Assembly: GCA_964501785.1 (NCBI GenBank)
Contig: CAZCUD010000004.1
Location: forward strand, 111,652-175,651
Reading direction: 5' to 3'
Source: an uncultured Bifidobacteriaceae bacterium
Lineage (GTDB): Bacteria > Actinomycetota > Acidimicrobiia > IMCC26256 > PALSA-555
Length of the DNA stretch: 64,000 nucleotides
Of the stretch, positions 1-64,000 are shown one piece after another. A model generated the notes under the pieces. That model was not told where the DNA came from. It ran no database searches and was given only the letters and a program-made list of their open reading frames with translations. Numbering within the stretch: the stretch's first letter is position 1; every line of letters begins with the position of its first letter. The position numbers and the translations under genes are program-made.

Positions 1-896
1 CGGAGCGTCAGGTGATCCTCGAGGAGATCCGGATGCGCGACGACGCGCCGGAGGATCTCGTCCACGACGTGTTCGCGGAGGCGATCTTCCCGTCGCACCC
101 GATCGGGCGTGAGGTGATCGGCACGCCGGGCACGATCGAAGCGATGACGCCCGCGCAGATCGGCGACTTCCACCGGGCCCACTACCACCCGAGCAACGTC
201 GTCGTCGCGGCCGCCGGCAACCTCGAGCACGAGCGAGTCGTCGACCTGGTCGAACGAGGGCTCCCGTCGACGTTCGGCGCCCGGCCTCCCCGCGACGCCT
301 GGCCCGGGAAGCCGGCACCGCGATCCGTCGCGGTGCTGGAGCGCGACACGGAGCAGGCCCACGTCGTGCTCGGGATGCGCGCGCTGCGCACCGACGACCC
401 CGACCGATACGCGCTCGGCGTCATGAACCAGGCGTTGGGCGGGGGGATGTCGTCGCGACTGTTCCAGGAGGTGCGCGAGAAGCGCGGGCTCGCGTACTCC
501 GTGTACTCCTACCGCGCGGCCTACGAGGAGACCGGCGCGCTGGCGGTGGCTGCGGGGACGAGCCCCGAACGGCTCGACGAGCTGCTCGGCGTCGTCGACC
601 ACGAGCTGAGCCGGCTGGTCGCCGACGGCGGGATCTCCGACGGCGAGCTCGATGCCGCCAAGGGCCACCTCACGGGGTCGCTGGCGCTCTCGCTCGAGAG
701 CTCGAGCTCGCGGATGCACCGGCTGGGGCGCAGCGAGCTGACCATGGGCGAGATCCCCTCGCTGGACGAGCTCGTCGCCGAGGTCGTCCGGGTCGACGCG
801 ACGGACGTTCGGCGGGTGGTCGAGCGGGTGATGGCAACGGACGAGCGGACCCTGGCCGTCGTCGGGCCGATCGACGAGACCGCGATCGGCTCGTGA
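1..896 (+). CDS. M16 (pitrilysin/insulinase) family zinc peptidase, C-terminal part; 5' end lies outside the window
   Basis: ORF 12..896 is open to the window edge. The sequence is typical of the M16 inactive/C-terminal domain (AHYHPSNVVVAAAGN, MSSRLFQEVREKRGLAYSVYS). Its position upstream of dapB matches actinobacterial synteny. Confidence 0.8.
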   Translation, partial: ERQVILEEIRMRDDAPEDLVHDVFAEAIFPSHPIGREVIGTPGTIEAMTPAQIGDFHRAHYHPSNVVVAAAGNLEHERVVDLVERGLPSTFGARPPRDAWPGKPAPRSVAVLERDTEQAHVVLGMRALRTDDPDRYALGVMNQALGGGMSSRLFQEVREKRGLAYSVYSYRAAYEETGALAVAAGTSPERLDELLGVVDHELSRLVADGGISDGELDAAKGHLTGSLALSLESSSSRMHRLGRSELTMGEIPSLDELVAEVVRVDATDVRRVVERVMATDERTLAVVGPIDETAIGS

Positions 897-912
897 CGGT
901 TACCGTGGGCGA

Positions 913-1704
913 ATGATCCGCGTCGGCGTGTTCGGCGCCGGTGGGCGCATGGGCTCCACCGTGTGCGCGGCGGTGGCCGGGGACCCCGAACTCGAGCTGG
1001 TCGCCGCGGTCGATCCGTTCCACGGCGGGATCGATCTGCGTCAGCTCGGCGTCCCCGACACGGGGCTCCAGGTCGCCCGGGCGGCCGAGGCGATGCTCGA
1101 CGCGGGGGCCGACGTGGCGGTCGACTTCACCGTCCTCGACGCGGCCCGCGACAACCTCTACTGGTGCGCCGACAACGGCCTCCACGCCGTGGTCGGGACC
1201 ACCGGGTTCAGCGACCACGACCTCGCCGACTTCGGGAGCCGCTTCGACGTCAGCCCCGCCAACGCGCTGATCGCGCCCAACTTCGCGATCGGCGCCGTGC
1301 TCATGATGCGCTTCGCCGAGCTGGCCGCGCCGTACTTCGAGACGGCGGAGGTGATCGAGCTGCACCACGACGAGAAGGTCGACGCGCCGTCGGGGACCGC
1401 CATGCTGACCGCGGCCCGCATGGCTGCCGCCTCGCCCGACTGGGCGCCCGACCCGACCGAGAAGGTGGTGACCGAGGGGGCACGCGGGGGAGAGGGGCCG
1501 GGCGGGATCCGCGTGCACTCGGTCCGCCTCCGGGGGCTCGTCGCACACCAGGAGGTCGTGCTCGGCACGACCGGGCAGTCGTTGACCGTGCGCCACGACT
1601 CGTACGACCGCACGTCGTTCATGCCGGGCGTGCTGCTCGCGATCCGCAAGGTGCGTGAGCACCCCGGGCTGACGGTGGGGCTCGACGCGTACCTGACGGG
1701 GTGA
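913..1704 (+). CDS. dapB: 4-hydroxy-tetrahydrodipicolinate reductase
   Basis: ATG at 913. The N-terminal Rossmann motif is MIRVGVFGAGGRMG, and the HHDEKVDAPSGTA motif is characteristic of DapB. 263 aa. Confidence 0.9.
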   Translation: MIRVGVFGAGGRMGSTVCAAVAGDPELELVAAVDPFHGGIDLRQLGVPDTGLQVARAAEAMLDAGADVAVDFTVLDAARDNLYWCADNGLHAVVGTTGFSDHDLADFGSRFDVSPANALIAPNFAIGAVLMMRFAELAAPYFETAEVIELHHDEKVDAPSGTAMLTAARMAAASPDWAPDPTEKVVTEGARGGEGPGGIRVHSVRLRGLVAHQEVVLGTTGQSLTVRHDSYDRTSFMPGVLLAIRKVREHPGLTVGLDAYLTG

Positions 1705-2294
1705 ACGCACCGGCCCCGGCGTCCGAGGAGTCGCGCGGGCGCGTCTACGCAGGCGCCTACGAGTGCGTGGGGCGGTTCGGCCTCGCCAAGACCACCGTCG
1801 ACGACGTCGCCCGGGCATCGGGGGTGTCCCGGGCGACGATCTACCGGATGTTCCCCGGCGGTCGCGACCAGCTCCTGCGCGAGACCGTCGGGTGGGAGAT
1901 GAACCGCTTCTTCGCCCGCCTCGCAGAAGCGGTCGCGGATGCCGACGACCTCGAGACGCGGCTCGAGCGCGGCCTCGCGTTCGCGCACCGGTCGGTCGTC
2001 GAGCACGAAGTGCTGCAGAAGGTCCTCACCACCGAGCCCGAGGCACTGCTCGCGCTGATGACCGTCGAGCAGCACCGGGTGCTGCGCTACATCGTCGACT
2101 ACCTGCGTCCCCTGCTCGACGCCGAGCGCGACGCGGGTCGCCTCCGCCCCGACGTCGACCCCGACCTCGCGGCCGACTACGTCGCGCGGATGCTGCTGTC
2201 GCTCATCGGGACTCCGGGACGCTGGGATCTCGACGATCCCGAAGCCGTACGTCGGCTGGTGCGAACCGAGCTGCTCGGGCCCCTCACCCGCTGA
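1701..2294 (+). CDS. TetR family transcriptional regulator
   Basis: The GTG start overlaps the dapB stop (GTGA). The HTH segment is GLAKTTVDDVARASGVSRATIYRMFPGG. Confidence 0.85.
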   Translation: MNAPAPASEESRGRVYAGAYECVGRFGLAKTTVDDVARASGVSRATIYRMFPGGRDQLLRETVGWEMNRFFARLAEAVADADDLETRLERGLAFAHRSVVEHEVLQKVLTTEPEALLALMTVEQHRVLRYIVDYLRPLLDAERDAGRLRPDVDPDLAADYVARMLLSLIGTPGRWDLDDPEAVRRLVRTELLGPLTR

Positions 2295-2359
2295 TCGGAT
2301 CCCGCGCACCGACCGGGCGACCCGTGCGCATCGGCGCGGACCGCTAGTGTCCCCCGGCC

Positions 2360-2938
2360 ATGGGAACGCGTCGCGCGCTGCTGCTCACCGTCGTGATCGG
2401 CGGACTCGCGGTGCTCGGCGTGGCCTGTGGCGGAGGTGACGACGACTCGGGCACGACCCAGAAGCGGCCGAGTGGCCCGGCCTTCGACGTCGAGGATCCG
2501 TGCACGCTCCTGAGCGCGTCGCAGGTGGAGAAGGTGTTCGGCGAGCCCGTGACCGTCGATGCCACCAACAACGCGAGCCCGCTGACGACCGACTGCGCCT
2601 ACGTGGTCGGGGATCCGGCCGCCCCGACCGGGCGCCTGGTGGCGAACGTCGTCTTCCCCGCCTTCGGGGCGGGGGAGGGCGCCGACGCCCTCAGCGTCGT
2701 CGAGAGCGACCGGGCGCTGGCGCAGATCGCCGGTGAGGGGGTGTTCGACCTGGGCCTCGGGGTGCCGGGCTTCCTCGAGAGCCGACGCTCGTTCGTCGAG
2801 TTCTTCGTGCGCCCCAAGCTCGCCGTCTCGCTCCAGTGGTACCCGACCGGTGGCGCCCCCGAAGGCACCCCGGTGACCGAAGAGGTCGAGGCCGATCTCA
2901 CGGCCCTCGCCACCCACATCACCAGCCGCCTCGGCTGA
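2360..2938 (+). CDS. putative secreted protein or lipoprotein (unknown function)
   Basis: ATG at 2360. The N-terminal hydrophobic signal ends in a lipobox-like LGVACGGG. No catalytic motif was recognised. Confidence 0.6.
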   Translation: MGTRRALLLTVVIGGLAVLGVACGGGDDDSGTTQKRPSGPAFDVEDPCTLLSASQVEKVFGEPVTVDATNNASPLTTDCAYVVGDPAAPTGRLVANVVFPAFGAGEGADALSVVESDRALAQIAGEGVFDLGLGVPGFLESRRSFVEFFVRPKLAVSLQWYPTGGAPEGTPVTEEVEADLTALATHITSRLG

Positions 2939-2967
2939 GGCCTCCCCCGTTCGGGCGGAGGCCGTTT
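2939..2967 (+). terminator. stem-loop after the 2360..2938 gene
   Basis: GGCCTCC..(CCCG TT CGGG)..GGAGGCC is followed by GTTT and starts 1 nt after the stop codon. Confidence 0.55.
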
Positions 2968-2983
2968 GAGTAAGCGCTACTCA
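2967..2983. promoter_or_regulatory. inverted repeat TGAGTA-N5-TACTCA (HAIR-like TTGAGT-N7-ACTCA), candidate operator
   Basis: The sequence is TGAGTAAGCGCTACTCA, 75 bp upstream of the ATG at 3058. Nearly identical arms recur at 8617..8635. Confidence 0.35.
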
Positions 2984-3057
2984 TGCCCGCACGTCCTCTC
3001 CTCGTCAGACTCCGACCAGCAGACGAGCCGGAGCATCGCGACCAGGAGGACCCGCAC

Positions 3058-3498
3058 ATGGGCATGTTCAAGGACCTGAAGAAGCTCTCCGACCAGGGCA
3101 AGGAGATGGGGAAGAAGTCGGGTCGGCCGACCTCCATGATGGGGATGATCAAGGACACCCCCAACATGATCAGCCAGGCCACCGCCGCGGTCGACGACGC
3201 CATGGCGCTGCAGGAGGACATGCAGGCCCAGCAGGCGCTGCTCCAGACCGGGACCCCGGCCGCGGGCACCATCAAGAGCTTCCAGGACACCGGCACGCTC
3301 GTGAACTTCAACCCGCAGGTCGTCATCGAGCTCGATGTCGAGGCCGACGGCCAGGCGCCGTACTCGGTGCAGACGTCGACGGCGGTGCCCCAGACGATGC
3401 TCGCCCAGCTCACCCCGGGCAACCGGCTCGCGATCCGGGTCGACCCGAGCAACCCCCAGAACATCGTCATCGACTGGGCTCGCTTCGGCCAGGTCTGA
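3058..3498 (+). CDS. hypothetical protein (146 aa)
   Basis: The ATG at 3058 is preceded by AGGAGGA (3044-3050). This start is preferred over the ORF-track start at 2983. The N-terminus is Lys/Met/Gln-rich (MGMFKDLKKLSDQGKEMGKK). No recognised domain. Confidence 0.6.
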   Translation: MGMFKDLKKLSDQGKEMGKKSGRPTSMMGMIKDTPNMISQATAAVDDAMALQEDMQAQQALLQTGTPAAGTIKSFQDTGTLVNFNPQVVIELDVEADGQAPYSVQTSTAVPQTMLAQLTPGNRLAIRVDPSNPQNIVIDWARFGQV

Positions 3499-3527
3499 AC
3501 CGGCCGCGCACCACACGGACGACGCGA

Positions 3528-3553
3528 CGGGCGGCCCCGGTCGGGGCCGCCCG
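3528..3553 (+). terminator. strong GC hairpin
   Basis: CGGGCGGCCCC-GGTC-GGGGCCGCCCG forms a perfect 11-bp stem, 30 nt after the stop at 3498. Confidence 0.6.
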
Positions 3554-3644
3554 GGCGCGACAGGGGTTCGTCGCGAGTCCCCGCGCGTGGCGCGAGGACG
3601 GTTATCGTGACGCCCGTTCGGCGGGCCTTCGAAGGGGCGGAGCA

Positions 3645-4907
3645 GTGATGCGGCAGGGGCGGATGCGGCGACTCGGTGCGGCCGTCGCGGGCGCGATCCT
3701 CGTGGGCGCGGCCGGCATGGTGGTCATGAGCGCGCCCGCGGGCGCAGTCACGGTCTCCACCGAGGCCGAGCTCGACGCGGCCTGGGCCGACGGAGGGGTC
3801 ACCGAGATCTCCCTCGCGAACGACATCACCCTCACCTGCGGCGGAGCGGGCGAGCTCGACCGCTCGGCCGCGACGGGTGTCACCGTGCTCGGCAACGGCT
3901 TCACGATCACCCAGACCTGCGCGTTCTCCCGGGTCATGGACAAGGACGTCGGCGGCGGCGTCATCACCCTCGACGACGTCACCATCACGGGCGGCAACAC
4001 GACCGGCGACGGCGCCGGCATCCGGGCGCTGGGCACCGACCTCGTCATCGTCGACTCGACGATCACCGGCAACACGACGACCGCCGGCGACGGTGGCGCC
4101 GCGTTCGTCGGTGGTCCGGTCACGGTCACGAGCTCGACGATCAGCGACAACCATGCGCCCGCAGGTCAGGGCGGCGGGGTCTGGACGAGCAGCGACCTCG
4201 ACATCACCGACTCGACCTTCACGCAGAACACGGCCGCCGGGGAAGCCTTCTCCTTTGGCGGCGGCGCCTTCGCCAGCGGCACCGTCACCGTGACCGGCTC
4301 GACGTTCGACCAGAACTCGGCGGTCGGCGGCGGTGCGATCCAGGGTGGTAGCGCAATCATCGTCAACTCCACGATCACCGGGAACACCGCGACGAGCGTC
4401 GACCCGGCGTTCAGCGGTGGCGCGATCCGCACCAATGACGACACTTCGCTCGTGTACGCCACCATCGTCGGCAACACGGCTGCGGACGCCGCCAACCTCC
4501 AGGTCAACGCAGCGCTCACCTCGTTCGGGTCCGTCGTCGCCGAGCCGCTCGGCGGCGGTGTCAACTGCGTCGCCGACAGCGCGACGTCCAACGGCTACAA
4601 CTTCTCCGACGACGCGACCTGCGGCTTCACCGGCACCGGTGACCGTGAGGACGCGGGTGATCCCGACGTCCGAGCGCTCGCCGACAACGGTGGACCGACG
4701 CAGACGATGCTGCCCGCAGCGGCGAGCCCGCTGCTCGACTTCATCCCCGCGGCGAGCTGCCAGGACGACGGCGCGAGCGGGGTCACCACCGACCAGCGCG
4801 GCGTCACCCGTCCGCAAGGCGGTTCGTGTGACGTCGGCGCGGTCGAGGTCGAGGTCCCGGTGCCGCCGGCGCCGTTCATCGTGCTCGAGCCGACCTTCAC
4901 CGGCTGA
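3645..4907 (+). CDS. secreted right-handed beta-helix repeat protein (PMP-type GGA[I/F] / FxxN repeats, 'choice-of-anchor Q'-like C-terminus)
   Basis: The signal peptide is ...VVMSAPAGA. It has repeated ITGNT/STISDN/FTQN/FDQN and GGAI/GGAF motifs. The C-terminal DQRGVTRPQGGSCDVGAVEV is typical of this family. Confidence 0.75.
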   Translation: MMRQGRMRRLGAAVAGAILVGAAGMVVMSAPAGAVTVSTEAELDAAWADGGVTEISLANDITLTCGGAGELDRSAATGVTVLGNGFTITQTCAFSRVMDKDVGGGVITLDDVTITGGNTTGDGAGIRALGTDLVIVDSTITGNTTTAGDGGAAFVGGPVTVTSSTISDNHAPAGQGGGVWTSSDLDITDSTFTQNTAAGEAFSFGGGAFASGTVTVTGSTFDQNSAVGGGAIQGGSAIIVNSTITGNTATSVDPAFSGGAIRTNDDTSLVYATIVGNTAADAANLQVNAALTSFGSVVAEPLGGGVNCVADSATSNGYNFSDDATCGFTGTGDREDAGDPDVRALADNGGPTQTMLPAAASPLLDFIPAASCQDDGASGVTTDQRGVTRPQGGSCDVGAVEVEVPVPPAPFIVLEPTFTG

Positions 4908-5075
4908 GCCGCACCCGCCCGCGAGATCTCGCCGGTCCGACCGGAGCACCGGGCCTTCGTCGCGCGCCCCGGTCCGGGTCTCCCAGGTCCGACTCCGCCA
5001 CCCGTCGTGTGTGCGACCCGCACCTGCGACACGATGTGGCCGTTGACAAACAAGGGGTCTTGATCCTGGATCGTG

Positions 5076-5093
5076 GCTAGGCCTTTGCCTAGC
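5076..5093 (-). terminator. hairpin downstream of the tRNA
   Basis: GCTAGGC-CTTT-GCCTAGC forms a perfect 7-bp stem about 20 nt beyond the tRNA 3' end on the minus strand. Confidence 0.4.
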
Positions 5094-5113
5094 AGTGGTC
5101 CATACTTGGACGG

Positions 5114-5195
5114 TCCCCCTGGCGGGATTCGAACCCGCATTCCTGCCGGAACCGCCTTCCAAAGGCGGCGCGTATTCCAGTTCCGCCACAGGGGG
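5114..5195 (-). tRNA. class II tRNA (13-nt variable arm) with anticodon UGG (Pro); Leu-like D-arm, Pro-like acceptor (C1:G72, A73); CCA not encoded
   Basis: Manual fold of the minus strand:
- acceptor CCCCCTG/CAGGGGG, 7 Watson-Crick (WC) pairs
- U8 G9
- D-arm GCGG-AACTGGAATA-CGC
- G26
- anticodon stem CCGCC/GGCGG with loop TTTGGAA
- V-arm TTCC-GGCA-GGAA-T
- T-arm GCGGG-TTCGAAT-CCCGC
- discriminator A. Confidence 0.8.
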
Positions 5196-5522
5196 GTCGA
5201 GCGAGGGGTGACGGCCGGCCGCTGGCACGGCCGACCGCCATGCCCTCATGGGTTACCGATCAGCTACGGGGGAGGCATCGCCTTCTCCTTTCGGTAGCGC
5301 AGGGGTCGGGGTGGTGGTGGTTGGCTTGCAAGGCCTCCACCACCCCTTCCCCCAAGAGATGTCAAAACCTCCGGACCACACGGCCAGCCAAGCGATCCAG
5401 TCCCGTCCGTATGTCTTCCAGGGACCTTCACGCCCGGTTCAGGCAGCGGGCACGGAGGTTCGGAGTGAAGACTACATCAGTGTGATTCGGCTGCGCGGGG
5501 ACTGTTCTGGCACAGCCGCGTT

Positions 5523-5546
5523 GTGGATTGATAGGTGGATTGATAG
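5523..5546. repeat. perfect tandem 12-mer GTGGATTGATAG x2
   Basis: Read directly at 5523-5534 and 5535-5546, preceded by TT. It lies in the AT-richer non-coding stretch. Confidence 0.9.
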
Positions 5547-5734
5547 AGGGATTTCGCTGTCCCTACCCGACGGGCGAGAAGCAGCACGACCCACTCCGGG
5601 AGGAGCGGGATGAGCGCACGAAGATCGAGCTCACCGCCGGCAGAGGCGCTGAAGGCTCTGGTCGGGGCGCTGCTGGACGATGGCGACACTTCCGGCCCCA
5701 AGGGACGGCGGAACTCGTCGCCGCCTTATTGCGG

Positions 5735-6394
5735 CTACCCTTGTTGGATCGGATTTCCCGTAGAAGGGACTGATTGAGATGGCACGTCCGATTGACCCCT
5801 GACGGGGGCGGTTTCTGACCCCCGAACCGTCGCAGCCGCCGACTCGGCGGCTGCGTCCGCGTCGGCCATCCGTTGGGCTAGGCGTTCGAAGTTCTCGTAG
5901 ACCACTCGGGTCCCCTGCTTGTATCGCAGGTACTCAACGGCCAGTTCCCACCGTTCCCACGATTTCACGATGACCCCACCTAGGGACTCGTGAAGTGATG
6001 CGAAGTCGATTGCGCCCTGCGCTTCCATGATGGCGATGTCCTCGAGGAAGTTGGGTTCGCGCATCATTTGGAAGTAGGCGAGCTTCCGCTTCTTTCGCAG
6101 GCGCTTTACCGTCTTGTAGACGCCCTTCGGCGTGCGAAGTGCGGATGACACGCGGCGCGACGCGATCATCACATCCTCATCCCACCGCCGAGAGATGTCA
6201 GCGAGTAGCTGCGCGTTGCGAGATCGTTGGGCTTCAATCAGTTGCTGCTTCGCGTTTTCGATCTGCACCTTCGCCTGAATAATCTGCTGGCGAGTAAACA
6301 CGACGGCGACGGCGGCAGCGATCAGGCCTAGGGCCCCGATCCCGGATGCAACAGCGGTGACGGTTTCTTGCCACGAGGCGAGCACCGGACTCAA
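5735..6394 (-). CDS. hypothetical membrane-anchored coiled-coil protein (219 aa); possible IS passenger gene
   Basis: The TTG start overlaps the stop of the transposase fragment (TTGA). It has one N-terminal TM helix (VASGIGALGLIAAAVAVVFT) followed by a Gln/Lys-rich helical region. Codon usage is visibly AT-richer than its neighbours. Confidence 0.55.
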   Translation of the reverse strand: MSPVLASWQETVTAVASGIGALGLIAAAVAVVFTRQQIIQAKVQIENAKQQLIEAQRSRNAQLLADISRRWDEDVMIASRRVSSALRTPKGVYKTVKRLRKKRKLAYFQMMREPNFLEDIAIMEAQGAIDFASLHESLGGVIVKSWERWELAVEYLRYKQGTRVVYENFERLAQRMADADAAAESAAATVRGSETAPVRGQSDVPSQSVPSTGNPIQQG

Positions 6395-6732
6395 GACTCC
6401 CCGCCCCCTTCAGTGCGCCGACGCTTGGTGCGTGGCTGACGGTACATGAGCCGCTCGCCGTGCATCTGGCCCATCAAGCGGGCCATGCGCTGACTGTTCC
6501 TCATCTTCCGTGTCGTGTACCGGAAGTCGCATTCGGCCAGGTAGCGATGTAGGTGCCGGTGGCTGACCGCGTGGTAGGTCCATCGATTGACCGCTTCAGT
6601 TGCGAGACGATTCTTTCGACCTGATTCGTTGAGATCTCGTCGCGGGCGTACTCGCCTCCGGAGTGCCACACGGTGTCGTGCTGGGGGGACTGCTTCCCGA
6701 TCCAGCTGTAAACCCACGTGCTCATCGGTCAT
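6391..6732 (-). pseudogene. IS1595-family (ISXO2-like) transposase, C-terminal fragment, frameshifted and 5'-truncated
   Basis: Two overlapping minus-strand frames together give the family's C-terminal signature. One frame reads HDTVWHSGGEYARDEISTNQVERIVSQLKRSIDG. The other reads TYHAVSHRHLHRYLAECDFRYTTRKM..GERLMYRQ. No N-terminal Zn-ribbon or DDE part is present. Confidence 0.6.
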
Positions 6733-6793
6733 GAGCCGCGAACCCTGGTAGTGGACCTCGCAGTGAATCGCGTGACGTGCGACACATTGACGG

Positions 6794-6820
6794 TGAGACG
6801 ATCTCGGTCGTATCGTCTCA
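6794..6820. promoter_or_regulatory. inverted repeat TGAGACGAT-N9-ATCGTCTCA, candidate TetR operator
   Basis: Perfect 9-bp arms end 4 nt before the TetR ATG at 6825. Confidence 0.3.
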
Positions 6821-6824
6821 GGTG

Positions 6825-7472
6825 ATGACGCTCGTCACCGAGCCCACCCCGGAGCAGGCCGTCGGATCGATCGCGGCCCCGGGGGTCGAGGAGCGGGTGA
6901 TCGAAGCCACGTTGGCCTGCATCGCCCGGCACGGGCTGTCGAAGACGACGATCGACGACGTCGCCCGCCAGGCCGGCTGCTCCCGGGCGACGCTGTACCG
7001 CTACTTCACCAACAAGCGCGACCTGGTCGAGCGCGTGCTCGCGCGCGAGGTCGACCGGGTGACGGGCGACCTGCTCGCGGCGGCCGCCGCCGAAGCCACG
7101 CTCGAGGACGCGGTCACCGCGATGTACGTCACTGCGGGCCGCGAGCTGGCTTCCAACGACGCGCTTCGATTCGTCGCCGACTTCGAGCCCGAGAAGCTCC
7201 TCCCGCACCTCACCTTCGCGGGTGGCGACGGGTTCCTCCGTGACGCGTCGATCGCGCTGGCGCCCGCGCTCGAGCCCTACCTCGGCGACGGTGCACGACG
7301 CGCCGCCGAGTGGATCGCGCGTCTGGGCCTCGTGCTCTGGTTCTCGCCGACCGCCCCGGTCGCGATGTCCGACGAGGCCGCGATGCGCGCGTACGTCCAC
7401 GAGCTCGTCGTGCCGGCGATCCGTCCGGCACCCGAGGACTCCGTCTCCGTCCAGCCGCACTCCACCCAATAG
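6825..7472 (+). CDS. TetR family transcriptional regulator
   Basis: The ATG at 6825 is preferred (the ORF track starts at GTG 6777). The HTH is GLSKTTIDDVARQAGCSRATLYRYFTNK. Confidence 0.85.
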   Translation: MTLVTEPTPEQAVGSIAAPGVEERVIEATLACIARHGLSKTTIDDVARQAGCSRATLYRYFTNKRDLVERVLAREVDRVTGDLLAAAAAEATLEDAVTAMYVTAGRELASNDALRFVADFEPEKLLPHLTFAGGDGFLRDASIALAPALEPYLGDGARRAAEWIARLGLVLWFSPTAPVAMSDEAAMRAYVHELVVPAIRPAPEDSVSVQPHSTQ

Positions 7473-7483
7473 GGGGGTCCCCC

Positions 7484-8602
7484 ATGGCAGTGACCAACGA
7501 AGAGCTCATCGGTCGTTCCGGGCTGAACGACGTCGATCAGATCCTGGCGGTCACCAACACCGACGTCGAGGAGGCGCTGCACGCCGTGCGGGCCGAGAGC
7601 GACGCGATCTTCACGTGGGACTACGAGCAGAGCCGCAAGCCCTTGCTCAAGCTCTACGAGAAGGCCAAGACCTCCCAGTGGAACTCCAACGACCTGCCCT
7701 GGGACACCGACGTCGACCAGGAGAAGGTCGTCATCGCCAACCAGGCGCTCAACAACTTCGGCGAGAACATGGACACCACCGGCACGCCCTTCGAGAAGTG
7801 GGGCGACAAGGAGTGGGTCGAGTTCGGCATCCAGTCGCAGAACTGGACGCTCTCGCAGTTCATGCACGGTGAGCAGGGCGCCCTGATCTGCACCGCGCAG
7901 ATCGTCGAGACGGTGCCGTGGATCGACGCCAAGTACTACGCGTCGACCCAGGTGATGGACGAGGCACGCCACGTCGAGGTCTTCGCGAAGTACCTCGACG
8001 AGAAGCTCTCGGGCCACTACCCGATCAACGCGCACCTCAAGATGCTCCTCGACGACATCATCGCCGACTCCCGTTGGGACATGACCTACCTCGGCATGCA
8101 GATCATGGTCGAGGGGCTCGCGCTGGCCGCGTTCGGCTTCATGCACCAGTTCACGACCGAGCCGCTGATCAAGCAGCTGCTCCGCTACGTCATGAGCGAC
8201 GAGGCGCGCCACGTGGCGTTCGGTGTGCTGTCGCTCCAGGAGTACTACGACCAGCTCTCGGCCAAGGAGATCAGGGAGCGCCAGGAGTTCGCCTTCGAAG
8301 CCGCGGTGCGCATGCGCGACCGGTTCCTCCAGCAGGAGGTCTGGGAGCGGATGGGCGTCGACGTGAAGGAGGCGGTCAAGGTCGTCATCCAGGCGCCCGA
8401 TCGCCACGTCTTCCAGGGCCTGCTGTTCTCGAAGATCGTGCCCAACTGCAAGAAGCTCGGCCTCCTCGATGCCGCCGACGGCTGGCTGCGGGAGCGCTTC
8501 ACCGAGCTCGGCGTCATCCAGTTCGAGGACTGGGCCGACACCGGCGAGGAGTACGCGACCCTCGACGAGGTGGCCAAGGACCGCGAGACCGTCGACGCCT
8601 GA
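7484..8602 (+). CDS. ferritin-like diiron-carboxylate protein (AurF-like oxygenase family)
   Basis: The ATG at 7484 is 12 nt after the TetR stop. It has two ExxH motifs (MDEARHVEVF, SDEARHVAFG) plus upstream acidic helices (MHGEQGAL, MVEGLAL). Confidence 0.7.
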   Translation: MAVTNEELIGRSGLNDVDQILAVTNTDVEEALHAVRAESDAIFTWDYEQSRKPLLKLYEKAKTSQWNSNDLPWDTDVDQEKVVIANQALNNFGENMDTTGTPFEKWGDKEWVEFGIQSQNWTLSQFMHGEQGALICTAQIVETVPWIDAKYYASTQVMDEARHVEVFAKYLDEKLSGHYPINAHLKMLLDDIIADSRWDMTYLGMQIMVEGLALAAFGFMHQFTTEPLIKQLLRYVMSDEARHVAFGVLSLQEYYDQLSAKEIRERQEFAFEAAVRMRDRFLQQEVWERMGVDVKEAVKVVIQAPDRHVFQGLLFSKIVPNCKKLGLLDAADGWLRERFTELGVIQFEDWADTGEEYATLDEVAKDRETVDA

Positions 8603-8616
8603 AGCTCAGCACCGAT

Positions 8617-8635
8617 CTGAGTACGCGCTACTCAG
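8617..8635. promoter_or_regulatory. inverted repeat CTGAGTA-N5-TACTCAG (HAIR-like CTGAGT-N7-ACTCAG), candidate operator or terminator
   Basis: The sequence is CTGAGTACGCGCTACTCAG, 15 nt after the stop at 8602 and 67 bp upstream of the ATG at 8702. Confidence 0.35.
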
Positions 8636-8701
8636 GCTGGCTCGTCGTCGGCTCGGGCACACTGGTGCCAGGACCGCGGATCCGACCGGAGGAGTCCCAT
8701 C

Positions 8702-9097
8702 ATGGGCAAGCTCGACGACGCCAGGAAGCAGGCCGAGGAGATGATGCAGCAGGCCATGACCCAGGGTCAGGCCCAGGGCGGCCAGTACGCGGCGGCCAAC
8801 ATCGCGGCCGCGCAGGCGGAGTCGGCAGCCGTCAAGAACGAGGCGGCGGCGCTCGACAAGAACGACCCGATGTTCGCCCCAATCGAGGGCGTGAGCTACG
8901 ACGACTACGTCGCGCTGTGCGTGAAGATGCAGCCTGCCGGCACCGACACCGCCAAGCAGCTCGAGATCGCCAAGGCCAACGGCTACGACGAGGCGAAGTG
9001 GAAGGCCGTGTCGGACGGCTACACGAAGCGCTGCATGGAGCACCAGCAGTTCGCGCGCCGGCTCGGCATGGACGTGATGGCGGGCGACAAGGGCTGA
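8702..9097 (+). CDS. hypothetical protein (131 aa)
   Basis: ATG preceded by GGAGGAG. The N-terminus is Gln/Ala/Met-rich. No recognised domain. Confidence 0.55.
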   Translation: MGKLDDARKQAEEMMQQAMTQGQAQGGQYAAANIAAAQAESAAVKNEAAALDKNDPMFAPIEGVSYDDYVALCVKMQPAGTDTAKQLEIAKANGYDEAKWKAVSDGYTKRCMEHQQFARRLGMDVMAGDKG

Positions 9098-9166
9098 ACG
9101 CGCTCGAATCGGCGCGCCTCCGGCGCGCGGCCTCGTCGTCGCGGCACCGGGCAGTAGCGTTGCGCG

Positions 9167-10828
9167 ATGGCTGACGCGGTCCGCATCGTCTTCTTGGGCG
9201 GGCTGGGGGAGATCGGTCGCAACTGCTTCTGTCTCGAGGTCGGCGGGCGCATCGTCGTCGTCGACTGCGGGCTGATGTTCCCCGACGCCGACATGCCCGG
9301 CGTCGACCTGGTCCTCCCCGACTTCACCTACCTGCGGGCCAACGCCGACCGCGTCGACGGAGTCGTCCTCACCCACGGTCACGAGGACCACGTCGGCGGG
9401 CTCGCATACCTGCTGCGCGACGTCTCCACGCCGATCTACGGCTCGGCCCTGTCGCTCGGCTTCGCCCGCAAGCGCCTCGACGAGGCCCGCGTCCTCGACC
9501 GCACCGAGCTGATCCCCGTCGCCGACGGCGACGTCGTGCGCATCGGGCCGCTCGAGGCCGAGTTCGTCCCGGTCACCCACTCGGTGCCCCACGCCTTCGC
9601 CGTCGCGTACCGCACGCCGGTCGGCACGATCCTGCACACCGGCGACTTCAAGCTCGACCTCACGCCGGTGGACGGTCGTCGCACCGACCTCGCCCGGCTC
9701 GGAGAGATCGGTCGGGACGGCGTGAAGCTGCTGCTGTCCGACTCCACCAACGCCGAGCGCCCCGGCTACACCGAGTCGGAGGCATCGGTCGGGCCGGTGA
9801 TCCGTGATCTGTTGCGCGACCACCCCACGAAGCGGTTCATCGTCGCGTCGTTCGCCTCGCACCTCCATCGGGTGGAGCAGATCGCGCGTGAGGCGATCGC
9901 CGGCGGTCGGCGGGTCGCGTTCGTCGGGCGTTCGATGACCCACAACGTGGCGTTCGCCCGCGAGCTCGGGCTGCTCGACGTGCCCGCGGACCGCGTGATC
10001 GACATCGAGGAAGCGCCCCGGTACTCGCCGGGCGAGGTGTGCATCATCTGCACCGGGTCGCAGGGCGAGCCCATGAGCGCGTTGGCCCTCATGGCCGCCC
10101 ACGAGCACAAGTACGTCAAGGTGAGCGACGACGACGTCGTCGTGATCTCCGCGCACGCAATCCCGGGGAACGAGTCGAACGTCGCCCGGGTGATCGACTC
10201 CTTGCATCGAGCCGGTGCCGAGGTCTTCCACGGTGGTGCCTCGCACGTCCACGTCTCGGGTCACGCGTCACGCGAGGAGCTCAAGTTCATGCTCGACCTC
10301 GTGCGGCCAGAGTGGTTCGTCCCCGTGCACGGCGAGTACCGGCACCTCGTGCACCACCAGCGCCTCGCCGAAGAGGTCGGCGTGCCGAGCGATCGCATCC
10401 TCGTGTGCGAGGACGGCGACGCGGTGACGATCGACGATCGGGGAGGCGACGTCGAGCGTCGCGCGGTGCCCGCCGGCTACCAGTACGTCGACGGCATGGT
10501 CGGCGACGTCGACCAGGGCGTGCTGCGCGACCGGCGGACCCTCGCCGAGGAGGGCTTCGTGGTCGTCATCGTGACCGTCGACGCCGCCAGCGGCGAGATG
10601 GTCCGGGGGCCCGAGATCGTGACCCGGGGCTGGGTGCACGCGGTCGAGGCCGAGGAGCTGCTCGAGGAGGCGCGCGCCGCGGTCGCGGCGTCCATCAGGG
10701 AGCCCGCGGAGGAGGGGGCGACCGACTTCGACACGTTGCGACGCCATGCCCGGCGCGCGCTCGGCCGGTTCATCAACGAGCGCACCAAGCGTCGTCCCGC
10801 CATCATCCCCGTCGTGATCGAGGTCTGA
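9167..10828 (+). CDS. rnj: ribonuclease J
   Basis: It has the metallo-beta-lactamase/beta-CASP signature (LGGLGEIGRNCF, THGHEDHVGG, HVSGHASREEL). 553 aa. Confidence 0.9.
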   Translation: MADAVRIVFLGGLGEIGRNCFCLEVGGRIVVVDCGLMFPDADMPGVDLVLPDFTYLRANADRVDGVVLTHGHEDHVGGLAYLLRDVSTPIYGSALSLGFARKRLDEARVLDRTELIPVADGDVVRIGPLEAEFVPVTHSVPHAFAVAYRTPVGTILHTGDFKLDLTPVDGRRTDLARLGEIGRDGVKLLLSDSTNAERPGYTESEASVGPVIRDLLRDHPTKRFIVASFASHLHRVEQIAREAIAGGRRVAFVGRSMTHNVAFARELGLLDVPADRVIDIEEAPRYSPGEVCIICTGSQGEPMSALALMAAHEHKYVKVSDDDVVVISAHAIPGNESNVARVIDSLHRAGAEVFHGGASHVHVSGHASREELKFMLDLVRPEWFVPVHGEYRHLVHHQRLAEEVGVPSDRILVCEDGDAVTIDDRGGDVERRAVPAGYQYVDGMVGDVDQGVLRDRRTLAEEGFVVVIVTVDAASGEMVRGPEIVTRGWVHAVEAEELLEEARAAVAASIREPAEEGATDFDTLRRHARRALGRFINERTKRRPAIIPVVIEV

Positions 10829-10859
10829 CGGCGACGACCGCGCGGGCCAGACTGTCGGC

Positions 10860-11642
10860 ATGCCGATCCGCGACTGGTCGAACTTCATCGGTGGCCGCAC
10901 TGCCGTCGTCACCGGCTCGGGTGCGGGAGTCGGGCGCGCCATCGCCATGCACATGGCCAGGGCCGGCGCGGAGCTCTGGATCAACGACCTCGATCTCGAG
11001 CGCGCCGAGGCCGTGTGCGCCGAGATCGAGGCGGAGGGCGGCAAGGCGCGTCCGGTCGTCGCCGACGTGTGCGACCCGAGCTCGGTGCACGAGATGGCAG
11101 CCACGACCGGGCCGGTCGACATCCTCGTCAACAACGCAGGGAGCGGCATCCACGCCTTCGCCGACCAGACCGCCCACTTCAAGCCCTTCGCCGACACCGA
11201 CCCCAGCGAGTGGGAGCCGGTGATGCGCGTCAACCTCACCGGGGTGCTGCACGTCACCCACACGTACCTGCCCGACATGATCGAGCGTGGGTGGGGTCGG
11301 ATCCTCACCATCGTCTCCGACGCGGGCCGCAAGGGTGAGCGCAACCAGGTCGTCTACGGCGCGGCGAAGGCCGCGGCGATGGGCTTCTCGCGCGGGCTCG
11401 CCGCCGAGGTCGGCCGCGACGGGGTCACCGTCAACTGCCTCTCGCTCGGCACGATCGTGCACGGCCCGGCCGCCGGCATGACCGACGAGCAGGAGAAGAG
11501 GCTCGCGTCGGCCTACCCGGTCGGGCGCCTCGGCCGGGTCGACGACCCCGCACCGATCGCCGTGATGCTGTGCTCGGACGCCGGCGAGTGGATCACCGGC
11601 CAGGTGTACCCGGTCGACGGCGGCTACGCCCCGGCGCTCTGA
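10860..11642 (+). CDS. SDR family oxidoreductase (FabG-like)
   Basis: It has TGSGAGVGRA, NNAG and YGAAKAA motifs. Confidence 0.85.
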   Translation: MPIRDWSNFIGGRTAVVTGSGAGVGRAIAMHMARAGAELWINDLDLERAEAVCAEIEAEGGKARPVVADVCDPSSVHEMAATTGPVDILVNNAGSGIHAFADQTAHFKPFADTDPSEWEPVMRVNLTGVLHVTHTYLPDMIERGWGRILTIVSDAGRKGERNQVVYGAAKAAAMGFSRGLAAEVGRDGVTVNCLSLGTIVHGPAAGMTDEQEKRLASAYPVGRLGRVDDPAPIAVMLCSDAGEWITGQVYPVDGGYAPAL

Positions 11643-11738
11643 CCCGGCTTCGGCCCCACGGAGCGGGGATCGGGCCCGTCTCGGCCTCCAGCAGAGTGGT
11701 GGAGGCATACATCTGTTGTTGATGGGGCCGGTGTTACC

Positions 11739-14261
11739 GTGGCTCCGATGGCCACCCGGACCAAGCCCCGCAAGCGCTCCGCGCCCGCCAAGCGCCGACC
11801 CGCCACGAAGAAGGCGTCTCCGAAGCGTCCCCCGGCCGAGCCGCGCCTTCGCACCCGGGCGAGCGAGGCCGCTCGACGCGAGCTCGGCGGTCACGGTCCC
11901 GACGCGGCGGCGGTCGGTCTGCTCGTCCTCGCCGCCCTCCTGACGCTGGGCCTGCTCGGCGACCTCGCGGGGCCCATCGGCACCGGGCTCGCCGACGGCA
12001 TCCGCACGCTGATCGGGCGCGCCGCTGCGGCGCTGCCGGTGGTGCTCGTGGTCTTCGCGATCCTCCTCTTCTCGGTGCGTCCCACCGCCCGACGGGCGAT
12101 CGAGGCCGAGGAGGCCGGAGAGGAGCCCCCGCCCGAACCGATGCCGCTGCGCGTCGGCGTCGGGTTCGCGCTGATCTTCGTCGCCGCGGTCGGTGCGCTG
12201 CACCTGGTCTTCGACACGCCGTCGATCGACGGCCCGATGAGCGGGCTGCGCGACGCGGGCGGCGTACTCGGCGCCGCGTTCGGTGGTTCGCTCGACGCGG
12301 CCGCGGGAGCGGTCGGCGCGGCCATCGTGCTCGGTGGCGTCGCACTGCTCGGCGTGCTGCTCGCGCCCGGCGTCCCGATGCACGAGGTGCTGCACGGCGT
12401 CGGTCGGGGCGCGCGGTGGGCCGGTGGTCAGGCGCGCGTCGGTGCGCAGCGCCTGGGTCAGCTGAGCGATCCCGACGGCGACGACCTCGATGACGACGAG
12501 ATCGACGTCGAGGGCGAGGCCGACCTCGACCTCACCGATCCGGGCGCGATCGACGACGGCTCGATCGACGCCGAGGCGCCCGTCCACGATGTCGACCTGT
12601 ACGACGTGGTCGACGACGGCACCGATCCCGACCTCACCGATCCGGGCCTGGTCGATCCCGACGCGACCGACCCTGCACTGTCGTTCGACGACGAGCCGAC
12701 GCTCACCGACCTGCCCGCGGTCGCGGCCGTCCCTCCGACCGTCGAGGAGGACGACGGGCAGGTGGCGCTCGACCTCGGTCCCCGGTCGGGCCGACGGGGC
12801 GCGTGGAAGCTCCCACCGAAGACGCTGCTCAAGCGGGGCGACTCGAAGCCCACCGACAAGCGGATGGTCGAAGAGGGCGGCAAGGTGCTCGCCGCGGCGC
12901 TCCAGCAGCACGGCGTCGACGCGAAGCTCATCGGCTCGACGGTCGGGCCCACCGTCACCCGCTACGAGCTCGAGCTCGCGCCGGGCGTCAAGGTCAACCG
13001 GGTCACGAACCTGAGCCACGACATCGCGTACGCGATGGCGTCGCCCGACGTCCGGATCCTCGCCCCCATCCCGGGTCGGTCCGCGATCGGCGTCGAGGTG
13101 CCCAACAAGTCGCGCCAGCTCGTGACGCTCGGCGACATCCTCACGTCTCCCGAGGCGAAGGCGGCGACGAACCCGCTCGACGTCGGCCTGGGACGCGACA
13201 TCTCGGGTCGCGCGGTGATGATCGACCTCGCGACGCTGCCGCACGTCCTCATCGCGGGCGCGACCGGGGCCGGCAAGTCGAGCTGCATCAACTCCCTCGT
13301 CACGTCGCTGTTGATGCGCAACACGCCCGACCAGGTGCGGCTCATCCTCGTCGATCCCAAGCGCGTCGAGCTCGGCGCGTACAACGGGCTGCCGCACCTG
13401 CTCACGCCGGTCGTCACCAACCCGAAGAAGGCGGCGAACGCCCTCGACTGGGCCGTGCGCGAGATGGACCTTCGGTACGAGACGCTCGCCGAGGTCGGGG
13501 TTCGCGACATCGCGGGCTACAACGGCCTCGTCGACCGGGGCGAGCTGCCGTCGCCCGACGCGCCCGACAAGGTCAGCGGCAAGGGCTACGCGCGCCTGCC
13601 GCACATCGTCGTGGTCGTCGACGAGCTCAACGACCTGATGATGGTGGCCGCGCGCGACGTCGAGGCGAGCGTGTGCCGGATCGCGCAGATGGCGCGCGCC
13701 GTGGGCATCCACCTCGTCATCGCGACCCAGCGCCCGTCGGTCGACGTCATCACCGGCGTCATCAAGGCCAACGTGCCGAGCCGCATGGCGTTCAGCGTCT
13801 CGAGCCTCGCCGACTCCCGCGTCATCCTCGACCAGGCCGGCGCCGAGAAGCTCATCGGTCAGGGCGACATGCTGCTCATGACCGCGAGCTCGAGCCGTGC
13901 CCAGCGCATCCAGGGCGCCTGGGTCGACGAGGACTGCGTGGCCAAGGTCGCCGCCCACTGGAAGCGCCAGGCCAAGGAGCCCCAGTACGTCGAGGGCGTC
14001 GCCGACGATGCGCCGGGCTCGGCGGGTGGCGGCGCGGGCGGCGCCGGTGACGACGACGACGAGCTGCTCGCCGAGGCGATGGAGCTGGTCGTGCGCTCCG
14101 GGCTGGGCTCGACGTCGATGCTCCAGCGCAAGCTGCGGGTCGGCTTCGCGCGCGCCGGACGGCTGATGGACCTGCTCGAGCGCAAGGGCGTCGTCGGGCC
14201 GTCGCAAGGCTCGAAGGCCCGGGACGTCCTCATGACCGTCGACGAGCTCGAGGGCTCCTGA
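11739..14261 (+). CDS. ftsK: DNA translocase FtsK
   Basis: It has N-terminal TM helices, an acidic linker, an ATPase domain (GATGAGKS, VVVVDELNDLMM) and a C-terminal gamma/winged-helix domain (SMLQRKLRVGFARAGRLMDLLE). Alternative start ATG at 11748. Confidence 0.9.
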   Translation: MAPMATRTKPRKRSAPAKRRPATKKASPKRPPAEPRLRTRASEAARRELGGHGPDAAAVGLLVLAALLTLGLLGDLAGPIGTGLADGIRTLIGRAAAALPVVLVVFAILLFSVRPTARRAIEAEEAGEEPPPEPMPLRVGVGFALIFVAAVGALHLVFDTPSIDGPMSGLRDAGGVLGAAFGGSLDAAAGAVGAAIVLGGVALLGVLLAPGVPMHEVLHGVGRGARWAGGQARVGAQRLGQLSDPDGDDLDDDEIDVEGEADLDLTDPGAIDDGSIDAEAPVHDVDLYDVVDDGTDPDLTDPGLVDPDATDPALSFDDEPTLTDLPAVAAVPPTVEEDDGQVALDLGPRSGRRGAWKLPPKTLLKRGDSKPTDKRMVEEGGKVLAAALQQHGVDAKLIGSTVGPTVTRYELELAPGVKVNRVTNLSHDIAYAMASPDVRILAPIPGRSAIGVEVPNKSRQLVTLGDILTSPEAKAATNPLDVGLGRDISGRAVMIDLATLPHVLIAGATGAGKSSCINSLVTSLLMRNTPDQVRLILVDPKRVELGAYNGLPHLLTPVVTNPKKAANALDWAVREMDLRYETLAEVGVRDIAGYNGLVDRGELPSPDAPDKVSGKGYARLPHIVVVVDELNDLMMVAARDVEASVCRIAQMARAVGIHLVIATQRPSVDVITGVIKANVPSRMAFSVSSLADSRVILDQAGAEKLIGQGDMLLMTASSSRAQRIQGAWVDEDCVAKVAAHWKRQAKEPQYVEGVADDAPGSAGGGAGGAGDDDDELLAEAMELVVRSGLGSTSMLQRKLRVGFARAGRLMDLLERKGVVGPSQGSKARDVLMTVDELEGS

Positions 14262-14293
14262 CCGACGGACCGGCCCGTCCCCGGGAAGCGGCG

Positions 14294-14330
14294 GGGGCGC
14301 CTCCTCCTCCATGGTGGATGAAGGCGCCCC
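14294..14330 (+). terminator. hairpin after ftsK
   Basis: GGGGCGCC ... GGCGCCCC forms an 8-bp stem. The partly self-complementary interior contains CCATGG. Confidence 0.45.
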
Positions 14331-14427
14331 TCGTCGTGTCTCCGGGCCATCGTCGTTGATGCCCGTCGCGTCCAACGACCACGTGTTCGCGGAAGTTCCC
14401 ACCGGGGGGTGCACGACGGCACGCTCG

Positions 14428-14433
14428 TAGAAT
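14428..14433 (+). promoter_or_regulatory. -10-like TAGAAT placed for a leaderless rimO mRNA
   Basis: TAGAAT ends 6 nt before the A of ATG 14440, and there is no Shine-Dalgarno (SD) sequence in between. Confidence 0.35.
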
Positions 14434-14439
14434 CACGGG

Positions 14440-15810
14440 ATGCCTCCTCACGATGGTCGTGGTGCTCCCGCGACCTTCTGGGTCGAGACGCTCGGGTGTC
14501 CCAAGAACGCCGTCGACTCCGACAAGGTGGTCGCGTCGCTCCTCGCCGACGGGCTCGAGCCGGCGACCGGCGCCGGTGACGCCGAGCTCGTGATCGTGAA
14601 CACGTGTGCCTTCGTCGAGGCCGCGCGAGAGGAGTCGATCTCGGTGGCGCTCGAGCTCGCCGAGCACCGCAAGCCGAGCGCCCGCATCGTCCTCACCGGC
14701 TGCATGGCCGAGCGCTACGGGGACGAGCTGGCCGACGAGCTCCCCGAGGTCGACGCCGTCGTCGGGTTCGCGGGCGAGGGCTCGCTGGGCCGGATGATCA
14801 CCGACGGGGATTCGGGTGCCGTGGCCGTCGGGGCGCCCCGCCGCAAGCCGACGGGTGTGCGCGACCTGCTCGAGCTGCCCCGAGCGACGCCGTCGGTCCC
14901 GTGGGCGTACCTGAAGGTCGCCGAAGGGTGCGACCGGGCGTGCGCGTTCTGCGCGATCCCGTCGTTCCGGGGGAAGCAGCGCTCGCGCGAGCCGGAGGCC
15001 CTGGTCGCCGAGGCGCGGGCGCTCGTCGAGGGGGGCGTGCGCGAGCTGGTGCTGGTCGCCCAGGACCTCGCCTGGTACGGACGCGACGCGGGCGAGCCGG
15101 GCGCGCTCGCGCCGCTCCTGCGTCGCCTCGACGCCGAGCTCGCACCGGCCGGCCTCGCCCGGCTGCGACTGCTCTACCTCTATCCGAGCGAGGTGCGCGA
15201 TCCGCTCGTCGGCACCATGCTCGACACGCCGACGGTGGCGCCGTACTTCGACCTCTCGCTCCAGCATGCCGACCGTGCGCTCCTCGCGCGCATGAAGCGC
15301 TGGGGGAGCGGGGCGCGCTTCCTCGACTCCATCGCCGACATCCGGGATCGCGCGCCCGAGGCCGCGTTCCGTTCGTCCTTCATCGTCGGGTTCCCGGGCG
15401 AGACCGAGCAAGCGCACGACGCGCTGCTCGCGTTCCTCGACGAGGCGGCGCTCGACTGGGCGGGGTTCTTCCCGTTCTCGGAGGAGGCGGGCACGCCCGC
15501 CGCGATGCTCGACGGCGCGGTGGCGCCGGAGCTCGCCGCCGAGCGGTTGCGCGAGTGCGACGAGCTCCAGTCGGGCATCACGCGACGCGCTCGTGACCGG
15601 CTCGTGCGCGACGGCGCCGACGTCGCGGTGGTCGTCGACGGTGTCGACGACGGCGACGTCGTGGGGCGGTCGCACCGCGAGGCGCCCGAGATCGACGGTG
15701 TCGTTCGCATGCCCGGGGCGCACGCGCGCCCGGGCAGCGTCGTGCGAGCCAAGGTCACCGACGTCGACGGGGTCGACCTGGTCGCGACCCCGATCGAGGT
15801 GCTCGGGTGA
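14440..15810 (+). CDS. rimO: ribosomal protein S12 methylthiotransferase
   Basis: It has the UPF0004 domain (TLGCPKNAVDSD), a radical-SAM CDRACAFC motif and a C-terminal TRAM domain. Its position before pgsA matches actinobacterial synteny. Confidence 0.85.
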   Translation: MPPHDGRGAPATFWVETLGCPKNAVDSDKVVASLLADGLEPATGAGDAELVIVNTCAFVEAAREESISVALELAEHRKPSARIVLTGCMAERYGDELADELPEVDAVVGFAGEGSLGRMITDGDSGAVAVGAPRRKPTGVRDLLELPRATPSVPWAYLKVAEGCDRACAFCAIPSFRGKQRSREPEALVAEARALVEGGVRELVLVAQDLAWYGRDAGEPGALAPLLRRLDAELAPAGLARLRLLYLYPSEVRDPLVGTMLDTPTVAPYFDLSLQHADRALLARMKRWGSGARFLDSIADIRDRAPEAAFRSSFIVGFPGETEQAHDALLAFLDEAALDWAGFFPFSEEAGTPAAMLDGAVAPELAAERLRECDELQSGITRRARDRLVRDGADVAVVVDGVDDGDVVGRSHREAPEIDGVVRMPGAHARPGSVVRAKVTDVDGVDLVATPIEVLG

Positions 15811-16469
15811 ACAAGCGAGCCGAAGCGCGCACTGCGCGCGAGGTTGCCGCCGACGCGGCGTGGACGGCGAGGGAGACGGCGGCCGAGGCGGCCGAGAGCG
15901 TCCGCCGCTTCGGCGAGACCGCGATCAAGACGCCGGCCAACGCGGTGACGCTGGTGCGCCTCCTCTTCGCGATCCCGGTGCTCGTCTGGATCCTCGACGA
16001 GGGGAAGGCCACCTGGGGGACCTTCACCGGCTGGCTCGTCCTCTGGGTGACGGACGGGCTCGACGGCTGGCTCGCGCGCCGTGACGGCACGACTCGTTCG
16101 GGCGCGTTCCTCGATCCGCTGGCCGACAAGGTGCTCGTGCTGGGTGGGTTCATCGCGCTCGGCGCCCGGGGCGACTTCCCCTGGATCGCCGTGGCGATCG
16201 TCGGCGTGCGCGAGCTCGGCGTGTCGCTGTGGCGCTCGCTCGCCAGCCGGCGAGGTATCTCGTTCCCCGCCCGGCCGCTCGGCAAGTGGAAGGCCAACGT
16301 GCAGTTCCTGGCCGTCGCGGCGGTGCTGTTCCCGCCGACGGCCGACGCGCACTGGTTCCAGGACACGATCCTGTGGCTCGCCGTCGCCATGACCGTGATC
16401 TCGGCGGTCGACCTGATCGTGCACGCCTACCGGTACGAGCCGGAGCGGGTCCCGAAGTCCCGCCGATGA
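15807..16469 (+). CDS. pgsA: CDP-diacylglycerol--glycerol-3-phosphate 3-phosphatidyltransferase
   Basis: It has the CDP-alcohol phosphatidyltransferase motif (DGLDGWLARR...GAFLDPLADK) and multiple TM helices. The true start may be downstream of 15807. Confidence 0.8.
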   Translation: MNKRAEARTAREVAADAAWTARETAAEAAESVRRFGETAIKTPANAVTLVRLLFAIPVLVWILDEGKATWGTFTGWLVLWVTDGLDGWLARRDGTTRSGAFLDPLADKVLVLGGFIALGARGDFPWIAVAIVGVRELGVSLWRSLASRRGISFPARPLGKWKANVQFLAVAAVLFPPTADAHWFQDTILWLAVAMTVISAVDLIVHAYRYEPERVPKSRR

Positions 16470-16491
16470 TGCAGAGAGCGAGCGAGACAGG

Positions 16492-17745
16492 ATGAGGGTT
16501 GACGTGCTCGCGATCGGGACCGAGCTGCTGCTCGGGCAGATCGTCGACACCAACAGCGCGTGGATCGGTGAGCAGCTCGCCGCGGCGGGCCTCGACACCT
16601 ACGACCATCGCAAGGTCGGTGACAACCAGGCGCGGATGGTGGCCGCGCTGCGCGACCTCCTGCGCGAGGCCGACGCGGTCATCGTCTGCGGCGGGCTCGG
16701 GCCCACCCAGGACGACGTCACCCGCGACGCGATCGCCGAGCTGATGGGGGTGCCGCTCGAACGGCGGGACGATCTCATCGACCACATCGCCGCGCTGTTC
16801 GGCGGGCGGGGCCGGGAGATGAGCGCCAACAACCTGCGTCAGGCCGATGTCCCCGTCGGCGGCGACGTCATCCCCAACCCGATCGGCACCGCCCCGGGGC
16901 TCGAGTGCGAGGTCGACGATCCGGGTGGCTCGGGCACGAAGAAGGTCGTCTACGCGGTCCCCGGCGTTCCCTACGAGATGCAGCTCATGGTCACCGAGCA
17001 CGTGCTGCCCGACCTGTTGGCCCGCTCGGGCGAGCGGTCGGTGATCGTCTCGCGCTCGCTCAAGACCTGGGGCACCTCCGAGTCGGGCCTCGCCGAGATG
17101 ATCTCCGCGCGGGTCGACACGCAGTCGAACCCGACGATCGCGTTCCTCGCCCGGGGCATCGAAGGCCTGTACGTGCGGCTGACCGCCAAGGCCGAGACCG
17201 AGGCCGACGCCCGCGCGCTCCTGGACGCCGAGGAGGCCGAGCTGCGCCCCATCATCGGCGAGCTGATCTTCGCGATCGACGACCAGACGATGGAGTCGGT
17301 GGTCCTCGACCTGTGCAGCGAGCGGGGCTGGTCGTTGGGAGTCGCCGAGTCGTTGACCGGCGGGCTCGTCGGTGCGCGCCTCTCGAACGTCCCCGGCGCG
17401 AGCCACACCTACCGTGGCTCGATCGCGTCGTACGCGACGCAGGTGAAGCGGTCGGTGCTCGGCGTCGAGGCCGACAGCGTGGTGAGCGAGCAGGCGGCGA
17501 TCGAGATGGCCGAGGGAGCCAGGCGCGCGCTCGGGTGCGAGGTCGCGCTGTCCATCACCGGGGTCGCGGGGCCCGACGAGCAGGACGGTCAGCCGGTCGG
17601 CACGGTGTGGTTCGGGATCGCCATCCCGGGCCACGAGACCATGGCGATGACCGCGCGCCTGCCGGGCGACCGCGAGCGCGTCCGGCAGTTCTCGACGATC
17701 TCGGGGCTCAACCTCCTGCGCATGCGGCTGCTCGCGCTCCCCTGA
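16492..17745 (+). CDS. cinA: CinA family protein (MoCF-like N-domain plus nicotinamide-nucleotide amidohydrolase C-domain)
   Basis: It reads MRVDVLAIGTELLLGQIVDTNSAWI, and the C-terminal PncC-type domain has ESLTGGL...ITGVAGP. Confidence 0.85.
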   Translation: MRVDVLAIGTELLLGQIVDTNSAWIGEQLAAAGLDTYDHRKVGDNQARMVAALRDLLREADAVIVCGGLGPTQDDVTRDAIAELMGVPLERRDDLIDHIAALFGGRGREMSANNLRQADVPVGGDVIPNPIGTAPGLECEVDDPGGSGTKKVVYAVPGVPYEMQLMVTEHVLPDLLARSGERSVIVSRSLKTWGTSESGLAEMISARVDTQSNPTIAFLARGIEGLYVRLTAKAETEADARALLDAEEAELRPIIGELIFAIDDQTMESVVLDLCSERGWSLGVAESLTGGLVGARLSNVPGASHTYRGSIASYATQVKRSVLGVEADSVVSEQAAIEMAEGARRALGCEVALSITGVAGPDEQDGQPVGTVWFGIAIPGHETMAMTARLPGDRERVRQFSTISGLNLLRMRLLALP

Positions 17746-17762
17746 CCGGCACTCGCGCTCCG

Positions 17763-18323
17763 ATGCGGCGCGGCTTCCTGGCGATCGACCCCCCGCCCCC
17801 GGTGCTCGACGAGATCTCTGGTTGCGTAGCTCACCTTCGTGACGAGGGTCGAGCCACGCATGACCGGCTGCGGTGGACGACCCGCAACCAGTGGCACGTC
17901 ACGATCCAGTTCCTCGGTCGGGTCGGAGACGTCGACGCGCTCGTGGAGACCGTGCGCCGCGCGACCGCGACGCTCTCCGCGTTCGAGGTGCGACTCGGCG
18001 GCGCCGGCGCGTTCCCGCGACCGGCGCGAGCCGCGACCCTGTGGCTGGGCGTCGAGCGCGGGCGCGACGAGCTGCGCGGCCTGGCGGCGGCCGTCACCGA
18101 GCAGACCGCCCGGTTGGGCTACGAGGGCGAGGTCGACTTCAGCCCGCACCTGACGCTGGCCCGGGTGAAGGCGCGCGCCGATCTGCGACCGGTCGTCGCG
18201 GCGATCGGCACTCGCCCGGTCGGCCCGGCGTGGACGGTGCGCGAGGTGGTGCTGTACGACAGCGACACGCGCCCCGAGGGGGCGCGCTACACCGCGGTCA
18301 GCCGGATCCCGCTGGGGGAGTAG
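17763..18323 (+). CDS. thpR: RNA 2',3'-cyclic phosphodiesterase (2H family, ThpR/LigT)
   Basis: ATG at 17763 within the longer ORF 16905..18323. It has two HxT motifs (HVTIQF, HLTLAR). Confidence 0.8.
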   Translation: MRRGFLAIDPPPPVLDEISGCVAHLRDEGRATHDRLRWTTRNQWHVTIQFLGRVGDVDALVETVRRATATLSAFEVRLGGAGAFPRPARAATLWLGVERGRDELRGLAAAVTEQTARLGYEGEVDFSPHLTLARVKARADLRPVVAAIGTRPVGPAWTVREVVLYDSDTRPEGARYTAVSRIPLGE

Positions 18324-19296
18324 CCGACGGGGCGGGCGACGGCACGGCCGGCGGTGCGCCCGCGCCGGCCTCGGGGAGCTTCGCCAGCCTCCGCAGCTCG
18401 TCGATCCGCTCGTCGAGCAGGAGCTCCTTGCCCAACGTGCGCGTCGCCCGTGACGACGAGGTCCCGAGCGCCTTCGCGGGGAACTCGACCCACAGGGGCG
18501 CCGTCGACCGGGTGACCCGTCCGACCTGACTCGGGTCCTCGTCGAGCTTCTCGAGGGCGCGCACGAGCGAACCCGGGTTGCGGGTGAAGTGGATCGCGCG
18601 CCGATCGCGGTCGCTCGCCTGACCCTTCAGGGCCCACGTCTGGAGCCACTCGGCGAGCTTCGTCGGCGCCCAGCCGAGCAGCAGCGAGAACGGGTTGTCA
18701 CCATCGCGCGACGCGATCGCGCCCCCGGTGAGCGCCACCGTCCAGCTCGACAGGGCGACGTCCCAGCTCCCCATGCGGCTCACCTCGTAGGCGAGGACCG
18801 CCTCGAGCTCGTCGCGCGAGAGCTTGTCGATCAGGCCGGTGGTGACGGCGACGATCGTGCGGGACGGCCGAGTGCCCACGCCGAACGAGTTGGGCGCCGG
18901 GTCCTCGATGATCGCGAAGCGTGGCGCGGGGAGCCCCGCGGCGATCGCGAGCCCTTCGAGGAGGTTGCGGACGCGCGGGTGCTCGTCGGGGTCGGCGACG
19001 TGGGCGCCGGTCTCCGACAGCACTCGACGCTCGAGGCGACGGCGCTGCAGCGGGATCTTGAGCAGCGCGAGGACGAGGCCGACGACGAAGGACACCACGA
19101 CGATGCCGCCGATGAGGATCCCGAAGATCCGGAAGCCGTCGGCGTCGTCGGGGAAGATGCCGCCCTCGAACATGCCCCAGGCCACGAGCCCCAGGGCGAC
19201 CGCCACCGCGGCGAGGGCCGTCGCCAGCATGTAGTTGAGGGTCGCCAGCACGAGCAGCACCGCGATCCGCCCCCGGTTGCCCGCCTCTTCGATCAC
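18298..19296 (-). CDS. M48/HtpX-like membrane protein with degenerate metal site (probable pseudo-peptidase)
   Basis: It has TM helices and HtpX-like blocks (NSFGVG, VAVTTGLIDKLSRDELEAVLA). The HExxH motif is replaced by YEVSR, and the distal Glu region reads SDRDRRA. Confidence 0.7.
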   Translation of the reverse strand: MIEEAGNRGRIAVLLVLATLNYMLATALAAVAVALGLVAWGMFEGGIFPDDADGFRIFGILIGGIVVVSFVVGLVLALLKIPLQRRRLERRVLSETGAHVADPDEHPRVRNLLEGLAIAAGLPAPRFAIIEDPAPNSFGVGTRPSRTIVAVTTGLIDKLSRDELEAVLAYEVSRMGSWDVALSSWTVALTGGAIASRDGDNPFSLLLGWAPTKLAEWLQTWALKGQASDRDRRAIHFTRNPGSLVRALEKLDEDPSQVGRVTRSTAPLWVEFPAKALGTSSSRATRTLGKELLLDERIDELRRLAKLPEAGAGAPPAVPSPAPSATPPAGSG

Positions 19297-19379
19297 CGCT
19301 GGTCGCCCTCCGTCCCGCCGGTCCCCGGTCGGCTCCGCCTCGGGCCTCGGACCCTAGCGAGCCCGGAAAGCCTTGCCTC

Positions 19380-19393
19380 CGAACGGGTGTTCG
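19380..19393. promoter_or_regulatory. LexA (SOS) box CGAAC-N4-GTTCG upstream of recA
   Basis: CGAACGGGTGTTCG matches the actinobacterial/Gram-positive GAAC-N4-GTTC consensus perfectly. It is followed immediately by the -10-like TAGGGT (19395-19400). Confidence 0.7.
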
Positions 19394-19554
19394 GTTAGGG
19401 TCACACGCATGTGATTCGGTGCCTAGAGTCACCGGCAGCCGTCGTGATCGCCGATCGCGAGTCGCTGTCACACCCCACCCGTACCGTGCTCGCCACGGCG
19501 CTTCCCCCAAGCGACCACGACCGACAGCAGTCAGACGCACCAGGAGGACCCAAG

Positions 19555-20694
<1,140 letters not shown>

Positions 20695-20753
20695 CACCAG
20701 CGACACCATCACCCCAGCAACACCCCAGCAAGCAACACCAGCAAGCCCCAAGA

Positions 20754-20786
20754 GCACCGGCGGGAGTCCCCAGCTCCCGCCGGTGC
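20754..20786. terminator. bidirectional terminator hairpin between recA and the convergent TauE gene
   Basis: GCACCGGCGGGAG-TCCCCAG-CTCCCGCCGGTGC forms a perfect 13-bp stem. Confidence 0.7.
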
Positions 20787-20810
20787 TGCGTTCGGCTGCG
20801 AGCGCAGTGC

Positions 20811-21533
20811 TCAGGTCAGGGCGCGGACGAGCGCGGCGAGGCCGGCGACGGCGGAGAGCACGAGGACGGCGGGGCGCAGCCAGCCGCCGTCGACGTGCAC
20901 GTGGAAGTGCCGGCTCGCCCACAGCCCGAACACCATGAACGGGGCGAGCGCGAGGGCGAGCAGCACCTGGTCGAGGTCCATGATCCCGGTCGCGGCGTAG
21001 CCGACGATCGAGAGCCCCGCGCTCACCGCGAAGAACGCGCCCAGGGTGGCGCGCGCGATCGGGCCGGATCGGTGCTGGAAGAGCAGGGCCACCGGCGGCC
21101 CGCCGACCCCGGTCGCGGTGCCGAACAGGTTCGACGTGAAGCCCGCCGCGAGAGCGGTGCCCCGGTTGGTCGGGACGGGTGGCGCGAGCAGGCTGGCAGT
21201 CACGCCGGTCAGGACGGTCACCGCCACGATGATCGTCAGGGTCGTCACGTCGGTCGCCGCGACGATGACGAGGCCGAGCGCCGTTCCGGGCAGTGCACCT
21301 CCGAGCATCCACGGGAGCGCGAGTCGGTCGAGGGCGTGGTGCTCCCGCACCACCGTCGTGATCGCGATCGGGATCGCCAGCAGGACGATCGTCGTGGGAA
21401 TCGCCTCGGGGATCGTCAGCGCGACGAAGGGCACCGCCAGGATGTTGAGGCCGAGGCCGAGCGAGCCCTGCACGATCGAGCCCACCACGACGGCCGCCGC
21501 GACGACTGCGAACTCGGCGATCCCGACGTGCAT
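20811..21533 (-). CDS. TauE/SafE family (sulfite/anion exporter-like) membrane protein
   Basis: ATG at 21533 (MHVGIAEFAVV...). It is polytopic and Gly/Ala/Leu-rich, with the duplicated 4-TM pattern typical of the family. 240 aa. Confidence 0.8.
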   Translation of the reverse strand: MHVGIAEFAVVAAAVVVGSIVQGSLGLGLNILAVPFVALTIPEAIPTTIVLLAIPIAITTVVREHHALDRLALPWMLGGALPGTALGLVIVAATDVTTLTIIVAVTVLTGVTASLLAPPVPTNRGTALAAGFTSNLFGTATGVGGPPVALLFQHRSGPIARATLGAFFAVSAGLSIVGYAATGIMDLDQVLLALALAPFMVFGLWASRHFHVHVDGGWLRPAVLVLSAVAGLAALVRALT

Positions 21534-21608
21534 CGGCGCATCCTGGCAGAGCCGATCGGCCGGCGACCCCGGGGTTCGGCCCGAGACCCTCTCGTACACT
21601 TGGTTCCC

Positions 21609-22994
21609 GTGACCCGGCGCTTCCACGTGCGCACCTTCGGGTGTCAGATGAACGAGCACGACTCGGAGCGCATCGCCGGGCTCCTCGCCGCGGAGGGCAT
21701 GGAGTCGGTCGACGATCCCGATCGGGCGGACGTCGTCGTCCTCAACACCTGCTGCATCCGTGAGAACGCCGACAACAAGCTCTACGGGCACCTCGGCCAC
21801 CTCCACTCCCTGAAGCAGCGACGGCCCGACCTCCAGATCGCGGTCGGCGGCTGCCTCGCGCAGAAGGATCGGGAGCGGATCGTCGAACGGGCCGGCCACG
21901 TCGACGTCGTCTTCGGCACCCACAACCTCCACCGGGCCGCGGAGCTGCTCCAGGAGGCACGCGACGAGGTCGAACCACTGGTCGAGATCGTCGACGAGCA
22001 CGATGCCGACGCCGCGACGGTGCTCGGAGCGCTGCCGGTCCGTCGTGAGAGCCCGCACAGCGCTTGGGTGACGATCCAGATCGGGTGCGACAACTCGTGC
22101 ACCTTCTGCATCGTCCCGATCGTCCGGGGCGCCGAGATCAGCCGCCGGATGGGTGACATCGTGCGCGAGGTCGAGGAGCTGGCTGCGGATGGCGTCCGGG
22201 AGGTCACCCTCCTCGGCCAGAACGTCAACTCGTACGGTCGCGACCTCGGTGCCGGCCAATGGAGTCCACGCTTCGCCGATCTGCTGCGCGCCGTCGACGC
22301 CGTCGACGGGATCGGCCGCATCCGGTACACGTCGCCGCACCCGAAGGACCTGCGCCCCGACACGATCGCGGCCATGGCGGAGTGCGAAGCCGTCTGCGAA
22401 CAGCTCCATCTCCCGCTGCAGTCGGGCAGCGACCGCACCCTGTCGCGCATGCACCGCGGGTACACGGCCGAGCGCTACCTCGCTCGGCTGGCCGACGCGC
22501 GTGCCGCGATCCCCGACCTCGCGGTCACGACCGATCTCATCGTCGGCTTCCCGGGTGAGTCCGACGACGACTTCGAGCGTACGCTCGACGTCGTCGACGC
22601 GGCTGCCTTCGACGCCGCGTACACCTTCGTGTTCTCGCCACGACCGGGGACCCCGGCGGCCGAGATGACCGAGGACGCCGTGCCGACGGCCGTCGCGCAG
22701 GAGCGGATGGTGCGCCTCACCGAGGTGGTGGAGCGCCATGCCCTCGCGCACCATCGGGCGCGGGTCGGGCTCGTCGAAGAGGTCCTCGTCGAGGGACCCT
22801 CGAAGAAGGACCCGGCGCGTCGCTCCGGCCGGACGCGACAGGGCAAGCTCGTCCACTTCGACGCTGACCCGGCCGACGCCCCCGCCGGGGCTCTCGTGTC
22901 GGTGCGGGTGACCCACGGTGCTCCGCACTGGCTCTCGGGTGACCTCGTGCGCGACCACGGCGGTCGACGCCGGATCCCCGTCGTCGCCGCTTGA
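21609..22994 (+). CDS. miaB: tRNA-2-methylthio-N6-dimethylallyladenosine synthase
   Basis: GTG at 21609 (VTRRFHVRTFGCQMNEHDSE). It has a radical-SAM CDNSCTFC motif and a C-terminal TRAM domain. Confidence 0.9.
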   Translation: MTRRFHVRTFGCQMNEHDSERIAGLLAAEGMESVDDPDRADVVVLNTCCIRENADNKLYGHLGHLHSLKQRRPDLQIAVGGCLAQKDRERIVERAGHVDVVFGTHNLHRAAELLQEARDEVEPLVEIVDEHDADAATVLGALPVRRESPHSAWVTIQIGCDNSCTFCIVPIVRGAEISRRMGDIVREVEELAADGVREVTLLGQNVNSYGRDLGAGQWSPRFADLLRAVDAVDGIGRIRYTSPHPKDLRPDTIAAMAECEAVCEQLHLPLQSGSDRTLSRMHRGYTAERYLARLADARAAIPDLAVTTDLIVGFPGESDDDFERTLDVVDAAAFDAAYTFVFSPRPGTPAAEMTEDAVPTAVAQERMVRLTEVVERHALAHHRARVGLVEEVLVEGPSKKDPARRSGRTRQGKLVHFDADPADAPAGALVSVRVTHGAPHWLSGDLVRDHGGRRRIPVVAA

Positions 22995-23908
22995 CGACCG
23001 AGCACCTGGCCCTCGTCGGGCCCACTGCGTCGGGCAAGTCCGCCCTGGCCCTCGACGTCGCCGAGCGCCTCGGTGACGTGGAGATCGTCTCGCTCGACTC
23101 GATGCAGGTCTATCGGGGGCTCGACATCGGCACCGCGACCCCGACGTCGGCCGAGCAGGCGCGGGTCCCGCACCACCTGGTCGACTGCGTCGAACCGGAG
23201 GAGGAGTGGTCGGTCGCCCGGACCCAGGACGCCGCCCGGGCCGCGGTCCGCGAGATCGAGTCCCGCGGCCGGCGCGCGCTGCTCGTGGGCGGCACCGGCC
23301 TCTACGTCCAGGCGGTCGTCGACGACCTTCGCTTCCCGGGCGAGGACCTCGCGGTGCGGTCGGAGCTCGAGGCATGGACCGCCGAGCCCGGAGGCGTCGC
23401 CGCCGCGCACGCCGAGCTGGAGGCGCTCGATCCGGCGGCGGCCGCGAAGATCGATCCGCACAACGCGCGCCGGATCGTGCGCGCGCTCGAGGTCATCCGG
23501 TCGACCGGCCGGCCCTTCTCGTCCTTCGGGCCAGGCGTCGCCGGGTTCGGGCCGACGGCGTTCCCGGTCTCGATCGTCGGCGTCTGGCTGCCCCGCGAGG
23601 CCCTCGCCCGGCGGATCCGGACGCGGGTGTGCGCCATGCGGGATGCGGGACTCCTCGGCGAGGTGCGGGGCCTGCAAGGGCGTCTGTCGCGGACGGCCGC
23701 CCAGGCGATCGGCTACAAGGAGCTCCTCGCGCACCTCGACGGCGAGACCTCCGAGGACGAGGCGTTCGAGCTCGTCGTGCGGCGGACCCGTTCGTTCGCC
23801 CGGCGTCAGCGCATGTGGTTCCGCCGCGACCCCCGCATCGAGTGGCTCGGAGCGGCCGAGAATCCCTGCCCGCTCGCCCTGGCACTCCTGGCAAGGTGGA
23901 GGGCGTGA
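22991..23908 (+). CDS. miaA: tRNA dimethylallyltransferase
   Basis: The TTG start overlaps the miaB stop. The P-loop is GPTASGKS, with DSMQVYRGLDIGT. Confidence 0.9.
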   Translation: MTTEHLALVGPTASGKSALALDVAERLGDVEIVSLDSMQVYRGLDIGTATPTSAEQARVPHHLVDCVEPEEEWSVARTQDAARAAVREIESRGRRALLVGGTGLYVQAVVDDLRFPGEDLAVRSELEAWTAEPGGVAAAHAELEALDPAAAAKIDPHNARRIVRALEVIRSTGRPFSSFGPGVAGFGPTAFPVSIVGVWLPREALARRIRTRVCAMRDAGLLGEVRGLQGRLSRTAAQAIGYKELLAHLDGETSEDEAFELVVRRTRSFARRQRMWFRRDPRIEWLGAAENPCPLALALLARWRA

Positions 23909-24746
23909 TGCGGGTCTCCAAGCTCCACGGAACGGGGAACGACTTCCTCGTCACGGTCGCGGACGGCTCCGGCGCTCCCGGAGCCGAGGTCGCGCGCGCC
24001 CTGTGCGACCGGCACCGCGGCATCGGCGCCGACGGCCTGATCACCCTGCTGCCGGCATCCGGCGATGCCGACTGCACCATGGAGCTGCGCAACGCCGACG
24101 GACGGGTCGCCGAGATGAGCGGCAACGGCATCCGGTGCCTGGCCTGGGTGGCGCACCGGGAAGGGCTCGGCACCGACGGTCGTCTCGTGGTCGACACCGG
24201 CGGGGGGCGACGCGTCGTCACGGGTCGCTACGACGGCGTCGAGCTGCCGTACGCGACCGTCGACATGGGCCCGGTGACCTTCGAGCCGTCGGAGATCCCG
24301 GTCGACGCGCCGAGCCCCTTCGAGCTCGAAGCGACCTTCCACGGTGTGACGTACCACGGCGATGCCGCCGGCGTGGGCAACCCGCACCTCGTCCTCTTCG
24401 TCGACGACGTCGCCGCCGCTCGCGTCACCCAGCACGGTCCGCGCCTCGAGCGCGACGACCGGTTCCCCAACCGCACCAACGTCGAGTTCGTCGAGGTCGT
24501 CGACCCGAAGCGCCTGAAGATGCGGGTCTGGGAACGCGGGGTCGGCGAGACGCTGTCGTGCGGCACCGGAGTCTGCGCTGCCGCTGCCGCCGCGCATCGC
24601 CGGGGCCTCGTCGAGGACTCGGTGACGGTCGAGGTGCCGGGCGGGGAGCACGTCGTGGGCATGGGTGACACCGTGCATCTCGGTGGTGGCGTGCTGCACG
24701 TGTTCGATGCCGAGGTCGACGAGCGGGAGCTCGTGCGGAGGCTGGC

Positions 24747-24750
<4 letters not shown>
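23908..24750 (+). CDS. dapF: diaminopimelate epimerase
   Basis: The ATG at 23908 overlaps the miaA stop. It has KLHGTGNDFLV and active-site contexts MSGNGIRC / SCGTG. Confidence 0.9.
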
Positions 24751-26069
<1,319 letters not shown>

Positions 26070-26078
26070 CCTCCGTCG

Positions 26079-27242
26079 ATGGCGCGCGCTGCGGTCGAGG
26101 GGGGCTTCGTCCCGCCTCCGTATCCGCACGACCGCTTGGGTGGCCTCCTGGAGATCGCGGCGGCGGCGCCGGGTGGCCTGGTCGACGCCTCCGTCGGCAC
26201 ACCGGTGGATCCCACGCCGGCGTTCGTCGTGGAGGCGGCGCGGCGGGCCCTCGAGGACGCCACCGGCTACCCGGCGAGCATCGGGTATCCCGCACTCCGC
26301 GAAGCAGCCGTCGGCTGGATCCGGCGGCGCTTCGGCGTGGAGCTCGCGCCCGATGCCGTGACCGCGTGCGTGGGCACGAAGGAGGCGGTCGCCTCGTTGC
26401 CGCGGCTGCTGTCGCTGCGCGATCCGTCGCGCGACACCGTCCTCTACCCGGCGCTCGCCTACCCCACCTACGCGATGGGGGCGGAGCTCGCGGGTCTGCG
26501 AGCGGTGCCCGTACCCCTCGACGAGGGCTGGCGTCCCGACGTGGATCGCCTCGATCCCGAGGACGTCGGCCGGGCCCTGCTCCTGTGGTGCAACGACCCC
26601 GCGAACCCGACCGGCGTCGGCGCGCCGCCCGACCGGCTCGTGCGGACGGTCGCGTGGGCACGGGACCACGGGATCGTCGTCGCGAGCGACGAGTGCTACG
26701 CCGAGTTCACCTACGACGAGCACGGCGGGTCGGCCGACCCCGTGACCGCCCTCCAGGGCGGCACCGACGGGGTCCTGGCCGTGCACTCCCTGTCGAAGCG
26801 CTCCAACATGGCCGGCTTCCGGGTGGGGTTCTTCGCCGGTGACGCCGGGCTCGTCCGCTACCTGGGCGAGGTGCGCAAGCACGCCGGGATGATGATCCCG
26901 AGCCCGATGCAGGCGGCCGGCATCGCCGCGCTCGGCGACGACGGCCACGTCGAAGCGCAGCGGCGGCGCTACGCGACGCGCCGGGCTCGCCTCGTCGATG
27001 CCCTGGCATCGATCGGCATCGTCCACGACGGGGGCCCGTCGGCGTTCTACCTGTGGCTCCGCGCCGCGAACGACGACACCGAGGCCTGGCCCCTCGCGAC
27101 CCACCTGGCCCGGGCGGGTGTGCTCGTCGCCCCGGGCGACCTGTACGGTCCCGGCGGCGCGCACCACGTGCGGCTCGCGCTCACGCTCACCGACGAGCAG
27201 GTCGAGCGCGTCGCCACCAACGTCATCGGGCTCCAGAGGTGA
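26079..27242 (+). CDS. dapC: class I/II aminotransferase, probable N-succinyldiaminopimelate aminotransferase
   Basis: The PLP-lysine context is SLSKRSNMAGFRVGF. It lies immediately upstream of dapD. The functional assignment rests on context only. Confidence 0.7.
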   Translation: MARAAVEGGFVPPPYPHDRLGGLLEIAAAAPGGLVDASVGTPVDPTPAFVVEAARRALEDATGYPASIGYPALREAAVGWIRRRFGVELAPDAVTACVGTKEAVASLPRLLSLRDPSRDTVLYPALAYPTYAMGAELAGLRAVPVPLDEGWRPDVDRLDPEDVGRALLLWCNDPANPTGVGAPPDRLVRTVAWARDHGIVVASDECYAEFTYDEHGGSADPVTALQGGTDGVLAVHSLSKRSNMAGFRVGFFAGDAGLVRYLGEVRKHAGMMIPSPMQAAGIAALGDDGHVEAQRRRYATRRARLVDALASIGIVHDGGPSAFYLWLRAANDDTEAWPLATHLARAGVLVAPGDLYGPGGAHHVRLALTLTDEQVERVATNVIGLQR

Positions 27243-27262
27243 TCGGGGATGAGTGATCGGGC

Positions 27263-28081
27263 ATGAGTGATCTGGCCGCGAGGGTCGGGGAGCTGTGGGA
27301 CGACCGCGACGCGCTCGAGGCGCACGGGGACGCCCGTGAGGTCGTCCATGCGGTCGTCGACATGCTCGACCAGGGCACCGCGCGGGTCGCGGAGGTCGTC
27401 GACGACGAGGTCGTCGTGCACGAGTGGTGCAAGCAGGCGATCCTCCTCCTGTTCCGGTTGGAGCAGATGGAGACCATCGAGGTCGGTCCGTTCGAGTACG
27501 CGGACAAGCTCCCGCTGAAGCACGGCTACGAGGCCGCGAAGGTGCGGGCGGTCCCGGGCTCGTCGGCGCGGTGGGGCTCCTACCTCGCGCCCGGCGTCAT
27601 CCTCATGCCGAGCTACGTCAACATCGGTGCCCGGGTCGGTGAGGGCACCATGGTCGACACGTGGGCGACGGTCGGTTCGTGTGCACAGATCGGCGCCCGG
27701 GTGCACCTGTCGGGTGGTGTCGGCATCGGCGGCGTGCTGGAGCCGCCCCAGGCGGCACCCGTGATCATCGGTGACGAGTGCACGATCGGCAGCCGGTGCA
27801 TGGTGACCCAGGGGGCGCGGGTCGGTGACGGCAGCGTGCTCGGCGAGGGCGTGATCCTCAACCCGGGCATCCCCGTGATCGACGCCGAGACCGGTGAGGA
27901 GGTGAGCCGGGGAGTCGTGCCGCCGTGGTGCATCGTCGTGCAGGCGATGCGGCCCCGACAGTTCCCCGGAGGCGAGTACCACCTGCCGTGCGCGCTCATC
28001 ATCCGCCGGCTCACCGAGGGGGAGCGGGCCGACAAGGCCAAGCTCAACGACATCCTTCGTGACCACGGGGTGGCCACGTAG
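27263..28081 (+). CDS. dapD: 2,3,4,5-tetrahydropyridine-2,6-dicarboxylate N-succinyltransferase
   Basis: It has a hexapeptide-repeat (left-handed beta-helix) core and the DapD-type N-terminal domain. 272 aa. Confidence 0.85.
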   Translation: MSDLAARVGELWDDRDALEAHGDAREVVHAVVDMLDQGTARVAEVVDDEVVVHEWCKQAILLLFRLEQMETIEVGPFEYADKLPLKHGYEAAKVRAVPGSSARWGSYLAPGVILMPSYVNIGARVGEGTMVDTWATVGSCAQIGARVHLSGGVGIGGVLEPPQAAPVIIGDECTIGSRCMVTQGARVGDGSVLGEGVILNPGIPVIDAETGEEVSRGVVPPWCIVVQAMRPRQFPGGEYHLPCALIIRRLTEGERADKAKLNDILRDHGVAT

Positions 28082-28202
28082 CGACGGCGGAGACCGACCT
28101 CGGGAGGTCTCCCGAAGAGTCAGTTGAGGCGGCGGCCCTGCCGGCGGCTCGACGGCGGAGACCGACCTCGGGAGGTCTCCCGAAGAGTCAGTTGAGGCGG
28201 CG
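28082..28202. repeat. tandem direct duplication (53-bp identical copies at 28082-28134 and 28150-28202, period 68 bp), each with a GGAGACC...GGTCTCC hairpin
   Basis: Both copies read CGACGGCGGAGACCGACCTCGGGAGGTCTCCCGAAGAGTCAGTTGAGGCGGCG. The second copy contains the last four codons and stop of lexA (RRLN*). The hairpin serves as a likely terminator for the convergent dapD and lexA genes. Confidence 0.9.
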
Positions 28203-28817
28203 CAGGAGCGTGACGACCTTGCCGTAGATGGAGACGTCGGCCGGGTCGAAGATCATCTCGTCCATGGTCGGGTTCTCGGGGCGCAGCACGACCTTGCCCC
28301 GACGCTTGAGGTAGGTCTTGACGGTGGCTTCCTCGCCGGGGATGCCCGCGACGACGACCTCGCCGGGATCGGCGTCGGGCTGCTGGCGCACGACGACGTA
28401 GTCGCCGTCGAGGATGCCCGCGTCGACCATCGAGTCGCCGCGGACGCGCAGCATGAACAGCTGGCCGGCACCGGTGAAGTCCTCGGGGACGGGGACGCTC
28501 TCCTCGATGTTCTCGGCCGCGAGGACGCCCGTGCCGGCGGCGACGTCGCCGACCAGCGGGATGTGGCGGACCGGCCGTCGCTCGACCTGGGCGCCGGACT
28601 CCGCCTCGTAGACGAGCTCGATGGCCCGCGGCTTGGTGGGGTCGCGCTTGAGGTAGCCCTTGTCCTGGAGGGCGGCCAGGTGCGCGTGGACGGTCGAGCT
28701 CGACGAGAGGCCGACGGCCTCGCCGATCTCTCGCACGCTGGGGGGATACCCCCGGTCGCGCACCTCGGCGTCGATGAACTCGAGTACCTGCCGCTGACGA
28801 TCCGTGAGCTCGGTCAT
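28188..28817 (-). CDS. lexA: LexA repressor
   Basis: It has a winged-helix N-domain (LTDRQRQVLEFI...PPSVREIGEAVGLSSSSTVHAHL) and S24 peptidase Ser/Lys contexts (VRGDSM, VKTYLKR). Confidence 0.95.
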   Translation of the reverse strand: MTELTDRQRQVLEFIDAEVRDRGYPPSVREIGEAVGLSSSSTVHAHLAALQDKGYLKRDPTKPRAIELVYEAESGAQVERRPVRHIPLVGDVAAGTGVLAAENIEESVPVPEDFTGAGQLFMLRVRGDSMVDAGILDGDYVVVRQQPDADPGEVVVAGIPGEEATVKTYLKRRGKVVLRPENPTMDEMIFDPADVSIYGKVVTLLRRLN

Positions 28818-28833
28818 GCGCGCAACGTAACAC

Positions 28834-28862
28834 GATCAGGTGTTCGGGGCAAACACCTGTTC
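28834..28862. promoter_or_regulatory. two degenerate SOS-box-like sites next to the lexA start, together forming an 8-bp inverted repeat
   Basis: The two sites are GATC-AGGT-GTTC (28834-28845) and AAAC-ACCT-GTTC (28851-28862). CAGGTGTT-N7-AACACCTG spans 28837-28859. Confidence 0.4.
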
Positions 28863-28906
28863 GCTCGACGGCCGGCGAGCCGTGAGAAGGGCCTGCGGGA
28901 CCATCC

Positions 28907-28962
28907 GAACATCCGTTCTTGACTCCGAACACCCGTTCGTGCTTGGATGCGAACAGGCGTTC
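28907..28962. promoter_or_regulatory. three perfect LexA boxes (GAAC-N4-GTTC) in the lexA / LysM-gene divergent region
   Basis: The boxes are GAACATCCGTTC (28907-28918), GAACACCCGTTC (28927-28938) and GAACAGGCGTTC (28951-28962). Confidence 0.75.
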
Positions 28963-29089
28963 GTGGACACAGGAGCGCGGGGTACCCAGATCCGTTGCGG
29001 CACAAGGCTCGCAGCGCTGTCACACCCCCGTGGTCCGATCTTCCCCGGTCCACGGTCGCACGAGCGGCCCCGAAGCACAGGAACCGACG

Positions 29090-29536
29090 ATGGCAGCGAT
29101 CACGACCTCACCCGGATACGACACGGCGCTCTGGACCGCGACCAGGCGCCGTGCTCCCAGCGGAGCCATCCCGCGTCACGGGTCCCGGGTGTCGCGCACG
29201 AGCCCTGCGACCTTCCGGCGCCGACGCCTGGCCGTGGCCACGTCGGCGTTGGGAGGCCTGGTGCTCGTCGCAGCAACGGCGGGCGTAGCGCTCGGGGGCA
29301 TCCCCCTCGCAGCTCCCGAGCGCCGCCCCGCCTCTGTCTCCACGATCCAGGCCGCCGCCGGCGCGCCCGACGCGGGCGCGCTCGCCACCGTCGTGGTCGA
29401 GCCCGGCGACACCCTGTGGTCGATCGCGAGCCGCCTCGCGCCGCACGACGACCCACGGCCGCTGGTCGACGAGCTGTCGTCCGCACGCGATGGCGCTCCG
29501 CTCCAGGTCGGCGAGCGCATCCGGATCCCGCAGTAG
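29090..29536 (+). CDS. membrane-anchored LysM-domain protein, SOS-regulated by context (positional analogue of ChiZ/DivS)
   Basis: ATG at 29090 within ORF 28919..29536. It has one TM helix (LAVATSALGGLVLVAATAGVAL) and a C-terminal LysM domain (VVVEPGDTLWSIASRL...LQVGERIRIP). It is divergent from lexA behind the SOS boxes. Confidence 0.7.
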   Translation: MAAITTSPGYDTALWTATRRRAPSGAIPRHGSRVSRTSPATFRRRRLAVATSALGGLVLVAATAGVALGGIPLAAPERRPASVSTIQAAAGAPDAGALATVVVEPGDTLWSIASRLAPHDDPRPLVDELSSARDGAPLQVGERIRIPQ

Positions 29537-29596
29537 GCGTCCCGACGCGAGCCGGCTGGCACGCCGTGGCGCCGGACGACCGGTACCGTGGGAGCC

Positions 29597-30076
29597 GTGC
29601 GCTGCCCCTATTGCGAGCACGACGACGACAAGGTCGTCGACTCGCGGTCGCTCGAGGGCGGGGCCGCGGTGCGTCGGCGTCGGGAGTGCCTCGCCTGCGG
29701 CCGCCGCTACACCACCCACGAGCGGGTGGTGGAGCTCCCCCTGATGGTCGTGAAGCGCTCGGGGCTCAAAGAGCCCTTCGAGGGCGCCAAGCTCGCCGAC
29801 GGCATCGGCAAGGCGGTCGCGGGGCGCGCCATCACGCCCGAGATGGTCGAGGCGATCGTGGCCGGCGTCGAGGAGGACGCTCGGGCGTCGGGCCCGGAGG
29901 TCACCAGCGACGTGCTCGGCATGGCGGTGCTGGAGCGCCTGGGGCAGCTCGACGACGTGGCCTACCTGCGCTTCGCCTCGGTCTACAAGGGCTTCGCCGA
30001 CGCCTCCGACTTCGAGCGGGAGGCCGTGGCCCTGCGCAAGGTCACCGCCCCCAAGCGTCGGCGCCCGGCCCGCTGA
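29597..30076 (+). CDS. nrdR: transcriptional repressor NrdR
   Basis: It has a Zn-ribbon (RCPYCEHDDDKVVDSR...CLACGRRYTTHE) plus an ATP-cone. The GTG at 29597 is preferred; the alternative GTG is at 29588. Confidence 0.9.
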   Translation: MRCPYCEHDDDKVVDSRSLEGGAAVRRRRECLACGRRYTTHERVVELPLMVVKRSGLKEPFEGAKLADGIGKAVAGRAITPEMVEAIVAGVEEDARASGPEVTSDVLGMAVLERLGQLDDVAYLRFASVYKGFADASDFEREAVALRKVTAPKRRRPAR

Positions 30077-30164
30077 GGCCGACCTCGGCCGACGGGGCGA
30101 GGGGCGCCTGGGGCCGCTGTTGCTCCTGCGCCTCGGCGTGGCTGGCGCTCGCGAAAGTTGCCGG

Positions 30165-30194
30165 TTGACACGCGTGGAATTTCGGTGTTGTAAT
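30165..30194 (+). promoter_or_regulatory. sigma-70-type promoter for nrdJ
   Basis: TTGACA (30165-30170), an 18-nt spacer, then TGTAAT (30189-30194). Confidence 0.5.
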
Positions 30195-30196
30195 TC

Positions 30197-30212
30197 ACGC
30201 CGCATCTCGCGT
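30197..30212. promoter_or_regulatory. weak candidate upstream NrdR box
   Basis: ACGCCGCATCTCGCGT is partly palindromic and shares the central ATCT with the strong box. Its centre is 31 bp from the centre of the 30225-30246 palindrome, the usual two-box spacing. Confidence 0.3.
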
Positions 30213-30224
30213 TCCGGGGGGAGA

Positions 30225-30246
30225 AGACCACAAGATCTTGTGGTCT
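30225..30246. promoter_or_regulatory. NrdR box (perfect 22-bp palindrome)
   Basis: The sequence is AGACCACAAGATCTTGTGGTCT. The core CCACAAGATCTTGTGG fits the CAC..A-T-rich..GTG NrdR-box pattern. It lies just downstream of the -10 element and upstream of nrdJ. Confidence 0.65.
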
Positions 30247-30348
30247 AGGATCGGAAGATCCTGTCGTCTCGGGCACGGGCAACCGACCAACCACCACGAC
30301 GGACCCGAGCAGGGGACACCCGACCAGGGGACAGGGGAGGACGCACTC

Positions 30349-33162
30349 ATGGCGATGGCGCCGGAGCAGATCGGCATCGGGATCCGTCGGTACTTCACCG
30401 AGCCGGGCACCCACCCGTACGAGACGGTCGCCTGGGAGCAGCGCGACGCCCGGATCCAGAACTTCAAGGACGGCACCGACGCCTTCTTCCAGCCCGACGT
30501 CGAGTTCCCGGTCGCGTGGTCCCAGAACGCCACCAACATCGTCGCCCAGAAGTACTTCCGCGGCACCCTCGGCACGCCCGAGCGCGAGTCGTCGCTGAAG
30601 CAGGTCATCGACCGGGTCGCCGACACCATCACCGCGTGGGGCATGCGCGACGGCTACTTCGTCGACGAGCAGGAAGGCGCGGCCTTCCGCAACGAGCTCA
30701 AGTACATCCTCGTGCACCAGCGCGCGTCCTTCAACTCACCGGTGTGGTTCAACATCGGCGTCGACGGCGTGCCCGCGCAGGCGTCGGCGTGCTTCATCCT
30801 CGCCGTCGAGGACACGATGGACGGGATCCTCAACTGGTACCGGGAGGAGGGGATCATCTTCAAGGGCGGTTCGGGCTCGGGCATCAACCTCTCGGGCATC
30901 CGGTCGTCCGCGGAGCACCTCGCCGGCGGCGGCACCGCGAGCGGGCCGGTGAGCTTCATGCGCGGCGCCGACGCGTCGGCGGGCACGATCAAGTCGGGCG
31001 GCAAGACCCGGCGCGCCGCGAAGATGGTCATCCTCGACGTCGACCACCCCGACGTCGAGGAGTTCATCTGGTGCAAGGCGCGCGAGGAGCACAAGGCCCG
31101 CGCGCTTCGCGACGCCGGGTTCGACATGGACCTCGACGGCCGCGACTCGCACTCCATCCAGTACCAGAACGCCAACAACTCGGTGCGGGTCAGCGACGAC
31201 TTCATGCAAGCGGTCGCCGACGACGCCGACTGGGACCTCAAGGCCGTCACGACCGGCGAGACCCTCAAGACGATCCGGGCGCGCGACCTCATGCAGCAGA
31301 TCGCGCAGGCCGCCTGGGAGTGCGCCGACCCGGGCATGCAGTACGACACGACGATCAACCGCTGGCACACCGCGCCCAACACGGGCCGCATCAACGCGTC
31401 CAACCCCTGCTCCGAGTACATGCACCTCGACAACTCGGCGTGCAACCTCGCCAGCATCAACCTCCTGAAGTACCTGGGCGACGACGGCTCGTTCGACGTC
31501 GAGGGCTTCAAGCACACGGTCGAGGTCGTGTTCACCGCGCAGGAGATCCTGGTCGGGAACGCCGACTACCCGACCGAGAAGATCGGTGAGAACAGCCGCC
31601 GCTTCCGTCAGCTCGGGCTCGGCTACGCCAACCTCGGGGCGCTGCTGATGGCCCAGGGCCTGGCGTACGACTCCGACGAGGGACGCGCCTGGGCGGGCGC
31701 GATCACCGCGCTGATGACCGGGCACGCCTACGCGACGAGCGCGCGCACGGCCGGCCGCATGGGTCCCTTCGCCGGCTTCGCCGAGAACGCCGAGCCGATG
31801 GTCGACGTGCTGCGCATGCACCGGGGTGCCGTCGCCGAGATCGACGAGGAGAAGGTGCCCGTCGAGCTGCTCGGTGCCGCACAGCGGGCGTGGGACGAGG
31901 CGGTCGAGGTCGGCGAGGTGCACGGCGTGCGCAACTCGCAGGCCAGCGTCCTCGCGCCCACCGGCACCATCGGCTTGATGATGGACTGCGACACCACCGG
32001 CATCGAGCCCGACCTCGCGCTCACGAAGGCCAAGAAGCTCGTCGGTGGCGGCACCATGATGATCGTCAACCAGACGATCCCGCGCGCGCTGCGCAAGCTC
32101 GGCTACGCCGACGAGCAGGCCCAGGCGATCGTCGATCACATCCACGAGCACAAGTCGATCTTCGGTGCGCCGCACTTCAAGGAAGAGCACCTGCCCGTCT
32201 TCGCGTGCTCGATGGGCGACAACACGATCCATTACATGGGTCACGTGAAGATGATGGGCGCGGCGCAGCCGTTCCTCTCGGGGGCCATCTCCAAGACCGT
32301 CAACATGCCCGAGGACGTCACGGTCGACGACGTCGGCGAGCTCTACATGGAGTCGTGGCGGCTGGGCCTGAAGGCCGTCGCGATCTACCGCGACAACTGC
32401 AAGGTCGCACAGCCCCTCGCCACGCAGAAGAAGGAGGGGGAGGGCGCCGACGGCGGCGAGGCCGACGCGCTCGCCCGGCAGGTCGAGCGGATCGTCGAGA
32501 CCGTCATCGTGCAGGAGCCGGTGCGTCAGAAGCCTCCGCGCACCCGCAACTCGAAGACGTTCTCGTTCCGCGTGGCCGACTGCCACGGCTACGCGACGGT
32601 GGGTGAGTTCGAGGACGGACGCCCGGCCGAGATCTTCTTGAAGGTCGCCAAGCAGGGCTCGACGCTCGCCGGCATCATGGACGCCTTCGCGATCTCGGTG
32701 AGCCACGGGCTCCAGTACGGCGTGCCCCTCAAGGCCTTCGTCGACATGTTCACCAACATGCGCTTCGACCCGGCCGGCATGACCGACGACCCAGACATCC
32801 GGTTCGCGACGAGCCTGGTCGACTACCTGTTCCGCCGTCTCGCGGTCGAGTACCTGCCGTTCGACGAGCGCAAGGAGCTCGGCGTGCTCACGGTCGCGGA
32901 GCGCAGCGAACCGACGCTGCCGGGCGTGGCCGAGGCCGCGACACCTCAGCAGCCCGCGATCGACCTGCTCCCGCCCGAAGATCGGGCACCGTCGTCGTCG
33001 CACCCGTCGCTCGGTGCGTCGGCCGGGGGTGGCGCGAGCGCGCCGGAGGCCCGGGTGCCCGACGCCGAGATGGTGCTGTGCCACGTCTGCGGCGACATCA
33101 TGCAGCGGGCCGGGTCGTGCCACGCGTGTCCGTCCTGCGGCGCGACGAGCGGCTGCTCCTGA
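30349..33162 (+). CDS. nrdJ: adenosylcobalamin-dependent ribonucleoside-diphosphate/triphosphate reductase (class II)
   Basis: The ATG at 30349 is preceded by GGGGAGG. It has class II RNR blocks (NPCSEY..., SACNLASINL, TGIEPD) and a C-terminal Cys-rich Zn-ribbon tail (CHVCGDIMQRAGSCHACPSCG). Confidence 0.9.
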   Translation: MAMAPEQIGIGIRRYFTEPGTHPYETVAWEQRDARIQNFKDGTDAFFQPDVEFPVAWSQNATNIVAQKYFRGTLGTPERESSLKQVIDRVADTITAWGMRDGYFVDEQEGAAFRNELKYILVHQRASFNSPVWFNIGVDGVPAQASACFILAVEDTMDGILNWYREEGIIFKGGSGSGINLSGIRSSAEHLAGGGTASGPVSFMRGADASAGTIKSGGKTRRAAKMVILDVDHPDVEEFIWCKAREEHKARALRDAGFDMDLDGRDSHSIQYQNANNSVRVSDDFMQAVADDADWDLKAVTTGETLKTIRARDLMQQIAQAAWECADPGMQYDTTINRWHTAPNTGRINASNPCSEYMHLDNSACNLASINLLKYLGDDGSFDVEGFKHTVEVVFTAQEILVGNADYPTEKIGENSRRFRQLGLGYANLGALLMAQGLAYDSDEGRAWAGAITALMTGHAYATSARTAGRMGPFAGFAENAEPMVDVLRMHRGAVAEIDEEKVPVELLGAAQRAWDEAVEVGEVHGVRNSQASVLAPTGTIGLMMDCDTTGIEPDLALTKAKKLVGGGTMMIVNQTIPRALRKLGYADEQAQAIVDHIHEHKSIFGAPHFKEEHLPVFACSMGDNTIHYMGHVKMMGAAQPFLSGAISKTVNMPEDVTVDDVGELYMESWRLGLKAVAIYRDNCKVAQPLATQKKEGEGADGGEADALARQVERIVETVIVQEPVRQKPPRTRNSKTFSFRVADCHGYATVGEFEDGRPAEIFLKVAKQGSTLAGIMDAFAISVSHGLQYGVPLKAFVDMFTNMRFDPAGMTDDPDIRFATSLVDYLFRRLAVEYLPFDERKELGVLTVAERSEPTLPGVAEAATPQQPAIDLLPPEDRAPSSSHPSLGASAGGGASAPEARVPDAEMVLCHVCGDIMQRAGSCHACPSCGATSGCS

Positions 33163-33227
33163 GGCGGGGCGGGCGCGGGACGTAGGTCCCTGGCCTCGTC
33201 GGGCGGGGAAGCCCCAGACTGTCGCCC

Positions 33228-34166
33228 GTGTCGGTCGCGATCTCGATCTCGGGCTTGGTGAAGACGTTCGGCGCGTTCCGTGCGCTCGACGGGCTCGACC
33301 TCGAGGTCTCCGCCGGCGAGGTGCACGGCTTCCTCGGCCCGAACGGCTCGGGCAAGACGACGACCATCCGGGTGCTGCTCGGGATGCTGCGGACCGACTC
33401 GGGCGCGGTCTCGCTGCTCGGGGGCGACCCGTGGCGCGATGCGGTCGCCCTGCACCGCCGCCTCGCGTACGTGCCGGGCGAGGTGACCCTCTGGCCCAAG
33501 CTCAGCGGCGGAGAGGTCATCGATCTGCTCGGTCGGTTGCGCGGCGACCTCGACCCGAAGCGGCGCGACGAGCTGCTCGAGCGCTTCGAGCTCGACCCCA
33601 CGAAGAAGGCCCGCACGTACTCGAAGGGCAATCGGCAGAAGGTGGGACTGGTCGCTGCGCTCGCGTCGTCGGCCGAGCTGCTGATCCTCGACGAGCCGAC
33701 CTCGGGGCTCGATCCGCTCATGGAAGCGGTGTTCCAGGACTGCGTCCACGACCTCAAGGCCGAAGGTCGCACCGTGCTCCTGTCGAGCCACATCCTCGCC
33801 GAGGTCGAGGCGACGTGCGATCGGGTCACGATCATCAGGGCCGGTCGCACGACGGAGAGCGGGACGCTCGCGGAGCTGCGTCACCTCACCCGCACCTCGA
33901 TCGTCGTCGAGACCTCGCGTCCCGCCGAGGGGCTGGCCGGCGTGCCCGGCGTCCACGGCCTCGAGCTGCAGGGCGCCCAGGCTCGCTTCGAGGTCGACTC
34001 CGCGCACCTCGACGACGTGATGCGGGTGCTGACCGAGCTGGGGGTGACGAGCCTCGTGAGCCACCCACCGACCCTCGAGGAGCTGTTCCTCCGTCACTAC
34101 GGCGATCAGCTCGCCCACGTCCATGGCACCGATCCCCGCGCGCAGTCGGACGGGTCCCCTGGATGA
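33228..34166 (+). CDS. ABC transporter ATP-binding protein
   Basis: It has Walker [10 protein letters not shown], the signature [14 protein letters not shown] and Walker [13 protein letters not shown]. Confidence 0.9.
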
Positions 34167-35752
34167 CGAGCGCCGCGCTCACCGGGTCCGGTGCACTGTC
34201 GTGGTTCGCGCTGCGGCGCGATCGAGTGCGCATCGCGACCTGGATCGTGTCGATCGCGGGCCTCGTCGTCGTGACCGTTGCGAGCATCAAGGGCCTGTAT
34301 CCCACTCGCGCCGATCTCGTGCAGGCAGCGATCGCGTCCGAGGGCAATGCCGCGGCGATCGCCTTCAACGGCCCTGCGCAGGGTCTCGACACCGTCGGCG
34401 GACAGGTCGCGTTCCAGATGGGGTCGTTCGGGCTCGTCGCGGTGGGGCTGATGACGCTGCTGATCGTGGGGCGCCTCACGCGCGGTGAGGAGGAGTCGGG
34501 CCGGCTCGAGCTGGTGCGCTCCCTGCCCGTCGGCGCCGACGCTCCGAACGCGACGGCGCTGCTGATCGCGGGTGGGATGAACGTGGTGGTGGGCGCCGCG
34601 GTCGCGGTCGTCCTGCTCGCACTCGGCCTGCCCACCGAGGGCTCGGTGGTGTTCGGCATCTCGTTCATGCTCTTCGGCCTGGTGTTCATCGGGGTGACGC
34701 TCGTCGCAGCGCAGATCAGCGAGAACACACGGGTCGTCTACGGGATCGCCGGGGCAGTGCTCGGAGCGGCCTTCGCCCTGCGTGCGGTCGGCGACATCGG
34801 TGACGGCACCATCTCGTGGCTGTCACCGATCGGATGGGCGCAGAAGGCACGACCCTTCGCCGGTGAGGTGTGGTGGCCGTTCCTGATCATGATCGCGGCG
34901 GCGGGCGCGCTGGTCGCCGGGGCGGTCGTCCTGGGCCGGCGACGCGACGTCGGCGGCGGGCTCGTCGCCCCGCGGGCCGGACCGGCGCACGCGTCGAGGG
35001 GTCTCGGCCGGCCGATCGGTCTGGCGCTGCGCCTCCAGCGGGCCAGCGTCGTGGGGTGGGGCACGGCGGTGCTGCTGCTCGGCGTCGCCTACGGATCGAT
35101 CGCCGACAGCATCAACGACTTCATCGAGGACAACGAGACGGTTGCCGAGGTCTTCACGGCTCGTACGGGCGCGAGCATCGTCGACTCGTACCTGTCGATG
35201 TCGTTCCGGATCGTCGCCCTGGTCGCTGCAGGGTTCGCGATCCAAGCAGTGCTGCGCATCCGTGGCGAGGAGACGTCGATGCATGCCGAGCAGATCCTCG
35301 CGACGCCGACGTCGCGCGCACGATGGGCAGCCGGGCACCTCGTGGTCGCGACGCTCGGCTCGGTCGTCCTGCTGCTCGTCGCCGCGGTCGCGGTCGGAGG
35401 ATCGGCTGCGGCCGTGACCGGAGACGTCACCGTGCTCCGGGAGGCGTTCGGCGCGTCGCTGGCATACCTGCCGGCGCTCGGAGTGATGATGGGCGTCACC
35501 ATGGGTCTCGTGGGCGCAGCTCCACGCGTGTCCGGTGCCGCGTGGGGGCTGTTCGCGTTCGCCTTCGTCGTCGCGATGCTCGGCCAGGTGCTCGACCTCC
35601 CGACGTGGGTGCTCGAGCTGTCGCCGTTCGAGCACGTGCCGCAGCTGCCGGCGGAGGGCGTCGCCGTCCTGCCGCTCGTCCTGCTCGGCGTCGTCGCGAT
35701 CGGTCTGGGAGCGTTCGGTCTCGCGGCGCTTCGTCGCCGTGACCTCGGATAG
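34163..35752 (+). CDS. ABC exporter permease (ABC-2 / antibiotic-exporter type, about 12 TM)
   Basis: The ATG at 34163 overlaps the ATPase stop (ATGA). The protein is polytopic and hydrophobic, 529 aa. Confidence 0.8.
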
Positions 35753-35759
35753 CCGACGC

Positions 35760-36461
35760 GTGCGGGAGGTCGGCAAGCTCATCGCGAGCGGTCGCGACGG
35801 CGCCATCTACGAGTACGGCGAGGGACTCGTCCTGCGCCGCGCTCGAGACGGGCGAAGCCTCGCCGGTGAGGCGCGCATCCTCGAGCACGTGTACGCGGCC
35901 GGGCTGCCGGTTCCAGAGGTGCACGATCTGCGGGCGGGCGACACCGAGCTGGTGATGGAGCGCATTCACGGGCCGACGATGGTGCAGGCGTTCACCCGGG
36001 CTCCGTGGCGCGTCGGTCGGCACACTCGGGTGCTCGCCGACCTGCATCGGCAGGTGCACGCGATCCCGGGTCCCGACTGGTTGCCGCAGGTTCCCGACGG
36101 CGGCGACCGGTTGGTGCACCTCGACCTCCACCCGCTCAACGTCATCTACGGACCCGACGGTCCGGTGCTGATCGACTGGACGAACGCGTCGCGCGGGCGC
36201 GCGGAGACCGACCTCGCCCAGACCTGGCTGATCATCGAGTCGGCCGACACCTCGGGGGAGGGCCTCGTCGCTCGGGTCGCCGGCCCGATGCAAGGGCTGA
36301 TCGCGAGGCGCTTCGTGGCCGAGTTCGATCGCGCCGCGATCGTGCCGTTCCTGCGCCCCGTCGCCGACGTGCGATCGCTGGACCGCAACATGCACGCGTC
36401 GGAGATCGAGGCGATGTACCGGATCGTGGAGCGCGAGGAGCGCCGGCTCGGCAGCTCCTGA
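35760..36461 (+). CDS. phosphotransferase (APH / choline-kinase-like) family protein
   Basis: It has the kinase-like Brenner motif LVHLDLHPLNVIY and DWTNAS. The GTG start at 35760 is tentative. Confidence 0.65.
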   Translation: MREVGKLIASGRDGAIYEYGEGLVLRRARDGRSLAGEARILEHVYAAGLPVPEVHDLRAGDTELVMERIHGPTMVQAFTRAPWRVGRHTRVLADLHRQVHAIPGPDWLPQVPDGGDRLVHLDLHPLNVIYGPDGPVLIDWTNASRGRAETDLAQTWLIIESADTSGEGLVARVAGPMQGLIARRFVAEFDRAAIVPFLRPVADVRSLDRNMHASEIEAMYRIVEREERRLGSS

Positions 36462-36547
36462 CGTCCGCCCTACCCGGCTCACGGGCTCTGCGGAACCCCG
36501 CGGGCTGCTCTCAGGCGCCTCACAACGCACGGTGGTGAAGTGGCCCC

Positions 36548-36961
36548 ATGGACGACCTCGCCGCGACTCCCGAACCGCCCCCGGGCGAGGCCGCTGCCCC
36601 GCAGCTGCCGGGAGCTCGGGCCCGGCGGCGCCGCGCCAAGGAGCGATCGCGGCGGTTCCGCAGGAGCCGCATCGTCGTGGCGGGCGCGAGCGCCGCCACG
36701 ATGGGCACGCTCGCCGCCGCGATGGCACTGACCGCGCCGACGGCCGCCACCACGTCGTCGCCCTCTCCCTCGTCGGACTCTGGGACGTCGGTCAGGTCGG
36801 GGTCGTCGTCGACGTACGAGCCCGACGACTCGGACGAGTCCTGGGAGGACTCCTCCTCCGACGACGACTCGTCCGGCGCCGCGACGCCCTACGACGACGG
36901 CTCGTCGGCGTCGGCGTCGCCGTCATCGTCTTCGAGCCACACGAGCTCCGGTGGCAGCTGA
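36548..36961 (+). CDS. Arg-rich N-terminus, one hydrophobic segment, then a Ser/Asp-rich low-complexity protein; possibly the detached N-terminal anchor of ApbE
   Basis: The N-terminus reads RRRRAKERSRRFRRSRIVVAGASAATMGTLAAAMALTAP, followed by an S/D/T-rich tail. Its end overlaps the apbE start by 11 nt in another frame. Confidence 0.45.
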   Translation: MDDLAATPEPPPGEAAAPQLPGARARRRRAKERSRRFRRSRIVVAGASAATMGTLAAAMALTAPTAATTSSPSPSSDSGTSVRSGSSSTYEPDDSDESWEDSSSDDDSSGAATPYDDGSSASASPSSSSSHTSSGGS

Positions 36962-37886
36962 GCGGCGCTTCCCCGTGATGGGCACGACGGCCCACGTGGT
37001 CGTCGTCCCCCGGACGCCTGCCGCCGGCGCGGGGCTCCTCGACGCGGCAGAGGCCCGGCTCGCGGAGCTGGAGCAGCGCTGGAGCCGCTTCCTCGCCGAG
37101 AGCGAGGTGAGTCGGGTCAACGGGGCGGGCGGTGACCCGGTCGTCGTGTCACGCGACACGCAGATGCTGTTCGAGCGCGCGCTCGACGGGTGGGAGCGCA
37201 CCGCCGGTCGCTTCGACCCGACCGTGCTGCCCGCGCTCGTCGCGGCGGGCTACGACGAGACGTTCACGGTCGTCGCCGCTCGTGCCTCGCACCCGGAGCA
37301 CGCGCCGGTCGGCGCCGCGCCGGGATGCTGGGGCGTGCGCATCGATCGCGCGACCTCGACCGTCACGCTGCCCACCGGCGTCGGCTTCGACCCGGGCGGG
37401 ATGGGCAAGGGCCTCGCGGCCGACCTCGTCGCCGCCGACCTGACGGCGCTCGGAGCGAGCGGGGTGTGCGTGAACCTCGGTGGCGACCTGCACGTCGACG
37501 GTGACGGTCCCGACGGTCGCGGGTGGCTCGTCGATCTCGAGCATCCGATCTCGACCGAGCTCGACGGGCTCGGTCAGGTGCACCTCGCGTCGGGCGCGGT
37601 CGCGTCGACGTGGCGGACCCGGCGGGCGTGGGGTCCGGTCCGGGATCGGCGGCACCACGTGATCGACCCCGAGGTCGGCGCGCCCGCGTCCACCGGCCTC
37701 GCGGGCGTCGTCGTGCTCACGAGGGCCGCGTGGTGGGCCGAGGTGCTCGCCACCGCGGCGTTCCTCTCCGGGGAGGGCGCGACGAAGCTGCTCGAGGCGC
37801 ACGGCGCGGCCGGGCTCACGGTCGCCGACGACGGTCGCGTGCGAGCGGCGGGGCCGATCGAGGAGCTGCGACCGTGCTGGGCGTGA
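36951..37886 (+). CDS. apbE: FAD:protein FMN transferase (ApbE family)
   Basis: It has FPVMGTTAHVVVV, FDPGGMGKGLAADLV, VNLGGDLHV and HHVIDP motifs. As annotated it has no signal peptide of its own. Confidence 0.8.
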   Translation: MAAERRFPVMGTTAHVVVVPRTPAAGAGLLDAAEARLAELEQRWSRFLAESEVSRVNGAGGDPVVVSRDTQMLFERALDGWERTAGRFDPTVLPALVAAGYDETFTVVAARASHPEHAPVGAAPGCWGVRIDRATSTVTLPTGVGFDPGGMGKGLAADLVAADLTALGASGVCVNLGGDLHVDGDGPDGRGWLVDLEHPISTELDGLGQVHLASGAVASTWRTRRAWGPVRDRRHHVIDPEVGAPASTGLAGVVVLTRAAWWAEVLATAAFLSGEGATKLLEAHGAAGLTVADDGRVRAAGPIEELRPCWA

Positions 37887-38497
37887 CGCTCACCTGGCTC
37901 GTGAGTCGGTCGGCGGGCATCGTCGCCTGGGCGCTGATCGTGGCGTCCTGCTCGTGGGGGCTGCTCTTGGCCACCCGAGCTCTCGCGCGACGTGGCGTGA
38001 GTCGCCCGTCACCGGCGTGGATCTTCTCGATCCACCGCTTCCTCGGCGCGCTCTGCGTCGTGTTCACCGTGATCCACGTGCTCGCGATCCTCTTCGATCC
38101 CTTCGTCACCTTCTCGGTCACCGACATCCTGGTGCCCTTCGCGTCGACGTGGGAGCCGCTCGCAGTGGCCCTCGGCATCGTCGCGACGTACCTGCTGGTC
38201 GCGATCGAGGTCACGTCGCTGCTTCGCACCAGGATCCCCCCGCGCGTGTGGCGGGGCATACACCTGTCGGCCTACGCGCTGCTCGTGTGCACGAGCGTGC
38301 ACGCCATCGCGGTCGGCACCGACGTGGCGATGCTGGTCCCCACCGCGGCAGGGGTCGTGGTCGCCTGCGCGGTCACGTTCGCGTGTGGGCTCCTGTGGAC
38401 CGTGCGCCGGAACGCGGGGCGGGGGCGCGCCACGCCTACATCTCACCCGCGGCCGCAGCCGCGCGCGCGTGTCGGTGTCGCCACCAACGGTAGGTGA
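37874..38497 (+). CDS. ferric-reductase-like / MsrQ-like transmembrane di-haem protein
   Basis: The GTG at 37874 overlaps the apbE end. It has about 6 TM helices with paired His residues (IHRFLGALCVVFTVIH; GIHLSAYALLVCTSVH). Confidence 0.7.
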   Translation: MLGVTLTWLVSRSAGIVAWALIVASCSWGLLLATRALARRGVSRPSPAWIFSIHRFLGALCVVFTVIHVLAILFDPFVTFSVTDILVPFASTWEPLAVALGIVATYLLVAIEVTSLLRTRIPPRVWRGIHLSAYALLVCTSVHAIAVGTDVAMLVPTAAGVVVACAVTFACGLLWTVRRNAGRGRATPTSHPRPQPRARVGVATNGR

Positions 38498-39056
38498 GGA
38501 ACGCGCCGAGCACGACGGTGATCCCGATCGCGCCACCGATGAGCAGGTCCTTCGGTCCCCCGAGCGCGTCGACGCTGGTGCCGACGACGAAGCCGAACGT
38601 GAAGTGCATCGTGAGCCAGGCCGCGACCCCGATGCAGTCGGCGACGATGAACCGCCGGTAGGGCAGGCCGAGGTCGCCCGCGAGGATGACGACGAGGAAG
38701 CGGACGACGGGCAGGACGCGCCCGATCGCGACGGCCCACATGCCCCAGCGCTCGAAGAACGCGCGGGCCTGCGCGACCCGCGCGTCGTCGATGCCGAGGT
38801 GGCCGTCGAGCTTCGCGGTGATGGCGGGGCCGAAGCGGCGGCCGATCAGGAAGCCGATGCTGTCGCCGATCACGGCACCCACGAAGACGACCGCGATCAC
38901 TGCGGGCGCCGACAGCTCGCCGATCGCGCTGAGGGACGCGGCCCCGATGACCAGGGTGTCGATCGGGAGGACGAGGCCGAGCCCTACGGAGTTCTCGAGG
39001 ATCGCGAACCCGAACAGCGCGAGGTACACCCACGGCCCGTGGAGCAGTCCCTCCAT
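38436..39056 (-). CDS. DedA family membrane protein
   Basis: ATG at 39056 (MEGLLHGPWVYLALFGFAILEN). It has a SNARE-associated/DedA block (GRRFG...FFERWGMWAVAIGRVLPVVR). Confidence 0.8.
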   Translation of the reverse strand: MEGLLHGPWVYLALFGFAILENSVGLGLVLPIDTLVIGAASLSAIGELSAPAVIAVVFVGAVIGDSIGFLIGRRFGPAITAKLDGHLGIDDARVAQARAFFERWGMWAVAIGRVLPVVRFLVVILAGDLGLPYRRFIVADCIGVAAWLTMHFTFGFVVGTSVDALGGPKDLLIGGAIGITVVLGAFLTYRWWRHRHARAAAAAGEM

Positions 39057-39105
39057 CGGAGCATCGTTCCAGGTCCGGTCGCCCGGTGGCGGCAGACTGT
39101 CGGGC

Positions 39106-39735
39106 GTGGATCGTTCCGGCGCCCCCGAGTTCCCCGAGAGCCCCGACGCGGCGATCGCTCGCCTCGTCGAGGGCAACGATCGATTTCGAGAGGGGCAGGC
39201 GCGCAAGCCCCGCCAGGGCACCGTGAGGCGGATGCAGGTCGTCGAGGGTCAGCAGCCGTTCGCGGCGATCCTCGCCTGTGCCGACTCGCGAGTGTCCCCG
39301 GAGGTCGTGTTCGACCAGGGTCTGGGTGACCTGTTCGTCGTGCGCGTCGCCGGGAACACGGCCGCCGACGCGGTCGTCATCGGCAGCCTCGAGTTCGCGG
39401 TCGAGGTCCTCGGTGCGATCGTCGTGCTGGTGCTCGGCCACTCCGACTGCGGTGCGGTGCGAGGTGCGATCGACGTCACGACGAAGGGCGTCTCGCTCCC
39501 GGGTGACATCGACGCGGTGGTCGAACCGATCCTCCCCGTGGTGCGAGCGTTGGGGGAGGTCGGCGACGACGACGGCGCCTTCCTGGACGCCGCCATCGCC
39601 GCCAACGTCAACTCGGTGGTGGCGTCGCTCTCCGCCGTCCCGATCCTCGCCGACCGCATCGCGAACGGATCGTTGAAGGTGATCGGAGGCGAGTACCACC
39701 TCGCGACCGGTGCCGTGGAGCTGGTCGCGACCTGA
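39106..39735 (+). CDS. beta-class carbonic anhydrase
   Basis: It has the zinc-ligand motifs CADSR and HSDCG. The GTG start at 39106 is tentative. Confidence 0.8.
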   Translation: MDRSGAPEFPESPDAAIARLVEGNDRFREGQARKPRQGTVRRMQVVEGQQPFAAILACADSRVSPEVVFDQGLGDLFVVRVAGNTAADAVVIGSLEFAVEVLGAIVVLVLGHSDCGAVRGAIDVTTKGVSLPGDIDAVVEPILPVVRALGEVGDDDGAFLDAAIAANVNSVVASLSAVPILADRIANGSLKVIGGEYHLATGAVELVAT

Positions 39736-39750
39736 GGAGGTGCGACCGCC

Positions 39751-40149
39751 TCAGCTCTTCTTGCCGAGGTAGTCGTCGCCGTCGAGGTAGCTCATGCCCA
39801 CGAGCGCGACCGCCATCACCCGGTCGTCCTTCCCGTGGTCGACCACCTTCACCGACGCGACGGCCCGCCGGTCCGAGACCCGCTCGACGGTCCCCGTCGC
39901 CCGGATGGGGCCGACCCGGCCCGCAGCGAGGTACTCGATCGAGGTCGACGCCGTCGCGACGAGCCGGCCGCTCTCGGCCGCCACGGCGGTCGCCGCGGCG
40001 ATGTCCACGAGTGCCGTCACGAGACCGCCGTGCATCGAGCCCGCCGGGCCGCGCAGGTCGTCGGTCAGGTCGATCTCGACCGTGTAGCCGTCGTCGCCCT
40101 GGAACCGGCGCGCGTCGATCTGGTCGAGGAACTCGCAGCCGAGCGACAC
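39751..40149 (-). CDS. PaaI-family hotdog-fold thioesterase
   Basis: It contains GSMHGGLVTALVDIAAA. 132 aa from the GTG at 40149; the upstream part of ORF 39751..40548 is rejected. Confidence 0.75.
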   Translation of the reverse strand: MSLGCEFLDQIDARRFQGDDGYTVEIDLTDDLRGPAGSMHGGLVTALVDIAAATAVAAESGRLVATASTSIEYLAAGRVGPIRATGTVERVSDRRAVASVKVVDHGKDDRVMAVALVGMSYLDGDDYLGKKS

Positions 40150-40168
40150 GGTGAGGTCGCGCTCCCGG

Positions 40169-40816
40169 CTAGAGGTTCGACTCGAGGTTGTCGACGACGA
40201 GAGTCGCCAGGTCTTCCGAACCCGAGAACGGTGCACCGACGGCAGAGAACGTGAGCACTGCGAGGCCCCTGCCGACCCGTACGAGACCGGTCTCGACATA
40301 GAGGTCAGTGATCGTTCCGTCCGCTTCGGTGATCGAGATGACGCCCTGCCAGACGATCGAGTCGTCACCGAGCGGCACGGATGTCGGCTCGAGCTCGTAC
40401 TCGGCGCTGTCGCCGGGCTCGAGGTTCTCCTCGAGGTCCGACTCGATCTGCTGCTCGATGCACCGGGGTGCCCGCGCGCCCGAGTACGCCTTGATCGGCC
40501 GCTTCGCGTCACCCACACTGTCGTAGACGACGACTCGGCTCTCGGCATCGGTACCGGCTTCGTCGGTGAACGCCGTCACGGCATGCGGAGTGTCCTCGGC
40601 GTCGTTGATGACGTTGCGGATCTGCTTGCAGACCGCACCGGAAGGGGGCGGGTCGTCACTCGGGTCGGTCTCGACAAGTCCGTAGTCGAGGACGTCGTCC
40701 TCGGTGAGCACCGAGTCCTCGGCGATCGCCTCGTCGCTCGAGCCGGCGATGGCCGGGGCCGCCCACGCGCACGAGAGCGTGAGGACGAGTCCGAGCAGCA
40801 GTGGCAGTCGACGCAT
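40169..40816 (-). CDS. secreted protein of unknown function
   Basis: ATG at 40816. The signal peptide is MRRLPLLLGLVLTLSCAWAAPAIA, and the mature part is acidic. Confidence 0.6.
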   Translation of the reverse strand: MRRLPLLLGLVLTLSCAWAAPAIAGSSDEAIAEDSVLTEDDVLDYGLVETDPSDDPPPSGAVCKQIRNVINDAEDTPHAVTAFTDEAGTDAESRVVVYDSVGDAKRPIKAYSGARAPRCIEQQIESDLEENLEPGDSAEYELEPTSVPLGDDSIVWQGVISITEADGTITDLYVETGLVRVGRGLAVLTFSAVGAPFSGSEDLATLVVDNLESNL

Positions 40817-40919
40817 GAGCGTTGTCCCTCCGGTCCGGCCCGCCCGTCTGTCGGTGGCGGACGTTATCGGCAAGCGCGCCCGCCGAGCACACTCCGAGGC
40901 GACCGTAGGCTGCGGTCCC

Positions 40920-41771
40920 GTGGAGCCGACCTTCGACGACGCGCTCGACGAGCTGTACGGGGTCGCTCCCGACGAGTTCGTGCTGGTGCGTGCTCGGCTG
41001 GAGAAGGAGCTGAGGTCGGCGGGCGATGCCGACGGTGCCGCCGCCCTGAAGCGACGCCGACGCCCCCACCTCGCGGCGTGGGCTTGCAACCAGCTGGCTC
41101 GCCGCGATCCCGACGGCGTCGCACGTCTCTTCGCGGTCACGGGTGAGGTTGCGGCCGCACAGCAGGCCGCGCTCGCCGGTGGGTCGGGTGACGAGCTGCG
41201 TGAGGCCGCGCGCGAACGACAGCAGGTCCTCGAGGCGCTCAGCGACGAGGCAGTGCGGATGCTCGACGGCGCCGCCCCCAAGCCCAGCCAGTACCGCGAC
41301 AACATCGTCGCGACCCTGGACGCGGCGTCGATGGAGCCCGAGCGGAGCGACGAGCTGCGCGCCGGCCGGCTGACGCAGCCACTCCTGGCGCCTGCGGGCT
41401 TCGGGCCGCTCGACGCCGCGCTGGTCTCGGGAGCGAACGCGCCTCGCGAGCGGCGAGCGTCGGCTCGCGAGCTCGACAAGGCGCGCCGCGCGGTCGACAA
41501 GGCCCGTCGGGAGGCCGAGGACGCCCAGGCGGTCGTGGAGGAGGTCGACGCCGACGTCACGAGCTCCCAGCTCCAGCTCGACACCGCGACCGGGCACGTC
41601 GGGGAGGTCGAGCGGGCGCTCGAGCGGGCCCGGGATGCCGCGACCGAGGCGGCCCGTCAGCTGTCGGTGGCGCGCGAGGCGGCCGAGACCGCACGGCGCA
41701 ACGCCCGCGACGCGACCGCCCGCCTCGAAGAGGCAGAGGCTCGTCTGGCTAGTCTCCAGGCCGATGTCTGA
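40920..41771 (+). CDS. hypothetical protein with Ala/Arg/Glu-rich coiled-coil C-terminus
   Basis: GTG at 40920 (VEPTFDDALDELYGVAPDEFV...). No recognised catalytic motif. Confidence 0.5.
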   Translation: MEPTFDDALDELYGVAPDEFVLVRARLEKELRSAGDADGAAALKRRRRPHLAAWACNQLARRDPDGVARLFAVTGEVAAAQQAALAGGSGDELREAARERQQVLEALSDEAVRMLDGAAPKPSQYRDNIVATLDAASMEPERSDELRAGRLTQPLLAPAGFGPLDAALVSGANAPRERRASARELDKARRAVDKARREAEDAQAVVEEVDADVTSSQLQLDTATGHVGEVERALERARDAATEAARQLSVAREAAETARRNARDATARLEEAEARLASLQADV

Positions 41772-42213
41772 GGGGGGCGCGCTGCACGCCGACGTGACGC
41801 TGGAGTACCCGTTCACGCGATCGACGGGTCCGGTCGTCGGCGCGTTCCTCACCGCTCTCCGCGAGGGCTTCGTCGTCGGCGTGAAGCGTGCTGACGGCAC
41901 CGTCCTCGTGCCGCCGTGCGAGTACGACCCGGCGACGGCGGAGCCGCTCACCGAGATCGTCGAGGTCGGCGACGCCGGCGTCGTCACCAGCTGGTGCTGG
42001 AACGGCGAGCCGCGTCCCGGTCAGCCGTTCGACGTCGCCTATGCCTGGGCGATGATCCGGCTCGACGGGGCCGACACCGCGATGCTCCACGCGGTGCACG
42101 TGCCCGAGCGCCAGGCGATGGAGACGGGCATGCGGGTCGAGGCGGTCTGGCGCACCGAGCGCGAAGGCCACATCGCCGACATCGAGTGCTTCGTGCCCGA
42201 GGGCGACGGATGA
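41764..42213 (+). CDS. DUF35-type OB-fold protein (thiolase-associated)
   Basis: ATG at 41764. The size, the OB-fold-like C-terminal half and its position directly before a second DUF35 gene and two thiolase-like genes support the call. Confidence 0.65.
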   Translation: MSEGGALHADVTLEYPFTRSTGPVVGAFLTALREGFVVGVKRADGTVLVPPCEYDPATAEPLTEIVEVGDAGVVTSWCWNGEPRPGQPFDVAYAWAMIRLDGADTAMLHAVHVPERQAMETGMRVEAVWRTEREGHIADIECFVPEGDG

Positions 42214-42821
42214 CCACCGATCCGCTCGCGCCCGTCGTCCCACCGGTGTCCCTGCCGCCCCGCCTGCAGGGCGTGGAAGCCGTGCAGAGCGTGCGCACGC
42301 CGTTCCACCTCGAGTACCGAGCGTCCTCCGGTCAGCACATGGCCGCGTTCCTGCGCGGCATGCGCGAGAAGAAGATCCTCGGCGAGCGTTGCCCGACGAC
42401 CGGGCAGGTCTTCGTGCCGCCGCGCGGCGTCACGCCGACGTCGGGGCTCGCGACGACCGAGCTCGTCGAGCTCCGCGACACCGGATACGTCGAGTCCTTC
42501 TGCATCACGCGGGTCCCCATCCCGGGGCGTGACGACCTGGAGCTGCCCTACGTGAGCGCGTGGGTCGTCCTCGACGGCGCGAGCGTCGGCTTCATCGGGC
42601 TCGTCGCCGGGATCCCGGCCGACGAGGTGCGCCTGGGCCTTCGGGTGAAGGCGGTGTGGCGCCCCGACGACGAGTTGCGCGAGACGGCCGACAACATCCA
42701 CCACTGGGCGCCGACGGGCGAGCCCGACGTGGAGATCGCCTCCTACGAGCTCATCGGCGCGCCCGGGAGGCCGGCAGAGCCCGCGACCGGTCCCGACGAC
42801 GCTCAGGGCGGTGGCGGATGA
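42210..42821 (+). CDS. DUF35-type Zn-ribbon/OB-fold protein (thiolase-associated)
   Basis: The ATG at 42210 overlaps the previous stop (ATGA). It has the pattern KILGERCPTTGQVFVPPR and a downstream OB-fold region. Confidence 0.65.
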   Translation: MTTDPLAPVVPPVSLPPRLQGVEAVQSVRTPFHLEYRASSGQHMAAFLRGMREKKILGERCPTTGQVFVPPRGVTPTSGLATTELVELRDTGYVESFCITRVPIPGRDDLELPYVSAWVVLDGASVGFIGLVAGIPADEVRLGLRVKAVWRPDDELRETADNIHHWAPTGEPDVEIASYELIGAPGRPAEPATGPDDAQGGGG

Positions 42822-43870
42822 CCGACATCGCCGTCGTCGCCTACGCCGCGCGCGCTTCCCAGATCATCGACGACAACGAGATCGAGATGATGGCGCCCGT
42901 CATCGAAGCGGTGCGCGAAGACGCGGGCCTCGGTCCCGACGAGCTCGACTTCACGTGCTCGGGGTCGTCCGACTTCCTGGCCGGTGCCGCGTTCTCCTTC
43001 GTCATGACCGTCGACGCGACGCGGCCCGTGCCCCCGATCGTCGAGTCGCACGTCGAGATGGACGGCGCCTGGGCGCTCTACGAGGCCTGGGTCAAGCTCC
43101 AACTCGGCGAGGCGAAGACGGCGCTGATCTACGGCTACGGCAAGTCGTCGCCGGGCTCGTTGCGCGACGTCCTCGCGACCCAGCTCGATCCGTACTACGC
43201 CGCGCCGTTGAAGCCGGACGCGTTCGGCATCGCCGGGCTCCAGGCGCGCTGCATGCTCGACGCCGGCGACGTCACCGAGCGGCAGATGGCCGAGATCGCG
43301 TCGCGATCGCTCGCGTCGGCCACCGGCAACCCGACCGCCATCCGGACGGGGGAGCGGTCGGTCGACGACCTGCTCGCCGAGCCGCTCCTCCACGACCCGT
43401 TGCGAGCGCACGATCTCCCCGCGCGCGCCGACGGCGGCGCGGCGATCGTCCTCGCCGTGCGCGAGGTCGCCGAGAAGGTGTGCGAGCGACCTGCATGGAT
43501 CACCGGCATGGACCACCGCATGGACATGCACCACTTCGGAGCCCGCGATCCGCGGCGTGCGCCCTCGGCCCGCCTCGCCGCCGAGGCGCTCGGCGTCGGC
43601 AGCGACAAGATCGACGTCGCAGAGCTCGACGCTCCCTTCACGCACAACGAAGCCCTGCTCGTGCGAGAGCTCGGTCTCGATGCCGAACGCACGTCGATCA
43701 ACCCGTCCGGCGGGTCGCTGTGCGGTCACGTGATGATGGGCGCCGGGCTGATGCGCATCGGTGAGGCGGCTGCCCGGATCCACTCGGGTGACGCCGACCG
43801 GGCGGTCGCGCACGCCACGAGCGGTCCGTGGCTCCAGCAGAACCTCGTCGCGACGCTGGAAGGAAGCTGA
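42818..43870 (+). CDS. thiolase-like protein (non-canonical subunit)
   Basis: The ATG at 42818 overlaps the previous stop. It has thiolase-fold C-terminal blocks (INPSGGSLCGHVMMGAGL). Confidence 0.7.
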   Translation: MTDIAVVAYAARASQIIDDNEIEMMAPVIEAVREDAGLGPDELDFTCSGSSDFLAGAAFSFVMTVDATRPVPPIVESHVEMDGAWALYEAWVKLQLGEAKTALIYGYGKSSPGSLRDVLATQLDPYYAAPLKPDAFGIAGLQARCMLDAGDVTERQMAEIASRSLASATGNPTAIRTGERSVDDLLAEPLLHDPLRAHDLPARADGGAAIVLAVREVAEKVCERPAWITGMDHRMDMHHFGARDPRRAPSARLAAEALGVGSDKIDVAELDAPFTHNEALLVRELGLDAERTSINPSGGSLCGHVMMGAGLMRIGEAAARIHSGDADRAVAHATSGPWLQQNLVATLEGS

Positions 43871-43873
43871 CCG

Positions 43874-45031
43874 ATGGCGAAGGAGCGTTGCGCCGTCATC
43901 GGAGTGGGGCAGACGAAGTACCTGGCGACCCGTGGCGACGTGTCGATCGCCGGCCTCGTGCGAGAGGCCGCGCTGCGAGCCCTGGCGGACGCCGGTCTCG
44001 AGTGGTCCGACATCGACGCGGTCGTCATCGGCAAGGCGCCCGACTTCTTCGAGGGCGTCATGATGCCCGAGATCATCCTCGGTGAGGCGCTCGGTGGCGT
44101 CGGCAAGCCGGTGCTGCGCGTGCACACCGCCGGCTCGGTCGGTGGCTCGACCGCGATCGTCGCCTCCACCCTGGTCGAGTCGGGGATCCACCAGCGCGTG
44201 CTGGCGCTGGGCTTCGAGAAGCAGAGCGAGTCCAACGCCATGTGGGCACTCTCGTTGCCGCAGGCGTTCCAGACGTCGATCAACGCGGGCGCGGGCGGCT
44301 ACTTCTCGCCGATCATCCGTCGCTACATGGCGATGAGCAACGCACCCGAGCTCGTCGGCTGTCTCGTCGCGTTCAAGGACCGCCAGCACGCGTTGAAGAA
44401 CCCGTACGCACACCTGCACCAGCCCGATCTCACGTTCGACCAGGTCGTCGACTCGCCGATGCTCTGGGACCCGATCCGCTACAGCGAGACGTGCCCGTCG
44501 TCCGACGGCGCGTGCGCGGTCGTGCTCGCCAGCGAGTCGGCTGCCGCCGCCGCACCGAACCCGGTCGCGTGGGTCGACGCGACCGCGATGCGCAGCGAGG
44601 CCAACAACTTCGGCGGGCGCAACATGGTCGACCCGGCCGCGTCCTCCATGTGCGCCGCGGACCTCTACCGCAAGGCAGGCATCACGAGCCCCCGCGACGA
44701 GATCGACGTCGTCGAGATGTACGTGCCGTTCAGCTGGTACGAGCCGATGTGGCTCGAGAGCCTGGGGTTCGCGGAGAAGGGCGAGGGCTGGCGCCTCGTC
44801 GAGGACGGCACGACCCGCCTCGGTGGCGATCTCCCGGTGAACACCTCGGGCGGCGTGCTGTCGTCGAACCCGATCGGTGCGTCGGGGATGGTCCGCTTCG
44901 CAGAGGCCGCGCTCCAGGTGCGAGGGATGGCCGGGGAGCACCAGGTCGACGGTGCGAAGCGGGCGCTCGGTCACGCGTACGGCGGCGGCGCCCAGTACTT
45001 CGCCATGTGGATGGTCAGCGCCGACGACTGA
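43874..45031 (+). CDS. thiolase / SCP-x-type lipid-transfer protein
   Basis: It has VIGVGQTKY, VNTSGGVLSSNPIGASG and GGGAQYFAMW, typical of the non-specific lipid-transfer/thiolase family. Confidence 0.85.
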   Translation: MAKERCAVIGVGQTKYLATRGDVSIAGLVREAALRALADAGLEWSDIDAVVIGKAPDFFEGVMMPEIILGEALGGVGKPVLRVHTAGSVGGSTAIVASTLVESGIHQRVLALGFEKQSESNAMWALSLPQAFQTSINAGAGGYFSPIIRRYMAMSNAPELVGCLVAFKDRQHALKNPYAHLHQPDLTFDQVVDSPMLWDPIRYSETCPSSDGACAVVLASESAAAAAPNPVAWVDATAMRSEANNFGGRNMVDPAASSMCAADLYRKAGITSPRDEIDVVEMYVPFSWYEPMWLESLGFAEKGEGWRLVEDGTTRLGGDLPVNTSGGVLSSNPIGASGMVRFAEAALQVRGMAGEHQVDGAKRALGHAYGGGAQYFAMWMVSADD

Positions 45032-45146
45032 CCGGGCCACGGCCGAGGACGCCAGCGGCCTCCCCAGTCCCTCCCGCGTCGGCAGCGATGTCGACCGCGG
45101 AGGTCGACAACGCTGCCAACGCGGGCGGGGCGTCGGCCGGATATGG

Positions 45147-45160
45147 TTGTAGGCCTACAA
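45147..45160. promoter_or_regulatory. perfect 14-bp palindrome TTGTAGGCCTACAA, candidate operator (MarR?)
   Basis: Read directly. It is embedded in a locally AT-rich stretch 44 bp upstream of the NMO gene start at 45204. Confidence 0.35.
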
Positions 45161-45203
45161 GTAGTTCGCCGGGTGGGTCCGGCGACGACCTCGGGGGGCC
45201 TGC

Positions 45204-46337
45204 GTGCGCACGCCGATCTGTGACCGACTCGGGATCGAGTTCCCGATCTTCGCCTTCTCGCACTGTCGTGACGTCGTCGCCGCGGTGAGTCGCGCCGGCG
45301 GCTACGGGGTGCTCGGCGCGCTCGCGTTCGCGCCGGAGGAGCTCGAGATCGAGCTCACCTGGATCGACGAGCACGTCGACGGCAAGCCCTACGGCGTCGA
45401 CATCGTCATGCCTGCGAAGTACGTCGGGAAGGGTGGCGGTGACGAGGCGAGCGTCACCAACCTCGACTCGCTGATCCCCGCGGAGCACAAGCAGTTCGTC
45501 GAGGACCTGCTGACCGAGCACGGCGTGCCACCGCTGCCCGAGGAGGTGGCCGGGGCGACGCCCAAGGCCGCGGGCCTCAACGTCGACCTCGAGGGGCCCG
45601 GCCAGGTCGAGGTCTCGCTCGCGCACGGGGCGAGCATGCTCGTGAACGCGCTCGGGCCGCCGCCGCCCGAGGTCATCGAGCAGGCCCATGCCGCGGGCGT
45701 GCTCGTCGGTGGACTGTGCGGCTCGAAGGTCCACGCGGAGCGCCAGGTCGAGATGGGGGTCGACGTGATCGTCGCCCAGGGCACCGAGGCCGGCGGGCAC
45801 TGCGGCGAGATCAGCACGATGGTGCTCATCCCGGAGGTGGTGGACGCGGTCGGTGACCGCGCGGCCGTGCTCGCCGCGGGCGGCATCGGCTCCGGGCGGC
45901 AGATGGCGGCGGCGATGGCGCTCGGCGCGCAGGGCGTGTGGACGGGCTCGATCTGGCTCACCGTCGCCGAGGCCGACACGCAACCGCTCGTCGTGGAGAA
46001 GCTGCTCGCGGCGTCGTCGCGTGACACGGTCCGATCGCGCGCGATGACGGGCAAGCCGGCGCGTCAGCTGCGAAGCGGCTGGACGGAGGCGTGGGAGCGC
46101 GAGGACACGCCCGACCCGCTGCCGATGCCGCTCCAGGGCCTCTTGTTCAACGGCGCCGGTCGACGGATCAGCCGGTCGCAGAACCGCGAGCTCTCGGGCT
46201 TCCCGGTCGGACAGATCGTGGGGAGCATGGACCGCGTGCGCCCGGCGCGCGACGTGGTCTTCGACATGGTGCAGGAGTGGATCGAGACGACCGAGCGGAT
46301 GCAGGCCCTGATCGGCGAGGACGCGCCGACAGCGTGA
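45204..46337 (+). CDS. nitronate monooxygenase (NMO/2-nitropropane dioxygenase-like FMN enzyme)
   Basis: It has ICDRLGIEFPIF, the TIM-barrel FMN pattern VIVAQGTEAGGH, and AAGGIGSGRQ. Confidence 0.85.
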   Translation: MRTPICDRLGIEFPIFAFSHCRDVVAAVSRAGGYGVLGALAFAPEELEIELTWIDEHVDGKPYGVDIVMPAKYVGKGGGDEASVTNLDSLIPAEHKQFVEDLLTEHGVPPLPEEVAGATPKAAGLNVDLEGPGQVEVSLAHGASMLVNALGPPPPEVIEQAHAAGVLVGGLCGSKVHAERQVEMGVDVIVAQGTEAGGHCGEISTMVLIPEVVDAVGDRAAVLAAGGIGSGRQMAAAMALGAQGVWTGSIWLTVAEADTQPLVVEKLLAASSRDTVRSRAMTGKPARQLRSGWTEAWEREDTPDPLPMPLQGLLFNGAGRRISRSQNRELSGFPVGQIVGSMDRVRPARDVVFDMVQEWIETTERMQALIGEDAPTA

Positions 46338-46849
46338 GCCGATCCGAGCTGGCGCGCGACGCCGATCTCGTCGCCATCTACGACTTCACCACGCTCGTGT
46401 CGGCGAGCGCGCGCAGCGTCCGCCAGCACGAGCGGATGGTGCGCGCGGTGGGCGAGCCGATCACCGGTGCAGGCCTGCTCGCGCTGCGGGCGATCGAGCG
46501 TCACGGGCCGCTGACGCCCTCCGAGGTCGCTCGTCGCCTCCAGGTCGACCAGTCGACCGCGAGCCGTCATCTCGCGGCGCTCGCCGAGCAGGGCTTCGTC
46601 GTCCGCGAGAGCGACCCCGACGACGGGCGCGTGTCGTGGCTCCGGGTGGCACCGGAGGGGCAGCGGGTCCTCGACCGGGCACGCGACGTCGTGCTGCACG
46701 ACTTCGATGCCGCGCTCTCGGCATGGACTGCCGACGACCGCCGCACCCTGGCCGAGCTCCTGACCCGGCTGCGCGAGGCCCTCCTGCAGGCCGAGGTCGA
46801 CGAAGGCGGCTGGTCGAAGCCGCCCGCAGCGGCCAGAGTGAGGCCGTGA
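46334..46849 (+). CDS. MarR family transcriptional regulator
   Basis: The GTG at 46334 overlaps the NMO stop. The winged HTH is LTPSEVARRLQVDQSTASRHLAALAEQGFV...DGR. Confidence 0.85.
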   Translation: MSRSELARDADLVAIYDFTTLVSASARSVRQHERMVRAVGEPITGAGLLALRAIERHGPLTPSEVARRLQVDQSTASRHLAALAEQGFVVRESDPDDGRVSWLRVAPEGQRVLDRARDVVLHDFDAALSAWTADDRRTLAELLTRLREALLQAEVDEGGWSKPPAAARVRP

Positions 46850-47973
46850 GCGACGACGAGCCGGCGATCGGCTTCCCCCAGACGTCGACGCGCGACCACG
46901 ACCAGACCCGGGTCGCCCTCGAGGGATGGCTGGCGAGCATGCTGCCGGAGGGCGCATCGCCTCGCATCACCCGCTACGAGCCTCCGTCGGGCAACGGCAT
47001 GTCGAGCGAGACGGTGCTCTTCGACGTCGAGTGGTCCGATCGGGGTGCGGCACAGCACTGGGAGCTCGTGGCGCGCATCGCGCCCTCTGCCGACAACGTG
47101 CCCGTGTTCCCCGAGTACGACCTCGACCGTCAGGCGACGACGATGCGCGCGGTCCGCACGATGAGCGACGTGCCGGTGCCGGCGGTCCACTGGACCGAGT
47201 CGGACGAGTCGGTGCTCGGCGCCCCGTTCTTCGTTATGGAGCGCATCGAGGGCGTCGTGCCGCCCGACATCCTGCCCTACAACATGATGAGCTGGCTGCT
47301 CGACGCCTCGCCCGCGGACCGTCGCCGATTGCAGGAGTCGACCGTCGCTGCCCTGGCGCGACTGCACACGATCGAGGGCGTCGAGGAGATGTTCCACTTC
47401 CTCCCCGGTGCGACAGCCGACCGCACCGCCCTCCAGCGCCACGTCGACGAGCAGCGCGACTACTACGAGTGGGTCGTGGCCGACGGCCGGCGCTCGCCGC
47501 TGATCGAATCGGCGTTCACGTGGCTCGACGAGCACTGGCCGGCCGACGAGGGACCGACGGTCCTGTCATGGGGAGACTCGCGCATCGGGAACGTGCTCTA
47601 CCGCGAGTTCGAGCCGGTCGCGATCCTCGACTGGGAGATGGCCTCGCTCGGGCCACCCGAGCTCGACGTCGCCTGGCTCGTCACCCTGCACGCGTTCTTC
47701 GAGGACGTGGCCCGCACGTACGAGATGCCGGGGCTCCCCGATCTCCTGCGCCGCGACGACGTCGTCGAGCAGTACCAGGCGATCACCGGGTACGCGCCCC
47801 GCGACCTCGACTTCTACTGCGCGTACGCGTCGACCCGACACGCCATCATCATGAGTCGCATCGGTCGCCGGTCGATCCACTTCGGCGAGGCCGAGGCGCC
47901 CGCCGACATCGACGAGCTGATCCCGCATCGGGCGATGCTCGAGGCGATGCTCGCCGAGACCTACTGGCGCTGA
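46846..47973 (+). CDS. phosphotransferase family protein (APH-like, acyl-CoA-dehydrogenase-associated type)
   Basis: The GTG at 46846 overlaps the MarR stop. It has FFVMERIEG, WGDSRIGNVLY and ILDWEMA motifs. Confidence 0.8.
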   Translation: MSDDEPAIGFPQTSTRDHDQTRVALEGWLASMLPEGASPRITRYEPPSGNGMSSETVLFDVEWSDRGAAQHWELVARIAPSADNVPVFPEYDLDRQATTMRAVRTMSDVPVPAVHWTESDESVLGAPFFVMERIEGVVPPDILPYNMMSWLLDASPADRRRLQESTVAALARLHTIEGVEEMFHFLPGATADRTALQRHVDEQRDYYEWVVADGRRSPLIESAFTWLDEHWPADEGPTVLSWGDSRIGNVLYREFEPVAILDWEMASLGPPELDVAWLVTLHAFFEDVARTYEMPGLPDLLRRDDVVEQYQAITGYAPRDLDFYCAYASTRHAIIMSRIGRRSIHFGEAEAPADIDELIPHRAMLEAMLAETYWR

Positions 47974-48007
47974 CGGCACCGATGCGGCCCCGAGCCTGCC
48001 TAGGCTC

Positions 48008-48535
48008 GTGCCCATGACCGACGTCGACCTGGACGCGCTGCGCGACCGTCGCGAGGAGCTCCGCCAGAAGTACCTGACCCCCGAGGACCAGCGGCCCGAG
48101 AGCAGCGCCCGTGGCGTCCATCACGTCGCGGTGCTCTCGAGCGACGTCGAGCAGACCATCCGCTTCTACCAGGACCTGCTCGAGTTCCCCCTCACCGAGC
48201 TCTTCGAGAACCGTGACTACAAGGGCTCGACCCACTTCTTCTTCGACATCGGCCACGGCAACGCGCTCGCGTTCTTCGACTTCCCCGGTCTCGACGTCGG
48301 CGAGTACAAGGAGGTGCTCGGCGGCCTCCACCATCTCGCGATCTCCGTGCCGCCCGATCGCTGGGAGCGGCTCAAGGCCAAGCTCGACGACGCCGGCATC
48401 GAGTACGCCCACGTCGACGGGTCGTCGATCTACTTCCGCGATCCCGACGGCACCCGGGTCGAGCTGATCAGCGACCCGCTCGGGGAGATGTACGGCTACA
48501 AGGTCGGCGAGATGCCCGACGAGCGAAGCCACTGA
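48008..48535 (+). CDS. VOC (glyoxalase/bleomycin-resistance/dioxygenase) family protein
   Basis: It has GVHHVAVLSSDVEQTIRFY and HHLAISV. Alternative start ATG at 48014. Confidence 0.85.
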   Translation: MPMTDVDLDALRDRREELRQKYLTPEDQRPESSARGVHHVAVLSSDVEQTIRFYQDLLEFPLTELFENRDYKGSTHFFFDIGHGNALAFFDFPGLDVGEYKEVLGGLHHLAISVPPDRWERLKAKLDDAGIEYAHVDGSSIYFRDPDGTRVELISDPLGEMYGYKVGEMPDERSH

Positions 48536-48537
48536 GC

Positions 48538-49464
48538 TTGGCCGTCGACACCACGCTCGCCGGTCGGCGGGCGCGACGGATGCTGCTCCTCGCGGTCGTC
48601 GCCGTGCTGCTCCTCGCCGCGCTCTACGTCGTCGCGGTGCACACCGAGTGGGGTCAGCGCATCGACGACGCGGCGCTCGACGGCCGGACGCACCGTCAGG
48701 CGGTGCTCGATGCCACGAGCCGGTTGCTCAACACGATCAGCGTCGCATCGCTCGCGCTCGGGACGATCGCGATCATGCTCGTCGCCCTGCTGCGGCACCG
48801 GCCCCACCTCGCGCTGACCGCGGGCGTCGTCATCGGCGGGAGCTGCGTCACCACCGAGCTGCTCAAGCGCTACATCCTCGATCGCCCCGATCTCGTCGGC
48901 CGCGTCGACACGCTCGGGATGACCAACAGCTTCCCGAGCGGTCACTCGACGGTCGCGATGTCGCTCGCCGTCGCGCTGGTCATCGTCGTCGCGGAGGAGG
49001 TGCGCCCGCTCGCGGCACTCCTCGGCTTCGTCTACGCGACGCTCGTCGGCGCCGGGACGGTCACGGCGGGGTGGCACCGCCCGAGCGACGTGCTCGGCGC
49101 GTACCTCGTCGTCACCGCGTGGGCCGGCGTCTCCGTCGCGGTGCTGCTGCTGGCCGAGGGCGCGGTCCGAGAGCGCGCCCCGACGCTCGTGCGGCGGATG
49201 CCCTCGCTCAGCCCCTTCCTCGCCGGGGCGGGCATCGGCCTGCTGTTCGGGGCCATGCTCGGGATCGGGGGCACCCTCGTCGCGGCCCAGAGCGACGAGC
49301 TCGACGCGGTGCAGCTGAACGCGACCTACGCCGCGTCGATCGGGGTGATCACCGGTGCGGCCCTCGTGCTGCTGGTCACGTTCATCGGGGGTCTGCGTGG
49401 CATCTCGCTCGACCCCACCGACGACGAGCAGGACGCGGTCGTCCCCGCGCCCGCTCCGAGTTGA
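48538..49464 (+). CDS. PAP2 family phosphatase, membrane-bound
   Basis: It has the acid-phosphatase motifs SFPSGHS and GWHRPSD, plus TM helices. TTG start. Confidence 0.8.
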   Translation: MAVDTTLAGRRARRMLLLAVVAVLLLAALYVVAVHTEWGQRIDDAALDGRTHRQAVLDATSRLLNTISVASLALGTIAIMLVALLRHRPHLALTAGVVIGGSCVTTELLKRYILDRPDLVGRVDTLGMTNSFPSGHSTVAMSLAVALVIVVAEEVRPLAALLGFVYATLVGAGTVTAGWHRPSDVLGAYLVVTAWAGVSVAVLLLAEGAVRERAPTLVRRMPSLSPFLAGAGIGLLFGAMLGIGGTLVAAQSDELDAVQLNATYAASIGVITGAALVLLVTFIGGLRGISLDPTDDEQDAVVPAPAPS

Positions 49465-49467
49465 GCG

Positions 49468-49866
49468 TCAGCCGAGCATCACGCCGAGGAACACCGCTGC
49501 GAGCGCGCTGATCGCCGAGAGCGCCCCGAACACCGCGAGCCCCGTCTTCGTCCGTGCGATCGAGTGCAAGAACGCGGTCACGCCGGACACGGCGACGACG
49601 ACGATCTTCACGAACAGGGTGACGCCGTACTCGCTCGACCACACCGGATCGAGCGCGAGGATGTTCCAGATCCCCGTCGCGACGAGCACCGCGAACGCGG
49701 CCCACGCGATCCGGTTGAAGCGGCGAGCGACCAGTCGGGGTGCGTCGGGTGAGATTCCCCGCAGCCCGGGCACGAGCCCCGCGAGCGTGAGCTGTCCGCC
49801 GACCCACACCGTTGCCGCGGTGACGTGGAGGAAGACCCGGACGGTGGCCCAGGTGATCGGCAGCAC
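49468..49866 (-). CDS. small 4-TM membrane protein (CopD-like)
   Basis: It has four clear hydrophobic helices. The opposite-strand ORF is low-complexity. The family assignment is tentative. Confidence 0.55.
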   Translation of the reverse strand: MLPITWATVRVFLHVTAATVWVGGQLTLAGLVPGLRGISPDAPRLVARRFNRIAWAAFAVLVATGIWNILALDPVWSSEYGVTLFVKIVVVAVSGVTAFLHSIARTKTGLAVFGALSAISALAAVFLGVMLG

Positions 49867-49931
49867 GTTCGGAACCTAGGCCGCGCACGGCCGTGACGTC
49901 GGGCTCGGGAGCCCGCGGTAGCGTCGCCGCC

Positions 49932-50663
49932 ATGACCGACGCCGTCGACCCGGATGTCGGGGTCGAGCGCATCCTTGTCGTCGCCGCCCATCCCGACGAC
50001 ATCGACTTCGGAACCGCGGGCAGCGTCGCGACCTGGACCGACAAGGGCATCGAGGTGACCTACTGCCTCGTGACCGACGGGGATGCCGGCGGCTTCGATC
50101 GCGAGATGTCGCGACGCGAGATGGCCGAGCTCCGCCGGGCCGAGCAGACCGCGGCCGCGAAGGTCGTGGGCGTCACCGAGCTGGTGTTCCTCGCGCATCC
50201 CGACGGAAGGGTGCAGCCGACGCTCGACCTTCGGCGCGACATCTCACGCGTGATCCGTCAGGTCCGGCCCCAGCGCGTGCTCGCCATGTCGCCGGAGCGC
50301 AACTACCAGCGCATCTACGCGAGCCATCCCGACCACCTCGCGACGGGGGAGGCGACGCTCGCCGCGGTCTACCCCGACGCCCGCAACCCGTTCGCGCACC
50401 CCGAGCTGCTGGAGCAGGAGGGCCTCGAGCCGTGGTCGGTCGGCGAGGTCTACCTGATGGCGCTGTCGGAGCCCGACGTCCACGTCGACGTGACCGACGC
50501 GTTCGAGCGCAAGCTCGAGGCGCTGCACTGCCACGTCAGCCAGCATCCCGACCCCGACTCCCTCGAGACGCGGCTGCGGGAGTGGGGCGCGGCTGTAGCG
50601 GCGCACGGCGGGCTCCCCGACGGGCGCCTCGCCGAGGGGTTCCTGCGGGTCGACACCCAGTAG
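49932..50663 (+). CDS. PIG-L/LmbE family deacetylase
   Basis: It has VVAAHPDDIDFG and HPDH motifs. The ATG at 49932 is preferred. Confidence 0.85.
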   Translation: MTDAVDPDVGVERILVVAAHPDDIDFGTAGSVATWTDKGIEVTYCLVTDGDAGGFDREMSRREMAELRRAEQTAAAKVVGVTELVFLAHPDGRVQPTLDLRRDISRVIRQVRPQRVLAMSPERNYQRIYASHPDHLATGEATLAAVYPDARNPFAHPELLEQEGLEPWSVGEVYLMALSEPDVHVDVTDAFERKLEALHCHVSQHPDPDSLETRLREWGAAVAAHGGLPDGRLAEGFLRVDTQ

Positions 50664-50680
50664 CTGCGGTCAGCGCCCGC

Positions 50681-51763
50681 TCAGTGGGCGTGGATGACGG
50701 AGCGGATGACCTCGCCGTCCTGCATCGCGCGCAGGCCGTCGTTCACCTCGTCGAGGGTGATCGTGCGGCTCACCATGCCGCCGAGGTCGAGCTGGCCGTG
50801 CTCGACCAGGCTCACCAGTCGGGGGAAGTCCCGCTTCACCTGAGCCGACCCGTAGACCGTGCCCACGAGCTTCTTCTCGCCGAGGATCAGCGGGAAGCTC
50901 GGGATCGTCACCATGGCGTCGCTGCGGGGCACGCCCACCGCGATCGTCATGCCACCCTGGCGCGTGCAGTTGAACGCCTGCGTGATGAGGTCGGGGTTGC
51001 CGATCACCTCGAACGCGTAGTCGGCGCCGCGTCCGCTGGTGAGCTCCATCACCTGGGCGACGACGTCGCCGTCGGCCGGGTCGACCGTGTGCGTCGCGCC
51101 GAGCTTGAGGGCCATGTCGCGCTTGAGCTGCACGGGGTCGACGGCGATGATGCGCGCCGCACCGGCGATGCGGGCGCCCTGGATCGTCGCCTGGCCCACG
51201 CCGCCGCACCCGATCACGACCACCGTCGAGCCCGGTACGACCTGCGCGGTGTTGAGCGCCGAGCCGACACCGGTGGTGACGCCGCAACCGATGAGCGCGA
51301 GCTGGTCGTCGGGGAGGTCGGTGTCGACCTTCACCAGCGACATCTCGTCGCAGATCATCGACTCGGCGAACGTGCCGAGACCCGTCATCGACGGCAGCGG
51401 CGTGCCGTCGCTGCGCGTCGCGCGAGGGTTCATCATCACGGTGTAGGTGTTCTCGCAGAGGTTCGACTGGTGGTTGCTGCAGTACCAGCACGTGCCGCAG
51501 GCGGGGATGAACGAGCCGATGACCCGGTCGCCCTCCCGGAGCCCCTTCACCTCGGCGCCGACCGACTCGACGACGCCGGCGCCCTCGTGGCCGAGGATCG
51601 CCGGTGGCGGCATCGGGAGCGTGCCGTTGATGACGGACAGGTCGGAGTGGCAGATGCCGCTGGCCATGATCCGGACGACGACGTCACGGGGCCCAGGATC
51701 GGTGGGGGTGACGTCCTCGACGGACAGAGGCCCGTCCATCTCGGTGAAGATCGCTGCGCGCAT
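50681..51763 (-). CDS. zinc-dependent alcohol dehydrogenase (class III-like MDR)
   Basis: ATG at 51763. It has GICHSD, GHEGAG, the structural-zinc Cys cluster CGTCWYC...C, and GCGGVG. Confidence 0.9.
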   Translation of the reverse strand: MRAAIFTEMDGPLSVEDVTPTDPGPRDVVVRIMASGICHSDLSVINGTLPMPPPAILGHEGAGVVESVGAEVKGLREGDRVIGSFIPACGTCWYCSNHQSNLCENTYTVMMNPRATRSDGTPLPSMTGLGTFAESMICDEMSLVKVDTDLPDDQLALIGCGVTTGVGSALNTAQVVPGSTVVVIGCGGVGQATIQGARIAGAARIIAVDPVQLKRDMALKLGATHTVDPADGDVVAQVMELTSGRGADYAFEVIGNPDLITQAFNCTRQGGMTIAVGVPRSDAMVTIPSFPLILGEKKLVGTVYGSAQVKRDFPRLVSLVEHGQLDLGGMVSRTITLDEVNDGLRAMQDGEVIRSVIHAH

Positions 51764-51807
51764 GGTTCCTCGGCTCCCGACGGTGTGCGGCTGTGAGCGA
51801 GAGGACG

Positions 51808-52755
51808 CTACCCCTCCGCGGCGGGCACCGGCCACGCGCTCAGCGGGAGCCCCGGCGTCGGCATGCCCTCCCAGGCCAGCACCTGGCCCGGGACCCCGTC
51901 GGTGACGAAGAGGGTCCGGCCGTCCTCGCCGCCGAAGCAGCAATTGGTGGTGACGCCCCGGCCGGGGATCTCGAGGAAGTCGACCCCGGTGCCGTCCGGG
52001 TCGAGGACGCGGATGCCGTGGTCCGTGGTCGCGGCGACGTAGAAGCGGCCCTCCACGTCGAGGCAGAGCCCGTCGCCGGCCACCGCGTTCGGGCTGATCT
52101 GCTCGGTCAGCCACTCCTTCGCAGCGTCGCCGCGACCGTCTGCGTGCAGACGCGCGAGCCCGAGCGCTTCGATCAGCACGGGTGCGCCATCGCGGTCGAG
52201 GGCGATCCCGTTGCAGTAGTGGAAGTCGCGGGCCACGACCCGAGCCACGCCGTCGGGCGTCATGGTGTGGACCCGCCCGGTCGGCTCCTCGGGCGGAGGG
52301 TGGTGCGGCGGATCGGTGAACCACAGGGTGCCGTCGGCCCCGACGACCAGGTCGTTGGGGGCGAGGAACGGCGTCTGCTCGCTGGTGGAGGGATCGGTCG
52401 ACGAGTCGAGCAGGTACGTGACCGCGCCGTCCGGGCCCACGCGCTGGAGGCCGGGCACCGTGGGCCGGAACGGCGGTGGGTCGTCGCCGTACAGGCCGGT
52501 GCGGGTGAAGTCGATGCCTCCGTTCTGGGTGACGACGAAGCCGCCGTCGCTCGCGAGCAGTGCCGCGTTGGCGCCGCCACCGACGTCGGCGACGCGGGTG
52601 CGCTCGCCGCGATCGAGGTCGACGCGGGTGACCGCGCCGGCGGCGACCTCGGTGACGACGAGATGGCCCGGGCTTCCTCCGCCGGCGGGCACCCAGACCG
52701 GGCCCTCACCGAACAGGATCCCGGTCGCGACGACCTCGGGTCCGCGGGGGCTCAT
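51808..52755 (-). CDS. SMP-30/gluconolactonase/LRE-like beta-propeller protein
   Basis: ATG at 52755. It has GEGPVW, the pattern FTD...PNDLVV..DG.LWFTDP, and NGIALD. Confidence 0.8.
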   Translation of the reverse strand: MSPRGPEVVATGILFGEGPVWVPAGGGSPGHLVVTEVAAGAVTRVDLDRGERTRVADVGGGANAALLASDGGFVVTQNGGIDFTRTGLYGDDPPPFRPTVPGLQRVGPDGAVTYLLDSSTDPSTSEQTPFLAPNDLVVGADGTLWFTDPPHHPPPEEPTGRVHTMTPDGVARVVARDFHYCNGIALDRDGAPVLIEALGLARLHADGRGDAAKEWLTEQISPNAVAGDGLCLDVEGRFYVAATTDHGIRVLDPDGTGVDFLEIPGRGVTTNCCFGGEDGRTLFVTDGVPGQVLAWEGMPTPGLPLSAWPVPAAEG

Positions 52756-52765
52756 GGCCGGGGCA

Positions 52766-53809
52766 TCACGCCGGATAGCTCGGTGCGCCGGCCGCCTCCC
52801 AGCGCTCGACGAACTCGAAGAACTCGGCACCGAAGGGGTCGATGCCGCGCACGGGCATCGAACCCCGAACGATCGTCCAGTCGTTGGGCGCCAGGTCGAG
52901 CGCGGCCTGGAGGTGACGCGCCGCGTCGTCGGTCCGCCCCATGCGGTGGAGGTGCATGGCGAGGCGCCGCTCCGCCCGGGCCTGCTGGAGGTCGTCGTCG
53001 GGATCGACCTGGCGCCGAGCGATCTCCTGCTCGTCGACCGGAAGATCGCCTTCGCGGACCCAGCGCCGCAGCTCGTCGTGGTGCACCGAGGAGTCGATCT
53101 TGGTGAACTCGCGGAACTGGTCGTCCCCGGGCGCGATCGCCGGCGGGCGGACGATCCGTCCCTCCTCGTCGATCCACACCGTCGACGGGACGTTGATCAC
53201 CCCGAAGCGCTCGGCGACCAGGTGGTCGCGGTCGACCAGCACCGGCAGGCGCGTCGGAGAGGGGGGCTCGTCGAGCGCCCACTGGCGGACCGCCTCGGCA
53301 TCCTCGTCGAGCGCCACGGAGATGATGACGACGTCGTCGCCGAGCTCGTCCTGGAGCATCTGCCACGACGGGATCTCCCACCGACAGCCGCACCACGACG
53401 CCCAGGTCGAGATGACGCGCTTGCGGCCGGCGAAGTCACCGAGCGACACCGGGTTGCCGTGCACGTCGGGCAAGGTGAAGTCGGGGGCCTGCTGCTCGTC
53501 GAGCAGCGCATCGATGACCTCGCGAGGCTCGCCGATCACCGCGACCGGCAGGCCGGCGGGCTCGAGCGCGAGCGGTCGGCGGACCGCGGTGGCGAACGCG
53601 CGCAGCGAGACGAGCCCATCGACGAGGACGTCGAGCCCGCGCGGCACCGGGATGCAGACGTCGCCCCGGCAGAAGCCGCGGGGCTCGAGGTGCCATCCGG
53701 TCGCGGCCTCGAGCGAGGCGCCGTCGACCAGGAGGTCGTCGGGGCGCGGGGTGGCCACGATCTCGTGCTCCTGCTCGCCGTCGATGAGGGTCGCCACGGT
53801 CGCCGTCAT
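52766..53809 (-). CDS. TlpA/ResA-like thioredoxin-fold protein with CGC (CxC) motif, N-terminal Cys-containing domain and TPR-like C-terminus
   Basis: The thioredoxin-fold block is DFTLPDVHGNPVSLGDFAGRKRVISTWASWCGCRWEIP. No signal peptide. Confidence 0.7.
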   Translation of the reverse strand: MTATVATLIDGEQEHEIVATPRPDDLLVDGASLEAATGWHLEPRGFCRGDVCIPVPRGLDVLVDGLVSLRAFATAVRRPLALEPAGLPVAVIGEPREVIDALLDEQQAPDFTLPDVHGNPVSLGDFAGRKRVISTWASWCGCRWEIPSWQMLQDELGDDVVIISVALDEDAEAVRQWALDEPPSPTRLPVLVDRDHLVAERFGVINVPSTVWIDEEGRIVRPPAIAPGDDQFREFTKIDSSVHHDELRRWVREGDLPVDEQEIARRQVDPDDDLQQARAERRLAMHLHRMGRTDDAARHLQAALDLAPNDWTIVRGSMPVRGIDPFGAEFFEFVERWEAAGAPSYPA

Positions 53810-53815
53810 GCCCGC

Positions 53816-53825
53816 ACCCTAGGCT
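53816..53825. promoter_or_regulatory. overlapping divergent -10-like hexamers around CCTAGG (TAGGCT on +, TAGGGT on -), both positioned for leaderless mRNAs
   Basis: The intergenic region is only 23 bp. The + hexamer ends 7 nt before ATG 53833, and the - hexamer ends 6 nt before ATG 53809. Confidence 0.3.
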
Positions 53826-53832
53826 CCGCCCG

Positions 53833-54444
53833 ATGAGCGGAGCCCGGCCCCTGCGCAGCGGTGCTCTGCTCGTCCGCCACGGCCAGTCGACCTGGAACGC
53901 CGAGCAGCGCTGGCAGGGGCAGGCCGACCCACCGCTGAGCGAGCTCGGCGAGCACCAGGCGGTGGAGGCGCGCGCCGCGGTCGCGGGGTTGGCGCCGGTC
54001 CGGGTCCTGGCCTCCGACCTCCGGCGCGCGGCGCGCACGGCCGAGCTGCTCGCACCCCGAGCTGTCGCGGTCGAGTGCGATCCGGTGTGGCGAGAGCGCG
54101 ACGCCGGCGAGTGGGAGGGCATGACGCGCGTCGAGATCGAGACCGACTACCCGGGATGGCTCGAGACGCACCGACGACCTCCGGGGTACGAGGACGACGA
54201 CCAGGTGCTCGCGCGGGCGCTCCCCGCGCTGGAGGCGCTGGTGGCCGAGGCCTCCGAGTCGATCGTCCTCGTCGTGACCCACGGCGGCCTGATCGGCACG
54301 CTCGAGCGGCACCTGCACGCGCCGTGGGTGCGCGTCCCCAACCTGGGGGGCCGGTGGTTCCACCCGGAAGCCGGCGGGCTCGCCCTCGGCGAGCGCGAGG
54401 TGCTCGTCGACGCCGAGACGGTCACGGTGCCCGACCAGATCTGA
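53833..54444 (+). CDS. histidine phosphatase (phosphoglycerate-mutase-like) family protein
   Basis: It has the LVRHGQSTWN catalytic RHG motif and a distal THGG. Confidence 0.85.
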   Translation: MSGARPLRSGALLVRHGQSTWNAEQRWQGQADPPLSELGEHQAVEARAAVAGLAPVRVLASDLRRAARTAELLAPRAVAVECDPVWRERDAGEWEGMTRVEIETDYPGWLETHRRPPGYEDDDQVLARALPALEALVAEASESIVLVVTHGGLIGTLERHLHAPWVRVPNLGGRWFHPEAGGLALGEREVLVDAETVTVPDQI

Positions 54445-54499
54445 GGCGATCGTCAGGCCGGTAGGATGGTCGGTCCCCAAAAACCCGACCGGAGCCTCG

Positions 54500-56767
54500 T
54501 TGAGCGATCGTCACCCCGAGCTGGCAGCAGAGCAGCGCTACGTCGACGAGGCGTACGACCGCCTCGACGCCATGCGCGAGGCGGCCCGGAGGGTCGCCCG
54601 GGGCTACTCGGAGGTGGGGCGGGGAGGCACGCACCAGGCTCGGCTCGAGCGGGACGTGGCGGAGGACCTGACGCGGAGGCGCCTCGCCGCCCTCGACATC
54701 GGCGATCTGCCGCTGTGCTTCGGTCGCCTCGACCTGCGCGGCGACCGCACCCACTACATCGGCCGCATCTCGGTGACCGACGAGGACAGCGAGCCGGTCG
54801 TGGTCGACTGGCGCGCCCCGGTCGCCGAGCCCTTCTACCGGGCGACCGCGATCGAGCCGATGGACGTCGTGCGGCGGCGCCACTTCCTCACGCGGCCCGG
54901 CGAGGGGCGCACGATCGTCGGGCTCGACGACGAGGTGTTCGACCGCGACGCCGCCGACGAGGCCCGGCTCTCCGTGGTCGGCGAGGGGGCGCTGCTCGCC
55001 GCGCTCGAGCGGGAGCGCACCGGCCGGATGGGCGACATCGTCGCGACGATCCAGGCCGAGCAGGACGAGGCGATCCGGTCGCCCCTGCCGGGCGTCCTCG
55101 TCGTGACCGGTGGTGCGGGCACGGGGAAGACCGCGGTCGCCCTCCACCGCGCCGCGTACCTCCTCTACACCTACCGTCAGCGGCTCGGGAACCGCGGCGT
55201 GCTGCTGATCGGGCCCAACACGATCTTCCTCCGCTACATCGACCAGGTGCTCCCGGCGCTCGGCGAGGACGACGTGCAGCTCGCCACCGCGGCCGGCTTG
55301 AAGCCGCAGTACCGGGTCGTCGCCGACGATCCGCCCGAGGTCGCCGAGCTCAAGGGCGACCCCCGCATGGCCGAGGTGGTCGCCAAGGCGCTGCACGACC
55401 GGGAGCACCCGCTCGCCGAGGACATGGTCGTCGTGCTCGACGGCGAGGTGCTGCGACTCCGGCGTGGTGCCTCGGAGCGGATCGTCGAGCGCGCGCGACG
55501 GCGACGCGGCGTGCACAACGAGAAGCGCCCGGGGGTGGTGCGGGCAGTCGTCGACCACCTGCGCGAGCAGTACCGGCGCGCGCTGGGCGTCGCCGCGCCC
55601 GACGACCCCGATTGGGATCGCGAGCTCGCCGGGAGGATCCGCCGCTTGCCCGAGGTGCGCGCCGCGCTCGACCGGATGTGGCCCGTCCTCACCGGCGGCG
55701 AGCTGATCCACGACCTGTGCTCGTTCGCGGGCTTGGTGAAGTCGGCCGCCGACGGCGTCCTGACTCCTTCCGAGCAGCGCATGCTGCTGCGCTCGCGTGC
55801 GCCGAGCGTGCGCGAGGTCCCGTGGACCGAGGCCGACCTGGCCCTGGTCGACGAGGCCGACGCGCTGCTCGGTCCGCCGGAGCTCGCGAAGCCACGCCGA
55901 CGCCGCTCGCGGCGCGCCACGGCCGACGACGCGGCGAACCGGACCGTCGCGGAGCTCGGCGTGGGCGGCATGGTGTCCGCGGCCGAGGTCGCTCGTCGCT
56001 ACGCCGGTGACCCGGCGCCGATCGGGGCCGACCCCGACGAGCCCCGCACCTACGCCCACGTGCTCGTCGACGAGGCGCAGGACCTCTCGCCCATGCAGTG
56101 GCGGATGCTCGCCCGGCGCTGCCCGACCGGCTCGATGACCGTCGTGGGCGACTTCGGCCAGGCGAGCCGTCCCGGTGCCGCCCGCGACTGGGACCAGGCG
56201 CTCGCGCTCTTGCCCGATCGGAGCCCACCCCGGGTCGTCACGCTCACCGTCAACTACCGCACGCCGGCGGAGATCATGGACGTCGCGCACCGGGTGCTCG
56301 CCGCGGCGGCGCCCGACGTGGCGCCCACAAAGGCAGTGCGCGAGACCGGCGATCAGCCGCGGTTCCGGCAGGTCGACCCGGTCGACCTCGTGGCGACGGC
56401 CGTCGCCACGGCTCGTGACGCGGTCGGCATCGGGGGCACCGTCGCGGTGATCGCCCCCGACGAGCTGCACGACGAGATCGTCCGGGGGCTCGAGGACGTG
56501 GGTGCGGTCGCCGACTCGGCCGACGCCCTCGACGCACCCGTCGCGGTCCTCGATGCCCGAGCCGCAAAGGGGCTCGAGTTCGATCACGTGGTCGTGGTCG
56601 AGCCGGCCCGGCTGGTGACCCCGGACGCCCGAGGGCTGCGCCTGCTCTACGTCGTCGTCACGCGCGCCACGCGACGCCTGGTCGTCGTCCACGCGCAGCC
56701 GCTCCCCGAGGCGCTCGGGAGCGCGATCGCGAACGCACCGAGCGGCGCGCCGGTCGCGGCGTCGTAG
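54500..56767 (+). CDS. HelD-like UvrD/SF1 helicase (RNA-polymerase-associated HelD/HelR family)
   Basis: TTG start. It has the HelD-type N-terminal coiled coil (AEQRYVDEAYDRLDAM), Walker A GGAGTGKT, DEAQD, and a C-terminal KGLEFDHVVV..VTRAT block. Confidence 0.8.
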   Translation: MSDRHPELAAEQRYVDEAYDRLDAMREAARRVARGYSEVGRGGTHQARLERDVAEDLTRRRLAALDIGDLPLCFGRLDLRGDRTHYIGRISVTDEDSEPVVVDWRAPVAEPFYRATAIEPMDVVRRRHFLTRPGEGRTIVGLDDEVFDRDAADEARLSVVGEGALLAALERERTGRMGDIVATIQAEQDEAIRSPLPGVLVVTGGAGTGKTAVALHRAAYLLYTYRQRLGNRGVLLIGPNTIFLRYIDQVLPALGEDDVQLATAAGLKPQYRVVADDPPEVAELKGDPRMAEVVAKALHDREHPLAEDMVVVLDGEVLRLRRGASERIVERARRRRGVHNEKRPGVVRAVVDHLREQYRRALGVAAPDDPDWDRELAGRIRRLPEVRAALDRMWPVLTGGELIHDLCSFAGLVKSAADGVLTPSEQRMLLRSRAPSVREVPWTEADLALVDEADALLGPPELAKPRRRRSRRATADDAANRTVAELGVGGMVSAAEVARRYAGDPAPIGADPDEPRTYAHVLVDEAQDLSPMQWRMLARRCPTGSMTVVGDFGQASRPGAARDWDQALALLPDRSPPRVVTLTVNYRTPAEIMDVAHRVLAAAAPDVAPTKAVRETGDQPRFRQVDPVDLVATAVATARDAVGIGGTVAVIAPDELHDEIVRGLEDVGAVADSADALDAPVAVLDARAAKGLEFDHVVVVEPARLVTPDARGLRLLYVVVTRATRRLVVVHAQPLPEALGSAIANAPSGAPVAAS

Positions 56768-56777
56768 TCTGACGCCG

Positions 56778-58595
56778 ATGACGACCCAGGGGATCGACTC
56801 GTCGCTCACCGAGGCCGACCGCACGGCGGCCGACGTCGCCTGGGACATCGAGCCGCTTGTCGACGGAGCCGGGGCCGCCGGCGTCGAGGCCTTCCTCGAC
56901 GATGCCGAGGAGCGGGCCGCGGCCATCGGAGCGTTCCGGGGGCGGATCGGAGCGCTCGACTCCGCGGAGCTCGCCACGCTGATGGCCGAGCTCGCGACGA
57001 TCTCCGAGCTGCTGGGGCGCGCGGGTTCCTACGCCGGGCTGTGGTTCTCGACCGACACCCAGGACCCGGCCCGGGGAGCGCTGCTCGCGCGCACCGAGGA
57101 GCGGGCCACCGCGATCTCCAACGAGCTGCTCTTCGTCGACCTCGAGTGGGCCGAGCTGCCCGACGAGCACGTCGCGCCGCTGCTCGCCGACGAGCGGCTC
57201 GACTTCTGCCGGCACCACCTGCTGTCGGCGCGTCGCTATCGCCCACACCTGCTGTCGGAGCCCGAGGAGCGCGTGCTCGCCGACAAGGCGACGACGGGCA
57301 AGAGCGCGTGGGCGCGCCTGTTCAGCGAGCTCACGTCGACCATCGAGGTCGACCTCGACGGCCGGGCGGTGAGCCTCGAAGAGGGGCTGTCACGGCTCCA
57401 GTCGCCCGATCGCGAGCGGCGCCGTGCGTCGGCGGAGGCGGTCACGGCGGCGCTCGAGCCCGGGTTGCGGACGCGGGCGTTCGTGTTCAACACGCTCCTG
57501 GCCGACAAGAACGTCGACGACCGGCTCCGCCGCTACGAGGGCTGGCTGGCCAGCCGCAACCTCGAGAACGAGGCGAGCGACGAGTCGGTGCAGGCGCTGG
57601 TCGACGCGGTCGTCGGCCGGTACGACATCCCGCAGCGCTGGTACGCGCTCAAGGCGCGCCTGCTCGGGGTCGACCGGCTCGCCGACTACGACCGGATGGC
57701 GTCGATCGCCGAGTCGGAGGACGTGTTCGGCTGGTCGCACGCCTGCGACCTCGTGCTCGACGCCTATGCGTCGTTCTCACCCGAGCTCGCCGACGTCGCG
57801 AAGCGCTTCCTCGACGAGTCGTGGATCGACGCCCCGCAGCGGTCGGGCAAGCGCCCCGGCGCGTTCTGCGCGTACACGGTCCCGTCGCACCACCCGTACG
57901 TGCTGCTCAACTGGACCGCCCGGAGGCGAGACGTGCTCACGCTCGCCCACGAGCTCGGGCACGGCCTGCACGCGTACCTCGCCCGCGGGCAGGGCGTGTT
58001 CCACCAGTCGACGCCGCTGACGCTCGCCGAGACCGCCTCGGTGTTCGGCGAGACGGTGACGTTCGGGCGCCTGCTCGAGGAGACGAGCGATCCCGCGGCG
58101 CGGCTCGCGCTGCTCGCGGAGAGCCTCGAGGGTCAGATCGCCACCGTCTTCCGCCAGATCGCGATGAACCGGTTCGAGGACGCGGTGCACACCGAGCGGC
58201 GCGAGGCCGGTGAGCTGTCCGTCGACCGCTTCGGCGAGCTGTGGGCGACCACGCAGGAGGAGATGCTCGGGCCGACGGTCGAGATCACCGAGGGCTACCG
58301 CACGTGGTGGTCGTACATCCCGCACTTCATCGCGACGCCCGGCTACGTGTACGCGTACGCCTACGGCCAGCTGCTGGCGCTCTCGGTGTACCGCCAGTAC
58401 GAGGAGCGCGGCGCCGACTTCGTGCCGTCGTACCTCGAGCTGCTCTCGCGCGGCGGCTCCGAGACGCCCGAGGCCCTCGGAAAGGTCGTCGGCGTCGACC
58501 TCGAGGATCCGTCGTTCTGGGACGGCGGCCTCACCATCGTCGACGAGCTGCTCGCCGCCGCCGAGCAAGCCGCCACCGACGCCGGCCGCCTCTAG
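56778..58595 (+). CDS. pepF: M3 family oligoendopeptidase F
   Basis: It has the HELGH zinc motif (LAHELGHGLH) and PepF-type length and blocks. Confidence 0.9.
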   Translation: MTTQGIDSSLTEADRTAADVAWDIEPLVDGAGAAGVEAFLDDAEERAAAIGAFRGRIGALDSAELATLMAELATISELLGRAGSYAGLWFSTDTQDPARGALLARTEERATAISNELLFVDLEWAELPDEHVAPLLADERLDFCRHHLLSARRYRPHLLSEPEERVLADKATTGKSAWARLFSELTSTIEVDLDGRAVSLEEGLSRLQSPDRERRRASAEAVTAALEPGLRTRAFVFNTLLADKNVDDRLRRYEGWLASRNLENEASDESVQALVDAVVGRYDIPQRWYALKARLLGVDRLADYDRMASIAESEDVFGWSHACDLVLDAYASFSPELADVAKRFLDESWIDAPQRSGKRPGAFCAYTVPSHHPYVLLNWTARRRDVLTLAHELGHGLHAYLARGQGVFHQSTPLTLAETASVFGETVTFGRLLEETSDPAARLALLAESLEGQIATVFRQIAMNRFEDAVHTERREAGELSVDRFGELWATTQEEMLGPTVEITEGYRTWWSYIPHFIATPGYVYAYAYGQLLALSVYRQYEERGADFVPSYLELLSRGGSETPEALGKVVGVDLEDPSFWDGGLTIVDELLAAAEQAATDAGRL

Positions 58596-58673
58596 CGTTC
58601 GGGCGTCGGTCGACCGCGCTCAGCGCGGCGAAGTGACGCCGAAGCGGTGCGCCCCCATCGTTCTGGCGTCAAG

Positions 58674-58694
58674 AGACCCGCCTGACGCGGGTCT
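58674..58694. terminator. hairpin in the pepF/DUF885 convergent intergenic region
   Basis: AGACCCGC-CTGAC-GCGGGTCT forms a perfect 8-bp stem. Confidence 0.5.
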
Positions 58695-58737
58695 GCTGAC
58701 GCCGAAACGGTGGGGGCGCGCGCAGTGCGCAGCGCGC

Positions 58738-60429
58738 TCAGAGGCGGGCGAGCTCGGCTTCGAGCTGGTCGAGGCCCATGGGGCCGAGCTCGAGGGCCCG
58801 GGAGTGGAACTCCTTGAGGTCGAACGACGCGCCGTGGCGGCGCCGAGCGTCGTCGCGGGCACGCAGCCAGACCCGCTCGCCGACCTTGTAGCAGATGGCC
58901 TGACCGGGCCATCCGAGGTACCGGTCGACCTCGCTGCGCATGAAGTCGGCCGGGAACCGCGAGCGGTTGATCACGAAGTCGAGCGCGAGGTCGGGCGTCC
59001 AGGTCTCCCCGGGATGGAAGTCCTCGTCGTGGGGGATCCCGAGCTCGAGGTGCAGCCCGATGTCGACGACCACGCGCACCGCGCGCATCGCCTGGGCGCG
59101 CAGCATGCCGAGCTCGAACGCGGGGTCGTCGAGGTAGCCCAGCTCGCCCATGAGACGCTCCGCGTACAGCGCCCACCCCTCCCCGTGGCCGGCGTTCCAC
59201 GCCATCGTGCGCTGGAAGCGGTCGAGGCGGTCGCGGCGGTAGCGCATCATCCCCACCTGGAGGTGATGACCCGGGACCGCCTCGTGGTAGCAGATCGAGA
59301 CCTCGCCCCAGAGCGGGAACTGCGTGCGACCCTGGGTCGGGTACCAGGTTCGTCCCGGGCGGGAGAGGTCCTCCGACGGGCCCGTGTAGTACATCGCCGC
59401 CGCGCCGCCCGGCGGGGCGATCATCGCCTCGCAGCGCCGGAGCGGCTCGGGGATGTCGAAGTGGGTGCCGTCGAGGTCGGCGATGGTCGAGTCGATCAGG
59501 TCCTGGAGCCAGGTCCGCAACGCGTCCTCGCCCTCGACCATGCGGGTCGGGTCGTGCTCGAGGTGCTCGATCACCTCGGCCATCGACCGGCCCGGCAGGA
59601 TGCGCTCGTTCACCGAGGCCATCGCGTGCTCGATGCGGTGCAGCTCGTCCCAGCCCCACTGGTACGTCTCGTGCAGGTCGAGCCGCGTGCCGTTGAACGC
59701 CTGTGCCATGAGCGCGTAGCGCTCGGCACCGACGGCGTCGCGCTCGGTCGCGTGGGGCAGGTACTCGTCGACCAGGTAACGACCGAACGACGCGTATGCG
59801 GCGGTTGCGAGCCCGGCCGCGTCCTCGAGCCGCCGACGCAGCGCGTCGTTGTCGACGGCGCCGCCGTCGTACTCGTCGAGCAGGTTCCGGAAGTATGGGG
59901 CGGCGTCGTCGCCGACGCCGCCCCACGTGTCGGCCTGCTGCGCGCACGCCACGACCTGACGCGCGGCCGCCACCAACCCCTCTCGGACTCCCTCGTTCAA
60001 CGAGTCGCGCAAGGAGTCGAGCGCCTGGGGCACCGCGGCGGCGCGTGCGACGACGTGCTCCCAGTCGTGCTCGGTCTCGCGTGGCATGAGGTCGAAGCAC
60101 AGGCGGATCGCCGACACCGGGCTGCCGATGACGCGGAGCGGTCGCAGCTCCTCGCCCGCCTCGTGGAGCTCGATGCCGACCTCGAGGTACCGACGCAGCA
60201 CGTCGGCGCTGATCCGCTCGGCGTCGGACCCGGGGGTCAGCGTGGCCAACGATCGCAGGGTGGAACGCGCGTGCTCGAGCCGCTCGGCGACGCCATCCGG
60301 CGAGTAGTCGGTGAGCTGCGACTCGTGGCCCGGGATGCCCTCGAACGTCGCCTCGATCGGATCGAGCGCCGCGGCGCGCGTCACGAACGCATCCGACAGC
60401 TGGGCGACGGGCCCGGTGGGTTCCTCCAT
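58738..60429 (-). CDS. DUF885 family protein (metallopeptidase-like, HExxGH)
   Basis: The ATG at 60429 is preceded by GGAGGAGG. It has YHEAVPGHHLQ and the conserved W..GEGWALY block. Confidence 0.8.
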   Translation of the reverse strand: MEEPTGPVAQLSDAFVTRAAALDPIEATFEGIPGHESQLTDYSPDGVAERLEHARSTLRSLATLTPGSDAERISADVLRRYLEVGIELHEAGEELRPLRVIGSPVSAIRLCFDLMPRETEHDWEHVVARAAAVPQALDSLRDSLNEGVREGLVAAARQVVACAQQADTWGGVGDDAAPYFRNLLDEYDGGAVDNDALRRRLEDAAGLATAAYASFGRYLVDEYLPHATERDAVGAERYALMAQAFNGTRLDLHETYQWGWDELHRIEHAMASVNERILPGRSMAEVIEHLEHDPTRMVEGEDALRTWLQDLIDSTIADLDGTHFDIPEPLRRCEAMIAPPGGAAAMYYTGPSEDLSRPGRTWYPTQGRTQFPLWGEVSICYHEAVPGHHLQVGMMRYRRDRLDRFQRTMAWNAGHGEGWALYAERLMGELGYLDDPAFELGMLRAQAMRAVRVVVDIGLHLELGIPHDEDFHPGETWTPDLALDFVINRSRFPADFMRSEVDRYLGWPGQAICYKVGERVWLRARDDARRRHGASFDLKEFHSRALELGPMGLDQLEAELARL

Positions 60430-60458
60430 CGGCTCTGCCTCCTCCGGCTCGCCGGCGC

Positions 60459-62675
60459 TCAGGAGCCGGTCGACGTCGCCACGTACGCGCGGCACGGCTG
60501 GCCGCGCAGCGCGCCGCACTCGGGGCGAGACGTCGTCACGTCGGCGTCGATGGTGTTCAGCACGATGCGCGACGGACGGGCGGGGGAGTGCTCGACCGCG
60601 TTGGTGGTCTCACCGGAGGCGTCGAGCGCGTCGAACGCCCACAGTGGCCGGTTGCCGCCTGGTGGCTGCACGATGACCCGGATCTGCGATCCCTCCCGGA
60701 AGACGTGGCCGAAGGGGAACAGCGGCACCCGGACCGGCACGAACTCGTCGCGGGGGAGCGGTGACGCGTCCTCGCGGCTGTAGGTCGGCACCGGGAGGAG
60801 CTCGGTCGAAGCCTCTTCGTCGAGACGTCGCGCACTCGCTCGCAGCCACCCGCTCTGCACGTAGGTCTCTTGTCCGTCGGGACGCACCTCGGTGATCACG
60901 ACCTCGAGGTCGGTGTCGCGCGCCGACGAGCGCACCCAGAGGTCGGCGCTGGCCGGGCCGAGCACGGCGGTGTCGGTGCGCAGCGGCGCCGTCGTGTACG
61001 CGACCCCGGCGTCGGGCTCGAGCGGCTGCCAGTCGTAGTCGGGCCGCGCCTCGAACAGGTCGTCGCCGTCGGAGGGGTGGCTCGTCGCGGGCAGCGCATC
61101 GGGGTCGTAGCGGAACTCGTCGACGCCCCGGCGGGTCGGCGCCTCGGGTGACAGCGTCCCGCCGTCGCCGAGGTAGAGGGACTCGACCGAGCCGGCGCCG
61201 GGGGGCCACGTCGAGAACGACCGCTCGAAGCTCGACACCGGTGCACCGGGGGCCGGGCCGCCGGCGCCGTTCTCGAACAGGACGCGCACCGGCGGCTCGG
61301 CCTCGTATCGGGCCAGCGCCGCGTCGTAGTCGGTCTCGCCGGCGAAGCGATCGGGCGGGAGCTCGAGCGGCACGCCGGAGAGGGCGATGTAGCCGAGGGC
61401 GGCGGTCGCGCGCACCTCCTCGGGGATCGTCGGCACGCGCTTCGCGACGTAGAAGTCGAGGAACTCGGCCCAGCGGGTGATGATGTCGGGTCCGAAGGGC
61501 TCCGAGTGCGTGCCGTTGGTCATCGTGACCTTCAACGGCACGTCCGCGGGGAAGTCGTCGATCATCGCGGGCCACTGCCCCCCGGTCTGCTCGTCCTGCC
61601 ACGCCCCGGCGAGGAACGTGGGCACGGTGATCTCGTCGACGAACGTCTCGGGGGCCAGCTCGTCGATCGCGGGAACCCGGTACTCCTCGGCCTCGATCTG
61701 CTCGAGCACGTCCGGCGTCTGGAGTCGAAGCGCCTGGTTGGCCGCGCAGGTCGCGTCGCCGGCTTCGACCCGACGCCGGGCCCAGCGCTGGCCCCCCTCG
61801 GGCGCGGGCTCGGCATCCTCCTGCCGGTCCTCGGCCCACTCGACCGCGAAGCCGGTGTTGAGGATGCCGCCCGGGTAGAGCACACCCCGGTGGGTGTCGG
61901 CGATCGCCGACATCGGCGTGATCGCCGCCAGGTGCGGCGGCGCGGTCGCGGCGACGAACAGCTGGCTGATCCCGGGGTACGAGATGCCGACCATCCCGGG
62001 ACGCCCGTGGAGCACCCAGGGCTGGGCGGCGACGACCTCGACCGCGTCGTAGCCGTCGAGGCCCTGGAGCGGCTCGAAGTACTGCCAGGCACCGCCGGAG
62101 CATCCGGTGCCGCGCATGTTGACGCCGACGGTCGCGTAGCCGAGCGTCTGGGCGAGTCGCGTCGCGGCCTGGGTGCCGTCGGGGTTCGCCGGGTCGTAGC
62201 CCGAGTACTCGATGACCGTGGGGTAGGGACCGTCCTCGGGCGGGCCGGGCAGCGTCACGTTCACCGCGAGCTGCGTGCCGTCCCGGGTCGTGAGGTACTG
62301 GTAGCCGGGCTGGAGCACCTGCGAGTCGTAGAACGACTGGAGCGGGTGCTCGTCGCGACCGAGCACGCGCACGGGATCGCTCTCGGCGGCACCCACCGCG
62401 ACGCGGTACCCGCGCCCGGGAGGCAGGGCACGGAAGAGGATGCTGCCGGCCTCGTCGGCCTCGCCCTCGTCGACGACGGCGCCGGCACGGTCGCGCAGTC
62501 GCACCGTGGCGCCCGGCTCGATGCCGGTGGCGTAGACCTGCTCGACGCTGCCGGCGGCGACGAAGGTGGCCGGCGCCTGGACGCCGTCGGGCTCCTGGGC
62601 GCTCGCGACCGGGGCGGAGGTCGCGACGAGCGTCGCGGCCACGAGCACGAAGAGGGCGCGGCGCACGCCTGCCAA
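60459..62675 (-). CDS. CocE/NonD family hydrolase (S15 X-Pro dipeptidyl-peptidase-like), secreted
   Basis: The signal peptide ends in ...APVASAQEP. It has EYSGYD, RGTGCSGG and ISYPG nucleophile-elbow motifs. It lies 29 bp upstream of the DUF885 gene on the same strand. Confidence 0.85.
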   Translation of the reverse strand: MAGVRRALFVLVAATLVATSAPVASAQEPDGVQAPATFVAAGSVEQVYATGIEPGATVRLRDRAGAVVDEGEADEAGSILFRALPPGRGYRVAVGAAESDPVRVLGRDEHPLQSFYDSQVLQPGYQYLTTRDGTQLAVNVTLPGPPEDGPYPTVIEYSGYDPANPDGTQAATRLAQTLGYATVGVNMRGTGCSGGAWQYFEPLQGLDGYDAVEVVAAQPWVLHGRPGMVGISYPGISQLFVAATAPPHLAAITPMSAIADTHRGVLYPGGILNTGFAVEWAEDRQEDAEPAPEGGQRWARRRVEAGDATCAANQALRLQTPDVLEQIEAEEYRVPAIDELAPETFVDEITVPTFLAGAWQDEQTGGQWPAMIDDFPADVPLKVTMTNGTHSEPFGPDIITRWAEFLDFYVAKRVPTIPEEVRATAALGYIALSGVPLELPPDRFAGETDYDAALARYEAEPPVRVLFENGAGGPAPGAPVSSFERSFSTWPPGAGSVESLYLGDGGTLSPEAPTRRGVDEFRYDPDALPATSHPSDGDDLFEARPDYDWQPLEPDAGVAYTTAPLRTDTAVLGPASADLWVRSSARDTDLEVVITEVRPDGQETYVQSGWLRASARRLDEEASTELLPVPTYSREDASPLPRDEFVPVRVPLFPFGHVFREGSQIRVIVQPPGGNRPLWAFDALDASGETTNAVEHSPARPSRIVLNTIDADVTTSRPECGALRGQPCRAYVATSTGS

Positions 62676-62743
62676 CGTACCTTCCTGCTCCCGGCCCGCC
62701 GCCTCGCGGTCGGCTGCTCGACGTGCGACCGGCGCGTGCCACG

Positions 62744-63589
62744 ATGGCGCCCGTGACCGTGCTGGAGGACGCCCATGTCCTGATCACCGGGGGGTCGCAG
62801 GGCATCGGGCTCGCGACCGCGCACCGAGTGCTCGATCGTGGCGGGCGGGTGTCGATCGTGGCTCGCGACGCGGAGCGCCTCGCTGCGGCCGCTGACGAGC
62901 TCGAGGCCCGGGTCGGCGATCCCACGCGGGTGTGCGTGGAGTCGGCCGACGTCACCGACCGCGAGGGCTTCGAGACGGCGCTCGGGCTCGTCATCGCGCA
63001 GTTCGGGCCGGTCGACGTGCTCGTCGCCAACGCCGGAGGCGCCCGCCCCGGCCTGTTCACCGAGATGTCGATCGACGTGTTCGAGCAGCAGATGCAGCTC
63101 AACTACTTCGGCGCACTGCATCCCGTGCGCGCCGTGGTGCCCTCGATGATCGAGCGGGGCGGTGGTCACCTCGTGCTCGTCTCGTCGGTCGCGGGCCTGA
63201 TCGGCGTCGTCGGGTACAGCGCGTACGGCCCGGCGAAGTTCGCGTTGCGCGGCCTGGCCGAGACGATCAGGCCCGAGCTCAAGCCGCACGGCATCAAGGT
63301 CACGTGCGTGTACCCGCCCGACACCGACACGCCGGGCCTCGCCGCCGAGGAGTCCACGAAGCCCGACGCCACGCGCTCGATCTCGGCGCTCGTCGCGCCC
63401 CGCTCCGCGGAGTCGGTTGCCCGCGAGATCGTCACGGGCATCGAGCGTGATCGGAACGACGTGACGTGCGACCGCACGACCGCGCTCATGTTGCGCGCGG
63501 GAGGAGCGGGCGGGCTCCTCGGACCGGTCGCCCGACGCACGATGGACCGTCACGTGCGCAAGGCGAGCGGATCGGACCCCGCGCAGTAG
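62744..63589 (+). CDS. SDR family oxidoreductase (3-ketosphinganine-reductase-like)
   Basis: ATG at 62744. It has [13 protein letters not shown] and YGPAKFA motifs. Confidence 0.85.
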
Positions 63590-63609
63590 CGGTCGGTAGC
63601 CTCGGACGC

Positions 63610-64000
63610 GTGACCGACGCGACCGGACCCACCCGCACCGAGACCGACAGCATGGGCCCCATCGAGGTGCCCGACGACCGCTACTGGGGTGCCCAGACCC
63701 AGCGATCGCTCCACCACTTCTCGATCGGTGACGACCGAATGCCGTCGGCGGTCATCCGCGGCATGGCGATCCTCAAGAAGGCGGCGGCGCTCGCCAACCG
63801 CGATCTGGGAAAGATGAGCGACGCCGACGCGGCCCTCATCGAGCAGGCCGCCGACGAGATCCTCGACGGGCGCCTCGACGACCACTTCCCGCTGTTCGTG
63901 TGGCAGACGGGCAGTGGCACGCAGACCAACATGAACGTCAACGAGGTGATTTCGAACCGGGCGATCGAGATCGCCGGTGGCGAGAAGGGCTCGAAGCAGC
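63610..64000 (+). CDS. fumC: class II fumarate hydratase, N-terminal part (3' end outside the window)
   Basis: The frame is open from GTG 63610 to the window end and is not in the ORF track. It reads [25 protein letters not shown]...[22 protein letters not shown]. Confidence 0.85.

What the first reader, a model, noticed from the sequence alone, without database searches (positions are those of the whole stretch)
5114..5195. Chimeric tRNA: proline anticodon and acceptor identity on a leucine-type class II (long variable arm) body
**What the sequence shows.** The minus strand folds into a flawless cloverleaf: a 7-bp acceptor, 5-bp anticodon and T stems that are all Watson-Crick, a canonical GTTCGAATC T-loop, and U8, A14, G18G19 and U33. 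It also has a 13-nt variable arm (TTCC-GGCA-GGAA-T) and a 3-bp D-stem with a G13/A22 mismatch, so it is a class II tRNA. Its D-arm (UGGCGGAACUGGAAUACGCG) is almost the same as the E. coli tRNA-Leu D-arm as I recall it (UGGCGGAAUUGGUAGACGCG).

**Why it is odd.** The anticodon loop is UUUGGAA, giving anticodon UGG (Pro). The acceptor has C1:G72 plus A73, the bacterial tRNA-Pro hallmark. G35, G36, A73 and G72 are the known ProRS identity set. Bacterial class II tRNAs are normally only Leu, Ser and Tyr (plus Sec).

**Possible consequences.** LeuRS does not read the anticodon and relies on A73 plus D-arm/tertiary features. The molecule could therefore be a Pro tRNA with a novel architecture. It could instead be dual-identity or mistranslating, inserting Leu at CCN codons. 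Position 37 is A rather than the m1G37 expected after G36, which is also atypical.

**Context.** It sits in an AT-richer, IS-associated insert, so it may be horizontally acquired.
Basis: partly seen in the sequence, partly recalled or inferred. Interest (0 to 1): 0.7.

Follow-up and report, generated by a model that had tools for sequence, protein, structure and literature searches.

The report
Transposon-borne leucine-type tRNA reading proline codons
The odd tRNA is real and belongs to a widespread, apparently undescribed family of leucine-shaped tRNAs with a proline anticodon that ride inside IS1595-type jumping genes, whose transposase genes carry two or three special codons matched to that anticodon; the copy in this window is an orphan left by a decayed element.

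Summary
Window 5114-5195(-) is an intact class II tRNA with anticodon UGG on a tRNA-Leu-type body.

It is not a one-off chimera. I collected 52 relatives from many bacterial phyla, and the cloverleaf shows strong compensatory covariation.

The tRNA is cargo of one clade of IS1595-family transposons:
- 23 of 27 close-clade transposase loci carry it, including 5 of 5 in a prospective test.
- Seven elements (1.8-4.6 kb) have terminal inverted repeats and 8-bp target duplications that enclose both transposase and tRNA.

The linked transposase genes hold anticodon-matched "sentinel" Pro codons at up to three fixed sites (N-terminal motif, linker, C-terminal end): CCA with UGG tRNAs, CCT with AGG tRNAs. 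Structurally conserved prolines use ordinary host codons. Close relatives without the tRNA use CCG at the N-terminal site.

The window holds a decayed copy: a transposase C-terminal remnant that still has its CCA sentinel (6433-6435), a DUF4760 accessory gene, and the intact tRNA.

Best explanation: a private tRNA-codon pair that couples transposase translation to the element's own tRNA.

The amino acid carried is unresolved. LeuRS identity elements are near-invariant and ProRS elements are mostly absent, yet the sentinel sites tolerate both Pro and Leu.

No description of this system was found in the searchable literature.

The parts
5114..5195 (-). Intact class II tRNA: Leu-type body, anticodon UGG, A37, A73, C1:G72, 13-nt variable arm. 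It is the orphaned cargo tRNA of a decayed IS1595-family transposon.
   Evidence: ARAGORN; Rfam tRNA model 56.7 bits; family covariance model R1 88.2 bits; sequence.
5159..5161 (-). Anticodon UGG (tRNA positions 34-36).
   Evidence: Sequence; ARAGORN places the anticodon at position 35 of its call. G35 and G36 are present in 44 of 47 tabulated family members.
5735..6394 (-). Accessory (passenger) ORF of 219 aa with a DUF4760 domain, lying between the transposase remnant and the tRNA. The arrangement transposase -> ORF -> tRNA is the same as in L026, L011 and L096.
   Evidence: Pfam PF15956, E 3.4e-10; arrangement map. No PADLOC hit. The database holds no relative other than this copy itself.
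6430..6579 (-). Remnant of the IS1595-family transposase: only the last ~49 residues are recognisable, inside ORF 6391-6732. The N-terminal ~80% of the gene is missing.
   Evidence: tblastn against tRNA-linked transposases: 51-53% identity to residues ~269-330. Weak Pfam DDE_Tnp_IS1595 hit to the profile's C-terminal end.
6433..6435 (-). C-terminal sentinel codon CCA (...GERLMYRQ-[CCA]-RTKRR...), the exact Watson-Crick partner of anticodon UGG.
   Evidence: CCA is about 5% of Pro codons in the window's long genes. The same position is CCA in 17 UGG-linked transposase genes.
5000..8500 (.). Stretch of lower G+C (62-68% against ~72%) that contains the element remnant. No terminal inverted repeats are recognisable.
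   Evidence: Composition profile. Terminal-repeat consensus searches found nothing within 6 mismatches of 21.

Best explanation
The gene is an intact member of a family of tRNA-Leu-derived tRNAs whose anticodon reads proline codons (UGG in most, AGG in some). The family is carried as cargo inside one clade of IS1595-family transposons.

Shown:
- The tRNA lies inside the transposon ends.
- It is linked to that transposase clade.
- Its cloverleaf is under purifying selection.
- The linked transposase genes place the exactly matching Pro codon (CCA for UGG, CCT for AGG) at up to three fixed sites, while other prolines use host-preferred codons.

Inferred:
- The tRNA's job is to decode these sentinel codons, so that transposase synthesis is coupled to the element's own tRNA. 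This would be a private rare-codon/tRNA pair that works like bldA tRNA and TTA codons in Streptomyces, but is self-contained in a mobile element.
- The sentinel sites are positions where relatives tolerate Pro, Leu and other residues. What is selected is therefore codon identity, not the amino acid.

Unresolved:
- Which amino acid is delivered. The body carries the complete bacterial LeuRS identity set, and LeuRS ignores the anticodon, so leucine is my first guess (about 50%). Charging by ProRS through G35, G36 and A73 is second (about 35%).

In this window the transposase has decayed to a C-terminal stub that still holds its CCA sentinel. The tRNA is therefore an orphan. If expressed, it would still act on the host's rare CCA codons.
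For: Family and structure:
- Covariation: 99.3% of stem cells paired, 16 of 20 pairs with compensatory changes, 0 of 500 shuffles as good.

Linkage to the transposase:
- An IS1595 transposase or its remnant lies next to the tRNA in 11 of 25 tRNA-selected loci.
- In the reverse direction, loci chosen only by the transposase carry the tRNA in 11 of 13 close-clade metagenome loci, 5 of 7 viral-contig loci, 2 of 2 first look-ups and 5 of 5 prospective look-ups.
- Close-clade loci without it truly lack it when searched with the unfiltered model.

The tRNA is inside the element:
- Seven elements have terminal inverted repeats plus an 8-bp target-site duplication enclosing both transposase and tRNA: L120, L133, L167, L137, L296, L300, L128.
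- Two of them split host genes: a GMC oxidoreductase gene, whose reading frame is restored when the element is removed, and a flavodoxin-like gene.

Codon matching:
- CCA is 31-35% of Pro codons in linked transposase genes in every GC3 bin, against 0-20% in unlinked genes, where it tracks the background.
- N-terminal site: CCA in 19 of 21 UGG elements (binomial p = 5e-17), CCT or CCC in AGG elements, CCG in tRNA-less L140 and L144.
- Linker site: CCA is 23 of 38 Pro codons against 25 of 164 in tRNA-less genes; CCT in 3 of 4 AGG elements.
- C-terminal site: with UGG, CCA 17, CCG 2, CCT 1; with AGG, CCT 3 of 4.
- In L226, L274, L300 and L299 the only CCA codons of the gene are sentinel sites. 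In L167 and L222 the only CCT codons are.
- Fisher test of CCA/CCT against UGG/AGG: p = 6e-6.
- The window's remnant keeps CCA at the C-terminal site.

Amino-acid identity:
- A73 46/47, A15 47/47, U48 46/47, GG in the D loop 43/47; G72 3/47, G15:C48 0/47, scored against the identity sets in PMC9976931.
- Model R1 scores leuT at 68.8 bits against proM at 44.2 bits.
Against: - No expression, aminoacylation or proteomic data exist; decoding is inferred from codon statistics alone.
- Host tRNA-Pro(UGG) can also read CCA, so gating cannot be absolute, and the advantage over simply using CCG is not obvious.
- At the C-terminal site many distant tRNA-less relatives also have NCT codons (CCT x13, ACT x6, GCT x3). 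A DNA-level constraint may therefore contribute there.
- The statistics are not phylogeny-corrected. The AGG elements represent only about 3-4 independent lineages.
- L026, whose transposase -> ORF -> tRNA arrangement resembles the window's, has no CCA codon in its transposase gene.
- Some members have C33 or non-canonical T loops, which could impair decoding.
- In the window the transposase is dead and no terminal repeats remain, so the proposed function cannot operate here as such.
Confidence: 0.6

Rival explanations
1. Leucine-inserting mistranslator. The tRNA is charged by LeuRS and puts Leu at CCA/CCN codons across the proteome. Its selected role is that amino-acid change, for example generating Pro/Leu protein variants or inactivating a fraction of transposase as self-restraint, rather than decoding kinetics.
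For: - The full LeuRS identity set is near-invariant, and the variable arm varies freely from 13 to 46 nt, as expected for LeuRS.
- The body scores as tRNA-Leu.
- Sister tRNAs with the same body carry UGC, UUA and GGA anticodons, which only an anticodon-blind synthetase would charge.
- Engineered tRNA-Leu(UGG) does mis-insert Leu at Pro codons in yeast (PMC11028032).
- CCA is rare in high-GC hosts (5% of Pro codons in the window), which would limit toxicity.
Against: - There is no systematic Pro/Leu exchange between linked and unlinked transposases.
- tRNA-less close relatives encode Pro (CCG) at the N-terminal sentinel, so Leu is not required there.
- If the sites tolerate both residues, the amino-acid change alone gives no reason to conserve CCA.
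- A self-inhibitory design could be escaped by a synonymous mutation.
- tRNA-Leu(UGG) is strongly toxic in yeast.
Confidence: 0.2
2. A true proline tRNA of unusual architecture. It arose from tRNA-Leu by an anticodon shift and is now charged by ProRS through G35, G36 and A73. It simply supplies extra decoding capacity for a rare Pro codon used by the element.
For: - G35 and G36 are conserved in 44 of 47 members and A73 in 46 of 47. These are the strongest ProRS determinants.
- Sentinel sites are Pro (CCG) in tRNA-less close relatives.
- The window's copy additionally has C1:G72.
- Two elements (L136, L299) carry a 74-nt, class I-size UGG tRNA in the same role.
Against: - G72 is absent in 44 of 47 members, G15:C48 in 47 of 47, and G37 in 40 of 47.
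- The LeuRS determinants are all retained, so LeuRS should still charge the tRNA.
- This reading gives no explanation for the sister tRNAs with UGC and UUA anticodons.
- From my own general knowledge, not tested here: in class II synthetase complexes the variable region faces the enzyme, so a 13-46 nt arm may clash with ProRS.
Confidence: 0.2
3. A non-translational RNA. The tRNA-like gene serves the transposon in some other way: as a transcription terminator or insulator, as a processing signal, as a decoy for tRNA-targeting toxins, or as a landing pad for integrases. The codon pattern would then be coincidental or DNA-level.
For: - Some members have C33, non-canonical T loops or very long variable arms.
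- A distant IS1595 branch carries VapC/PIN tRNases.
Against: - The anticodon bases G35 and G36 are conserved while the stems covary freely.
- Anticodon and sentinel codons covary (CCA with UGG, CCT with AGG) at sites hundreds of bases from the tRNA gene.
- The full set of tertiary-fold positions and A73 are conserved.
- No toxin gene lies in the tRNA-bearing elements.
Confidence: 0.08
4. In this particular genome the gene is a silent relic: not expressed, with no current function, and awaiting decay together with the rest of the element.
For: - The transposase is reduced to about 49 recognisable residues and no terminal repeats survive.
- No sigma-70-like promoter is found on the tRNA's strand within 4900-6900.
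- No complete CCA end is encoded.
Against: - All 20 stem pairs and all conserved tertiary positions are intact, and the tRNA scores 88 bits against the family model. The neighbouring transposase gene, in contrast, is largely gone.
- The promoter scan is crude and is not tuned to high-GC actinomycete-type promoters.
- A missing encoded CCA end is normal in many bacteria (my own knowledge).
Confidence: 0.3

Closest known systems
bldA tRNA-Leu(UAA) and rare TTA codons in Streptomyces (from my own knowledge of the established literature)
   Same: A dedicated tRNA for a codon that is rare in a high-GC genome. A few target genes carry that codon at specific places, so their translation depends on the tRNA.
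   Different: bldA is a normal chromosomal tRNA-Leu that reads a Leu codon and regulates host developmental genes. Here the tRNA has a mismatched body and anticodon, and it sits inside a transposon together with its apparent target, the transposase gene.
allo-tRNAs (Mukai et al. 2017, PMC5389517; reviewed in PMC7609411)
   Same: Metagenome-discovered bacterial class II tRNAs whose anticodons do not correspond to their body identity. [quoted passage not shown]
   Different: allo-tRNAs have 8/4 or 9/3 acceptor/T-arm geometry and serine identity, and UGG/proline is not mentioned. The present family has canonical 7/5 geometry, Leu-type identity elements and A73, is physically inside IS1595 transposons, and has matched codons in the transposase gene.
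tRNAProX / tRNAProA with ProRSx in Streptomyces and Kitasatospora
   Same: Naturally encoded bacterial tRNAs with dual or mismatched identity in high-GC actinomycetes, proposed to cause deliberate mistranslation.
   Different: The polarity is opposite: those have a Pro body with Ala, Thr or Asn anticodons, and they sit next to a dedicated ProRS paralogue. Here no synthetase gene is adjacent, the body is Leu-type, and the partner gene is a transposase.
Engineered tRNA-Leu(UGG) mistranslators (PMC11028032)
   Same: The same combination of a Leu body with a UGG anticodon. It inserts Leu at Pro codons because LeuRS ignores the anticodon.
   Different: That is a synthetic construct in yeast and is strongly toxic. 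The present family is natural, bacterial, evolutionarily conserved and carried on a mobile element.
IS1595-family insertion sequences with passenger genes (ISfinder subgroups such as ISNwi1+ and ISPna2+; Siguier et al. 2009; from memory)
   Same: A transposase with a zinc ribbon and a DDE domain, short terminal inverted repeats, 8-bp target-site duplications, and optional passenger genes.
   Different: I know of no described member with a tRNA gene as passenger, or with codons in the transposase gene matched to it. None was found in the searchable literature.
Nematode nev-tRNAs (class II tRNAs with Gly or Ile anticodons, charged with Leu; from memory)
   Same: A class II Leu-type body with a non-Leu anticodon, charged by an anticodon-blind LeuRS.
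   Different: Those are eukaryotic, not on a mobile element, have different anticodons, and have no matched target codons.

Membership tests
Canonical bacterial tRNA-Pro | Class I architecture (4-5 nt variable loop) | tested here: not met
   The window tRNA has a 13-nt variable arm; the family range is 13-46 nt. E. coli proM has a short loop.
Canonical bacterial tRNA-Pro | Anticodon determinants G35 and G36 | tested here: met
   The window anticodon is UGG. 44 of 47 family members have G35 and G36.
Canonical bacterial tRNA-Pro | Acceptor determinants A73 and G72 (C1:G72) | tested here: met
   Met in the window (C1:G72, A73). G72 is present in only 3 of 47 family members, so it is not a property of the family.
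Canonical bacterial tRNA-Pro | G15:C48 Levitt pair and G37 (PMC9976931) | tested here: not met
   The window has A15, U48 and A37. G15:C48 occurs in 0 of 47 members and G37 in 7 of 47.
Bacterial tRNA-Leu | LeuRS identity set: A73, A15-U48, G18G19, A20a-type D loop; long variable arm of any sequence (PMC9976931) | tested here: met
   The window has all of these. Family: A73 46/47, A15 47/47, U48 46/47, GG in the D loop 43/47. D-arm region matches E. coli leuT at 17 of 20. Model R1 scores leuT at 68.8 bits against proM at 44.2 bits.
Bacterial tRNA-Leu | A leucine anticodon (NAG or YAA) | tested here: not met
   The anticodon is UGG. No family member collected has a Leu anticodon.
Bacterial tRNA-Leu | Aminoacylation with leucine by LeuRS | not testable with these tools
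   This needs in vitro charging or analysis of the aminoacyl-tRNA in vivo.
allo-tRNA | 8/4 or 9/3 acceptor/T-stem geometry and serine identity | tested here: not met
   The geometry is 7-bp acceptor plus 5-bp T stem. A73 and the Leu-type D arm replace the Ser elements G73 and C11-G24.
tRNAProX/ProRSx-type mistranslation module | Pro-type tRNA body with a non-Pro anticodon, next to a ProRS paralogue | tested here: not met
   The body is Leu-type and the anticodon is Pro. No synthetase-like ORF lies within several kb in the window or in related loci.
IS1595-family transposon (the element that carries the tRNA) | Transposase with Zn_ribbon_IS1595 and DDE_Tnp_IS1595 domains | tested here: met
   Related loci carry full-length transposases (PF12760 plus PF12762, E down to 7e-45). 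In the window only the C-terminal ~49 residues survive.
IS1595-family transposon (the element that carries the tRNA) | Terminal inverted repeats and 8-bp target-site duplication | tested here: inconclusive
   Met in seven related elements. Not met in the window, where no terminal repeat is recognisable; the window copy is a truncated remnant.
Rare-codon/tRNA regulatory pair (bldA-like) | The codon is rare in the host and concentrated at specific sites of the target gene | tested here: met
   CCA is 5% of Pro codons in the window's long genes. Sentinel sites are described.
Rare-codon/tRNA regulatory pair (bldA-like) | Target protein level depends on the tRNA | not testable with these tools
   This needs reporter or transposition assays with codon and tRNA mutants.

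The most novel reading that the evidence does not exclude
A clade of IS1595 transposons runs a private piece of genetic code. It carries a LeuRS-charged tRNA whose anticodon reads a host-rare proline codon, and it places that codon at two or three tolerant sites in its own transposase gene. Transposase synthesis would then be licensed by the element's own tRNA, with a low level of Pro-to-Leu recoding of the host proteome as a side effect. Sister elements with UUA or UGC anticodons would be the same device retargeted to a stop codon or an alanine codon. As far as I could find, this would be the first natural case of a transposable element encoding a codon-reassigning tRNA matched to its own gene.
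Probability: 0.35. Interest if true: 0.92.

Novelty: new variant of a known kind. Interest (0 to 1): 0.8.

Why it matters
If the inference holds, there are four consequences.
- Insertion sequences can carry tRNA genes as functional cargo and use codon choice in their own transposase gene as a control device. I could not find this layer of transposon regulation described anywhere.
- It would add a widespread natural example of a bacterial tRNA whose body and anticodon belong to different amino acids. That bears directly on how stable the genetic code is, and on whether regulated mistranslation or codon ambiguity is used in nature.
- Genome annotation pipelines will call these genes tRNA-Pro. 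If they carry leucine, tRNA inventories and codon-reassignment screens are affected.
- The family offers ready-made, naturally evolved tRNAs for synthetic biology. Variable arms of 13-46 nt are tolerated, and anticodons can be swapped among UGG, AGG, UGC and UUA.

For this window specifically, the practical message is narrower. The tRNA is an orphan of a dead element. If it is expressed and charged with leucine, it could cause low-level Pro-to-Leu errors at rare CCA codons.

Tried and rejected
- Near-identical DNA in plasmids, phages and E. coli: nothing useful.
- Blind inverted-repeat search around three tRNA/transposase pairs: nothing convincing. The ends were found only after a split host gene gave boundaries.
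- Hypothesis that Pro codons in the linked transposases replace Leu of relatives (programmed Pro-to-Leu recoding needed for activity): no such columns found.
- Extended mRNA-anticodon-loop complementarity beyond the codon: inspected by eye in the output. It does not covary with N37, so I rejected it.
- My own interim claim that the second sentinel sits at a universally conserved Pro (alignment column 158) was wrong. The site is in the variable linker.
- The small conserved ORF has no fixed CCA position.
- The idea that in tRNA -> transposase arrangements the tRNA lies outside the element: rejected, because L137 has terminal repeats and a target duplication outside the tRNA.
- Homology between the accessory proteins and the VapC/PIN cargo of distant plasmid-borne IS1595 elements: none.
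- Pfam and PADLOC searches of the accessory proteins: no hits.
- Provenance of the window through exact-protein look-ups: failed.
- Whole-sequence similarity to ordinary tRNAs in the fetched loci was not discriminating. It was replaced by the covariance-model comparison with E. coli leuT and proM.
- Terminal repeats in the window: none. The TCCAAGTATGGA just 3' of the tRNA matches the repeat core only weakly (8 of 12), so I did not use it.
Full report
**1. The observation**

The minus strand of window 5114-5195 encodes a tRNA.
- ARAGORN calls tRNA-Pro(tgg).
- The Rfam tRNA model matches full-length at 56.7 bits.
- Read directly, it has a 7-bp acceptor stem starting C1:G72, U8, and a 3-bp D stem with a G13/A22 mismatch.
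- The D loop is AACUGGAAU, the anticodon stem has 5 bp, and the loop is UUUGGAA (anticodon UGG, A37).
- The variable arm is 13 nt, the T arm is canonical, and the discriminator is A73.

That includes the recalled E. coli tRNA-Leu D arm: window positions 8-27 match E. coli leuT at 17 of 20. The gene lies in a stretch of 62-64% G+C within DNA of about 72% G+C.

**2. It is a family, not a one-off**

I scanned one genome per bacterial species for class II tRNAs with the loop CUUUGGAAG. They come from Alphaproteobacteria, Gammaproteobacteria, Acidobacteria, Gemmatimonadota, Planctomycetota, Chloroflexota, Spirochaetia and others.

In an alignment of 22 of them, the cloverleaf is 99.3% paired, and 16 of 20 pairs show compensatory changes. 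No shuffle out of 500 did as well, and slid-register controls reach about 40% pairing. These are RNAs under selection, not pseudogenes or assembly errors.

**3. Linkage to an IS1595-family transposase**

Clustering the ORFs around these tRNAs revealed one recurrent neighbour: a protein of about 320 aa with Zn_ribbon_IS1595 and DDE_Tnp_IS1595 domains. It, or a remnant of it, lies next to the tRNA in 11 of 25 loci. In the window only the last ~49 residues survive, at 6430-6579.

The reverse test used loci selected only by the transposase:

| Locus set | Close-clade loci with the tRNA |
|---|---|
| Metagenome loci | 11 of 13 |
| Viral-contig loci | 5 of 7 |
| First two look-ups | 2 of 2 |
| Five transposases chosen afterwards as a prospective test | 5 of 5 |

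- Only a small minority of the more distant IS1595 transposases have the tRNA.
- Three named plasmid examples have none.
- The exceptions in the close clade truly lack it when searched with the unfiltered covariance model.
- ARAGORN misses members with very long variable arms. Rfam and my own model find them.

**4. The tRNA is inside the transposon**

In L120 the unit interrupts a GMC oxidoreductase gene. The element spans 2891-5376. It has perfect 22-bp terminal inverted repeats and an 8-bp target duplication (TTAATAAA). Removing it restores the host reading frame.

Six further elements have inverted repeats of the same type, with consensus about CGG(G/A)AGTATGTACTTGAC, and 8-bp duplications:

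| Element | Target-site duplication | Note |
|---|---|---|
| L133 | TTCTCGAG | |
| L167 | AAAAAAAT | |
| L137 | AAAAAGTA | |
| L296 | AAACGTTT | splits a flavodoxin-like gene |
| L300 | AAAGGAAA | minimal element, 1.8 kb |
| L128 | AAATATAT | |

All seven enclose both the transposase gene and the tRNA. Gene order varies: the tRNA is convergent just after the transposase gene, just upstream of it on the same strand, or beyond an accessory ORF. A copy of the repeat core (TACTTGAC) also forms the -35 region of the transposase promoter. A conserved small ORF (GPKPD-LKIEGDW...GWP) and variable accessory ORFs without known domains accompany the pair. In the window the accessory ORF is a DUF4760 protein.

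**5. Anticodon-matched sentinel codons**

In 20 tRNA-linked transposase genes, CCA makes up 31-35% of Pro codons in every GC3 bin. In 52 unlinked relatives it follows the background frequency of A-ending codons. For example, at GC3 0.70-0.85 it is 6%, against 33% in linked genes. The excess sits at three sites.

| Site | UGG elements | AGG elements | tRNA-less relatives |
|---|---|---|---|
| N-terminal motif L-[P]-x-A-C-(S/A)-D-E | CCA 19 of 21, CCT 2 (binomial p = 5e-17 against the 11% seen at conserved Pro columns) | CCT (L128), CCC (L215) | CCG (L140, L144); CCA in AT-rich L216 |
| Linker between HRIRxAM and GxVExDE | 20 of 24 genes have a CCA-coded Pro (23 of 38 codons) | CCT in 3 of 4 | CCA 25 of 164 codons in 126 genes |
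| Codon after GKRLxYxx, a few codons before the stop | CCA 17, CCG 2, CCT 1 | CCT in 3 of 4 | ORF ends exactly there in L140 and L144 |

- Universally conserved prolines use CCG or CCC; CCA is 11% there.
- In L226, L274, L299 and L300 the only CCA codons of the gene are sentinel sites.
- In L167 and L222 the only CCT codons are sentinel sites.
- The association of CCA/CCT with UGG/AGG gives Fisher p = 6e-6. This is not corrected for phylogeny.
- The window's remnant keeps ...GERLMYRQ-[CCA]-RTKRR... at 6433-6435.
- In the window's own long genes CCA is only 5% of Pro codons.

Caveat: at the C-terminal site many distant tRNA-less relatives have NCT codons, so a DNA-level constraint may add to the signal there.

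**6. Which amino acid?**

I used the identity sets summarised in PMC9976931.
- LeuRS determinants are essentially invariant in 47 tabulated members: A73 46/47, A15 47/47, U48 46/47, and GG in the D loop 43/47.
- Variable-arm length ranges freely from 13 to 46 nt.
- ProRS determinants other than G35, G36 and A73 are mostly absent: G72 3/47 (the window is one of the three), G15:C48 0/47, G37 7/47.
- The family covariance model scores E. coli leuT at 68.8 bits and proM at 44.2 bits, even though proM shares the anticodon loop.
- Sister tRNAs with the same body next to homologous transposases carry UGC, UUA and possibly GGA anticodons. This fits a synthetase that ignores the anticodon.

Against a simple leucine reading:
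- The linked transposases show no Pro-to-Leu recoding signature.
- The N-terminal sentinel is Pro (CCG) in tRNA-less close relatives.
- Across more distant relatives the three sentinel positions vary. The linker site has P, K or L; the C-terminal site has P, L, T, A or S; the N-terminal site has P, A, I, M or N.

I therefore conclude that what is conserved is the codon, not the residue. This fits a control device based on decoding rather than on the amino acid inserted. My estimate is Leu about 50%, Pro about 35%, and other or no charging about 15%.

**7. Proposed mechanism**

*Shown:*
- The tRNA is transposon cargo.
- Its fold and anticodon are conserved.
- The matched codons sit at fixed sites in the transposase gene.

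*Inferred:*
- The tRNA decodes those codons, which are rare in the mostly high-GC hosts. Transposase synthesis is thereby tied to expression of the element's own tRNA.
- This works like bldA/TTA in Streptomyces, but it is self-contained in a mobile element.
- In the window the transposase gene has been truncated and the ends are gone. The tRNA is therefore an orphan. Its perfect stems suggest recent decay or continued use.

**8. Comparison with what is known**

The nearest described cases are these:
- allo-tRNAs, which have 8/4 or 9/3 geometry and Ser identity;
- the tRNAProX/ProRSx modules of Streptomyces, which have the opposite polarity and an adjacent synthetase (from memory);
- engineered tRNA-Leu(UGG), which is toxic in yeast;
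- nematode nev-tRNAs (from memory);
- IS1595 elements with passenger genes (from memory).

None combines a Leu-type 7/5 tRNA with a Pro anticodon, residence inside an IS, and matched codons in the transposase gene. Six full-text searches found no description of this. The library lacks most subscription journals and ISfinder, so prior description cannot be excluded.

**9. Verdict**

The chimeric identity and the IS context are right. The weight placed on the 'Pro-type acceptor' is not a family property.
- What is really there is an orphaned cargo tRNA of a previously unrecognised tRNA-carrying clade of IS1595 transposons.
- Interest is high (0.8): the association and the codon matching are strong and were validated prospectively, although the mechanism still rests on sequence statistics.
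- I rate novelty conservatively as a new variant of a known kind, namely natural tRNAs with mismatched identity and rare-codon tRNA control. The more radical reading is stated separately under the novel case.

Noticed in passing
L244:5600-5681(-), with transposase L244:4001-4894: A Leu-type class II tRNA with anticodon UUA, which would read the UAA stop codon. Its transposase gene has TAA exactly at the C-terminal sentinel position, followed by three codons and a second TAA. This may be a natural ochre-suppressor version of the system, or simply the ordinary stop codon.
   Followed up: partly
L218:2491-2575(-); L223:5264-5347(-): Leu-type class II tRNAs beside close or distant IS1595 transposases with anticodon UGC (Ala; no G3:U70) and with loop CUGGAAA (GGA?). 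The L218 transposase uses GCA for 8 of 24 Ala codons, against a 13% background of A-ending codons.
   Followed up: partly
L136:3864-3937(+); L299:5048-5121(-): Class I-size (74-nt) UGG tRNAs in the same position in two elements. Both keep A15 and U48, and the transposase sentinels are CCA. The L136 element also contains a second tRNA (3774-3847) inside its ends.
   Followed up: partly
L120:5153-5314(+) and equivalents in L132, L133, L134, L137, L144, L079, L213: A conserved small ORF of about 45-55 aa (GPKPD-LKIEGDW--A--KA--KKRP--GWP) accompanies the transposase or the accessory gene in most elements. It has no Pfam match, and its function is unknown.
   Followed up: partly
L120:4393-5169(+); L128:4326-5261(+); L053:590-1363(+); also L098 and L141: A recurrent accessory protein family ('C3', 257-311 aa) that is always divergent from the tRNA. 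It has no Pfam or PADLOC hit, apart from a sub-threshold winged-helix hint in one member. ORFs of similar size and position in L296-L298 were not compared.
   Followed up: partly
L292 (Methylobacterium oryzae pMOC1, 757-3310); L294 (Roseomonas marmotae plasmid, 3971-6450): Distant, tRNA-less IS1595 transposases on named plasmids are followed by an operon of a hypothetical protein, a VapC/PIN toxin (a family of tRNA-cleaving nucleases) and a small ORF. This is a different kind of tRNA-related cargo in the same IS family.
   Followed up: partly
L135 and L215 anticodon loops; L137, L167 and L168 T and D loops: Two members have C33 instead of the near-universal U33. Three members combine the T loop UGCAAAU with a D loop lacking GG, which suggests covariation of the tertiary elbow contacts.
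   Followed up: no
L220:1916-2008(+); L213:6255-6341(+); L219 (whole locus): Other unusual class II tRNAs lie near IS1595 transposases in viral contigs: one with anticodon UAU and G73, one of unclear anticodon. L219 has a phage tRNA array of more than 15 genes flanking a transposase.
   Followed up: no
Upstream flanks of the tRNA in L011, L018, L022, L026, L044, L072 and L076: A G+C-rich hairpin lies 5-20 nt upstream of the tRNA 5' end in many members. It may be the terminator of the preceding gene or a processing signal.
   Followed up: no
window:3645-4907(+); window:6777-7472(+): The neighbours of the remnant are a secreted right-handed beta-helix/pectate-lyase-like protein (0 CCA among its 16 Pro codons) and an ORF that looks like a TetR-type regulator by eye (not searched against Pfam), which abuts the truncated transposase.
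   Followed up: no
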